From: Squalus acanthias
Taxonomy: Eukaryota
NCBI GenBank assembly: GCA_030390025.1
Contig: CM059432.1
Location: 43,588,001 to 43,652,000 of the forward strand
Direction: 5' to 3'
DNA length: 64,000 bases
Shown: positions 1-64,000 of the stretch, one piece after another
Numbering within the stretch: the stretch's first letter is position 1
Layout of the letters: each line of letters opens with the position of its first letter
Notes under the pieces: generated by a model
What the model saw: the letters and a program-made list of their open reading frames with translations, nothing else
Told to the model about the DNA's origin: nothing
Databases searched by the model: none
Program-made: the position numbers and the translations under genes

Positions 1-713
1 GCTCTTACCTACCGCGCCTGCCGTTGTGTTTTGGGCCCACGGGAACTTCGGGTCCTGGGCCTCTCCCAACTGCCAGCGCGCAGTGCTTGCGTGTTCCAGG
101 GGCGTAGTTAGTGCGATGCGTCCCCTGGGATCACGTGGGCCATGGAGAGCCAATGGCAGCAGACCATCTTTCATTCATAGATTTGACAGGAGACCTGTCA
201 AATCTGTGAATTGAAATCGGCCCCAAAAGAACAGCTAAACTTAAAATAAATTTTAAAAAAACCATCACATTTATAAAATAACTATAGTTAAATAAATTAA
301 CCACTTTAAACAAAAATTTTAATTTTTGAAAAAATTAAAATACTTTTTAAAAGTGATAAAAATAAACTTACCTTTCTTTAAAGTATCTAAAAAAGATAAA
401 CCTGTTGAAAAAAAATTAAAATTATACTTAATTAACCAGTTACCTTGTTCAAAACGGGTCCTGCGCCTCCTTTTCATTAGCGTAGGTTCTTCAATACTTA
501 ACCTCGCGTAGAAACCTGAAAAAAAATCTAAGTGTGCTGCGTGCGTGCAGCCTCTAGCGCGCACGCGGTTCACCTAGGAACCGCCCCCTTCACCATACCG
601 GAAGTTCCGGTTTCCCGCGCATGCGCAGTGCATGCAGGAAACTGGCACTTCGGGAAGCAATACGGGTGAGTACAGAGCGCGTACTCACCCGGGAAGGGAC
701 GAATTTTTGGCCC
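1..713. mobile_element. Non-autonomous DNA transposon/MITE (Harbinger-type terminus), left end outside window
   Basis: Ends in GAATTTTTGGCCC (701-713), resembling other Harbinger-type termini here. Subterminal hairpin GGGTGAGTAC-n7-GTACTCACCC (664-690). Similar to 2937-3352. No coding capacity. Confidence 0.6.
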
Positions 714-2936
714 ATTAATTAACATAACTGGTTCTCACAACCTGGAGATAATTTCCAACACACAAAACAAGAGTTTGAACACGAACCTCGGCCTTTAATA
801 AAAAAATTCCCAACATTTCGTCACACCTCCTATTTTTTGCCCTTCGAGGGTGATCTCCTTCCCTTGCGCACTTCCCCCCTTCCTACCCTACTGCTCCTCT
901 GTAATGGGGCCCCAGTGGCTGCAGCAAGGCTGGAAGAAGGCTGCTGATTGTCAGAACCTGAGACTACAGATGCCCTTGAAGGATGGCCTCGACCAGCTCT
1001 GGGCCCGGCTGCTGACTGCACCAACTCTGCATGGGCGGCAGCAGTCTGGGCTACAGGTGGTGGCAAGTGCAATGGGGAAGTGACAGTGGTGGCAGCAGGA
1101 ATGCTGTCATCTTGAAAGAGGACAGCAACTCCCTGCTCGACCGACACACTGGCACTCCCACGGGGCAGCACCTCAGCATCCGGAGCAATCTGCTGGAGCA
1201 CAGATTGCTGGCCTGCTGCGGCGCGGTGAGAGCCCCGGGGAAATGTGTCCGAACCAGCGACAATGGCAGCAGTCAGTGCTTGCGTGGCCTCAATCTGAGT
1301 CTGCATGAGACCAGTCTGAGATTGGATCACGGCAGCCAGTGACTGAATTGCAGCACTAAGCATTTGCGTGGCATCTGCCTGTGCTACAGTGTAGTGCTCC
1401 ACACTCCTTGCCAGTGCATCAATGCAATCAGGCACCCTTCCCACTGCACCCATGAGCTGAGTGTGCATGTCCACCGCCTGGGTGTTCATTTCAGCGATGA
1501 GCCACTCCTCCTCTGCGTCCAGTGCAACAGAACTTGCTGGCCTACTCTCCCTCTGGGGAGAAGGCCCCAGAGCTTCCCTAGCCACATTGCGTTGCTGCAG
1601 CCCACTGGGTCCCGGAGCTTCACCCTCATCAGACCCTTCCCCCCTGCTCCCCTCCAGGGAAGACGTGGTCCCAGTCTGGGCATGGGCTTCCTCGGGAGAG
1701 GATGGCACTGATGCTCCGACTTCCTCTTCCTCCTCGCCTGCGGCTTCGCTCCCACTGGCAGCTTGAGGGCCCGTCTCCTCAGCTGGTGAATCACCATCTG
1801 AAAGCAGGGAGGTACAAGAGTGGCTTTAGCGTAAGGACAGGGGGACAGTAAGGGAGGAACGAGTGAAGCGATTTAGTAAGTTGAATTGAAAGTGTCAAAG
1901 GCTGGTGTCGTGAGGGACAAGTGGAATGAGAGAGGAGAGAAAGCTGATGACCTTACCATTGCTGTCCTGAACGGGGTCGACCTCTCCAGGGGCGACGGGA
2001 CCGATCACCTGGCTTGCCACAATCCTGTGGAGGCGCGCCTCAAGATCGCTGAGGGGTTGCAGCTTAGGCTGCCCTCCACCCGTCCGTTGTTGCTGTCTCC
2101 TGTTATGAGATAGCTTGGCCTGCAAGAAAAAGGACGGCGTCTGAGTAAATATACAGCCATGGTCTTGCCTGATGTGCCTCTCATAGTTCAATAGCCCTTA
2201 TTGTATGCAAGGTGTGGAATGTGCGTGTGTGTTTCATAGGTGTTGGATGAGTGTTGGGCATAGGGGTTTGAAGACCCTCTGGCCATAGAGTGAGGTTGAA
2301 ATGGAGGGATGGAGAGGTATTGAAAAAAAGCCACTCACCCTGACAACCTGAGTGAGGTCGTTGAACTTTTTGCGACATTGAGTATGGGTCCTGGGCACCA
2401 TGATCCTGGAGGAGACGTGCTGAGCCACCTCCCTCCACACTCTTCTGTAGTCGCGCGGCAAAGGCCTCCTGTCACTCTCAGGGTAGAGTATAGATCTTCT
2501 GCGCTCCACCGCGCCAACCAGAGCCTCCATGGCCCGCTCGCTGAAGCGCTGAGCTCATTCTCTCACCCTCTCCATAGTCCTTGGCTGGAAAATGTAGTCA
2601 CAGGTCTCTCCAGGCCGAGATTCAAGGCTCCAATGAGCAGGGTGTGGCTGGAGAGCAAGATCGACCCTCCCCTTTAAGAACTGGCTGGTGCCAGTGTGTC
2701 TGTGTTCCATCGCTAACTGACATCACCAGCGCTGCGCCCGCGCTCTGAGTTAGCGCCTCGCTCCTCGGCCTTTGTGCCTTAAGACAGGTGTGCAGCGCCT
2801 GATTTATCACTCCAATCACCTTCAGGGGCGATAAAAGCCAAGTTTGCAGTTGGAGGCGATAATTAGCAGCAGGTGCTAAACTTTGCACCCGGACGATAAT
2901 TGCGCCCCAAAAGGGGCGATACCGAATTTCTCCCCC
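714..2936 (-). mobile_element. PIF/Harbinger transposon family A (TIR GGGGGAGAAATTCGG), Myb-gene half
   Basis: TIR CCGAATTTCTCCCCC ends at 2936, followed by TAA. Same terminus as at 31425, 28682 and 51009. Contains a 3-exon Myb/SANT gene. Confidence 0.9.
830..2575 (-). pseudogene. Harbinger Myb/SANT-like DNA-binding protein, 3 exons (2575-2339, 2119-1957, 1797-830)
   Basis: Exon 1 MERVRE*AQRFSERAMEALVGAVERRRSILYP...VWREVAQHVSS...RTHTQCRKKFNDL is a Myb/SANT (trihelix-like) motif. GT-AG introns splice in frame (phase 0, phase 1) into ORF 830..1708. One TGA at codon 7 (CGA in the 31786 copy). Confidence 0.88.
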
Positions 2937-3352
2937 TAAATATTTTAAACAAAGATGTAATTTTTAAAAAAATATTTAAAGTTTTTTAGGGGGCTAAAAA
3001 TAAATTTATCTTTTTTGAAAAGTATTTTTAAATGATAAATGAGTGAAAAAAAATTAATTTTTTAAACTTTTTTCAACTCTTATCCTGGGAAAAGCAGGCC
3101 TTTCGCCTGCTTTTATCAGCCGTAAGAATTCTGAGGGTTTTCTGCGGGCGGAGGGTCTCCAGAAAGTGGAGCTATCCGCCCGCAGAGGCCCTTCTCTAGG
3201 GCAGGCGTCCGATCTGTCAAGAGGATTCTTGACAGATTGGAAATGCCGGTTTTCAGCGCATGCGCTGTGCATGCCTGAAACCGGCATTTCCGATGTCCCT
3301 ACGGGTGTGTACACAGCGCGTACCCACCCGTAGGGATCGGAATATCCGGCCC
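2937..3352. mobile_element. MITE right-hand part, related to 1-713
   Basis: Shares GCGCATGCGC(A/T)GTGCATGC, the GGGTG..GTAC...GTAC.CACCC hairpin and terminus GGAATATCCGGCCC with 1-713. Confidence 0.6.
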
Positions 3353-4660
3353 ATTATATCCAAGTTTGCTGATGATACAAAGCTGGGTGGGAATGTAAGT
3401 TGTGAGGAGGATGCAAAGAGGCTTCAAGGGGATATAGAGAGGCAAAGTTAGTGGGCAAGAACATGGCAAATGGAATATAATGTGGAGAAATGTGAAGTTA
3501 TCCACTTTGGTAGGGAAAATAGAAAAGCAGAGTATTTTTTAAATGGTGAGAGATTGAGAAATGTTGGTGTTCAGAGGGACTTGGGTGTCCTTGTACATGA
3601 ATCACTGAAAGTTAACATGCAGGTACAGCAAGCAATTAGGAAAGCAAATGGTATGTTCGCCTTTATTACAAGAGGATTTAAGTATAAGAGTAAAGATGTC
3701 TTACTGCAATTATATAGGGCCCTGTAGGCGCACCAACGTCAGTATTCTCGCTCAGGCCAACATCCCCAGCATCGAAGCTTTGACCACGCTCGATCAGCTC
3801 CGATGGACGGGTCACATCGTCCGCATACCCGATACGAGACTCCCAAAACAAGCGCTCTACTCGGAGCTCCGACATGGCAAGAGAGCCCCAGGTGGGCAGA
3901 GGAAATGCTTCAAGGACACCCTCAAAGCCTCCTTGAAAAAGTGCAACATCCCCACTGACACCTGGGAATCCCTGGCCCAAGACCGCCCAAAGTGGAGGAG
4001 AAACATCCGGGAAGGCACCGAACACCTCGAGTATCTTCGCTGGGAGCAAGCGGAAGCCAAGCGCAAGCAGCACACGTCAACCCAGAACCCCACCCACCCG
4101 CGCCTTCAATCACCGTCTACCCCACCTGTGACAGAGACTGTAGGTCCCGCATTGGACTCATCAGTCACCTGAGAACTCATTTTTAATGTGGAAGCAAGTC
4201 ATCCTCGGTTCCGAGGGACTGCCTAAGAAGAAGAAGAGGGCCCTGTTGAGACCACACCTGGAGTATCGTGTACAGTTTTGGTCTCCTTACCTAAGGAAGG
4301 ATATATTTGCCATAGAGGGAGTGCAACGAAGGTTCACCAGACTGGTTCCTGGGATGGGGGGATTGTCCTTTGAGGAGAGATTGAGTAGACTAGGCCTATA
4401 TTCTCTAGAGTTTAGAAGAATGAGAGGTGATCTCATTGAAACATACAAAATTCTTACAGGGCTTGACAGGATAGATGTAGGGAGGATGTTTCCCCTGGCT
4501 GGGGAGTCTAGAACCAGGGGTCACAGTCTCAGAATAAGGGGTCGGCCATTTAGGACTGAGATGAGGAGAAATTTCTTCACTCGGAGGGTAGTGAATCTTT
4601 GGAATTCTCTACCCCAGAGGGCTGTGGAGGCTCAGTCGTTGAGTATATTCAAGACACAGA
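3353..4660 (+). mobile_element. CR1 LINE fragment (RT C-terminal region), interrupted by an RTE element
   Basis: [12 protein letters not shown]...EKCEVIHFG...RPHLEYRVQFWSP...RRMRGDLIETYKIL...NFFTRRVVNLWNSLP. Confidence 0.93.
3726..4236 (+). mobile_element. RTE-clade LINE, 5'-truncated 3' end
   Basis: QLRWTGHIVRIPDTRLPKQALYSEL...GGQRKCFKDTLK and C2H2-type PTCDRDCRSRIGLISHLRTH. (AAG)n tail. 10-bp TSD AGGGCCCTGT at 3716-3725 and 4237-4246. Confidence 0.92.
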
Positions 4661-7141
4661 TTAACGGCTATTCAACTATGGTATGCATGTCTGCCAGACA
4701 CATTGTTTGCACACTCACTCAAACGCTATCCTTTTTCTTGCAGGCCCAGCTGTCACATAACCAGAGGGAGCAACAATGCATAGGAGGAGGACAGGCAGAG
4801 CTGTATCCCCTCACACAACTGGAGGAGTGAGTCCACAGACTCATCGCCAGTCATGTCGTCGGCGCTGTGGCCGTTGGAGAGGTCGACCCCCTTGGGGACA
4901 GCAATGGTATGTTCATCAGCTTTATCTCCTCTCTCATACCACTTCCCCCTCGCAACACCAGCCTTTCCCACTTTCAATCTAACTATACTGTCTCCATTCC
5001 TTGCTCCCTTCATACCTCCCTGCCCTCATGTTAAAGCCACTCTTGTACCTTCCTGCTTTCAGATAGTGAGCCACCATCTGACCAGCCTGTCCCACAGCCT
5101 CCAAGTGGCAGCGACGCGGGAGAGGAAGAGGAACACGAAGCCCGCGCCTCCCAAGGGCGAGACATCCGACACTGCGGCCACGCGTTCACTGGAGGGGAGC
5201 GGGAGGTTTGGATCTGATCTGGGTGAAGCTCCGGGACCCAGTGGGCTGCAGCAACACCATGGGGCAAGGGAAGCTCGGGGGCCATCTCCCCAGAGGGTGA
5301 ATGTGCGGACGAGTTCTGTTGCACAGGACTCGGATGAGGACCTCGATATAGTGGCCGTGAATACTCAGGCAATGAGCATGCATACGGAGCTCATGGGTGC
5401 AATGGCAAGGGTGCCCGACAACATAGATGTACTGGCTAGGAGCGTGGAGGAGTCCACCGCCAGCACAGCTGTCATCTGTGCGTAAACCCTTGAACCCATC
5501 CTTGCCTTGTTGCAGAGGATGGTTGAGTTGCAGAGAGACCGTGGGGACCCAGAGCCCATGCCGCGTGTAATGGCTGATGTGGCAGGATCTATGGTGAAAT
5601 GGTGTCTTATCAGGCGTTCATGAACGGCCCTTGCAGAGGCAACATTGAGCGTCTCGCTCCCACGTTGCTGCTGCTCATCCTCCTCTTCATCCTCCTCTTC
5701 ATCCTCCTCCTCCGCCTCCTCCTTCTCCTCTCCCTCTTCCTCCTCCTGAGGTGGTGCACCAATCCCTGGTGGCAATGGCTGGGTCCTCAGAATTGCAAGG
5801 TTGTGAAGCATGCAGCACACAACAATGAAAAGCGAGACTTGCTCGGGAGAGTACTGCAGGGCTCCTCCAGAGTGGTCAAGACACCGGAACTGTTGCTTCA
5901 AGACGCCGATCGTCTGTTCAATGAGGTTCCTGGTGGCACTATGGCTCTGATTGTATTGGAGCTCAGCAGGAGTGTTGGGGTTACGGAGCGGTGTCATCAG
6001 CCAAGTTCAAAGTGGATAACCCTTGTCCCCGAGGAGCCAACCACGAGGTTGATGCGGTGCTTGGAACAGGTCTGGGACACCAGTCTGGTGCAGGGTGAAT
6101 GCATCGCGGCTGCTGCCAGGACAGCGGGCATTGACGGCGAGGATGCGCTGCCTGTGTTCACAAACCAACTGCACGTTCAGAGAGTGGAAGCCTTCGTGGT
6201 TGCGGAAAACCTCTGCATTTTCATGAGGTGCCCGCAATGCCATGTGCGTGCAGTCAATGGTGCCCTGAACCATGGGGAAGCCCGCTATCCTAGCAAAGCC
6301 ACATGCGTGTTCACGCTGTTTTTCTCGGGTCATGGGGAAGAGATGTACTCCCTTCTCCTTTGGTATAGAGCATTTGTGACCTCCCGGATGCAACAATGGA
6401 CAGCGAACTGGGAGACAATCGCAATATCCCCAGTTGAAGCTTGGAAAGAGCCGCTGGCATAGAAATTGAGAGCCACCGTCACTTTCACTGCCACCGACAA
6501 AGACGTCTTGGTCCAGAGCTGAGGCTGCAGATCTGGTTGCAGGAGGTGGCAGAGCTCAGTGACCACCTCCTTGCTGAAGTGCAGCCTTCGGAAACACTGC
6601 TCCTCAGACAAATGAATGTAGGAGAATTGCTCCCGGAATACCCTGGGAGGGTAAGGTCTCCTGTGCAGAGCCCTGTTGGCCCTCCTCCCTCGGGCCACGT
6701 TTGCCACTCTCGCTCTGCACCTCTGCTGCCTTCAAAGGTGAAGCTGGAGGACGACGCCCCGTGTTACTACAGCCCCCATTTAATCTTCTAAATATGGTAG
6801 TAATAAAGCTGGCAAAAATGGGAACCTGAAAAGTGTTGGTGAGGAACAAAACTCCTTGTAGGACAGCTAGACGCCTCTCTCAACCTGCGTAGGCAGAATA
6901 TTCTGCTGACAGGAAAAAGCAGGAAGCACATGCCTTTAAATAGCGCTCCCCCAGCTCCCAGCTGACTGCAAAACGTCCCCCTTTTTCCTAGTGGCAGGCA
7001 CTAAGGCAGGGGGCGAGAATTAATTTCCAGTTCGGGGGGCTACCGGGACGTTGCACGCTTGGATGATGTCACGATCTCTGGGTGCAAGAGATCGTGGCAG
7101 TAGTAATCAGCGCCACTGCAAACTGTCAGGTCAATTTCACG
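4661..7141. mobile_element. Harbinger family A internal fragment lacking both TIRs: Myb exons 2-3 (+, ~4744-5590) and transposase (-)
   Basis: Collinear with 32160-34780 and 830-2220. Myb exon 2 AQLSHNQREQQCIGGGQ. Begins inside intron 1. Confidence 0.85.
5590..6779 (-). pseudogene. Harbinger/PIF DDE transposase (HARBI1-like, DDE_Tnp_4 type), disrupted
   Basis: [77 protein letters not shown], acidic tail. Split by stops and frameshifts. Confidence 0.92.
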
Positions 7142-7341
7142 CCATCCCTATATAACATTGTTTTATTTATTTAATTATTTAACGTTTATGTATTTAATTA
7201 ACTTAACTTATAGTTTAGTTTTTAACTAATTACTTGATCTAGTTTAAGTTATAGGTAGATTAAATAAAATATTTACCTGTAACACAAACCACTACAAATA
7301 TTGGAGGCAAAATGCAGCACCTACTTCTCCTCTGCTTCGAA

Positions 7342-7741
7342 TACCCACTTTCTCCAAATTCCCAACTTTAACGCTCTGTTTAAGTGCACTCCGTTTAAGA
7401 CCACTCTGCGTCAGCAGATACTATTTACTTTTATACGCCTTTGAGCCACAGCCAAGTTACAAGTGCTGACTCAGCTTCCTGCTTACAATAATTAGCATTC
7501 TATTCAGACCTACACTTACAGCTGATTGACCATTAACTGCCACTGACAGGCAGTTTCTGTTAACTACAGTTTACAGTTTTTAAAGTTCCAAGTTAAATTA
7601 AAAATGTGAAACTAAATTTCAGTTTTTATACCTAGTAGTCACCCATACTTACCAGCAACTTCCACTCTCTCCAAATTCCCAACTTTAACACTCTGTTTAA
7701 GTGCACCTTCGTTTAAGACCACCCTGTGCAAACCACTCTGT
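7342..7741. repeat. Imperfect local duplication; second copy split by the 7742-11945 Harbinger
   Basis: CCAAATTCCCAACTTTAAC(G/A)CTCTGTTTAAGTGCAC at ~7354 and ~7671. GTCAGCAGATACTATTTACTTTTA at ~7410 recurs at 11951. Confidence 0.8.
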
Positions 7742-8269
7742 GGCCGCGCTTTTGCCGGCACTCAGTGGACGAGTTTGGAGGCAGGTACGGAGTTAAATCC
7801 AAGATGACTGACAGCGGGTTGCGAACCCACCGCGAACCCGCCTCCACGCGACTTTCCAAGGTGTCGGGTTTGCGATTCCTGATCAGACCCGACAGCAAGC
7901 GGCGGGAGAGGCAGTTAAGGTAGTTTACAGCCTGTTTAATCCTATTTTGAGAGGGGTTTTCAATTTTGCAACATTTTCAGCATGTTCCACAGTGTTCCAG
8001 GAACACGCCAGCTGATTGAGTTGGGTGTTCCAACAAGCTGAATACTTCACAACTGCAAGAGAAGCATTAAAGCTAACCTGCCACTTTCGTTGAATTTCAA
8101 AAGCCTGAACTTTCTGATCGCAGGATGTTGAAGACATTGTTCAGGTGTTTTGAGGTTGTAAGTGTGTGTTGTGAGATCTATATACACTGTGACCTCCTTG
8201 GAATAACCTCTCTCCACTTTGACTGAGCGCTTATAACATTTCATCCCCAAGTGACATTTTCACCAGCAG

Positions 8270-9494
8270 ACGGGAAACCATTTATATTCTCTCAACATGG
8301 TCCTCAGATTCTGAGGACGAGCTGCCGCGGCAGCAGCAGAACTAGGCACACCAGCAGCACCGACAACAAGAGCGCCAACCTTCTCCTGAGCCACCTGATG
8401 CTGCACAGGGCAGAGGCCGTCAGCGCAGGGCTGCACAGCGCCGCAGGAGATACCCCCAACACAGGGTTTACAGGCAGAGGATGAGCTTCCTCAGCATGAC
8501 TGAGCAGCAGTGCCAAAGGAGGCTGAGACTTTTGCAAGAGGTAGTCGCAGACATCTGCACAATGCTGCACCAACACTTGCAGCCCAGAGGAGCATGTGGA
8601 CACTCCTTACCAGTGGCTGTCAAAGACACCACCGCCCTCAACTTCTTTGCTTCAGGGTCCTTCCAGGGATCATCTGCAGACATTAGCGGCATCTCCCATT
8701 CGGCCGCACACAAATGCATAACGCAGGTTACCGATGCCCTGTTTGGTAAGTTGGCCAATTACATCCACTTCTCAATGGATGAAGCAAGTGTTAACTCGCG
8801 GGCGGTTGGGTTTGCCAATATGACAGGCTTCCCTAGGGTGCAGGGCGTCATCGACTGCACACGTGGCCATCAGGGCACCTCATCACAACCCAGCTGTATT
8901 TGTGAACTGCAAGGGCTTCCACTCCCTTAACATCCAGCTAGTGTGTAACCACAGGAAGAACATTATGCATGTGTGCACAAAGTTCCCTGGCAGCTGCAAT
9001 GACTCGTACATCCTGCGGCAGTCCACTGTGCCTCAGCTCTTCAATCCGCCAACCCAACTTTCCGGGTGGCTACTTGGAGACAAGGGCTGAAGAGATGGCT
9101 AATGACACCGATGAGGAGGCCATCTAACGAAGCTGAGGAGCCACATTTCCACCAGAAGCATCATAGAGCAAACCAAAGGATTGCTCAAAATGCACTTCAG
9201 ATGCCTGGACAGATCTGGTGGAGCCCTACAGTGTGCACCAGCCAGAGTGTCCAGAATCATTGTGGTCTGCTGTGCCCTGCACAACATCACACTGCAGCGT
9301 GGTTTACCGCTGCCTGAGGAACAAGTGGCACAGCCTCCTCCTAGGAGGAGGTGGAGGAGGAGGAGGAGGAAAAGGCGAATGAGGCTGTAGATGAGGAACA
9401 CCTGGAGGACACAGCTGTCCCAGTGCTACCAGCACGCGACCTTATTGCTGGCCGTCAGGCAAGGGATGGATTAATCCATGCCAGATTCGCCTAA
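8270..9494 (+). pseudogene. Harbinger DDE transposase, frameshifted
   Basis: [97 protein letters not shown]. Start approximate. Confidence 0.92.
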
Positions 9495-9778
9495 CTTTAC
9501 GCTGCACGTAAAAGTGGCTGGCACATGCACGAAGGTTGGCAGGACCTCCATTCCACACAATACAACATCTGAACAATGAACTATGCATTCCTATCACTCT
9601 CCCCAACATCACTGCAGATGAAAGGCGCCCTCAACCCTCAATGTGACACTTCCAATTCTGAGCACACATAGGTCAATGCATTGAATCATTCACATCGCAT
9701 AACTTTAATACATTAGAAATAAACATGACAAATGTAAAATGGTATACTATGAAATCACCCAAGTGACTACCCTTGTGA

Positions 9779-11675
9779 CTATTTGTGCTTTAGCTTTCTG
9801 TTACGCGTGCTTCTACATGGTGCTTCCCCTGTGGCTTCAGCAGATGTTGAGGCAGCGTGCTCACTTCCCTGCTGTGCCTGCTTAGATGCCTTTGGCAGGC
9901 GTCCTCTGGGTTTGGAAGCCTTGGAGGGCTCCGCAACACTCTGCTCTTCCTGCGTTTGTGCAGGGGCAGAGACGGCCATATCAGTTGGGTGAGGCATCTG
10001 GGGCTCTGACTGAGGGCTCCGCAGTGGCATGGGAGTGTGGGCGCTTGGAGAGGACCCCCCACTTCCTTGTTGTCGACCACCACCATCCCTCTCATGAGCC
10101 ACCCGCACTTCACTGCTAGCAAGTAGCTGGAGAGCACCTTGCTGCACATCAGTGGGGCCATGAGGACCCATTTCTGTACTGACATTCTTCATAACAAGGA
10201 CGTCCATGAATCTCTGGTTTCACTCCTAAATAGATGACCATCTATCCTCTATAGATGACCATCTATTTAGAAGTGTTACCATGTTCTCCTGAGTCTGCCG
10301 ATTTATGTCCTCCATGGAGGTTGCCATCCTTTCCATGGCGGCACCTACATTCGCCATTGCGTGCACCATGGCATTGCTCATGTTTGACATGGACTCCTCC
10401 ATTCTCTGCACACTTGCTGTTACCATGGATGCAAACCCAGTCAGAGCCTCCTGCACTTGTTCCTGAAGCTCCAGCACCGCTCTCTTTCTGGATAGCCCCA
10501 GAGGCACAGCATCTACATGCAGCTGAGCAGGGCTAGGAGTGTCCTGCGTCCTCTCCACTGCTGTCCCTGTCTCCACCATCTGCTCATGCTCACTTGTGAG
10601 CTGTGATACACCAGGTGAAAACATTACTCTATCTCGCAAACTACCCACCCAGGTGTGCATCTCTGCGCTGGTGCTGGGTGCACTCATTTCGGCTGACGCT
10701 GCTCCCTCAGAGGCTGCAGGTTCCTCTGAGGAGTCTTCTGGCTCTTCCTCATGGACAGAGGGGAGGGGGCCTCTCAATGGTCCTGTGGGGGAGTAAAGGC
10801 ATGAGTTAGCCATGTTATATTTAGGTAGCAGACACATCCCATTGTGCAGATGATCATAACTATATTTCTATGAGCATCAGATGCCATATCAGTCACTCAT
10901 GAAAACAAAATGATAGGTTTGCAAATCAATTCTGTCACCAGCTTGCTCTTCTACGCCCGTCTCTCTGTCCCCCACTTCCAGCTCCTCTGCACCTCCCACG
11001 ATCTCCAGAGCTGCCTCCTCAGCAGTGGTTATATGCGCCAGGAATGGTGGGCCCTCTCCTGTCCTCCCTCTCTCCCTCTTATTTTGAGCTCTCTTTTCCT
11101 GCAATGAGGGACACAAGTGGAGTTTCAGCGAGATTGATGGAGTCAGTGTTAAAAATGGATAACATAAATGTTTAGAGGGAGACAAAGATGGAGTGAGGTG
11201 CCAATACCAAGGGCCCTCCCTGTGCGTTGTTAGTTGTTGTCATTGCATAACAGTGAGATCGAGTGTGAGGGGTGCATAGTAGGATGGTGAAGTGATTCTG
11301 TACATAGAGAGAGAGGGATGGGTGAGGGTGCCAGGGATGTTAGGGTCAGTTGGGATGTGCAGGAGTAGGTTGCCAATGCAGAGTGAATGGGATGAGAAGA
11401 AATGGGAAGCAGACTGAAGGTAAGTGTGATGTGAAACTCACTTTTGCTGATCGCATCAAGTCATTGAACCTTTTTCTGCACTGCACCCAGGTGCACACAG
11501 ACCGAGCACTTACCTCCTCAGAAAATTGCAGCCAGGCTGCCTTTGTGTGCTGAGGAGACTTCCTCCGTCCATTGGAGGGGAAGAGGACCTCCTTTTGTCA
11601 TCTTACTCCCTCCACAAGGGCATTGAAGGAGTCATCATCGAAACATGGAGCAGCCTTGGAGCGTTGTACGGCCAT
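9779..11675 (-). pseudogene. Harbinger Myb/SANT gene, 3 exons (11675-11442, 11098-10939, 10782-9779)
   Basis: Exon 1 MAVQRSKAAPCFDDDSFNALVEGVR*QKEVLFP...AAWLQFSEEVSARSVCTWVQCRKRFNDL. GT-AG introns in the same phases as 830-2575. Internal stops. Homologous to 35725-38430. Confidence 0.87.
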
Positions 11676-12626
11676 TCCTGCAGCAACCAGCATTCAAATG
11701 CAGAAGAAAGCAAATGAAAAGCAAAGGGGACACGGCCCCTTTAAATATCCAGGCTCCTAGCGCATCATCAAGCGCAGGGAGCCAACCCGCACCAACCGAT
11801 TGGGCCGGCTAGCGCGCACGTCGGCCCTAATGAGGCCAATCTATGGAAGATCGTCAATGGAGGGCGGCTGCAACAGGGAGCTGGACCGGAACCCGCTGAA
11901 GACCAAACCCGCCACCATCCCGCATCCAGCCAGAAAATCCAGCCCTGTGTGTCAGCAGATACTATTTACTTTTACACCTTTGAGCCATCAATTAAGTTGG
12001 CGATTTAAAAAAAATCTATTTTCATCCCATTAGTGCCTGTTTACACTGAATACCGAGAAAGTAGTCAGATGAAAATCAACTCCATGAAGTGTGCTTATTT
12101 GGCTTCTAATATGGTCCATTTTATAATTAACAACGATAGGATGCACCATTATAAACCAATAATCAAAAATAACACACGTCCAGAATTTGGGCTATTAAAT
12201 CCCACAGGAGAACAAAGAATTCTAATGCAAACAACATTTAATTGAAGGAGATATGAAAGAATTGTATGGTAATGGTTATCACACTGCCCTTTCCTAATTG
12301 AGATTTGGGTTCCAATTCAGCTTTGATTAATGGGACAACATTTTCCTCTCTTTCTGCCAGCTGTATGGGTTGAAAGAAAAAAGGTTTACTGACAGTGCTC
12401 TTCGATCGCAGAGGATAAGAGAAATTGGCAAAATAAGGTAGAAGTAACTTTAGCTTTTATCTAACCTATGCTTGATACTGATGAAGATGAAAGAAAGTTC
12501 TATTTCTTAGCACTAACATCTGTTATCTTGATGAACAAGAAATTTACACACACACTCACACACACACATGTGAAAAACACACTATCACACTGCTGGAATT
12601 TTGTGATTCTAAATACTGTCGGGCAG

Positions 12627-14454
12627 ACATAGAAACATAGAAAAATAGGAGCAGGAGCAGGCCATTCGGCCCTTCGAGCCTGCTCCTCCATTCAATATGA
12701 TCATGGCTGATCCTCTCTCTCAATACCATATTCCCCCTCTCTCCCCATACCCCTTGATGCCTTTTGTGTCTAGAAATCTATCTATCTTCTTCTTAAATAT
12801 ATTCAGTGACTTGGCCTTCAAAGCCTTCTGTGGCAGAGAATTCCACAGGTTCACCACCCTCTGAGTGAAGAAATTTCTCCTCATCTCAGTCCTAAATGTC
12901 CTACCCCGTATCCTGAGACTGTGACCCCTTGTTCTAGACCCCCCAGCCAGGGGAAACATCCTCGCTGCATCCAGTCTGTCTATCCCTGTCAGAATTTTAT
13001 ATGTTTCAATGAGATCCCCTCTCATTCTTCTAAACTCTAGTGAATACAGGCCTAGTCAACCCAATCTCTTCTCATACGACAGTCCTTCCATCCCAGGAAT
13101 CAGTCTGGTGAACCTTCGCTGCACTCCCTCTATGGCAAGTATATCCTTTCTTAGGTAAGGAGACCAAAGCTGCACACAGTACTCCAGGTGTGGTCTCACC
13201 AAGGCCCTGTATAACTGTAGTAAGACATCCTTGCTCCTGTACTCAAATCCTCTTGAAATGAAGGCCAACATACCATTTGCCTTCCTAACTGCTTGCTGCA
13301 CCTGCATGTTTGCTTTCAGTGACTGGTGTACAAGGACACCCAGGTCCCTTTGCACATCAACATTTCCCAATCTAGCACCATTTAAATAAATTTCTGTTTT
13401 TCCTACTGAAGTGGATAACTTCACATTTATCCATGTTATACTGCATCTGTCATGTAATTGCCCACTCACTCAACTTGTCTAAATCGCCTTGAAGCCTCTT
13501 TGCATCCTCCTCACAACTCACAATCTCACCTAGTTTTGTGTCGTCAGCAAACTTGGAAATATTACATTTGGTTCCCTCATCCAAATCATTGATATATATT
13601 GTGAATAGCTGGGGCCCAAGCACTGATCCCTGTGGTACCCCACTAGTCATCGCCTGCTACCCCAAAAAAGACCCATTTATTCCTACTCTCTGCTTCCTGT
13701 CTGTTAACCAATTTTCAATCCATGCCAGTATATTACCCCCAATCCCATGTGCTTTAATTTTGCATACTAACCTCTTATGTGGGACTTTATCAAAGGCCTT
13801 CTGAAAATCCAAATACACCACATCCACTGGTTCTCCCTTATCTATTCTACCAGTTACATCCTCAAAAAACTCCAGTAGGTTTGTCAAACACGATTTCCCT
13901 TTCATAAATCCATGTTGACTTTGTCTAATCCCGTTGATATTTTCTAAGTGTCCTGTTATCACATCCTTTATAATAGACTCTAGCATTTTCCCTACTACTG
14001 ATGTTAGGCTAACCGGTCTGTAGTTCCCTGTTTTCTCTCTCCCTCCTTTTTTAAATAGTGGGGTTACATTTGCCACCCTCCAATCTGCAGGAACTGTTCC
14101 ATAATCTATAGAATTTTGGAAGATGACAACCAATTCATCCACTATTTCCATGGCTACCTCTTTTAGTACTCTGGGATGCAGATTATCAGGCCCTGGGGAT
14201 TTATCAGTTTTCAGTCCCATTAATTTCTCCAGCACTATTATTTTACTAATACTAATTTCCTTTAATTCCTCCTTCTCACTAGACCCTTGGTTCCCTAGCA
14301 TTTCTGGGAAGTTATTTGTGTCCTCTTCTGTGAAGACAGAACCAAAGTATTTGTTTAATTGCTCAGCCATTTCCTTGTTCCCCAGTATAAATTCTCCTGT
14401 TTCTGACTATAAGGGACCTATATTTGTCTTCACTAATCTTTTTCTTTTTACATA
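12627..14454 (-). mobile_element. CR1 LINE, 5'-truncated (RT domain and 3' tail)
   Basis: KSPGPD...NYRPVSLTS...YLDFQKAFDKVPH...[10 protein letters not shown]...FADDTK. (TTTCTATG)n tail at ~12627. Confidence 0.95.
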
Positions 14455-14689
14455 CATAACATAGTCTGAGTCAGAAACAGTTTAAACACAAAAGAACATC
14501 CTATAACAAGATCATATCCATAGCAAAACCCTTCATGAAAATACTACAATAATAGCAACATTAAAACATTATTTTCATAAACCATAAATTATACTGACAA
14601 GGGTAGAAATTACTGTTGCTGATGTCACTATATGAATGCCTAATACACTCATTCTAAATTCTTCTCTCCACTATTTGAACAGCATTATT

Positions 14690-15574
14690 AGAAGAAAACT
14701 GCAGACTGCAGGAAGGTATCAATGGACTGTTCAGGTGGGCAGAACAATGGCAAATGGAATTCAATCTGGAGAAGTGTGAGGTAATACATTTGGGGAGGGC
14801 TAACAAGGCAAGAGAATACACTATAAATGGTAGGACACGGAGAAGTGCAGAAGATCAGAGGGACCTTGGAGTGCATGTCCACAGATCCCTGAAAGTAGCA
14901 GGACAGGTAGATAAGTTGGTTAAGAAGGCATACGGGATACTTGCCTTTATTAGCCGAGGCATAGAATATAAGAGCAGGGAAGTTATGCTTGAACTGTATA
15001 AAACATTAGTTAGGCCGCAGCTGGAATACTGCGTGCAGTTCTGGTCACCACATTACAGGAAGGATGTGATTGCACTAGAGAGGGTGCAGAGGAGATTTAC
15101 GAGGATGTTGCCTGGGCTGGGGAATTTTAGCTATGAGGAAAGATTGGATAGGCTGGGGTTGTTTTCTTTGGAACAGAGGAGGCTGAGGGGAGACCTAATT
15201 GAGGTGTATAAAGTTATGAGGGGCCTAGATAGAGTGGATAGGAAGGACCTATTTCCCTTAGTAGAAGGGTCAATAACCAGGGGGCATAGATTTAAAGCAA
15301 TTGGTCGGAGATTTAAGGGATTTGAGGAGAAATTTTTTCACCCAGAGGGTGGTGATGGTCTGGAACTCACTGCCTGAAAGGGTGGTAGAGGCAGAGACCC
15401 TCATCACATTTAAAAAGTACTTGGATATGCACTTGAAGTGCAGTAACCTACAAGACTACGGACCAAGTGCTGGAAAGTGGGATTAGGGTGGATAGCTCTT
15501 TGTCGGCCGGCACAGACAAGATGGGCCGAATGGCCTCCTTCTGTGCTGTAAATTTCTATGATGATTCTATGATT
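14690..15574 (+). mobile_element. CR1 LINE 3' fragment
   Basis: ORF 14754..15377 is a CR1 ORF2 C-terminus. TTCTATGA-type tail at ~15553-15574. Confidence 0.93.
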
Positions 15575-16658
15575 AGCATATTTGTTTTAAATGAGCTAAT
15601 GCCACCATTAAAATAGTACAATAGGAAGTTGGTACAAGCTTGTCAGGAATTTGTACAATAACTTCACCAATCGTAATCTGTACCCCTTTAAGCTCTAGCC
15701 CAAACTCACAGCCTAACAATATTTGCTTAAAAATAGAATTTTGGAAAGAAGTAAAATAATTTTAGAGAACAGGCTTAGAAATAATGCTGATCATTTTCTA
15801 CAAATAAGACATATCCAGAAACACTTCTCTTATCCTTTCCAGTAAGACCTAGGATTTGGCTCATACGCAGCCACAAATTGTGGAATGTGCTACAAATGAC
15901 TGGTTTCACAGCTGCCAGCAGAATTCTCAAATCTAAACTCAGGTTGGATTACCGCCTGCTCAGCCAAAGTTTATCACAATATTGTTTTGCTGGTGAACTT
16001 GTTCAAATGTTTTAGGACCTGTTGGAACCATGGCTTGCAACCAGGCCTGTGGATAAGCTTAGTGTTGGCTTCGAGCCCTTAGAACTACTTTGGTTTTAAT
16101 CCCTTTGTGAATCTTTTCACTAAATGCATTATTACCTCCAACACAAAACAAGCTGACAGAGTTAGATGTAGATGTGACATCTGTAGAACCCTAGTTCCCT
16201 AGACATATCTGAAGAGGATTTGAGTAGTTAGGCTTTTTTTCAGCTCTTCTGAACACTTCTCTGGTGTCACCTCCTCACTGATAATGCTATTATTTTCACC
16301 ATGTGAAGCCCGTACTCTATTCTGTGTAGTAGGAGATTCAAGTTCTCCTCACGTATGGAGGGAAAAGGTTCCTGTTGCTGCTGTTGCTCTTGCTTCTGGG
16401 AGATGCCAGTGACCAGAGTTCTGAATCCTTCACCCGTGCAGAGAATAAATGAGTCAGTGGAAAACATATTTAATATTTCTGTGCTGTCATAGCAGTATAA
16501 GTTACATAAATGTCTTTCTTTATTGCCAGATTCAATGATACTTGCCACAGATGTACTGAATACTAAGCACTTGCCACCTATGTCGGGATCTACATATCTT
16601 GTTAGAGGAATGGGGCTTCTCAGATTGGGAAGACTTATTCCTAGAAGTCCTGCAGCCA

Positions 16659-17090
16659 ACAGAAACATGCCTTTTGGCCCAACTGGTCTATGCTGGTGCT
16701 TATGCTCCACATGAGCCTCCTCCCACCCCTCTTCATCTAATCCTATCAGCATATCTTTCTATTCCTTTCTCCCTCATGTGCTTATCTAGCTCCCCCTTAA
16801 ATGCATATATGCTATTTGTCACAATTATTCCATGTGGCAGCGAGTTCAACATTCTTACCACTCTTTAGGTAAAGACATTTCTCCTGAATTCCATATTGGT
16901 GACTATCTTATAATTATGGCCCCTAGTTTTGGTCTCCCCCACAAGTGGAAACATCTTCTCTGCATTTACTCTATCAAACCTCTTCATAATTTTTAAAGAC
17001 CTTTTTTAGGTCACCCCTGAGCCATCACTTTTCTAGAGAAAAAAGCCCCAGCCTGTTCAACCTTTCCTGATAAGTATATCCTCTCAGTTC
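16659..17090 (-). mobile_element. Degraded CR1 3' fragment
   Basis: Nucleotide similarity to the 3' ends of the other minus-strand CR1 copies. Confidence 0.75.
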
Positions 17091-18402
17091 TACAAGACAG
17101 GACAGAATGCACCTCCAATCTCTGGTGCTGCTTTTCACTCTAAAATTACATACCAGCATGGACTAGAAGAAGCAAAGTGCTTAATTAAAAAAAAACGGGT
17201 GCTGACAGTGGAAAGAGGAATTTGCTACAGCAATTTATATTCTTAAGAGGTAAATGCACTCAGTCCATCCTCCCACAACCGGCGAGCTGCAGCTGAGCGC
17301 CCGTTTGACGTCCAATGCTCACTGGCTGCATTCAAATGAGGCCCGAGACTGAAAGAGTTGGCGCATCCTGATGCTGGCTTTGGGAGGGAGGCACAGCTGC
17401 TCTGCCAACTTCTCGCCATTTCAGGTCTGAGTCAAAAATTCAACCCCCGCCCCCTTGCCCCACCACTCCAGTGTCCACTTCTCAACACTTCCCAGGGAAA
17501 AATCAGGATGGATTTACATTTTTGAACCATCATAGCTCACTTTTTGTGCCCAGGATCTGCTGCAGCGTATGGTGGGAACAATTTATTGTTTTTTAGTGGG
17601 AGAGCTGGGTGATCGATTTGACCAGACTCAGATTTAGCATAAGCTCTTGTGTGATAAACTTTCATCTGAATTGCTATTTTTTTTTATCACAGTGCAGTGA
17701 AATATTGATTCTAGTCACACCACAATTAATATTATTAATTACTACAATTATCATCTTTATTTATTAAAATTGAAGATTTTATTCACATTTCAGTGAACCA
17801 TTGATTTTGCTCATAATGTAACTATCAGTTCAATCACACTACAATTAATTATTTTACCTGACAGAACATACTGGCACAGTCATGAGTCCAGTCAAATGTC
17901 CCTCACCTCTTTCCCTCTCCACCAATGACCAGTAATCAGTCCCACAAATCCAGGAGTACTGGAGCCCAGCACTACATGCACAGTAGCTCATGGGGAACCG
18001 CCGAGGAGCACAGAAGCTTGAATCTGTATTTGCAAGAGTAAAGAAGAGGACACTGGGTCCGAAATGCTTACTATTTAAAGAGGTAATGGTTGGCATGTGT
18101 CGTTAAAGAGCCCTTTATTAACAGGTGGAATGATACAGGTTCTGTGGTAATGCAGTTCATAATGTGGTAATTAATCAAGAGCCTGTGCAGTCACATCTCA
18201 TGAACAAGAGAAGGTAGTAGGCACCATAATCCACATCTGATTCACTTATAAGGTTTCCAATTCATAGCTTTTAGTCATCCTATTCCTGCTGAAATTCAGC
18301 TAGTTTCCTCATGATGCCTCCTTTTCTATTGATGTCAATAGACCTAGGTTTACATAATTCTGTTTGAATGGAACCAAAAACGCAAGTCTTGTACAATCAA
18401 TA

Positions 18403-18485
18403 ATTGGTACCACTCTCACCTCAGAAGATTGTGTGTTCACATCCTACTCCAGGATGTGGATACCTAATCTAAGGTAGTGCTCCAA
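18403..18485 (+). mobile_element. Degraded tRNA-derived SINE head (DeuSINE/SacSINE-like)
   Basis: TGGTACCACTCTCACCTCAGAAGATTGTGTGTTCACATCCTACTCCAG with decayed A/B boxes. Family assignment from memory. Confidence 0.45.
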
Positions 18486-18497
18486 TGAAACACTTAG

Positions 18498-19540
18498 GGC
18501 TGGATTTTGCAGGGGGGGGGGGGGTCAGCGGGCGCGATCGGTGGTGGGTCGGGTGGGAAAGTAGTTTTTTTCCCCAGCGGGTCGGGACCCCGCTGTCAAC
18601 CCGCCACCACGCACCTTTCCCCAATGTCGGGTCTGTCAGTGCTGAGCAGACCCGACACGCAGCGGCGGGTTCACAGTGGGCGACCCAATTCAGGTAATTA
18701 GTGGCTTATTTAGAGCCACTTTAAAAAACATTTGAGCTCACCTTCTGCATTTGACAGCTCGCCCAAGGTGTCCACGCTGGTCGTGGACCATGTCTGTCGA
18801 GCTGAGGCGGGAGTTCAGTGGCCATTGAATCAGCTGTTGAGTTGACAGCTTCAAATGTAAAGTAAAAGCTCCCACCTTACAGAGATATCTTCCCTCAGCC
18901 ACAAACTTTTCCTCACTGCATTTCCACAACAGATTCACCATGCTGCAAGTCTTTACACAAGTCTCCATCCAGTCTGATCTCATTACCTCTCTCACCATTA
19001 ACAGATCGCTTCTGTCATCTCTACTTCACCTGCCATCTATCCCATCAGCATGGGTGCCCTTGAAACTCTTCACCTCAGTCCTCAGAATCCTACCACGATC
19101 AGCCCCAACGCCAGCAGCACCAGGCACCCCAGCAGCACCAAAAACAACAGCACCAACCTTCTCCGCAATCAACTAATGCTGCACAGGACAGAGGGCATCA
19201 GCACCCGACCACATTGCTGCCCGGGAGACCAGGGATGGCCTCACCATGGCCAGATTTACTTCACTTGATGCTGTACACCCTGGCTGCCACATGATGCACC
19301 AGGTTGACACCACCCCACACCAACACCATAAAGCATCCCTACAATGCTCAAGCCATTCCTTTCACACTCATCACCATTGCAGGGGGTACCATTATATCTC
19401 ATCATTCACTGCAACTCACTAAGCCACTTACAAAGGTGCACACAAATCTGTCCAAGTATGCAAAGTGTTGAAAATACCTGCTATCCACTCCTCCACTGGT
19501 TTCCTGCCTGATAGGCAGCCAGCCTGTCAATCAGACCCGA
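18498..19540 (+). mobile_element. Harbinger family B non-autonomous fragment with internally deleted transposase
   Basis: TIR GGGCTGGATTTTG at 18498. Homologous to 63165-64000. Transposase N-terminus joined to its last ~18 codons at ~19200. Confidence 0.8.
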
Positions 19541-19554
19541 AGAAAAGGTTGAGT

Positions 19555-19614
19555 GAACCCTGCGGAGATTTGAACCCATGCCCCAGTATAATGCTCGAAC
19601 AACTGAGCTACCCT
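19555..19614 (-). other. tRNA-like remnant (SINE head or tRNA pseudogene)
   Basis: Minus strand GGGTAGCTCAGTTGTTCGAGCA...GGGTTCAAATCTCC has A and B boxes. Anticodon arm appears missing. Confidence 0.6.
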
Positions 19615-20978
19615 GTGTTATGGCAAACTACACAGAAGAGAAGTTTAAATGATTAAAAATAGGAAAGGGGAGAAGAAGAAAGGCAAAGTGAACATAAGAA
19701 CATAAGAATTAGGAGCAGGAGTAGGCCATACGGCCCCTCAAGCCTGCTCCGCCATTCAATAAGATCATTGCTGATCTTTGATCTCAACTCCACTTTCCCG
19801 CCCAATCTCCATATCCCTTGATTCCCCTCGAGTCCAAAAATCTATCTATCTCAGCCTTGGATATACTCAACGGGCTGGATTTTACCTTTCGGTGCGGCCT
19901 AAGGGCGGGACAGCTTCCTTCCAGGTTTCGATCCCGCCCCCCAACAGCGTCCGATGCACAGATGCTATTTTGCGTCGATTGGCCTTGTTAAGCCCGCCTT
20001 GCGGGCTTGCGGGCCAATTAGGAGAAAGCCGGTGTCAGATGACGTCAGTTGATGACGCGTCATCTGCTGGTTTTCTTAAAGGGGCCAAGCACAATTTTTT
20101 TTGACAGGTGATTTTTCAGTGTTTGACAGCACTGAGGAGCTGCAAACACTGACAATCACTGTACAAAGGTGAGCCCTTGCACCCAGACTCTCCAGTGACT
20201 CCCTCCTTAGGCTAGAACAGATGGCAGCTGCAGGTGAGTTTACAGAAGCGATCTATCACTGGTGAGAGAGGTTCTCCCAATGAGGTGGGACTGCACAAAG
20301 ACTTCAAAACTTGTTACCTACAGAAAAGTCTAAATACATTAAAAATGATTTTCCCAACATTTTCTTACCTCTGAAACTCATCAGTGTACCATTGGATCCT
20401 TCACACCACTTCTGCAGCTGTCATCAATGAAGAAACATAACAGTAGACCCACAGCACACCACACTTACCCTAGCGTGGTGTCCGGACGTCGGGAAGCTCG
20501 CCGTAGACCTGTCAAAATTGGAAAAAGCCTGTTAACTGCCTGTTAACTACCTGTTAACAAGCAGTTAAGTGCCTCTAATCCTCTTCCCGCCGCTAGGTGT
20601 CGGGTCCATGCGCAAATCAGGGACCCGACACCCGCGAAGATCGTTCGGAGGCGGACCTGTGTGGGAGCGGCAGCGAGATCGGAGAGAAGGCGGAGCGGCC
20701 ATAAAGGAGCACTGCAAAGGAGTGCTGCGAGTTGGGAAAGAGTCCGAGAGCGGGAGCAGTCAAACAACAACAACTGCGAAACTGCTAAAGTGACGTTACA
20801 AGCAGGGAAGGAGCTGATTGGTAAGTAGGACCTGGTGAGTATTTCTACAGTCGAGTCGTTGAAGTAAAAGTAAGGTCTCTAGTTTAGAGTAAGTAGTGTT
20901 TAAAGTGAAATAAGGTCCCTAGTGTATTTAATATTCTTTAATTTAAAGGAAGTAAAGGGAGTAAGTTAAGGTTAGGAC

Positions 20979-21924
20979 ATGGCAGGGCAGCTCGACAGTG
21001 TGGAGTGCTCCTCCTGTGCTATGTGGGAAGTCAGGGACACTTTTGGTGTCCAGGGCGAACACATGTGCAGGAAGTGTCTCCAGCTGCAGCTACTCGAAAT
21101 CCGCATTTCGGAGCTGGAGCTGCGGCTGGAGTCACTGTGGAGCATCCGCGAAGCTGAGATCTTTGTGGATAGCACATTTAATGAGGTGGTCACACCGCAG
21201 GTAAAGAGTGCACAGGCAGACAGGGAATGGGTGACCGCCAGACAGAGTAAAAGAACTAGGAAGGTAGTGCAGGAGTCCCCTGGGTCCATCTCCCTCTCCA
21301 ACAGATTTTCCATTTTGGATACTGCTGGGGGAAATGGTTTCTCTGGGGAATGCAGCAAGAGCCAAGTCCGTGGCACTACGAGTGGCTCAGCTGCATAGGA
21401 GGGGAGGAAAAAGAGTGGGAGGGCAATAGTGATAGGGGATTCTTTCGTAAGGGGAACAGATAGATGTTTCTGTGGCCGCAGACGTGACTCCAGGATGGTA
21501 TGTTGCCTCCCTGGTGCCAGGGTCAAGGATGTCACTGAACGGCTGCAGGGCATTCTGCAGGGGGAGGGCGAACAGTCAGAGGTCATGGTTCACATTGGTA
21601 CCAACGACATAGGTAGAAAGAGGGATGAGGTCCTGCAACAAGAATTTAGGGAGCTAGGTAGCAGATTAAAAAGCAGGAACTCAAAGGTTGTAATCTCTGG
21701 ATTACTCCCGGTGCCACGTGCTTGTGAGTATAGGAATAGGAGGATAGAACAGATGAATGCGTGGCTAAAGAGTTGGTGCAGGAGGGAGGGCTTTGGTTTC
21801 CTGGATCACTGAGTCTGCTTCTGGGGAAGGTGGGACCTGTACAAGTCAGAAGGATTGCACCTGAACGGGACCAACATCCTTGCGGGGAGGTTTGCTAGTA
21901 CTGTTGGGGAGGGGTTTAAACTAA
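20979..21924 (+). pseudogene. CR1 ORF1: Cys4 zinc finger, leucine-zipper-like coil, SGNH/GDSL esterase
   Basis: CSSC...CRKC, LLEIRISELELRLESL, IGDSFVRG, PGA, HIGTND, EGLHLN. Two internal stops. Confidence 0.9.
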
Positions 21925-22043
21925 CTTGGCAGGGAGATGGGATACGGAATGGAGCTATAGTAGGGGTTGATGCACAGCCAAATATAGAGGAAAAATCAAG
22001 TCAGCCTGGAAGGCAGAGCAAATATGTAACTGCACAAGGGAGT

Positions 22044-24842
22044 ATGGCAAGGCTGGATGGCATTTATTTTAATGCAAGGAGTCTTGTGAGTAAGGCAGAT
22101 GAATTGAAGGTGTTAATGAACACATGGGAGTATAATATTGTTGCTATCACAGAGACATGGTTGAGGGAGGGGCAGGACTGGCAGCTCAATATCCTGGGGT
22201 ATAGAATCTTCAGGCGAGACAGAGGGGGGGTGTAAAAGAGGAGTGGGTGTTGCAATATTAATCAAGGAGTCAATTACTTCTGTAAGGAGGGATGATATCT
22301 TAGCAGGTTCCTCTAATGAGGGTAGAACTTAAAAACAAAAAGGGGCCAAGCACTTTGCTGGGAGTGTACTAGAGGCCCCCAAACAGTCAGGGGGAGATAG
22401 AGGAACAGATATGTAGGCAAATCTCAGAGAAGTGTAGAAACAATAGGGTAATAATAGTAGGGGATTTCAACTTCCCCAATAGTAACTGGGATAGTCAGAG
22501 TGTGAAAGGCTTAGAGGGTGCGGAATTCTTAAAGTGCATCCAGGAGAGCTTTTTGAGCCAGCATGTAGAAAGTCCTACAAGAGAGGAGGCGGTACTGGAC
22601 CTAATTCTAGGGAATGTAGCTGGGCAAGTGGTAGAAGTGTCAGTAGGAGAGCATTTTGGTGACAGTGACCATAATTCGGTGAGATTTAAGGTAGTCATGG
22701 AAAAGGACAAAGATGGACCGGAAATAAAGGTTCTAAATTGGGGGAAGGTCGATTTTAATATGATAAGGCAGGATCTGGCCAAAGTGAATTGGGATAAGCT
22801 ACTTGTAGGAAAATCCACATCAGAGCAGTGGGAGTCTTTCAGAAAGGAAATAGAGAGAGTACAACGCCAATATGTTCCCGTAAAGGTCAAGGGTAGGACC
22901 AATAAGCCCAGGGAACCCTGGATGTCAAGGGATATACAAAAATGGATTAGGAAAAAAAGGGAGGCTTTTGGCAGATACAAAGGACTAAAAACAGTGGAAG
23001 CCCTAGAGGAGTATAGAAAGTGCAGAGGGGTACTTAAAAAAGAAATTAGGAGAGCGAAGAGGGGGCATGTAAAAACACTGGCGGACAAAATAAAGGAAAA
23101 TCCCAAGGTGTTTTATAAGTATATTAAAGGCAAGAGGATAACCAGGGAAAGAGTAGGGCCCATTAGGGACCAAAGTGGCAATCTGTGTGTAGAGCCGGAA
23201 GATGTGGGTGAGGTTTTAAATTAATATTTTGCATCTGTGTTCACTATGGAGAAGGACGATGTAGGCATAGAAATCAGGCAGGGGGATTGTGATATACTTG
23301 AACAAATTAGTATCGAGAGGGAGGAGGTACTAGCTGTTTTAGCGGGCTTAAAAGTGGATAAATCCCCAGGCCCAGGTGAGATGTATCCCAGGCTGCTGTG
23401 TGAGGCAAGTGAGGAGATTGCAGGGGCTCTAACACAAATTTTCAGAACCTCTCTGGCCACAGGGGAGGTGCCAGAGGACAGGAGGACAGCTAATGTAGTA
23501 CCATTATTCAAGAAGGGTAGTAGGGATAAACCAGGGAATTACAGGCCAGTGAGCCTAACATCAGTGGTAGGGAAATTATTGGAAAAATTCTGAGGGACAG
23601 AATTAGTCTCCACTTGGAGAGGCAAGGATTAATCAAGGATAGTCAGCATGGCTTTGTCAGGGGAAGATCATGTCTAACCAATTTGATTGAATTTTTCGAG
23701 GGGGTGACTAGGTGTGTGGATGAAGGTAGTGCAGTTGATGTAGTCTACATGGACTTCAGTAAGGCTTTTGACAAAGTCCCGCATGGGAGACTGGTCAAGA
23801 AGGTAAGCGCCCATGGGATCCAGGGCAATTTGGCACATTGGATCCAAAATTGGCTTAGTGGCAGGAGGCAGATGGTTGAAGGTTGTTTTTGTGACTGGAA
23901 GCCTGTGTCCAGTGGTGTACCGCAGGGATCGGTGCTGGGTCCTTTGCTGTTTGTAGTGTACATTAATGATTTAGATATGAATGTAGGAGGTATGATCAGT
24001 AAGTTTGCAGATGACACGAAAATTGGTGGAGTGGTAAATAGCGAGGAGGGAAGCCTCAGGCTATTGGACTTTATAGACGGGTTGGTCAGATGGGCAGAAC
24101 AGTGGCAAATGGAATTTAACCCTGAAAAGTGTGAGGTGATGCATTTTGGGAGGACTAACAAGGCAAGGGAATACATAATGAATGGTAGGATCCTAGGGAG
24201 GACAGAGGATCAGAGGGACCTTGGTGTGCATGTACATAGATCCCTGAAGGCAGCAGGACAGTAGATGAGGTGGTTAAAAAGGCATATGGGATACTTGCCT
24301 TCATTAGCCGAGGCATAGAATATAAGAGCAGGGAGGTTATGATGGAGTTGTACAAAATGCTAGTTAGGCCACATCTGGAATAGTGTGTGCAGTTCTGGTC
24401 ACCACACTATAGGAAGGCTGTGATTGCATTGGAGAGGGTGCAGAGGAGATTCACCAGGATGTTACCTGGGCTGGAGCGCTTCAACTATGAAGAGAGACTG
24501 GACAGGCTGGGGTTGTTTTCCTTAGAGCAGAGAAGGCTGAGGGGGGACCTGATTGAGGTGTACAAAATTATGAGCGGCATAGATAGGGTAGATAGAAAGG
24601 AACTTTTCCCCTTAGTAGAGGGGTCAATAACCAGGGGGCATAGTTTCAAGGTAAGGGGCAGGAGGTTTAGAGGGGATTTGAGGAAAAACTTTTTCACCCA
24701 GAGGGTGGTTGGAATCTGGAACTCACTGCCTGAAAGGGTGGTAGAGGCAGGAACCCTCACAACATTCAAGAAGCATTTAGATGAGCACTTGAAACGCCAT
24801 AGCATACAAGGCTACGGACCAAGTGCTGGAAAATGGGATTAG
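22044..24842 (+). pseudogene. CR1 ORF2: APE endonuclease plus reverse transcriptase, disrupted
   Basis: YFNARSL, AITETWL, GDFN, LDLIL, SDHN (endonuclease). [21 protein letters not shown] (RT). Confidence 0.94.
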
Positions 24843-26962
24843 AATAGATAGGGCTTGATGGCCGGCATGGACACGATGGGCCGAAGGGCCTCTTTCTGTG
24901 CTGTATAACTCTATGACTCTATGACTCTATGACACTGTCAATCTTTGCAATTTTACCGGATGTCCCACCTCCAAACCCGCCCCGTGAGCACCGGCAAAAT
25001 TTCCCCCAATGATTCAGCATCCACAGCCCTTTAGAGTAGAGAATTCCAAAGATTCACAACCCTCTGAGTGAAGAAATTCCTCCTTATCTCAATCTTTAAT
25101 GGCCGACCCTTTATCTTGAGACTATGCCCCCTAGTTATAGACCTCTCAGCATCTGGCCTGTCAATCCTGCTCAGAATCTCATATGTTTCAATGAGATCAC
25201 CTCTCATTCTTCTAAACTCCAGAGAGTATAGGCCCATTCTATACAATCTCTTCTGACAGGACAACCCTCTCAACCCAGTTATCAATCTAGTGAACCTTCA
25301 TTGCACCGCCTCTAAGGCACATATATCCTTCCTCAGATTAAAGTGCATAATTTTTTCATTTAAAATTTAATATTGTATTTTAAATGTTTATCTTTGTAGA
25401 CTAAGTTATTATTTGAGTAATGTTATCACTGTAATATATTATTTGTTTCAGTGCCAATTTATGGCAGGTGGCAACATTAGAAACTGATGAGCCCATTTCT
25501 TAGCACTTCCCACCAGTCTAAGGGTTAAATGGATAGGAGTACAATCAAGTCTACATGTGTGCAAACTTATTATTGTTCAAATTGGATGGCGTGCTCGTGA
25601 GAAGCAACATTTTTTCCATCCCAATCTATTGTATATGACAGCAGAATTTTATTGCGGTTTGACATTGAGCCACCTTGTTGTGATAGTGTAGGGGCAGCTA
25701 AGTATTTGTGACATACATGCTTTATGCTGCCACTAAATGCAAAATGGAAAAGCATTCCATTATTCAGCACAATAATCAGTCACCTCACTGAATACATGCC
25801 CTTGCGGTTTTTGGTCCTTATGTCCTTTCTGCTGCTATTGGTATCACCTCTATTAAAACATGTATCATGTGAAGTAGTGTTTCCTGTTAAACTCTTCATT
25901 ATGGGCTAAAAGGGTGTTTAACTAAATTATCTATTGGTGCCACTGGAAGGATAGGGCACTGAGCTCTATTTAAGTTCTGAGTGTGACCTCTCTCAGAAAC
26001 CAGTTTTGTGTCTTTGCTCATTAAATAAACTATTCGGGAAGTCTGATAAATACATTTTTCTTTTGAGAACCATTTGAATGTCTTCTCACCAGAATTGTTA
26101 GCAAACACCACCTTTATTCTTCATAAAAGATATTAAGGTGATAAGAAATTATTTATAAAACATTAAATTCTTCTCAGTTCCTTCTGCACACCATCCATTA
26201 AGATAAGTAGGAGTGATGTCATCAAAGTCCAAAATGTTCAATGCAATTCAATAGCAAAAATAATGATCAAATTAAATCAGTAAATGCATATAAAAATGTA
26301 AAGTAAATATTAACCTGTGCTTCAGGTAAATGGGGCATTTGTAAAGTAGGATGTTACTTGAGACCAGCAGCATCATAAAGTGAGAACATTTACTTGATAT
26401 CCTGGCACTCCCAGCAGATAGCACATGACACATTGCGACTAATGGGGTACATCAGCTCTTAAAGGGCTGCTGCTCAGGTGAGGAAGAAATTTGCTTGTCT
26501 GAAGAAAGTTGCCAAGATAAGTAACTGCACATTGTGCTTGATTGTACAGTGTTGCCTTAACAGCACTTCACTGAAAGCTAGGTACAGCATCAGAGGGAGA
26601 ATGCTTTGGAAAATGATCATGTACTTTGCAAATGCAGGGGCATGTCCAGGGTTTAAAACTGTACACTGCATTACTGCCCTGCTAAAGTGTTTGCCCTATG
26701 TCCTATTAAATGTGGCATGTAACAAACACAAGCCACGCTACCAGCATGAGATACCTGCATGCTGCATGTTCACAGAATCACATAAGGTGGCTGTTGCCTT
26801 TATTACTTGACTGACACACATCTTCTCTCAGTTTCCTTATTCTAACCCATGTCCCTTCTCAATCTGCTTTTGGAGAAGGCAGCACATAACTAGTACCATG
26901 CCTTCATACATTCTAAAATCTATTCATCTGTTATGTAGGTTGCCAAAAGGAAGGGGTGGCAG

Positions 26963-28790
26963 AACCATATATATCAATGACTTGGATGAAGGAACAGAGA
27001 GTTGTATATCCAAGTTTGCAGATGATGCTAAGTTAGGAGGCACAGTAAATTTGTGTAGATGGGAACTGGAAGTTACAAAGGGACATAGACAGATTAAGTA
27101 AGTGGGCAAATCTATGGCAGATTGTGATCTATATGGGGAAGTAGGAGGTCAGTCACTTTAGATCCAAGAAAGACAAATCAGAATAGTTTCTTAATGGTGA
27201 GAGATTAGGAATTGTGGAGGAGCAAATAGATTTAGGTGTACAGGTGCACAAATCACTAAAAGCTAGTGCACAGGTAGAAAAAGTAATCGAAACGGCTAAT
27301 GGAATATTAGCCTTTACCTCAAGGGGACTGAAATACAAAGGGGTGGAAGTTATGTTACCGTTGTATAAAGTTCTGGTTAGACCGCATCTGGAGTACTGGG
27401 TTGAGTTTTGGGCATCACATCTCAGGAAGGATATATTGGCCTTGGAGGGGTTGCAGCACAGATTCACCAGAATAATTATGAGGACAAGTTGCATAGACTT
27501 CATTTGTATTCTCTTGAGTTTAGAAGATTGAGGGGTAATTTAACTGAGTTGTTTAAAATGATAAAAGGAATCAATAGGCTAGACATAAAAGAGCTATTTC
27601 CTCTGGTGGAGGAATCCAAAACAAGGGGGCACAATCTTAAAATTGAAACTAGGCCAATCAGAAGTGAAATCAGGAAGCAATTCTTCACACAAAGGGTATT
27701 GGAAATCTAGAATTCACTTCCCCAAAAAGCTGTTGAGATTCGGTCAATTGAAAATTTCAAAACAGAGATTGATAGATTTTTTTTAGGTAAGGGTATTAAG
27801 GAATATGGGGGAAAAAATTCGGTTGCTTTGTGCCTCCCGTTAGCGCCATAAGAGGGTGCTAATGGGGCGCAAAGCAATTAGTGCCTGGGTGCGGCAATGT
27901 TTGCGCTGCTCGCGAAATTGACCAGACATTTTGCGGCGGCGCTAAACACTACCGCCACGATCTCTTGCGCCTGCAGATCGTGACATCAGTCGAGCGTGCA
28001 ACACCCCGGTATCGCCCCGGACCGGATATTGAGTGGCGCCCCATGCCTGCCGCTAGCAATGACAGGTTGAGGGGAGCGTTTTGCAGTCGGGAAGGGACTG
28101 GGGGAGCGCTATTTAAAGGCTTCCTGACTTTTTTTGTCGGCGACATTTTTGCACCGCATTTGAGAGAGAGAGAGAGACTTCTGGAGAGATTCAACGCTGT
28201 GTGAAGGAGTTTTGGGTACTGAGCTGCACTTTGCAGGTTCATTTTGATTTGACCTTCCTTGCATCGATTTAGAAGAGACTTGGGGGGCTGCACTCTGAGC
28301 TCTTTCCCTGGGCCTCTCCATTGTTCTTTCCAGCAGAATTGATGTACAGGTCTCTCCAGGCCGAGATTCAAGGCTGCAATGAGCAGGGTGTGGATGGAGA
28401 GCAAGATCGACCCTCCCCTTTAAGAACTGGACGGCGCCTGTGTGTCTGTGTTCCATTGCTGACTAACATCACATGAGCTTCGCCAGTGCTCTGAGGTAGT
28501 GCCTCGCTCCTCGGCGTTAGCACCTTAAGAGAGGTGTGTAGCGCCTGATTTAGCACTCCAATCACCTCCAGGGGCGATAGAAGCCAAGTTTGCAGTTGGA
28601 AACGATAATTAGCACCAGGTGCTAAACTTTGCGCCCGGCCGACAATTGCACCCCAAACGGGGCGATACCGAATTTCTCCCCCATGGAATCAAGGCTGGTA
28701 AATGGAGTTAAGATACAGATCAGCCATGATCTAACTGAATGGCAGAACAGGCTGAATAGCCTACTCCTGTTCCAATGTTCCTATGCCCTG
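26963..28790 (+). mobile_element. Degraded CR1 3' fragment split by MITE 27808-28682
   Basis: [10 protein letters not shown]...FADD...RPHLEYWVEFW. 3' end resumes at 28683. Confidence 0.88.
27808..28682. mobile_element. Harbinger family A deletion-derivative MITE (875 bp)
   Basis: TIRs GGGGAAAAAATTCGG / CCGAATTTCTCCCCC. TSD ATG. Both halves match the ends of 31425-34883. Sister copy at 50118-51009. Confidence 0.92.
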
Positions 28791-28939
28791 ACAGACACAG
28801 AGTTGTTATAGTCTGCAGCTGGACTCAAGCTCACACATAATTTCTCGCACAATCCTGTTGCCCCATGTTCCTCTGCCCCAACCACCTCCAACTCACACCA
28901 TGCATCACTTGCTTGTTCACTCTCTTGCACCAACTTGAA

Positions 28940-29110
28940 ACACTTCACGGTCTATGAGGAGCTGTCTCTGTCAAGAAAATGATTTGCAAGTCTGGCTGCA
29001 GGAATGAGCACATTTCTATGATGGCCTTCTCGGAGATTTGTGCTCTCTGCATGCAGATTCCACTGGACATGTTCAGGTGCAATTGTCTGGTCCACAAAGA
29101 TAAATGGGGG
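28940..29110 (-). pseudogene. Ancient Harbinger transposase N-terminal remnant
   Basis: HLNMSSGICMQRAQISEKAIIEMCSFLQPDLQ resembles HLSEEQCFRRLHFSKEVVTELCHLLQPDLQ. Confidence 0.6.
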
Positions 29111-30623
29111 TATAAAGCTAAGTTTATTTCTTGCAAAACAGTAAAGTAGCAAAACAGCTAAAGGGATTATAGGTAAAAAGTTAAACAACAAAGAAGCACT
29201 GAAGTGGGTGCAAATGATCTCAGCTGCTACTGCCAGTAAATCAGTCCCCTTTAAGATAAAGGACCCAACCAATGAGAAGGACAGTCCCATGCAGTCTCCG
29301 TTTAAAATGGGCTCTGAGCATCTGGAGGGTTGATCAGGCACTCTAAGCACATTATGAAGGCATCATTAATTTGATTGAAATTTTGGCCTGTAATAAGCCT
29401 CGCACATGGTAGGTGCACAGCCTCTCAGCACCACCGGCGCTTCCTGGTCATAATTTGACATGCACAGCACACTGGGCGCTTCGAATGCAGTGTGCCCAAC
29501 ATGCAGCGGCACTACAAACACCGATACGTGGACCCTCTCAGCATACAGATATAAATAAGTTTAATGGATATTCTTCAGAAGAAACCATTACCTGCCTATG
29601 AGGTTGCACAGCTTATAATTGTCAATAGCAACTATTATTGCTCTTTTAATCATTAGGTTAAAATGACCTTACTTTTTGTCTTAATTTTCTTGGGATTAAA
29701 AACGTCAATGGCCATGTGGTGTTATACTCGGTAGATCTCTAATCTATCCTTGACCAGGATTAATATGAATCCTATTTCAGCGAGTGCAATTTCAAAAATG
29801 GCAAATTCGGTTATACCGCCAAATACAAAGATGTCATTTTTGCTAATTGTCACTTGGGGTTTAAGATTCGATGAACAGTCAAACAAATACCAAATTCTGT
29901 ACTGGTTAGTTCCTAAACTGTTTTCAAATCCAATCTCAGCTACAGGATATTTTCATTTTTAAAGAATAATCATTAATTCAAATGTACCTTATGGGTTGTT
30001 GAACTTTCCAGAGATTCATGCTGTGTTGATTAATTGCTAATGAATGCTAATGAATGAGTGAACAGAACATGAACTAAGATGTACTTAAGAGATGATTGAT
30101 TTGCCTATAAGTACAAGCTGTCAGGAGAGAACTCAATGCCCATATACACAAGTGCCCACATATCAATCCAATACACCAATATCAATTACTGTTCCTCAGG
30201 TCTTAATGGAACTATGAAGACATCAAAACTTGGGTGCCCATTGTAGTGGCATAAATCGAGCGGCCAGTAGCAAAAAACAGGCAGGTGTTCCGTTCCACCA
30301 GAACTCTGTCCAATTTAGCACCCACTCCACGTTATTTCCATTTTTTGGGTGACTTCATGCATGAGGAGGTCATACGCCCCACTTTCCATAGTTTCTGCAT
30401 CATCAGCGCCATGTCAAGTCACTAGAGACAGATGATAGGGGTCACGGCTGAGGCCTATTCTAATCCTCAATGGTACCTGGAGCAATAGGTGTAACCAGGA
30501 ACATCTGCATCCGTTCCCCCCAACAGAGTGGCAGCTAGACCAGCCAGTGCATCAAAAGTGGATGCTTTGACCACTGGCTTTCAGCCTGTGATGGACCATC
30601 TGGAGACAACAATAATCTAAATA

Positions 30624-30978
30624 CAGGAAACTCGTTCGTATCCGGCACCGACAGGACCAGGATGGTGCCGGTTGATTAAAAATTCCGGATAATGGAGAGG
30701 TATATCTACCGAGGCTATTTTTAACAAACAAAAATAAAAAAATCAAGAAATGTGAAGTATAATTGGGTACTCCCCTACAGAATGTTGTGTTAAATGTATG
30801 GTGGAAGATGCTTGATTAAGTACAGTAATGCCAGTTGAGAGTAATCCATAACTCTTTAATTACTTAACAGTGAAACAAAACTTAGAAACGACTGTATACT
30901 GTAGTTTTCGGAGTATGAATTCTGCCAGTTATTGGAGAATTCCGGATATTTAGGTGCCGTTTAAACAAGAGTTTCCTG
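30624..30978. mobile_element. Tigger/pogo-like (Tc1/mariner superfamily) MITE
   Basis: ~26-bp imperfect TIR CAGGAAACTCGTTCGTATCCGGCACC / GGTGCCGTTTAAACAAGAGTTTCCTG. Flanks TA and CA. Confidence 0.75.
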
Positions 30979-33191
30979 CAGTACTATTTTGAGGGGGGTG
31001 CAAAAACAGAGGGACCTGGGAGTGCATATTCACAAATCTTTGAAGGCGGCAGGGCAAGTTGATAAGTTGGTTAAGAAAGCATATGGGGTACTTGGCTTTG
31101 TAAATAGCGGCATTTAATACATACGAACATACGTACGAACATACGAATACAAAACCAAGGAAGTCTTGCTAAACCTTTACAAATCTCTGGTTATGCTTCA
31201 GCTGGAGTGTTGTGTACAATTCTGGGCACCACACTTTAGGAATGATACCAGGAATGAGGGAGTTCAGTTACATGGAGAGATTGGAGAAGTTGGGATTGTT
31301 CTCCTTTATAGCAGAGAAGGTTAAGGGCCGATCTAATAGAGGTATTCAAAATTATGAGGGGTTTTGATAGAGCAAATAGGGAGAAACTATTTCCTCTGGA
31401 AGTGCGTCGGTAACCAGAGATCATGGGGGAGAAATTCGGTATCGCCCCATTTGGGGCGCAATTATCGGCCGGGCACAAAGTTTAGCGCCTGGCGCTAATT
31501 ATCGCCTCCGACTGCAAACTTGGCTTCTATCGCCCCTGGAGGTGATTGGAGCGCTAAATCAGGTGCTACACACCTCTCTTAAGGTGCTAACGCCGAGGAG
31601 CGAGGCGCTAACACAAAGCGCTGGCGAAGCTCAGGTGATGTCAGTTAGCGATGGAACACAAACACACTGGCGCCGGCCAGTTCTTAAAGGGGAGGGTCGA
31701 TCTTGCTCTCCAGCCACACCCTGCTCATTGCAGCCTTGAATCTCGGCCTGGACAGAGCTGAACTTGAATTCTGCTGGAAAGAAGAATGGATAGGCCCAGG
31801 GAACGAGCTCAGCACTTCAGCCATCGGGCCTTGGTGGCTCTGGTTGGCGCAGTGGAGTGCCGAAGGTCAGTACTCTACCCACAGTGTGGCAGGAGGCCAT
31901 TGCCACGCGAATATAGAAGAGTGTGGAGGGAGGTGGCTCAGCACGTCTCCTCCAGGAGCCCAGGACCCACACCCAATGTCGGAAGAAGTTCAAAGACCTC
32001 ACTCGGGTAGTCAGGGTGAGTGGCTGATTTTCAATACATCTACAACCCTTCATCTCAACCTCATTCTGTGCCCAGAGGGTTTAAAAACCCCAAATGCCCA
32101 ACACTCATCCAAGACCTATGGCCATCGCATAAAACACACACGCACATTCCACACCTTGCATACATTAAGGGCTATTCAGCTATGGGAGGCAGATCAGGCA
32201 AACACATGGCTGCATACATTAAGGGCTGTTCAACTATAGGAGACACATCAGGCGAGCACATGGCTGCACATTCACTCAGACGCCATCCTTTTTCTTGCAG
32301 CCAAGCTCTCACAACAGGCGCCAGCAGCAACGCACGGGTAGAGGACCGGCTGAGCTGCAGACCCTCACCGATTTGGAGGCGCGCATGCACAGGATCGTTG
32401 CCAGCCAGGTGATAGGTGCCGTGGTTGCTGGAGAGGTCGACCCCCTTGGGGACAGCAATGGTAAGTTCATCAGCTTTCTCTCCTCTCTCATTCCACTTGC
32501 CCCTCACAACACCAGCCTTTTACACTTTCAATCCAACTTATTAAATGTCTCCAGTCCTTGCTCCCTTGCTGCCCCCCTGTCCTGACGCTAAAGCCACACT
32601 TGTACCTCCCTGCTTTTAGATAGTGAACCACCAGCTGAGCAGCCTGTCCCTCAACCTGCCAGTGGCAGCGACGCCGCAGGCGAGGAGAAGAGGAAGCCGG
32701 AGCCACAGCGCCTGCGTCTCCCAAGGGAGCCCATGCCCACACTGGGACCACGCCTTCCCTGGAGGGGAGCAGGGGGAAAGGTCTGATGAGGATGAAGCTC
32801 CGGGATCCAGAGGGCTGCAGCAATGCCATGGGGGTAGGGAAGCTCGGGGGCCATCTCCCCGGAGGGCGAGTAGGCAAGCGAGTCATGCTGCACTGGACGC
32901 AGAGGAGGCGCGCCTCATCGCGGAAATGAATAGCCAGGCCTTGAACATGCACACTGAGCTCATGGGTGCAATGGCAAGGGTGCCCGAAAGCATTGATGGA
33001 CTGGCAAGGAGTGTGGAGCACTCTGCTGCAGCACAGGCTGACGCGACGCAACGCAACGGCTTAGTGCTGCAATTCAGTCACTAGCTGCTGCCATCCAATC
33101 TCAGACTGCTCTCATGCAGTCTCAGATTGAGATAATGCAAAAATGAGAAGTCGCACAACACCAGGTTATAGTCCAACAGATTTGTTTAAAA

Positions 33192-33229
33192 TGACAAGCT
33201 TTCGGAGCTATCGCCCCTTCTTCAGGTAA
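33192..33229 (-). ncRNA. Minimal hammerhead ribozyme motif (inverted copy)
   Basis: Reverse complement of 33339-33376 with one stem I mismatch (GTCA). Confidence 0.6.
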
Positions 33230-33338
33230 AGTTACAATGAGTGAATCTACAAAAGTTCACAGAATATAAACACAGATATATATTAAACACAGATGTGTTT
33301 ATATTCTGTGAACTTTTGTAGATTCACTCATTGTAACT

Positions 33339-33376
33339 TTACCTGAAGAAGGGGCGATAGCTCCGAAAGCTTGTAA
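33339..33376 (+). ncRNA. Minimal hammerhead ribozyme motif
   Basis: TTAC-CTGAAGA-A-GGGGC(GATA)GCTCC-GAAA-GCT-T-GTAA: core CUGANGA/GAAA, 5-bp stem II, palindromic AGCU stem III, stem I UUAC/GUAA. Confidence 0.75.
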
Positions 33377-33638
33377 TTTTAAATAAATCTGTTGGACTAT
33401 AACCTGGTGTTGTGCGACTTCTCATTTTTGTCCACCCCAGTCCAACGCCGGCATCTCCGCATCATGAGATAATGCAAGCACTGACTGCTGCCATCGTCGC
33501 TGGTAAGGCCACATTGACCCGGGGCTCTCACGGTGCCACAGCAGGCCAGCAATCTGTGCTCGAGCAGATTGCTCCGGATGCTGAGGTACTGCCCCGTGGA
33601 AGTGCCAGTGTGTCGGTTGAGCAGGAAGGTGCTGTCCT

Positions 33639-33773
33639 TGCTAACTTACCTGACGAAGGAGCGAACTGCTTCGAAAGCTTGTAAAATTAAATAAATCTGT
33701 TGGATTATAACCTGGTGTTGTGCGACTTCTCATTTTTGTCCACCCCAGTCCAACGCCGGCATCTCCACATCAC
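33639..33773 (+). mobile_element. Second Penelope-like terminal fragment, with hammerhead motif at 33646-33684
   Basis: TTAC-CTGACGA-A-GGAGC(GAACT)GCTTC-GAAAGCTT-GTAA followed by the same tail as 33380-33464. No clear TSD. Confidence 0.78.
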
Positions 33774-33795
33774 ACTTTCTCAGGATGACAGCATT

Positions 33796-34373
33796 CAGAA
33801 AACCTCTGCATTTTCATGCAGTGCCCGCAATGCCACATGCGCGCAGTCAATGGCGCCCTGCACCATGGGGAAGCCCGCTATCCTAGCAAAGCGACATGCG
33901 CGTTCATGCTGTTTGACCCAGGTCATGGGGAAAGAGATGTACTGGCGTCTCCTTTTATAGAGGGCATTTGTCACCTCCTGGATACAACAATGGACAGTGA
34001 ACTGGGAGATATTGGCGATGTCCCCAGTAGATGCTTGAAAGGAGCCACTGGCATAAAAATTCAGAGCCACTGTCACCTTCACAGCCACCGACAGAGACGT
34101 CCTGGTCCTCAGTTGAGGCTGCAGATCTGGCTGCAGCAGATGGCAGAGCTCAGTGACCACCTCCTTGCTGAAGTGCAGCCTGCGCAAACACTGCTCCTCA
34201 GACAAATGAATGTAGGAGAATTGTTCCCGGAATACCCTGGGAGGGTAAGGTCTCCTGTGCAGAGGCCTGTTGGCCCTCCTCCCTCAGGCCATATTTGCCA
34301 CTCTCTCTCTGCGTCTCTGATGCCTCCGATTCTGCAGGTGAAGGACAATGCCCTGAATCAGTGCAGCCCCCAT
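33796..34373 (-). pseudogene. Harbinger transposase 5' half
   Basis: SEEQCLRRLHFSKEVVTELCHLLQPDL...ALNFYASGSFQ...GFPMVQGAIDCAHVAL. Truncated at the Myb fusion. Confidence 0.92.
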
Positions 34374-35724
34374 ACTCTCTTCTAAATTGATGCAAGGAAG
34401 GTCAAATCAAAAAGAACCTGTAAAGTGCTGCTCAGTACCCAAAACTCCTTCACACAGCATTGAATCTCTCCAGAAGACTCTCTCTCTCTCTTTGAATCTC
34501 TCTCTCTCTCTCAGAATGCCTGGTGCAAAAATGTCGCCGACAAAAAAAGGCAGGAAGAGGCCACCTTTAAATAGCGCTCCCCCAGCCCCTTCCCGACTGC
34601 AAAACCATCCCCTCTACCTGTCGTTGCTAGCGGCAGGTGGAAAGGCAGGGGGCGCCACTAAATATCCGGACCGGGGCGCTACCGGGGCATTGCACACTCA
34701 ACTGACATCACGATCTGCGGGCACAGGAGATCGTGGCGGTAGTGTTTAGCGCTGCTGTAAAATGTCTGGTCAATTTCGTGAGCGGCGCAAACATCGCTGC
34801 GCCCGGGCACTAGTTGCTTTGCGCCCCGATAGCGCCCTCTTAGGGCGCTAATGGGAGGCGCTAATCAACCGAATTTTTCCCCTCATTGATTTAAAATAAT
34901 TGGCAAAAGAACTAGAGGGGAAATGAAGAGAAATGTTTTCACACAGAGGGTTGTTAAGATCTGGAATGCACTACCTGAAAGGGTGGTGGAATCAGATTCC
35001 ATAGGAACTTTTAAAAGGCAATTGGACACGTATTTGAAGAGGACTAATTTGCAGGGTTATGGGGAAATAGCTGGGGCGTGGGACTAAGTTGGACTGCTCT
35101 TTCAAAGAGCCAGTACAGGCATGACGGGCCGAAAGGCCTCCTTCTGTGCAGTAAGATTCTATGATTCTACAACAATAACTTGCTAGAGATTCAGGGCATG
35201 ATCTCTCAAAATATGTCGGTGCTAATACCATCACGTCTGCCCTCCCACTGATCAATCGGCACTTAGATCCAGCACACAGCACTAGTGATGCGCCTAGAAT
35301 CTGTCTCCCCTGATGACAGCTCATATGGCCAGTTTAACCAGCTCCCTCAGATATCTTCTCATGTAGATGTCAGAATACTAGACCATGCTGCCCAAGCATC
35401 TGCAGTAATGATGCAGCCTGTTGAAGACTCCTTCCATGGGCTGGATTTTGTCAGTGTAGGCTGGCTGGGGCGTGTCAGGTGGAAATCGTGTCAGGACCCC
35501 GACTCCCAATTGAAGTGCTGAAAAAGTGGGATTTTCCCCTAATTGGGTAATTGATTTCCAGCGTGTGGGAACCCCTGGCCCAATTAGTCTTTCCATCCAG
35601 AAAGTCGGCTCCGATGATGTCATCAGTGCTGCTGCTTTTAAGGCCTGCTTTTTTAAGGAAGCTTTGCTTCTTCTGGAGACTGCAATCTTAATGCTGATTG
35701 TACTGAGGAATTTATTGTACGAAT

Positions 35725-38430
35725 ATGCCCACCACCAGGCAAAAATGTGCTCCACGATTTGTTGAGCCCTCCCTCCAAGCTCTGGTGGAGGGAGCAAGAA
35801 CCAATAAGGAGGTGCTCTTCCCTTCCTCAGGGAGAAAAAAGCCACCACAACAAACTAAAGCTGTGTGGCTGCAAGTGGCCCAGGAGGTCAATGCAATCTC
35901 TATGTTCCGCAGAACCTGGCTGCAGTGCAGGAAGAGGTTTCATGACCTTCTCCGCACAGGAAAAGTGAGTATCATAGAATCATAGAAGATAGGAGCAGGA
36001 GTAGGCCATTCGACCCCTCTAGCCTGCTCCGGCATTCAATGCGATCATGGCTGATCATCCAAATTCAGTACCCTGTCCCTGCTTTCTCCCCATATCCCTT
36101 GATCCCTTTAGCCTTAAGAAATATATCCAACTCCTTCTTGAATCTATTTAATGAATTGGCCTCTACTGCCTTCTGTGGCAGAGAATTCCACAGGTTCACC
36201 ACTCTCTGGGTGAAGAAATTCCACCTCATTTCTGTCCTAAATGGCTTACCCCTTTTCTTCAGACTGTGACCCCTGGTTCTGGACTCCCCGACCATCGGGA
36301 ACATCCTTGCTGCATCTAGTTTGTCCTGTCCTGTCAGAATTTTATAAGTTTCAATGAGATCCCCTCTCATTCTTCTAAACTCCAGCGACTATAAGCCCAA
36401 TCGACCCAATCTCTCCTCATACGTCATTCCTGCCATCCCAGGTATCAGCCTTGTGAATCTTCGCTGAACTCCTTCCATGGCAAGAACATCCTTCCTCAGA
36501 TAAGGCGACCAAAACTGCACACAGTACTCAAGGTGTGGTCTCACCAAGGCCCTGTACAACTGCAGCAAGACATCCTTGTTCCTGTACTCAAACCCTCTCG
36601 CGATGAAGGCCAACATACCATTTGCCTTCTTAACCGCCTGCTGCAACTGCATGCTTACCTTCAGCGACTGGTGCACAAGGACACCCAGGTCTCGATGACT
36701 TTCTCATCACCCTCAATCTCATCCCCATCGCCTCTCCTCACCAGCACTCTGCTTTGCCAACCTCTTCCTCCACATCCCACTTGGCACTGAAATCCCAGCA
36801 CCTTACCCATTCCCTCTCTCTCTATGGTCACATTCACTTAACTATTCCACCATGCAGCCCTCACACTCTCTATCACTGTGATGCAATGAAAACAACTTAC
36901 AACACACAGGGAGGGCCCTTTGTTTCCTTCTAAGCATCCATGCTATGGATTCTCTTCACTCACACCTTCATTCTCACTCAAACTCCACTTCTGTCCCTCA
37001 TTGCAGGAAAAGAGAGCCCACAATAAGAGGGAAAGAGCGAGGACAGGAGGAGGGCCACCCTCAGTAGCCCAGCTCACCATTTCAGAGGAGGCGGCCCTGG
37101 AAATCGCCGGGATCAAGGAGGATTCCCAAGTGGGGGATGGACAGGCGGGCGCATCACAGCAAGCTGGTGACAGAATAGTTTGGCATCTCTCTCATTGACA
37201 TTGCATGAGTGACTGATAATGATTCTGATGCTCTAACAGATTGACTTATGATCATCTGCACAATTCAATGTGCATGCAACCTTTACCTCACGTCTCTAAC
37301 TCTTTCCTTTACTCCCCCACAGGACCATCGAGAGCCCCCGTCCCCACTGTCCAGGAGGAAGAGCCTGAGCTTCCAGACTCCTCAAAGGAAGCTGCAACCT
37401 CTGAGGGCGCTCCGTCAGCAGAATTAAGCGCACCCTGCACCAGCGCAGACACTCACACCTCGGTGGGACCTTCGGGACATAGAGTAGATTTGCACCTGGT
37501 GTATCACAGCTCACAAGTGAGCATCAGCAGATGGTTGAGACAGGGACAGCAGTGGAGAGTCCTCGTCGCAGTGGAGAGGATGCTCCCAGCTTGGCTCCGC
37601 TGCATGTCGACCCTGTGCCTCCGGGTCCATCCAGAAGGAGAGCGGTGTTGGAACTCCAGGAACAGGTGCAGGAGTCTCTGGCAGGTTTTGTCTCCAGGGT
37701 CGCTGCGAGTGTGGAGCGAATGGAGGAGTCCATCACGAACATGAGCAGAGCCTTTGTGGAGGCGTTGGCGCATGAATGCATCATCACGGAATGGATGGCA
37801 ACCTCCTTGGAAAGGATGTCTACCTCCATGGTAAGGCTGGCTACCGTAGAGGAGAGGATGGCTACGGTAGAGGAGAGGATAGCTACGTCCATGGAGGAGC
37901 TTAGTCGCCAGGGTATGGAAAACATGGTCATTGTTCAGAATAGACTGACATCTCTTGAGGAGCGATGGTCAGCTATTGAGCAGAGAAACCAGACCTTCAT
38001 GCAAGTCCTCTGGAGTAGGACTTCCAGTGCAGAAACAGGTCCTCATGGCCCCCCTGCAGTGCAGCAAGGTGCTGACCAGCCACTTGCTAGCTCTGAAGTG
38101 GGGCTGACCCATGAGAGGGATGTTGGTGGCATACAACAAGGAAGTGGGGGCTCCTCTCCAAGCGCTCACACGACCATGCCACTGCAGAGCCCTCAGTCAG
38201 AGCCCCACCAGAGTCCCCACCCAACTGAGATCGGCACCTCAACCACTGCACAGCCGCAGGAGCAGCAGACTGTTGCCGAGCCCTCACAGGTTCGCAACCC
38301 CAGAGGATGCCCGCCAAAGTTGTCTCGATAGGAGCAACAAGAAAGTGAGCAAGGGGCCTCCACATCTGCTGAAGCCACAGGGGAAGCACCACGTAGGAGC
38401 ACGCGTAAGAGGAAGATAATGCACAAGTAG
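35725..38430 (+). pseudogene. Harbinger Myb/SANT gene, 3 exons (35725-35964, 37007-37166, 37323-38430)
   Basis: MPTTRQKCAPRFVEPSLQALVEG...AVWLQVAQEVNAISMFRRTWLQCRKRFHDL. Exons 1-2 open. Exon 3 has a frameshift near 37500 and a TAG at 38329. Confidence 0.88.
35972..36694 (-). mobile_element. CR1 3' fragment inserted in Myb intron 1
   Basis: ORFs 36065..36370 and 36389..36676 are CR1 ORF2 C-terminus. Tail lies ~7 nt after the GTGAGT donor. Confidence 0.93.
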
Positions 38431-39599
38431 TCACAAGGGTAGTCACTTGGGTGTAATGTTGTGTTTAATTTTGAAAAGCCATCAGGTGCTTATTGTCATA
38501 AAACATTCTGATGGCAAACTGTTGCAGTTGTGGCGTGTGTCATTTTGCTAATGGGACTTCCACATTGAGGGCTTAGAGCGACTTGCAATTGTCAGTATGG
38601 TGGTCAGAGTGATAGGAATCCGTAGGTTCTTGTCCATTGTCGATGCTCTGGTAAGAAGGTGCAAGGCAAAAGTGTTTGATTGTGCAGGCTAAGCAAATGT
38701 GACCAACATGAGTGCGAACCTTGCATCCTGGGCAGCAATATGGTCGCGCTCTGGCGACTTCTGGCCTGTGCATCTTCAGGTGGGTGAGCAGCAGCTTGGC
38801 GCTCCTGTTGATGCTCCTGCTGTTGGTGCTGCTGTTGCTCATGGTTCTGCTGCTGCCGCGGCTGGACTTCATCCGAATCTGATGCCCAGGAGGAAAGGAA
38901 TTAAATGGTTCTCATTCTTCTGGTATATGCCTCAGTTGAGGAAGCGCTTAGTCAAGGTGGGGAGAGGGGTTTCCCAGGAGGTCACACTGGAGATGGGTGT
39001 CAGGCTCCAAACTTCCACAACACTGAGTATGCCTGCTAAAAGTTCCCCCAGACCTGAAACAACAAAGTTCTGCTACCTGCAAATGATCATTGGTGAAAAC
39101 TCCTTTGTAATGGTGGAGCTGCAGCTGGTCGTAAGCAATCCACTTGTGAGGCCGCCAGCATTACCTGGCGTGTTCCAACGGAGGCGTGAGGGATGGGGGG
39201 AATGACTTAAAATCGGAAGACCTCTCAAAATGGGATTATAGAGGCTATTAAGTGGGTGTTAAGGGCCTATCCCGTCTCTTGGAGGCGGGATGGAAAGGGG
39301 GTCAGAAAAGACGCATTCGGGAAAATTGCTCGGAGGCGGGATCGGGCCCGCCGGCCATTTTTGGCGATTTTAACAACTCACACGCCTCCAATCCCGCCTC
39401 CTTGGGCCTGGCAAAATCGAGCCCTATGACTCAGAAGCCCTGAGACAAGGGCCACCTCGGTCTTAAGAGGCTCATAATACTACAGCTCATCCAAGCACCT
39501 CTGGCATCCCTGGCCCTCAGATTCATTACCTTGGTTCAAAACCAGAATAGATTTAAGTTTTCGAAGGTGTGACTGTTCTTTGTTTTTATGCTTAAGAAG

Positions 39600-39860
39600 A
39601 TATTTTGAGGTCAATTTGCAATGGGACCACAGTTCCTTCCATGTCTCCTGAATGAACTGTTACCTCCTTAAGCAGACGTGTTCTGAGGTATCATTGAGGG
39701 AGTGGCATGATCTGTAGACTCTGGTGGAAGGGTACCTCATAGTTGGTCTTCCTCTCCTATTCTGTGTGCCCTTCTGCCATTTCCTCTTCCTCCTGCTGCT
39801 CTTCTGCCTCCATTAAGAGGACATATATAGTATTGCCTATAGTGAACCCCATGGTAAAGC
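39600..39860 (-). pseudogene. Ancient Harbinger transposase N-terminal remnant
   Basis: EAEEQQEEEE...RYPSTRVYR...SEHVCLRR resembles [25 protein letters not shown]. Confidence 0.5.
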
Positions 39861-40903
39861 TCCATGACAGAATGATGGAAAACAAAAGATTTCCCTGCCT
39901 GAAGTTGCTGAAAGGCAGTTTACAGAATCCTTTCTTAGTTATGAAAATGCTTTTTCTGATCACTTCAGACAAAGTTTGTGAATATTCAAGTCTGTGAACT
40001 CAACCACTTCCCGGTTTGACAAGTCATGCAGGTAAATTACCCTTCTTTTCTACAAGGTTAACTTTAGTCAGGTGCAATTCTGGTGGAAATGGTGGAATTT
40101 TTGCGACAGCAACTTTTGGCGAGTTATTTGCTTAAATGTATCACTTTGGAGTGGCCAGCAGCCAATGCTGTAGCGTATATTTTATAGAATGGGCGTAACT
40201 CTGGTCTGGTATCTGAATGATACCCTGAGTTCCAGTCTCCCCTATCTCAAAACTGTACTACTTTTACTCCAAAATAATCTTAGAATCTTGGGCACTACCC
40301 GAACAATTGAGATACCTAAATTGCTATTTGAACAAACTGAATGTTTACTCTACAACAGACCATATTGCTTTGTTCGTTGGACTTGTGTTTAGTTGGCTTT
40401 TGGAGTGGTAAGACTGAGTCACAATCCATGGTTTTAAACTAGAGTCATCTCTTAAAAGGTAGCCTTGCAGTTAGTTATCCTGTTCAAATAAATCAGGCAG
40501 GCAAGACTGGTTAAGGATGAAGGGGTTATATTGGTTGTTGCGAAAAGGATCATTTAAAGAATATTGTGTACCATTTGATTGACTTCAGTTCACCATACTG
40601 CCACATAGGTAAAGTTAATCATATAGAATTGTTGCTTAATCATGGCACAGAAGAAAAAGAATGAAAATCCAATGGTTAAATTCCTATACTTGTATATTAT
40701 GAAAGCCATAAAAAAGTTATGCAGAAATAAAATAATTTTACAACGTGAAAGTTAAATTAATTTAGCAAAGTCCTAATTTTCTGTTTATTATTCAATATGA
40801 CAATGAGTTACATTGAGAGTGACTACATTTTTTCCTGTGCATTTAGTTACCAATATTTGCCTACCATGGACAGAGTAGATAAACAATATTTGCCTCTTCA
40901 TAT

Positions 40904-42250
40904 TGTAGGGGGTGGTGTTGTAGGGTCAGCTTCACCTCTGACTCAGTGAGCGGTTCAAATCGCTCCCACGCCCCTGGTTCTAGACATTGGACTTATTTGG
41001 GGGTCGTGAACAAAAGGTGCAGTAGACAACAGGTTTTGATGAAAAAATTTCGATCTTTATTCAAGGAAGTAAAACACAACACAAACACTCTTAACACTCT
41101 AAAGGTGGGGAACACTTCAGTACACGCGAGGGAAATAACATTAGAAGAATACTTCACCCCTCCCAATCCCACTACACTATCTAGGTTGGACTCTGGAGAA
41201 CCAGGGATAATGCTCACCAAATGAATCCTTGACAGTTGAGAGTTAGGGTTTAGAGTCTTTTGAGTAAAAGGTTTTGTAAGGCCCTTGTTGTCGCGAGGTG
41301 TCCGATGGTCACTGAGGCGGTCGCTCTGGTCTCTTCTTGCATGTCGGCCTACTTCTGGAGCTGTTGGCTTTCTTTGTTGAACTGCTTTCTGTTTAAACTG
41401 TCTTCTTCTGAGCAATGGAACTGCCTTCTTGCAGAACTGTGGAAACTGCCTTCTGCCTGCTTGTTGAACTTGAACTGTTTTACTGGAGAACTGGAGAACT
41501 CCCTTCTTACTGAACTGCCTTCTTTAACTGCCCAACTTGCTTCTCCTGAACTCTGTAATTCCAGCACTGACTTCTGCTGAAAACCAGGCTTTCAAATTGA
41601 ACTCCAGAACTGCCTTCTGTTGAACTTGAACTGTTGTTACTCTTGAACTGCTTGATGGGCCTTCAATTATACTAAATTGAAGTGGCCTTATCAAAACCAA
41701 ACCAAATCATTGTAAGACCTCGTTAACAGTAACGACTTTACTAGCATGTTAACTGGTTTTGTAAATGTGTGAAGTGGTTTCAAAATAGCTCCATCCTGTC
41801 GATCTGTTGTTTAATCGGAGTTTGAATTGTCCTCATGTTTTGGGTTTCTTGACTGGGCCGAGGACTTCGATCGAATATTTGCTTTATGCATGTCTTTAAT
41901 GGGTTCTGTAATTGGTTTGATGGGACCTGTTGTTTTGGGTGGGGCTGTCTCCTCCTAGGGTCTATTGTCAAAATGTTAATGCTTGCTGGGGCTTGAGTGA
42001 GGTCATCCCGATTCCCCAGATAATGCAATTTAACTGCAATACCAAAACTGATTTTGCAGAGGTCGTACCCAACTTCCTTCACAGCTTTTTCTCCCTTCAC
42101 AGGCCCAGACATACTTTTAAAATGCCAAAACTTGGTTTTTGGTCTTACAGTCTCTTATGTTAGGCCCAAATGCATTTTTATCACTCTGAGGTAGTTCCAA
42201 AGTCCTTTTTCCTTAGGTTTTGGGGATCTGCAAAGTTTGGAAACCTTACA
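40904..42250 (-). mobile_element. Solo LTR (1347 bp)
   Basis: TGTAGG...CCTTACA termini. 4-bp TSD ATAT (40900-40903, 42251-42254). AATAAA on minus strand at ~41056. Internal short repeats (ACTGCCTTCT, TTGAACTTGAACTG) at ~41380-41650. Confidence 0.82.
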
Positions 42251-42972
42251 ATATATACCCCTCAAACTACACTAGTGCAGAGGAAGAGTTTATGGAATGC
42301 ATTCAAGTTAGTTTTCTAGGTCAGTATGTCAAGGAAACTACAAGGTAATTGGCTATTTTAGATCTAGTACTGTGCAATGAGACAGGGTTAATTGTCTTGT
42401 AGTCAAGGAGCCTCTGGGGTGCAGTGATCATAATATGATAGAATTTTATGTTGAGTTTGAGACTGATTTAGTTAAGTCCGAAACTAGGGTCCTAAACCTG
42501 AACAAAGCAAACTATGTCGGTATGAGAGGCAAGTTGGCTAAGGTAGGTTGGGAAACTAGATTAAAAGATATGACAGTAGAAAAGCAATGGCAAACATTTA
42601 AAGAAATAATTCATAATTCGCAATAAATATACATTACCTTAACGAAAAAAACACCATGGGAAAAATGGTCCAACCGTGGCTAACAAGAGAAATTAAAGAT
42701 AGTATTAGATTAAAGGAAGAAGCATATAATGTTGCCAAAATGAGTAGTAAGCCTGAGGATTGGGAGGATTTTAGAATTCAGCAAAGGAGAACCAAGAAAT
42801 TGATAAAGAAAGGGGAAATAGAATATGAGAGTAAACTACAGACTGTAAAAGCTTCTATAGGTATGTAAAAAGGAAAAGATTAGCAAAAGTAAATGTGGGT
42901 CCCTTACAGGCTGAGACCAGAGAAATTATAATGGAGAATAAGTTAATGGCAGAGAAATTAAACAAATGCTTT

Positions 42973-43656
42973 GGGCTGGATTTTGATACTGGGGCGGGTT
43001 GGGGTCGTGTCATCCACCCGAATGCAATTGGATGTGGGAGATTGATGCAATTTTCACCTAATTGGGCAATTGAGTTCCAGCATGTGGGAACCCATGAACC
43101 AATTAGTGTTTTCAGTCTGAAAGTCGCCTCTGATGATGTCATCATTGCTGCTGCATTGAAGGTCTTCAGAGACTGCCTGGCCTTTGCTGTGAGAGGACCT
43201 GGATGCAAAATGAGCAGCAGCAGCAGCCCTAAGTCTGCTCCCAGATATTTTTACACCACCACAGAGAGAGAGGAGAGAGGAGAGAGGAGAGAGGAGAGAG
43301 GAGAGAGGAGAGAGGAGAGAGGAGAGAGGAGAGAGAGAGAGAGAAAGAGAATCCAGCCAGCCAAATGTGCTCCCTCCAGGTTTCACAATCGTGGTTCAGA
43401 ACAGGCGTGCTTCACGTAGAACAACAGGTTAAAATCACGAAAGCCTTTCAAAATGGCATTATAGAGCCAATTTAGTGCTTGTTAAGAGCCTTAACAGCCT
43501 ATACCGTCTCTTAAAGGTGGGACGCAGTCGGGACCAGCAGACACGATTTAATGAAAATTGCGTGGAGGCGGACTTGTGCCCGCCCGCCAGTTTTCGCAAT
43601 TTTAACCCCCCACACGCCTCCAAACCCGCCTCCACGGGTCAATGAAAATCCAGCCC
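42973..43656. mobile_element. Harbinger family B MITE with internal (GAGAG)n tract at ~43264-43345
   Basis: 12-bp TIR GGGCTGGATTTT / AAAATCCAGCCC. TSD TTT. Ends homologous to 35438-39424. Confidence 0.9.
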
Positions 43657-44438
43657 TTTGTGTCTGTCTTCACGGAAGAAAATGCAAAAAAACTTCGCAG
43701 AAATAGTGGAGAACCATGGGTCCAGCGAGAATGAAGAACTGACAGAAATTAGTATTAGTAAAAAAACAGTACTGGAGAAATTAATGGGATTGAAAGCCAA
43801 TAAATCCCCTGGACCTGATGGCCGACATCCTAGGGTTTTAAAAGAGGTGGCTATAGAGATGGTGGATGCATTGGTTGCCATCTTCTAAAATTCCATAGAT
43901 TCTAGAACGGTTCCTGTGGATTGGAAGGTAGCAAATGTAACCCCACTATTTAAGAAAGGAGGGAGAGAGAAAATGGGGAACTACAGACCAGTTAGTCTGA
44001 CATCAGTAGTAGGGGAAATGCTAGAATCTATTATTAAGGACGTGGTAACAGGGCACTTAGAAAATAATAATAGGATTGGGCAGAGTCAACATGGATTTAT
44101 GAAAGGGAAATCGTGTTTGATGAATCTGTTCGAGTTTTTTGAGGTTGTAACTAGCAGAATAGATAAGGGGGAACCAGTAGATGTGGTATATTTGGATTTT
44201 CAGAAGGTATTTGATAAAGTGCCACACAAGAGGTTATTAAACAAAATTAGGGCTCATGGGATTGGGGTAATATATTAGCATGGATTGTGGATTGGTTGAC
44301 GGACAGAAAACAGAGAGTAGGAATAAACAGGTCATTTTTGGGTTGGCAGGCTGTAACTAGTGGGGTACCGCAAGGATCAGCGCTTGGGCCTCAGCTAATC
44401 ACAATCTATATCAATGATTTGGATGAGGGAACCAAATG

Positions 44439-46080
44439 GATGATCCATATCGGCCTCCTCCTGAGGTCCCCACCATCACAGAAGCCAGTCTTCAGCCAAT
44501 TCGATTCACTCCACATGATATCAAGAAATGGCTGAGAGCACTGGATACAGCAAAGGTTATCATCCTTAAACATCCCGGCTATCATGCTGAAGACTTGTGC
44601 TCCAGAACTAGCCGCGCCTCTAGCCAAGCTGTTCCAGTACAGCTACAACACTGGCATCTATCCAACAATGTGCAAAACTGCCCAGGTATGACCTGTCCAC
44701 AAAAAGCAGGACAAATCCAACCCAGCCAATTACCGCCCCATCAGTCTACTCTCAATCATCAGCAAAGTGATGGAAGGTGTCATCGACAGTGCTATCAAGC
44801 GGCACTTACTCACCAATAACCTGCTCACTGATGCCCAATTTGAGTTCCGCCAAGACCACTCGGCTCCCGACCTCATTACAGCCTTGGTCCAAACATGGAC
44901 AAAGGAGCTGAATTCCAGAGGTGAGGTCAGAGTAACTGCCCTTGACATCAAGGCAGCATTTGACCGAGTGTGGCATCAAGGAGCCCTAGTAAAACTGAAG
45001 TCAATGGGAATCGGGGGGAAACTCTCCACTGGCTGGAGTCATACCTAGCACAATCGAAGAATGTTGTGGTGGTTGAAGATCAATCATCACAGCCCTAGGA
45101 CATCGCTGCAGGAGTTCCTAAGGGCAGTGTCCTAGGCCCAACCATCTTCAGCTGCTTCACCAATGAACTTCCCTCCAACATAAGGTCAGAAATGGGGATG
45201 TTCGCTGATGACTGCACAGTGTTCAGCGCCATTCACAACTCCTCAGATAATGAAGCAGTCCATGCCCGCATGCAACAAGACCTGAACAACATTCAGGCTT
45301 GGGCTGATAAGTGGCAGGTAACATTCGCGCCACAGAAGTGCCAGGCAATGACTATCTCCAACAAGCGAGAGTCTAACCACCGCTCCTTGACATTCAACAG
45401 CATTACCATTGCCGAATCCCCCACCATCAACATCCTGGGGGGTCACCATTGACAAGAAACTTAACTGGACCAGCCACATAAATACTGTGGCAACAAGAGC
45501 AGGTCAGAGGCTAGGTATTCTGCGGCAAGTGTCTCACATCCTGACTCCCCAAAGCCTTTCCACCATCTACAAGGCACAAGTAAGGAGTGTGATGGAATAC
45601 TCTCCACTTGCCTAGATGAGTGCAGCTCCAACAACACTCAAGAAGCTCAACACCATCCAAGACAAAGCAGCCCGCTTGATTGGCACTCCCTCCACCACCG
45701 GCGTAATGTGGCTGCAGTGTGTGCCATCTACAAGATGCACTGCAGAAACTCACCAAGGCTTCTTCGGCAGCACCTCCCTACCCGCGACCTCTTCCACCTA
45801 AAAGGACAAGGGCAGCAGGCGCATGGGAACACCACCACCTCCAAGTTCCCCTCCAAGTCACATACCATCCTGACTTAGAAGTATATCGCCAATCCTTCAT
45901 CGTCGCTGGGTCAAAATCCTGGAACTCCCTACCTAACAGCACTGTGGGAGTACCTTCACCACACGGACTGCAGCGGTTCAAGAAGGCGGCTCACCACCAC
46001 CTTCTCAAGGGCAATTAGGGATGGGCAATAAATGCTGGCCTTGCCAGCGATGCCCCCATCCCATAAACAAATTTTAAAAA
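44439..46080 (+). mobile_element. Second LINE family (CR1-group RT; HER1/HE1-type 3' tail), 5'-truncated
   Basis: LDIKAAFDRVWH, MFADDCTVF, QQDLNNIQAWADKWQVTF. 3' GGGCAATTAGGGATGGGCAATAAATGCTGGCC plus A-tail. TSD AAATG. HER1 name is from memory. Confidence 0.85.
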
Positions 46081-47106
46081 AAATGTAATATATCCAAGTT
46101 TGCTGATGATACAAAGCTAGGTGGGAATGTAAGTTGTGAGGATGATGCAAAGAGGCTTCAAGGGGATATAGACAGGCTAAGTGCGTGGGCAAGAACATGG
46201 CAAATGGAATATAATGTGGAGAAATGTGAAGTTATCCACTTTGGTAGGAGAAATAGAAAACAGAGTATTTTTTAAATGGTGAGAGATTGGGAAAGGTTGG
46301 TGTTCAGAGGGACCTGGGTGTCCTTGTACATGAATCACAGAAAGTTAACATGCAGGTACAGCAAGAAATTAGGAAAGCAAATGGTATGTTGGCCTTTATT
46401 ACAAGAGGATTCGATTATAAGAGTAAAGACGTCTTACTGCAATTATATAGGGCCCTGGTGAGACCACACCTGGAGTATTGTGTACAGTTTTGGTCTCCTT
46501 ACCTAAGGAAGGATATATTTGCCATAGAGGAAGTGCAACAAAGGTTCACCAGACTGATTCCTGGGATGGGGAGATTGTCCTATGAGGACAGATTGAGTAG
46601 ACTAGGCCTATATTCTCTAGAGTTTAGAAGAATGAGAGGTGATCTCATTGAAACATACAAAATTCTTACAGGGCTTGATAGGGTAGATGCAGGAAGGATG
46701 TTTCCCCTGGCTGGGGAGGCGAGAACCAGGAGTCACAGTCTCAGAATAAGGTGTCGGCCATTTATGACTGAGATGAGGTGAAATTTCTTCACACAGAGGG
46801 TGGTGAATTTTTGGAATTCTCTACCCCAGAGGTCTGTGGAGTCTCAGTCGTTGAGTATATTCAAGACAGAGATCAATAGATTTTTGGATATTAAGGGAAT
46901 CAAGGGATATGGGGATAGTGCGGGAAGGTGGAGTTGAGGTAGAAAATCAGCCATGATCTTATTGAATGGAGGAGCAGGCTCGAGGGGCTGATTAGCCTAC
47001 TCCTGCTCCTATTTCTTATGTTCTTATGTTCTCCCAGCCCATGGTATTTCTGAACTACACTAGACTGCAATCTTCCACTGTAATCTTTGTTCTAAATACA
47101 CAGCAC

Positions 47107-48002
47107 TGTTAGAAACTAAAGATGCCTAAAAATGTATATGGTTATGCAATTAAAACTGACATGAAAAATACTGTGTTTAAATGGTTATGTTTGAATTGCA
47201 GACGGAAAGTCTCCTTGGGACAGATACATGCTTAGAAGTTTCCTACGGAGGGTAATCTCCCTGTTGCTAAGCGATTATCTGTAGTTTTTAAGTTAAGACT
47301 TGAACCTTGTTTATCTATTTTATGTATAATGCTAAGGTAGGATTTGAAGTTAGTTTAACAGAACTGCTTGCGAAGATAATGGAAGGAAGTTTGGGGAAGT
47401 TAACGTAAACATTTGCTGCATCATAAAGGAGGTAACACTCTGAAGCGAACAGGTTTCGAGTTGGGCCTCTTGAGATCAAAGAAGGATTCGGACGAAAGAG
47501 ATAAGACACAAATTCCACAGGAAGGAAACCCTGGAAAAATATAAACAGAGAAAGACATGTGGCCAAAATCGTAAGACATCTTTAGGGCGGGTTTTGACAC
47601 AAGAATCAAGATAAAGAACCAGAAGTCCCATTGGATATTAAGGTTTTAGGGGAACTTCTATCGGTCAAAAGGTCTTGTCAATATCCAGGTTCAGGCCCAC
47701 CCCTAAAAGTAGAATAAAAGTGACCTCCCAAAAGCTTGTACTCACAGACAGAAGAGAAAGAGAGCGAGAGAGCTTGTACTCACAGACGAAAGGAAGAAGA
47801 GAATTGCTCACGTGTGTCAACCGTCTGTCCGATCGGATCGGTATCAGCTTCTTGTCATGGTTGTATGTTTTTGTTGTATAACTAATGTGTTATATACCGT
47901 CTTAAACTCTGATTAAACACAATATACCCATCATATTGGTTTGTACTCGAACCTGATTATTTAAAGTGACCAGAGATAGCCATAACTTGGCTATTTCTAA
48001 CA
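47107..48002 (+). mobile_element. Solo LTR (896 bp)
   Basis: 9-bp terminal inverted repeat TGTTAGAAA...TTTCTAACA. 4-bp TSD GCAC/GCAT. AATAAA at ~47713 and ATTAAA at ~47912. Confidence 0.82.
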
Positions 48003-48370
48003 GCATGGCCTCTCATACCTGAATTTGTTTACCAAGTTTCATTTCTAAGTTATTGTATTATCAGGACATATATTCATAACTATCATCAGTAAATTGAAGA
48101 TCTTCCTTTGTGTAGGCTGGATTTAAATCTGTCTAGACAAAGAAACTGCTTGCTTTGTTCCATCCAATCCTTCTATCAAATGTACAGGACCTAAGCAAAA
48201 CATTCTTACATCTTACTCACAAACTATCAAAGCCTTTTGTAACAAATGGGGAGACTTTAATGTTGCTTTATATAATCTGAAATAAAAGGAAATATAAAGA
48301 TAATTGAACCATAATGAACATCGATAATTTAAACAAATGAAAATGAATTCTGTTGTACATCATACTCAAT

Positions 48371-49131
48371 GGGGTAAAAATTGAGTCGCGCCCCATTTGG
48401 GGCGCTAACCTCGCCGGGGCGTGACTTTTAGCGCCCCGAAAAAATTAGCGGCCCCGCGCCGGAACTTCAGTGGTTGCGCCCCAAGAGGGAAGCGGGGCGC
48501 AACTGGAAGCAGCCCGCATCCCTCTTGGGGCGCTGCGAGTGAATATCCTGGCGCTACGTGCCGCAGCGCCATGCGCTGCGGCAAGTCGCGCCATGGTATT
48601 GCAGGCCTTCCTCCCCTTCTTAAAGGGGAGGGACCCTGCGCAGCGCGAACCGGGGCCCAGCTGGGCCCCCAGGGATCGGGAGTGCCGGCAAAAGAGCCCG
48701 GCACTCAAGAGAAGTGCCGGGCTCATGGAGCGCAGCCGGCACTTCACGGTGGGGGGGCTTCACGGGGGCCGGGGGCAGGTGCTGGCAGGTGGCCAGCAAC
48801 AAAAATGGCCGCCTGCCACCTCCGCTTTAAATATCGCCGCCCCGGCCGCACGTACGCCTCCCTGAACCCGTCGGACATAGCGTCTGGCGGTAAATCAGGG
48901 GGCGCGACTGAAGATTACGGCCGGGGCGCGAGCGGGGTGCTGCGCACGGCGATGACGTCATCGCCGGCGGCGCAGCGCCACAGGGCGCTACCGGCTGCCG
49001 CCGCCGCTAACCTCCCACTAAATTTTTCGGGAGGCGTGGGCGGCGCTGCGCCCGGGCGTTAGCTGCTTTACGCCCCATTAGCGCCCTCTTAAGGCGCTAA
49101 CGGGAGGCGCAAGCAGCTGAATTTTTCCCCC
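48371..49131. mobile_element. CpG-rich Harbinger MITE related to family A
   Basis: TIRs GGGGTAAAAATT / AATTTTTCCCCC. TSD AAT. Subterminal GCCCCATTAGCGCCCTCTTAAGGCGCTAACGGGAGGCGC shared with family A. Confidence 0.9.
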
Positions 49132-50117
49132 AATATCTCTTATGAGAAATGAACTGTCAATACTGTTAAGGGTAGCATCATCTCTGAATACCACTAATGC
49201 AATAAAAATTCTCAGCACGGTGCTACAGACACTAGCCCTGAAAATTAGCAAGCGCACCAATCCCAAAATTCCAGTAGTCCTGCTCCACTGACCGTAATGT
49301 GTGACAACAAAGCTGCTGGTCACCCATGGAGATTGTGGGAATGGGGTCATTTAAATGTTCGGGAAGGGCGTCGCTTACCTGTAAAAGGGCTTCAGAGGCA
49401 TCCGTCACATTCTGCTGGGAATGATTACCGGGGGGCCCTTAACAAGCCTCCGAACCTAACTCTCACCATCTGTCAGCTGTTAGAAGTTCTGTTGGGCCTA
49501 ATGGGAAGGTAAGTGGATGAAGTCCTGGGCTAATCCAGCAACTGGCTAAACATGTCCTCAAGACATAGGCGAGATGGACAGAAGGCCTGCCCATTTCCCC
49601 TCCCCCTCCCCCCCCAAAAGCAGAATTTGGAGTGCAGTTTAAACAAGGCAGAAACAATGCATCTGGGTTCTGCCCTAAATTCTGGACCTAGTAGGCAATG
49701 TATCTGATCTATGCACTACCTGGCCACCAGAATTTCAGCCCCCCATACATCTTAATGCAGTGCTTCATGGCCCAGATTTTCTTCTGAATTTATACCCATT
49801 TTGGGGCAGTTGTAGGGTGGAGCACCGGCCTCTAAAGTCTGCTGTTACATCCAGAGTTTTCCCTGTAAGTGATGACAGATGTTGAATATGCTTGCCCATA
49901 TTTTGGCAGGTCTATGCAAATTAAAGGGTATTGTTGGGAAAATGTCATCTAATGTATTTTGCCTTATTAACGTATTAACTATGCCTGAGCATCAGGAATG
50001 TTGTTGCATTCCTGGAAACCAGCGTTGATAAGAATGTGATTGGGGGGGTGGGGTGGTGAATTTACAAAAAGAAAGGCTGCTATGCATGGTTCGATCGATT
50101 GCAAAATATGGAGTCAT

Positions 50118-51009
50118 GGGGGAAAAATTCAGTTGGTTGCGCCTCCCGTTAGCGCCTTAAGAGGGCGCTAATGGGGCGCAAAGCAACTAGCGCCCGGGCG
50201 CGGCGATGTTTACGCCGCTCACGAAATTAACTAGACATTTTGCAGCAGCGCTAAACAATACCGCCACGATCTCCTGCGCCGGCAGATCGTGACGTCAGTC
50301 GAATGCACAACACCCCGGTAGCGCCCCGGAGCGGATATTGAGTGGCGCCCCCTGCCTTACCGCCTGCCGCTAGCAACGACAGGTTGATGGAAGCGTTTTG
50401 CAGTCAGGAAGGGACTGGGGGAGCGCTATTTAAAGGCGACCGCTTCCTGCCTTTTATTGTTGGTGACATTTTTGAACCACGCATTCTGAGAGAGAGAGAG
50501 AGAGACTTCTGGAGAGATTCAACGCTGTGTGAAGGAGTTTTGGGTACTGAGCAGCACTTTGCAGGTTCATTTTGATTTGCCCTTCCTTGTATCGATTTAG
50601 AAGAGAATGTGTGGGCTGCACTCTGAGCTCTTTCCTTGGTGCTCTCCATTGTTCTTTCCAGCAGATTTGATGTACAGGTCACTTCAGGCCGAGATTCAAG
50701 GCTGCAATGAGCAGGATGTGGATGGAAAGCAAGATCAACCCTCCCCTTTAAGAACTGGCCGGCGCCATTGTGTGTGTGTTCCATTGCTGACTGACATCAC
50801 ATGTGCTTCGCCAGCGCTCTGAGGTAGCGCCTCGCTCCTCGGCGTTTGCGCCTTAAGACAGGTGTGAAGCACCTGATTTAGCGCTCCAATCACCTCCAGG
50901 GCGATAAAAGTGAAGTTTGCAGTCGGAGGCGATAATTAGCGCCAGGCGCTAATCTTTGCGCCCGGCCGATAATTGCGCCCCAAATGGGGCGATACTGAAT
51001 TTCTCCCCC
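50118..51009. mobile_element. Harbinger family A deletion-derivative MITE (second copy)
   Basis: Collinear with 27808-28682, including the internal junction. TIRs present. TSD not preserved (CAT/TAG). Confidence 0.9.
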
Positions 51010-51912
51010 TAGTCATAACGGCACAGAAGGAGGCCATTCGGCCCATCGAGTCCATGCTGGCTCTCTGTAGAGCAATCCAGTCAGTCCCATTCCCCGGCTC
51101 TATCCCCGTAGCCCTGCAAGTTTATTTCCCTCAAGTGCCTATCCAGTCTCCCCTTGAAAACATTGAGTATCTCCGCTTCCACCACTTCCGTCGGCAGCAA
51201 GTTCCAGGTCCTCACCACTCGCTGCATAAAAAAGTTTTTCCTCATATCCCCCTGTATCTCTTGCCCAAAACCTTAAATCTGTGTCCTCTAGTCCTTGTAC
51301 CATCAACTAGTGGTAACAGCCTTTCCCCGTCTAGCCTATCCAAACCCGTCATAATCTTGTACACCTCTATCAAATCACCCCTCAACCTCCTTTGCTCTAA
51401 TGAAAACAAATCCAGCTTCTCCAACCTGTCCTTGTAGCTAAGATCCCCCATCCTCAGAACCATTCTGGTAAATCTCCTCTGCACCCTCTCAAGGATCTTC
51501 ACATCCTTCCTAAAGTGTGGTGACCAGAACTGGACGCAATACTCCAGCTGTTGCCTAACCAGCGCTTTATAAAGATTCAGTATAACTTCTCTACTTTTGT
51601 ACTCAATACCTCTATTTATGAAGCCCAAGATCCCATATGCTTTGCTAACCACTCTCTCAATCTGCCCTGCCACCTTCAGGGACCTATGCACATTAACTCC
51701 CAGGTCCCTCTGTCCCTGCACTCTCTTTAAAACTGTGTCATTAAGTGTATATTGCCTCTCCCTGTTCCTTCTGCCAAAATGCATCACCTCACACTTCTCT
51801 GTATTAAATTCCATCTGCCACTTGTCTGCCCATTCTGCTAGCCTTTCTATGTCCTGTTGCAGTCGATTGGTATCATCCTCACTGTTTGCCACACCCCCAA
51901 GTTTGGTGTTGT
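51010..51912 (-). mobile_element. CR1 3' fragment
   Basis: ORF 51242..51892 is a CR1 ORF2 C-terminus. Confidence 0.93.
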
Positions 51913-52749
51913 ATTTAAATCGTTCTTACATTAAGAGATTTGCCAGGGCTAAAATATGGCCACAGTGGTAGACAGGAGTCCCACCCAAGGTAATTCTGGG
52001 TGAATCTCTGCCACAGAGTCAAATCTAGGCCCTTATGGCTGGATTGGTCAGGCATAGTCACATAGTAGAACAGCACCCCACCTGGCCAGGCTTCCTGAAT
52101 AATTGTCTGCTGAACGCTTCATTACTTCACCCTTCGAAGACTCCTCAGCATGCAGCTTGATGAACAGCAGGACAATGGCACGGCAGACTAAAAGGGTAAA
52201 AATACCAATGAGGAATCAGCAGCAGAAGCAGCAATGCAACAAGGAAGACTGTTTATCAGGCACTAACTCCAAATGCATTCCTTGGAATGCCACAGCTACA
52301 TTTCTTAAAGGGGAAAACCACATCTGCCAAGTGACATTCCCTAAACCATCTTGTCCTATACATTATACACAGTTCTTCAAATAACATCTAATGCCATCCT
52401 ATTCTGAGCCCTTGCTATATTATAAGCAATATTAATAAATATTCAGCACAATGTTCAAGTCAAGTGCAGGGCATTTGTTTCCTCTATTGTGTTGTCTTGA
52501 ATGTTGCCAGCTTGAGTTGGCACATTGCTGCCCTAGTCCTTGTGCTTGGTTTTAGATGTGGGACCTAATCTATCACTAAGTGATTCCCTTGTGGAAGGGG
52601 TAAGTGTTCTGGCTGGCTACAGATGTTCACTGATAGCTTGCTGCGATTTTGGTGGCACGTGATGCACCATTCCCAGGGCTCTGTGTGTGAATCAGACTCA
52701 TTTGTGACAGTGGTGGTTGAGAGTTTATCCATGAGTAGCTCAGGTGTTC

Positions 52750-52853
52750 TGCTTTATTTCCCACATTACAACAGTGACTACACTTCAAAGTACTTCATTG
52801 GCGATGTCCTGAGGTCATGAAAGGTGCTATATAAGTGCAAGTCTTTCTTTTTT
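52750..52853 (+). mobile_element. SINE 3' part (DeuSINE/SacSINE-like, L2-type tail)
   Basis: ACATTACAACAGTGACTACACTTCAAAG...GAAAGGTGCTATATAAGTGCAAGT. Tail resembles the L2 3' end at 57132 (AAAGACGCTATATAAATACAAGT). Confidence 0.7.
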
Positions 52854-53849
52854 TGTAAGTTATCTCCTTACATGCCTGGAACAGCATTCAGTTGTTGCTT
52901 AGGGTGGTGGGTTGGGGGGGGGGGGGGCGGGGTGGTGGGGGTGGCAGTGATTTAGACAGTTTAGGAGTGATTAGACGGCTTTGCCTTACCAGTTCTATTT
53001 CAGGGCTTAACGGACTCCTGCTTGCAACTTACAGCTGATTTAGAGGATTTAGTATTGGTCCCTTCTCACAAGATTGTCCTACCTTGAAGAGGAAGATTTC
53101 ACACATTTAAGCCCACAGGCTGAAAACAACAAAATTGTTTGTAAAGCATATGGGAATTCTCTTCCAAAAGCTCTTAATAACCTACACTTTATCCATGATT
53201 AGCCTCTGAACAGGAGTTTCCAGGCAATCAAAAGACTTTTCTGTTTTGTTTTTTAATTTAACTGCCTCAGCCTCAGGGCTGGTGGGAGAGAATTTGAAAG
53301 GGAGGAGCAGCAGAAATTTAGAGATAGGCAGAGACTGAGATTGAACATAAAGGATGACAGGGATTGGAGAACAGCAGCAAAAACGTGGTGGAACCAATTG
53401 CAGGGCTGTCTCATGACCCAACACAAGAAAGTACATGACTACCTCAGTCTCAAAGGCTTCAACAAATAATCAGCAGCTAGTCACTTCACTTACCCCTCCC
53501 ACTGGGTAAAAGCCAAAAAGGATCACTATGATGAGTTCTGGAAGACATAAATCATATGCTGTTACCAAGAGGAAGCTCTGGGGTAAAACAAACATACATT
53601 GATCACTAATAGGGTACATTGATTTTAATTTATTTAAAGTTTGACCAGAGTATACTTTTGATGGTGCAGAATAAGACAACAACAGATCAAAGGATGGACA
53701 TCCATGGTAGTTGAAGTAGTGCAGAGGACAATATTCAAGTATTGGGCCACTTCATTAGTGCATACATGCATACAGTTGTTAATACATGGAACCTCAGACA
53801 CTTCAGTGAATATTTCCTTTGTGAAAGGCTGGCAGCCTCTTGCAGGCTG

Positions 53850-54085
53850 CAAAGCTGTTGCAGCAGTGCCATCCTCAGAGTCACTGTCAGTGACCTGATC
53901 TGGCTTTGCCTGTGGATGGACCTTTTCCTGCAGCTGTGACATTAGTAGGTGGCTTTGGATGACAAAGTGGTGGAGCATGGAATAGACAGCAATGATCTTA
54001 GAGACCTTAATGGGAACGTAATGCAAGACATCCCTAATCTTCCCAAGCATCTGAAGCACTGCTTCAAGATGCATTTGGATAATTT
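53850..54085 (-). pseudogene. Ancient Harbinger transposase C-terminal remnant
   Basis: LKQCFRCL and VSKIIAVYSMLHHF resemble LKQQFRCL and VSRIIVVCCALHN. Confidence 0.6.
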
Positions 54086-54089
54086 AGTT

Positions 54090-54640
54090 TTCTTTATTTG
54101 TCTCGGGATGTGGGGGTGACACTGGAAAGACCACATTTATTACCCATCTCTAGTTGAGAAGTCGCACAACACCAGGTTATAGTCCAACTGGTGTTGTGCG
54201 ACTTCTCATTTTTGTCCACCCCAGTCCAACACCGGCATCTCCGCGTCATCATCTCTAGTTGCTCAGAGATGGTGGTGGTGGACCTTGAAGGGGAATTTGG
54301 AGGTGATGGTGTTTCCATGACATTGTTGTTCTTATCCTTATCCTTATCAGAGATCACAGGGGAGGCAGGTGCTGTCACGATAACCTTGGCGAATTGTGGC
54401 AGTGCATCCTGCAGATCATACATATTGCAGCCACAATGCACTCCGTGATGCACTGCTGGCAGGGCTTGAAGCAGAGAATGTTCAGACTGGCCAGAATATG
54501 CAGCACCATTGGAACATCGATGCTATCATGGCATTGCAGCACAGCAGGCCACTTTGGAGTATGAATCAGAGGCGTCCTAAGGACAGTCTGTGCTCTGGGC
54601 ATGTTCAGACTGCTGCCACAGGGGCCTAGATACCACAGTG
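54090..54640 (-). mobile_element. Degraded 3' end of the HER1-type LINE family
   Basis: Reverse complement resembles 45600-46075 (ATGGGTAATAAATGTGG...CCCACATCCC). Confidence 0.65.
54157..54249. mobile_element. Third Penelope-like terminal fragment with a short inversion
   Basis: 12-bp TSD CATCTCTAGTTG (54145-54156, 54250-54261). TGAGAAGTCGCACAACACCA / TGGTGTTGTGCGACTTCTCA inverted pair. Same tail as 33430-33464. Confidence 0.8.
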
Positions 54641-54689
54641 AAGATGGATGTGTCAACGACTTCGACAGGGTTGGCAACTAGTTAACAAC

Positions 54690-55735
54690 AATCAAAGCCA
54701 TAGAGATTCAGGGTACACCCTGGAAACGGATAAGAAATTGGCTGAAGGGTAGAAAATGAATACTTATTAGAGGAGTTATGTTGGGGTGGGGGAAAGTACT
54801 AAGTGGGGTGCCTCAGGGCTTGGTATTGAGACCACTACTGTTTCTAATTTACATAACTGACTTACATAAATTACTTGAATTTAGAAACTCAATGCCATGT
54901 GCTCAAATTTGCACATGATACGAATCTAGGAGGGGAAGTGGAATCAGAGAAGGCAGCTCAGAAATTACAGAATGAGTTGGATAAAATACCTAAGTGTGCA
55001 AAACAAAGACAGTTGAAATTGAATGCAGACCATTGTAAAGTACTGCATATTAGAAGACCTTTTCAAATAGCCAAGGATGAAGCTGAAAGAGACCCAGGGC
55101 TGGATATTCCTCTGTGACCCCACCCAAAATTGAGAAAGATCATGGCAGAAAACAGGGCAAAACTAGGTGGCCAAGCCTATTGTCAGCTCCATACCCCGAG
55201 TTCTATTCCCTCCCTGACCGCCAACAGGAGTGCCGCTGGCTCCTATCTGCCCCTCTTGCCATGGAGAAAGGTGGCAGTAGATCAGGGTAACAGTGGTAAG
55301 GCCCTGAATTTTGCAGATGAAGCCCAATAGGGGTCTCCTGTTACTTCAGTTGGGCACCCTTACACTTACCTTTGTAGGCCTTGGTCTCTGCTGAGGCCCA
55401 CAAAGCCAGGAGCTTTTTACACAGCTCTTCTGCCCCTTAAAGGTCCCTGACTGCCTCTTTGGGTGCTGTAACCGCAGTTCCACTGCAGCACCACCTCCTT
55501 CCACTCATTGACACTAGGTTGGAGTCAGGGCAAAATCGAGGGGCAGGCAGAAGTGCTGTCCTGTTACCACTAGAATCCCATCCCAAGAATCTTAGTAGAC
55601 TCGATTCGCAACAAGTCCAACCAATGCAGAGCAGTCAATCGAATGTTGAAATGTATAGCCAAAACAATAAAATGCAAATCAAAGGAAGTCACGGTCAAAC
55701 TGTATAGTGCTCTGGTCAGACCACACCTTGACTAT
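54690..55735 (+). mobile_element. Old CR1 fragment interrupted (~55097-55590) by an old Harbinger-type MITE
   Basis: GVPQG-like and KFAHDTNLGG motifs. GGGCTGGATATT terminus at ~55097. Confidence 0.55.
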
Positions 55736-57131
55736 TAAGGCATGATCATGGCAGCTACTAGGAAAGCAAGCCTTTCCTTGCATGATATGGTGCTGCTGGT
55801 CATAAATAAGCTGGACACTGAGCGAGCAAAATCTTTTTCTGTTGGCATAGGTATTGGGGCTTCTAGTATTTAGGGAACTTTGCAACTCAGTAAAACTGCA
55901 AATGCTGCTGCCAGTTATACAAGGTGATGAACTGGCTTGCACAAGCAAAATATACATCTGTGTCTTGCTTGCTGCATCCGTACAGAACCAATTGAGTAAT
56001 GCCATTGATGTCCCCAGAGGCAGCCTAGAATCACCCTAAAGTGTAAAAATTCATAGTGATGGTGACCTTGACATCTACTGACAAAGGGAGGTGGGCTGAA
56101 AGACAGACTACAGCATGTTGCATAGCTCATTAATGTCTTCCTTTGTGAAGCACAACCTCTCCAAGCACTGCTCCTGGGTCATTTGGAGGTAGGATTGCCT
56201 TGGAGCAAGGTACCAGCTGGTGGGTACCAAGCATCGCCTGTGTTGCTTGGCTAGCCTGGCCTGCCTCTGTTTGTCATCCTTTCCCATCTACACAGATAGA
56301 GCAGTATTTCCAGTGGAATTTCTCAATGGCAGTTTAACTGAGGAAATACCATGTAAGTGTTCGTTTACTAACAGCTGAACACTTAGGGAAGCAGTGGAAG
56401 ACTCACATGCTAGGTATTTCACCTGTTCACACCTCCATTAAGGAATACCCCCTAAAACCTGGGTTGCATTCCGCATGATGGCATGTCAATACCTTTAATC
56501 TTTCCAATTTCTTCTTAAAGGAGAAACAGCCCACAATCAAAGAAATGGACACTATCACTTCAGCCCCCCCAAGGCTCCTGCTGCAAATCATCAATCAACC
56601 ACCTCAGAACCTCTAGTAAGAAGCTAGGACTGAAAGGGCACACAAGAGTAGGCACCAAGGGGAGACATAATGCTCTTAAAAGTAAAAATGTTGTCAGATT
56701 TGTTTTCAGCAAGATTTTTTTTAACTGACAGGATATGTACAGAAAGATTTGTGGCCTAAACAAAGGGATAGCAGGATGAGGTCCAAATGGGAGCCTTGGA
56801 AGCTGTCAAGAAGAGCCATATTTCAGCAAGTGAATGAGTTGACATTATTGCCAAAGGGAGACCATGACAAAGGCAGGACTCATTTGACTCAGATCTTAGT
56901 CACCTGAAGGTCTTCCTTACGAGTTGTGCCTGCAGCTGTCGGGCAGTTGGTAGAACTCAGTTACTGTTTCGTAAGGGAAGCACAGCCTTCTCAACCATTG
57001 CTGAGGAGTCATGGTGATGCAATCCCTTCTGGATCTGCAAATGTGGGTAGGAGCTGGTGGCTATCCATGATGCCTGTTTATCATTGCAACTCTATGATAG
57101 TCCTCTTGATCCTCCTTTGTCCTCGCAGAGG

Positions 57132-58737
57132 AACAACAACAACTTGTATTTATATAGCGTCTTTAACGTAGTAAAACGTCCCAAGGCGCTGCACAGGAGT
57201 ATTTTAAGACAAAAAATTTGACACCGATCCACATAAGGATAAATTAGGGCCGGTGACCAAAAGCTTGATCAAAGAGGTAGGTTTTAAGGAGCGTCTTAAA
57301 GGAGGAAAGAGAGGTAGTGAGGCGGATAGCTTTAGGCAGGGAATTCCAGAGCTTAGGGCCTAGGCAACAGAAGGCACGGCCACCAATGGTTGAGCAATTA
57401 TAATCAGGGATCATCAAGAGGGCAGAATTAAAGCAGCGCAGATATCTCGGGGGGTTGTGGGGCTGAAGGAGACTACAGAGATAGGAAGGGGTGAGGCCAT
57501 GGAGGGATTTGAAAACAAGGATGAGAATTTTTTAATTGAGGCGCTGCTTAACCGGGAGCCAATGTAGGTCAGCGAGCACAGGGGTGATGAGTGAACGGGA
57601 CTTGGTGCGAGTTAGGACACGGGCAGCCGAGTTTTGGATGGCCTCAAGTTTACGTAGGGTGGAATGTGAGAGGCCAGCCAGGAGTGCGTTGGAATAGTCA
57701 AGTTTAGAGGAAACAAAGGCATGGATGAGGGTTTCAGCATGGATGAGCTGAGGCAAGGGCAGAGACGGGCGATGTTACAGAGGTGGAAGTAGGTGGTCTT
57801 TGTTATGCTGCGGATTTGTGGTCGGTAGCTCATTTCAGGGTCAAATATGATACCAAGGTTGCGAACAGTGTGGTTCAGCCTCAGACAGATGTTAGGGAGA
57901 GGGATGGAGTCAGTGGCTAGGGAACGGAGTTTGTGGCAGGGAACGAAAACAATGGCTTCGGTTTTCCCAATATTTAATTGGAGAAAATTTTTGCTCATCC
58001 AGAACTGGATGTCGGACAAGCAGTCTGACAATTTAGAGACCGTGGAGGGGTCGAGAGAAGAGGTAGTGAGGTAGAGCTGGGTGTCGTCAGCGTACATGTG
58101 GAAACTGATGCTGTGTTTTCGGATGATGTCGCCAAGGGGCAACATGTAGATGAGAAATAGGAGGGGGACCAAGGATAGATCCTTGGGGGACAACAGAGGT
58201 AACGATGCGGGAGCGGGAATAGAAGCCGTTGCAAGTGATTCTCTGGTTACGAGTAGATAGATAAGAATGGAACCAGGTGAGTGCAGTCCCACCCAGCTGG
58301 ACGATGGTAGAGAGGTGTTGGAGAAGGATGGAATGGTCAACCGTGTCAAAGGCTGCAGACAAGTCAAGAAGGATGAGAAGGGGTAGTTTACTTTTGTCAC
58401 AGTCACAAAGGATGTCATTTGTGACTTTGATGAGAGCCGTTTCGGTACTGTGGCAAGGGCGGAAACCTGATTGGAAGGATTCAAACATGGAATTGCGGGA
58501 AAGATGGGCACAGATTTGGGAGGCAACAACATGTTCAAGGACTTTGGAGAGGAAAGGGAGGTTGGAGATGGGGCGATAGTTTGCAAGGACGGAGGGGTCA
58601 AGGTTTGTTTTTTTTGAGAGGGGTGATGACGGCAGATTTGAGGGAGAGGGGGGCAGTACCTGAGGAGAGAGAACCGTTAACAATGTCAGCTAACATGGGA
58701 GCCAGAAAAGGAAGTTGGGTGGTCAGCAGTTTGGTGG
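57132..58737 (-). mobile_element. L2 LINE, 5'-truncated
   Basis: NYRPISNLPFLSKVLE, QSGFRPCHSTETAL, LLDLSAAFDTVDH, VPQGSILGP, YADDTQLY, SKLDYSNALL, LHWLPV. (TTG)n tail. Confidence 0.95.
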
Positions 58738-59897
58738 TCAACAGGGGGAGCTTCATTAATTCCTGAGTCCAGTCAGCAATACTGAACCGGAAAAAAATAC
58801 AGTAAAAGAAACGTTTCAACAAATTTAATAAAATGTTTTAATAATTTAAATAAACTCTTTAGAAACTTTAATAAAACCTTAAAAAAATTAAAATAAACTC
58901 TTTGAAACATTATCTACAGCTTGCTCTGGGTCCCTCGTGGCCTCAATGCCTCCTTCACCAAGGTGCTCTTTTTAGGAGGCGAGCCGGCGGTGGTGGGGAG
59001 GGACATTGGCTGCTACGCTAAGCCACGCCCTCCCTCTGTCAGTCACATGCAATTGGGCAGGGCAGTGGCAGTGGCAGTGGCAGCTGCGAGGTTCGCACCC
59101 AGTGGGAGTGGAGAAAAAAGCAATTATTTGGGACGCGGATTTGTCGATAGGTCTCCCTGCCCCATTTTCCTCTATTTTGTGATCCAGGACCATCCACAAA
59201 CAGGCAAATTCCTAAAAGAAAATCTAGCCCAAATTTGATTTCTAAGATTCATGTTCGAGAGCAAGACAGTTTTTTTTTGGGTGGTGGGTGTTGAATCCTA
59301 TGGTTCACTTTCTTCCTAAAGAATCTTTTCTCCTTATTGTTCTGATGTTTGCTTGTTAACTATGTAGATATTTACATTTAGCTCAAGCTAAAATCCACTC
59401 ATGAGGTGCAGTGAAATTTGTTCAGTAGTCTGGCTATAGGGCTGAGATTCTGAAAGGCTTATGTGTCCTTCCTTTTATTTGCACAGCTCAAGTTCTTTTG
59501 GTTTTCCTCACCAAAATTGAAATTGTGTTCCTTTACCTTGATATGATCTGCCAGTTTCAAAATGCTTAGCTACTGCCAGAAGGGTCTTTTCAAGTTGCCA
59601 GCAGTGCTTATGTTCCTGGAACAATGGAATAACAATTACCTGGTAAGAAAGCCAGCTTTCTCTTTCTCCACGTTGACAACTCCACATTAGGGGAAAATAA
59701 ATCATATTGCACTTTCTGCTTTTATGAGTTTCTCGGATCTCCCGCTTTAACTTCAGCAGGAGTTTGGTGGAACTCCCGGAGACGCAATGTAAACGGCTGG
59801 ATACCATTTATGCCATTTCTCTAGGGGTCCTGCCACTTACTGACTGAATTTGCAGTGATAGATCGAGATTACCCCCGCAGAAATACAGGATCCAAAT

Positions 59898-60525
59898 AGC
59901 CCCAATTTTAATTCCCCAGTTAAAATGAGGGCAGTCACTTACCCCCTCTAATCCTGCTGTGTTCCAATGTTAACCTGCTCTTTTGAGCACGTGAGCTAGG
60001 CACCCCCAGGAAAGAAGCGGGGACATTCTTTAAATATGCAGATCGGGCCCCAACGATGTAATCGAGATCCGACTGCAATATTAGTCAGAGAGCTGAGCAA
60101 GGGAGCAGTGACGGCTTCCCCATCAGGACAGACATTATGGGAGGTGGATCGTGGGCCAGAAGAGGCCCAGGCAGGAAAGTAATTACATTTAATTTTAGGC
60201 TTCGTTCTGGGCCAGTAGAAGCAGAAGCGCTCCTCCTGATCTCACAAGGTAGCGTTGGGCCTCCCTTGTCCCAGGCTTCCTCTGATTGCATCCAGAGCTT
60301 CCATCATCACTTAACTGGGTCCCTGGCAATGGCCCCTGCCGCCAAATTACCGCTTCCCCCTGCCGGCCAGGTACTGGATCTGGCTGGGTTCAGGCGGCAT
60401 TCAGGGAACGTTTATTAAAATGATGCTCAGCCATTAAAATCGGCCGGACCTCCACGTCCCCTGACTCCCCGGCTTTGCTGCCTGCTTCAGGACTCATACC
60501 CGTCCCTCCCTTTAAAATCAGGGCC
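59898..60525. mobile_element. Old MITE, TIR ~GGCCCCGATTTTAA
   Basis: AGCCCCAATTTTAA / TTAAAATCAGGGCC. Internally similar in style to 62047-62527. Confidence 0.55.
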
Positions 60526-62046
60526 ACTGACTAACCTCCTGTCTGCGCTGCATTAGTACGTATGGCTGCTTAAACACAAACATACTCAATTGAAAACTAA
60601 CATTCTGTTCATAGAAAGAACGAGAATTCCTGTGTGTGTTTGGGGTTGGGGGGAGGGCACTGGAGTTTGGCAGCACTGCCTGAGTGGCCTTGAGATTTGG
60701 TAGCACTAGGGTGGAGTGCTTGGAGTTTAGGAGCATGGGAGAGGCTGGGGTTTGATAGCACTGAGGAGGTTGCCCTGATGATGGGAATATTAGGACTTGA
60801 CAGCAGGAGCAAAGGGGTTGTCAAAGATAAGTAAAATGCCTTTTAACATATCCTAATCATTTCCCTTACACAAGGGAGACATTGCTGCAGTCTTGGAGGG
60901 GCTCGGCAACCACCTTCACTCAATGGCGGACAGGTACGGGGATTTCCAGCTGCGTTGAGCAGGCGGGCATCAGAAATGCATCCACGTTGCCCCAGGCAAA
61001 TTAGTTGCCCTCCTGTTGACCTTGCTAACATTGCCAGGGTCAGCACTGGAAGGCGCTGATGGGTATGGTGCTGGGATTATGACACGTGGATTTTCGGTGC
61101 CAGTACATGCAATTCAGTGCCACTGATTGATGGTGAATGAGTAAGTCCAATTATATTTTTATTACTTGGTGTTCTCAAATTTTTACTGCTATTTTTGGGA
61201 TCAAATTCCATGACTATCCATTTTTCCATGAAAACTGTAAATCATTGGTCTTGATTGTTATCATATGTTCCTTAACATATATTCAGTTTTATCTCTTGCC
61301 ATTTTTAAACCCCATAATACACAGCGAGATGGTAAGAAATGCCTACCAGGCAAGAGGCAAGTATTTCCACTTACCTGATCTCCTGCTGTAATTTTTGCTC
61401 TTTCTCTGGATCTTCCACTAAAGTTACAGAGGGAGAGCAGAAGAACACCACCCCCGCCCCCCACCCCCTTAGAAATTCTAGGCTCTTATTTTAATCCTGC
61501 AACTGGGAGGCTGAAAGAAAACCATCACAGTTTGAAAAAACGTTCTGAGTAATTTGATTATTTCACATTCAGCTTTGCTTTATTTGTAGAGCTCCAAGAG
61601 TATTAACTAGATCTTCAAATATTTCCTCATTCATTTCCTTAAGGAGTCTAAGGTGCATTTTATCTGATCCAGGTATCCGATAGACATGATAATTCTTTGA
61701 GAAGTTCCTAACAAATGCTTAATTATCTTTGCATATCCTATAGTTCCTGAGCCCCTTTGACTATGAATATGGAATTTGCCTACAATAAGATGAAGAATTC
61801 ATTGTTTGACGCTTCTTGATCCTCTGTAACATTTATCCTAAAGGACCTATCTAATCTTTAATATTCTGCCTATATCTTACATAACTAAAATGTTTCTTTG
61901 GACCTTTTTATTCTCCACTTTCCACTTCAAATTCTAATTTAAGTAATCTTCAACAGACTTTTATGTTACTCTCAGCCTATTTACTTATTTTTGTTTCCAT
62001 TTCAGTTGGTCTTGCTATTTTGTTTGACCTTTTTCTCAGAGATGCA

Positions 62047-62527
62047 GGCCTTGATTTTAACCCCCATCAGGCGGGAGAGGGTCGGTTAAAATATCGGGAT
62101 CGAGCAACCCAACCACAACCCGACTGCCGTAATATTTAACAGAAGCAATTTTAGGTTTCCACTAAAAGCAGGCAGAGGCCTACTTAACATGCAAAAGTCA
62201 CAGCCTGATGATATAATCGGCTCCACAACTTATTTTTAACCTCACCACAGTGGGAGTCCCGCAGCAGACACACAGCGAGAGGAAGTGACTGGCCATAAGA
62301 GGCCCAGTTACGTTTTACAACTTTGCCTGTTTTTAAGCTCCTGGTGGCTCAGGAGGAGCAGGAGTGCTCCCCCAGGTCACACAAGGCCTCTCCAGCCCCG
62401 ATCTTTCAGGCTCCCCCCTCCCCTCCCCGCCTTCCCACCTTACTGACTGCCGAGGACCGTTCCCACGGGTTCTTCGCCCACTGCTGGGCTCACGCACCCT
62501 TCCCATCTCCCTGTTAATATCGGGGCC
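62047..62527. mobile_element. Old MITE, TIR ~GGCCCCGATTTTAAC
   Basis: GGCCTTGATTTTAAC / GTTAATATCGGGGCC. 3-bp flanks GCA/ACA. Confidence 0.65.
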
Positions 62528-63164
62528 ACACTTTATTGATACGTCCATTAAAGCAGTCCTGAAGATTCCATCATTTTGTTTTATTTTTGAGTCCTGGTAC
62601 CCTCTCAATTCCTTCCTCCCCAAAATTACTCAATAGCTTTAATGTTTAGCTGTTCAGTGGAAGTGAAATTTTAGCTATGCAAAGTTTTTGCACAGAGGCT
62701 TGTTTTGTTTTGTTCTGATATCTCTATTAGTTCCAGATTTTCTCCAATTAGTGTTTTTTTTCCCCATATACTGTACCTTATATACTTTTTTGCTACAGCA
62801 TTAAGAACATATGTAGGTCTATGTTTTTTTTTAAAAACCCTCTCTGACACTGATTGTTTTTGTAAATGGTATCATTCATATTTTCCCTGATGTCTCTAAT
62901 GCAGTGAGTTGGACTTTTCTACAACATTAAACTCATTGCAAAACCATTCATCCAAACAAGTTTATTTGCAGAATTTACCCATCGTTAGCAATTGCCAACC
63001 TATAATCCCTTCCCCAAAAAGGTGATTAGGTTTATTCAGTTTCTACGGCTGCAGGAATCATTCTTGATTAAAATCAAGTCCATCGCTTCTCAGAATTTTG
63101 CAAGTTTAAGCTTTGAAAGCATTTGCTGTGCAGTCTGGATGGGAAATTACTCAACGGTCACTAT

Positions 63165-64000
63165 GGCCGGAATTTTCCGGGGTGGTAGCGGGCACGATCG
63201 GAGGCGGGTCAGGTGGGAAAGTTGTTATTTTTGGGAGTGGGTCGGGAACCCGCCGTCATCCTGCTCCCACGTGCCTTTCCCCCAGGTGCGTCTGTCAGCG
63301 TGGACCCAACCCGACCGGCAGAGGCGGGCGACCCAATTTAAAGTATTAGTAGCTTGTTGGCAGACCCTTAAGAGTGGTTTTAACCTTACCTTTTAAATTT
63401 AACTGGATGGCCACGGGAAACATGCTGCTCGGGAACCACGTCTGTCAACCTGAGGCTGGAGTTCAGTGGCCATTGCTCCAGCTGATTCGTTGACAGCATC
63501 AAATGTATTATAAAAGCTCCCGCCTGACAGATGATCACTTTCCTCAGCAGAAGCTGTTTCTCACTGCATTCCCAGCACAGATTCTGCAGGCTGCAGTCTT
63601 TCTAGCAAAGTCTCCATCCAGTGTCACCTCATTGGAAGAACCTCTCTCACCATTGACAGATTGCTTCCGTCATCTCTACTTCACCTGCATCTATTCCATC
63701 AGCATGAATGCCGTTTATACTGTCTCACCTTGTTCCTCAGAATCTGACCATGATGAGTGCCAACACCAGCAGCACCAACAACAACACCACCAACCTTCTC
63801 CGCAACCACCTGATGCTGCACAGGACAGAGGGCATCAGCACCCAAGCACATTGCTGCCTGGGAGGCCAGGGATGGCCTCATCATGGCCAGATTTACTTCA
63901 CTTGATGCTGTACACCCATATGGCTGCCACATGATGCGCCAGGTTGGCACCATCCCAAAGCAACACCATAAAGTATCCCTGCAATGACCAAGCCATTCCT
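63165..64000 (+). mobile_element. Harbinger family B non-autonomous element, runs off window
   Basis: TIR-like GGCCGGAATTTT. Collinear with 18498-19360, including the fused transposase stub (ORF 63503..63934 region). Confidence 0.8.

What the first reader, a model, noticed from the sequence alone, without database searches (positions are those of the whole stretch)
33339..33684. Two tandem, same-strand minimal hammerhead ribozymes inside a Harbinger Myb exon
Seen: two separate Penelope-like insertions each place CUGANGA-stem II-GAAA-GCU-U on the sense strand of Myb exon 3, 307 nt apart. Stem II differs between them (GGGGC/GCUCC vs GGAGC/GCUUC) but stays fully paired, and both have stem I UUAC/GUAA. 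Known: Penelope-like elements carry minimal hammerheads whose palindromic stem III makes them work as dimers. Inference: the two motifs could dimerise in cis, cut the Myb transcript after U33372 and U33680, and release a ~308-nt RNA that might circularise. That would be a retroelement-donated self-cleaving switch inside a DNA transposon gene.
Basis: partly seen in the sequence, partly recalled or inferred. Interest (0 to 1): 0.72.

Follow-up and report, generated by a model that had tools for sequence, protein, structure and literature searches.

The report
Ordinary ribozymes at Penelope landing hotspot
The two ribozyme-like motifs are real but are the ordinary tails of two separate copies of a very common jumping gene that landed in a broken transposon; one motif is predicted to be locked in a long hairpin, so a self-cutting switch is unlikely, while the second copy sits at a spot hit dozens of separate times in this genome, likely because it matches a mirror-image DNA pattern preferred by the jumping gene's cutting enzyme.

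Summary
Both minimal hammerhead motifs are present as described (33339-33376, 33646-33684). Each is the standard 3' end of a Penelope-like element (PLE) with about 16,000 ends in this shark-like genome. The proposed switch is not supported. The host Harbinger copy is dead: a frameshift stops Myb after 74 codons, and a 1,182-bp deletion removed the transposase catalytic region. No usable RNA reads were found.

The stronger result lies beside the finding. Insertion 2 occupies a recurrent PLE landing site in the Harbinger Myb exon, GCTGTC-[12 bp]-GACAGC: 30 sense and 37 antisense junctions, against about 0.2 expected per orientation; two control stretches have 0. Unselected PLE insertions duplicate 12 bp inside a loose mirror-symmetric motif, CnnTGnC-N12-GnCAnnG, which likely reflects a paired endonuclease cut. 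I found this preference in none of seven paper searches. The scan noted it earlier on other DNA (CR1 and SINE hotspots; unreviewed notes).

The parts
31425..34883 (+). Defective PIF/Harbinger DNA transposon copy (terminal inverted repeats, 3-bp CAT duplication at 31422-31424 and 34884-34886)
   Evidence: ends; 90.5-93.1% identical to the more complete copy L224
31786..32010 (+). Myb/SANT-like gene, exon 1: a 7-bp deletion shifts the frame and gives a TAG stop after 74 aa
   Evidence: the homologous exon of L224 hits Pfam Myb_DNA-bind_5 at 22.1 bits (cut-off 21.7)
32620..33796 (+). Remnant of Myb exon 3 (several frameshifts, two PLE insertions, 3' part deleted)
   Evidence: splice acceptor inferred by homology
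33128..33140 (+). Left target duplication of insertion 1 (13 bp maximal; right copy 33465-33477). Poor match to the preferred target (score about -1.6 bits)
   Evidence: empty site in L010
33141..33464 (.). PLE insertion 1: inverted 5'-truncated pLTR joined to a direct pLTR plus tail; predicted 137-bp RNA hairpin (33137-33274 with 33294-33431)
   Evidence: (z = -32)
33192..33229 (-). Third minimal hammerhead motif on the inverted arm (stem I weakened: UUAC/GUCA)
33339..33376 (+). Minimal hammerhead motif 1 (putative cut after U33372), predicted buried in the hairpin
33631..33636 (+). Left half-site GCTGTC of the PLE hotspot; only 2-3 bp of the left duplication remain in this copy
33639..33774 (+). 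PLE insertion 2: young 136-bp 3' fragment, 99.3% identical to several other copies
33646..33684 (+). Minimal hammerhead motif 2 (putative cut after U33680)
33775..33792 (+). 12-bp target CTTTCTCAGGAT and right half-site GACAGC of the hotspot
33794..33797 (.). Junction of a 1,182-bp deletion (TTC microhomology) that removed the Myb 3' end and the DDE catalytic region of the transposase
   Evidence: against L224; the deleted L224 segment holds DDE_Tnp_4 (E 1.6e-30)
33797..34385 (-). Remnant of the N-terminal part of the Harbinger transposase

Best explanation
The two motifs are the normal hammerhead-bearing 3' ends of two independent, truncated Penelope-like insertions in a dead Harbinger copy, and they are likely inert here because motif 1 is predicted to be locked in a 137-bp hairpin, while insertion 2 lies at a recurrent landing site that likely exists because it matches a mirror-symmetric target preferred by the element's endonuclease. 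Shown: the family has about 16,000 3' ends and an intact 892-aa RT plus endonuclease copy; it usually duplicates 12 bp inside a loose dyad, CnnTGnC-N12-GnCAnnG; the Harbinger Myb exon carries GCTGTC-N12-GACAGC, and dozens of independent insertions in both orientations use exactly that 12-bp window. Inferred: two endonuclease units, probably a dimer, each read one half-site and nick opposite strands 12 nt apart, and either nick can prime reverse transcription from the pLTR/tail. That would give both orientations at the hotspot and fold-back insertions like insertion 1. Two same-strand motifs 307 nt apart are then a by-product of one hotspot hit plus one ordinary hit.
For: PLE identity: shared 3' end in 30 of 30 loci; L223 ORF, 916 aa stop to stop, 892 aa from ATG; RVT_1; 92% and 85% to shark proteins; many homologs list PF01541, recalled as GIY-YIG. 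Copy number: 5,992 exact 25-mer ends and 15,939 15-mer ends. Hairpin and dimer cost. Dead host. Hotspot: 30 sense and 37 antisense junctions, against 5,670 exact empty sites and 9,518 right-half 14-mers. Random expectation is 0.11-0.44 per orientation, or 0.18 for 9,518 sites (arithmetic). Controls: 0 and 0 over 31 positions each; the first anchor has 22,695 copies and 1.5 expected. Independence: 38 distinct orientation/length combinations among the 40 of 60 loci with a callable length; near-identical flanks in only 3 of 435 sense and 2 of 435 antisense pairs. General motif: 66 of 90 unselected loci have a duplication, mode 12 bp (27). In those 27: C at -7 in 18, T at -4 in 17, C at -1 in 16, G at +1 in 24, C at +3 in 14, A at +4 in 17, G at +7 in 19; left/right symmetry r = 0.83. 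Held-out 13/14-bp sites (n = 30, one at the hotspot) score above shifted controls, p = 3e-14. Without calling duplications: G at +13 in 34 of 89 and at +19 in 42 of 89 (p = 4e-4 and 1e-7). Genome-wide, GACAGC lies 12-17 nt after a PLE end 210 times, against 18 at 20-25 nt. Loose-end consensus behind the PLE end shows G at +13 in 4 of 4 runs from other coded organisms, with weak agreement of 0.35-0.43.
Against: The matrix from unselected sites gives the hotspot about 7 bits and ranks it 1st to 9th of 3,600 positions in four empty copies (12th to 24th on flanks alone). The single-position enrichment is roughly 1,400-fold, and the site mismatches the strong +/-7 positions. A rough half-site product (about 34 squared) closes the gap, but that estimate is inflated by a second repeat hotspot. 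The energy model ignores Mg2+, tertiary contacts and protein help, and I ran no positive control on a native tandem PLE; a transcript starting inside the hairpin loop would escape the arm. The 13-mer anchor used was not counted itself, so expectations are slightly low. All 90 unselected loci come from the first 63 Mb of one contig and carry one exact 25-mer, so older subfamilies are under-sampled. Symmetry of integration sites shows symmetric recognition, not a protein dimer.
Confidence: 0.85

Rival explanations
1. One reading: the two motifs dimerise in cis in a + strand transcript, cut it twice and release a 308-nt RNA that may circularise and regulate the Myb gene.
For: Both cores are intact and the dimer topology is nested and feasible. 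Cores are conserved across subfamilies, with variable N7 and loop II and one compensatory pair in stem I (U-A to C-G, 17 of 221 parsed ends). Dimeric PLE motifs show low cleavage in vitro (PMC4209133). A same-strand pair under 1 kb apart is uncommon (1 of 90 loci).
Against: HHR1 is predicted fully paired to an upstream arm (ddG 84.6 kcal/mol). Even without the arm the dimer is 8-11 kcal/mol above the ensemble, and HHR2 stem II pairs with probability about 0.09. The Myb frame stops in exon 1. The locus was not amplified. The Anolis PLE motif needs the PLE protein to cleave and is dispensable for insertion (PMC11167929).
Confidence: 0.04
2. The hotspot reflects targeting beyond the linear motif, such as a cruciform at the 7-bp inverted arms, local chromatin, or tethering to Harbinger proteins.
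For: The observed enrichment exceeds the independent-position matrix about tenfold. The site is a perfect TGCTGTC/GACAGCA inverted repeat.
Against: Left and right flanks of unselected insertions are no more complementary than the matrix predicts (p = 0.28 and 0.25). GACAGC is also enriched after PLE ends outside Harbinger (15 of 30 fetched loci after correcting one false flag; about half of the 100 rows listed, by hand count). An unrelated repeat with TGTGTC-N12-GACAGC is also hit repeatedly.
Confidence: 0.15
3. The apparent hotspot is a few old insertions multiplied by Harbinger transposition or by segmental duplication.
For: A few loci are near-duplicates (L040/L060, L041/L042).
Against: Both orientations occur, with many PLE subfamilies, tails and truncation lengths, and host flanks that are only 65-78% identical at the median.
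Confidence: 0.03

Closest known systems
Minimal hammerheads (min-HHR) in pLTRs of metazoan Penelope-like elements (Cervera and De la Pena 2014, PMC4209133; parts 1-2 of 4 of the text read)
   Same: [quoted passage not shown]
   Different: Helix II is 5 bp here (7-8 bp in the Schistosoma families). The same-strand pair comes from two independent insertions, not from tandem pLTRs.
Endonuclease-positive PLEs, Neptune/Nematis type (PMC8557442 and PMC3846280, passages read)
   Same: RT followed by a C-terminal endonuclease with a CX2-5CxxC linker (CHGNLCKTC), an inverted 5'-truncated pLTR, a 30-40-bp tail and a short target duplication.
   Different: The described insertion bias is toward microsatellites; here it is a loose 26-bp dyad around a 12-bp duplication. 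The clade was not tested by a tree.
PAc (Poseidon of Anolis) in vitro system (Frangieh et al. 2024, PMC11167929; parts 1-2 of 4 read)
   Same: It cuts and extends both strands, is predicted to be a dimer, has a protein-assisted hammerhead that is not needed for insertion, and its tail arises from internal RT start sites.
   Different: PAc prefers AT-rich DNA (ATT) on the substrate tested; no dyad target or fixed stagger was reported in the parts read.
Non-LTR retrozymes (PMC7229834, passages; bioRxiv 10.64898/2026.07.22.740005, part 1 of 5 and passages)
   Same: Two type I hammerheads about 300 nt apart could in principle release a circle.
   Different: Retrozymes are amplified tandem repeats of one unit. 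Here the spacer is Harbinger sequence, the motifs belong to different subfamilies, and the locus is single.
Site-specific retrotransposons such as R2 and Tx1 (recalled, not from a call)
   Same: Repeated insertion at one base of a multicopy sequence.
   Different: Under 1% of PLE ends are at this site (about 100 of 15,939, estimated); it is a preference, not homing.

Membership tests
PLE minimal hammerhead (min-HHR) | CUGANGA, GAAA and UH core with helix II and a short helix I | tested here: met
PLE minimal hammerhead (min-HHR) | Extra nucleotide between 9 and 10.1, G10.1-C11.1 pair, palindromic helix III positions (AGCU) | tested here: met
   sequence, against the features listed in PMC4209133
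PLE minimal hammerhead (min-HHR) | Stem covariation across copies | tested here: inconclusive
   one compensatory pair in stem I (one subfamily); stem II varies only through G-U; the outer stem I pair is broken in 70 of 221; 47 of 500 shuffles reach the score
PLE minimal hammerhead (min-HHR) | Located in the pLTR of a PLE | tested here: met
PLE minimal hammerhead (min-HHR) | Self-cleavage as a dimer | not testable with these tools
   only contigs were available; folding predicts HHR1 buried
Rfam hammerhead families | Score at or above the gathering threshold | tested here: not met
   0 hits in the window; a permissive E-value search was not run
Non-LTR retrozyme | Tandem repeats of one hammerhead-bearing unit, amplified as such | tested here: not met
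   the spacer is Harbinger exon sequence; the compound locus is seen once
Endonuclease-positive PLE | Single ORF with RT and C-terminal GIY-YIG endonuclease | tested here: met
   L223 ORF; RVT_1; the GIY-YIG-like motif VVYLI..WYIGET is seen by eye and did not hit Pfam; homologs list PF01541 (name recalled)
Endonuclease-positive PLE | Inverted truncated pLTR, tail and target duplication | tested here: met
   insertion 1; 66 of 90 loci with a duplication
Neptune or Nematis clade | CX2-5CxxC linker before the endonuclease | tested here: met
   feature from PMC8557442
Neptune or Nematis clade | RT phylogeny with named references | not tested
   no named clade references were at hand
PIF/Harbinger | Terminal inverted repeats, 3-bp duplication, DDE transposase and Myb/SANT gene | tested here: met
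   (domains scored on the relative L224); defining features recalled
Autonomous Harbinger or functional Myb gene | Intact reading frames in the window copy | tested here: not met
Site-specific retrotransposon | Most copies at one target | tested here: not met
   1 of 90 unselected loci at the Harbinger site; 67 exact junctions among 15,939 ends

The most novel reading that the evidence does not exclude
This shark PLE is a dispersed retrotransposon whose endonuclease works as a two-fold symmetric nuclease: it reads a 26-bp dyad (CnnTGnC-N12-GnCAnnG) and nicks both strands 12 nt apart, with either end able to prime. A perfect pair of core half-sites in the Myb exon of a Harbinger family with about 10,000 such sites makes that exon a standing sink in which one transposon keeps interrupting another. 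This would give the first defined DNA substrate for testing the PLE dimer mechanism.
Probability: 0.6. Interest if true: 0.6.

Novelty: new variant of a known kind. Interest (0 to 1): 0.42.

Why it matters
The ribozyme pair itself is ordinary and probably silent. The target result matters because how PLEs choose and cut their targets is largely open. The one in vitro system reports AT-rich cutting of both strands and a predicted dimer, and genomic surveys report microsatellite bias. A mirror-symmetric consensus, a fixed 12-bp stagger and a natural high-use site, with an intact ORF in the same genome, make the dimer and two-ended priming model directly testable. They also explain nested PLE-in-Harbinger insertions without homing or co-option.

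Tried and rejected
Rfam scan at gathering thresholds: 0 hits.

Sequencing runs: all 15 runs are kept as contigs, none holds half of the sampled words, and only one is on record as RNA (a small-share gut metatranscriptome). No back-joint or end pile-up at 33372/33680 was among the rows shown (26 joints not shown). The depth step after the cut site also appears in the unclassified genome-sized run X11, so it says nothing on cleavage. These data can neither show nor exclude cleavage.

Hotspot in other organisms: no contig bridging the PLE-Harbinger junction was among the 32 pieces listed (12,378 not shown).

Complex prediction of two copies of PLE residues 1-170: no verdict (0.51, 0.09, 0.12; mark 0.32; alignment not used).

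Cruciform recognition: no extra flank complementarity.

Reciprocal hotspot (Harbinger inside the PLE hammerhead, from earlier notes): a crude regex over my loci found no case (one unrelated hit).

One search used a mis-numbered structure and is superseded. The arm comparison was out of register; one search gives the pairing. The simple duplication finder gave false 8-9-bp calls and was replaced by the junction-validated one.

Left out before counts: 10 of the 100 ends listed were not fetched (one duplicate of L029, two close pairs, the last five); 24 of 90 loci had no validated duplication; 7 of 37 antisense hotspot loci were not fetched.

Literature: seven searches showed no paper describing a palindromic PLE target or a PLE hotspot in Harbinger. 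The library lacks most subscription papers and Repbase, and no supplements were read, so a prior description may exist.

Full report
Observation. Both motifs are at the stated places (parsed): HHR1 at 33339-33376 and HHR2 at 33646-33684, with putative cut sites 308 nt apart. Rfam does not report them at gathering thresholds. They carry the features that PMC4209133 (parts 1-2 of 4 read) lists for PLE minimal hammerheads: an extra base between 9 and 10.1, G10.1-C11.1, a palindromic AGCU and a short helix I. A third copy lies on the minus strand at 33229-33192.

What carries them. Each motif sits about 90 nt from the 3' end of a Penelope-like element. The same end recurs in all 30 loci fetched. 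The genome holds 5,992 exact 25-mer ends and 15,939 15-mer ends. One locus, L223, has an intact 892-aa ORF with RT (RVT_1), a CX4CX2C linker and a GIY-YIG-like end, the layout given for Neptune/Nematis elements in PMC8557442 (passages read). Its closest named homologs are shark proteins. Across 275 distinct PLE ends anchored outside the core, 221 parse to the motif. N7 and loop II vary freely, stem II stays paired through G-U changes only, and stem I has one compensatory pair in one subfamily, while its outer pair is broken in 70 of 221. On ten aligned variants, 47 of 500 shuffles reach the covariation score. This fits a motif kept in the PLE lineage, and it is weak as covariation proof.

Insertion 1 (33141-33464) is the published PLE layout: an inverted truncated pLTR, a direct pLTR with tail, and a 12-13-bp duplication (layout in PMC8557442 and PMC3846280, passages). 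A + strand RNA folds into a 137-bp hairpin (z = -32; pairs) in which HHR1 pairs base for base with the minus-strand motif. The arm lies upstream, so it is made first. The last two values are not decisive, because the model ignores ions and protein and I ran no positive control; the 74 kcal/mol difference is due to the arm.

The host. The Harbinger copy spans 31425-34883 with a CAT duplication. Exon 1 of its Myb-like gene has a 7-bp deletion and stops after 74 codons, exon 3 has further frameshifts, and a 1,182-bp deletion right after insertion 2 removes the Myb 3' end and the segment that holds DDE_Tnp_4 in the relative L224. There is no product to regulate. The compound element was not amplified: among 30 sense hotspot loci only the window has two sense motifs. 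Same-strand pairs under 1 kb apart occur in 1 of 90 unselected loci, and opposite-strand motifs in 34 of 90. Published minimal PLE motifs cleave weakly as dimers (PMC4209133). The Anolis one cleaves only with PLE protein, is not needed for insertion, and left no read ends in RNA-seq (PMC11167929, parts 1-2 of 4 read). The available runs are contigs and cannot test cleavage.

The hotspot. Seven of the first 30 loci, the window included, ended at the same Harbinger position. Exact pattern searches gave 30 sense and 37 antisense junctions at GCTGTC-[CTCTCTCAGGAT]-GACAGC, against 5,670 exact empty sites and 9,518 copies of the right 14-mer. Random insertion predicts 0.11-0.44 per orientation. Two control stretches of 31 positions in the same exon gave 0 and 0; the first anchor has 22,695 copies and 1.5 expected, and the second was not counted. 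The duplication is the same 12 bp in both orientations. Of 60 fetched loci, 40 had a callable length and gave 38 distinct orientation/length pairs; near-identical flanks occurred in 3 of 435 and 2 of 435 pairs. These are mostly independent events. They are still under 1% of all PLE ends.

Why that site. I took 90 of the first 100 ends listed. Sixty-six had a junction-validated duplication, with lengths 9:2, 10:3, 11:3, 12:27, 13:17, 14:13 and 16:1; microhomology with the PLE ends likely explains the longer calls. The 27 exact 12-mers show C(-7), T(-4), C(-1) | N12 | G(+1), C(+3), A(+4), G(+7), with p values from 4e-4 to 1e-13 and left/right symmetry r = 0.83. G at +1 is 24 of 27, against 7.3 expected from the calling rule alone. 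The matrix separates 30 held-out sites from shifted controls (p = 3e-14). Without calling duplications, G is enriched 13 and 19 nt after the PLE end (34 and 42 of 89). Genome-wide, GACAGC follows a PLE end at 12-17 nt 210 times and at 20-25 nt 18 times, and about half of the former are outside Harbinger (hand count of the 100 rows listed). In four runs of other coded organisms the loose-end consensus has G at +13 in all four and at +19 in two, at low agreement. Against a complete explanation: the hotspot scores about 7 bits, ranks 1st to 9th of 3,600 positions and lacks the +/-7 bases, while its single-position enrichment is near 1,400-fold (arithmetic). Squaring the half-site enrichment (about 34) gives about 1,100, but a second repeat hotspot inflates that figure. 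Flanks are no more self-complementary than the matrix predicts, which speaks against cruciform reading. Insertion 1 is at a poor site, so the preference is loose.

Mechanism. Shown: symmetric target, 12-bp duplication, both orientations, recurrent use. Inferred: two endonuclease units, likely a dimer as predicted for PAc in PMC11167929, nick opposite strands 12 nt apart and either end primes. Fold-backs like insertion 1 would arise when both ends copy the pLTR. The hammerheads ride along.

Comparison and novelty. The motifs, the fold-back layout and dual motifs are known. A dyad target with a fixed stagger for a dispersed PLE did not appear in seven searches (listings seen, seven papers read in part, among them PMC3681739 and PMC7229834 as passages and bioRxiv 10.64898/2026.07.22.740005 as part 1 of 5 plus passages; no supplements; Repbase not searchable). 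Unreviewed scan notes, opened after my analysis, report the same kind of palindromic preference through CR1 and SINE hotspots in this and another genome, and the converse Harbinger hotspot in the PLE hammerhead. They are not independent evidence.

Verdict. Observation largely right; switch not supported (about 4%). The locus is an ordinary nest of dead transposon pieces that exposes a real, testable target preference of the PLE. Interest 0.42.

Noticed in passing
L206, L216, L221, L222 (3' flank), L142: A second, unidentified repeat with TGTGTC-[12 bp]-GACAGC is also hit repeatedly by the PLE (about 9 of the 100 rows listed, by hand count).
   Followed up: partly
L196, L218 (3' flank): A third repeat with CACTGCT-[12 bp]-GACAGC carries PLE insertions at the same position.
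   Followed up: no
window 54140-54262: A very short fold-back PLE stub without a hammerhead, with an 11-12-bp duplication (CATCTCTAGTTG).
   Followed up: partly
window 31275-31424 and 34884-35170: The Harbinger copy sits inside a LINE-like fragment (family label recalled), so the nest is LINE > Harbinger > two PLEs.
   Followed up: no
window 713-2960, 4660-7283, 27803-28684, 50118-51009: Further copies and ~890-bp internal-deletion derivatives of the same Harbinger family; at least 59% of the window matches repeats in the fetched loci.
   Followed up: partly
L223:2817-7048 (-): Partial-tandem PLE with an intact 892-aa ORF next to a truncated copy; a candidate active source element for biochemistry.
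   Followed up: partly
PLE 3' ends in L031-L120: The first duplicated base is mostly T and the last mostly A in unselected sites, matching the PLE's own next bases (TGACC tail, AAAAATGAG inverted start); this may be priming microhomology rather than nuclease preference.
   Followed up: no
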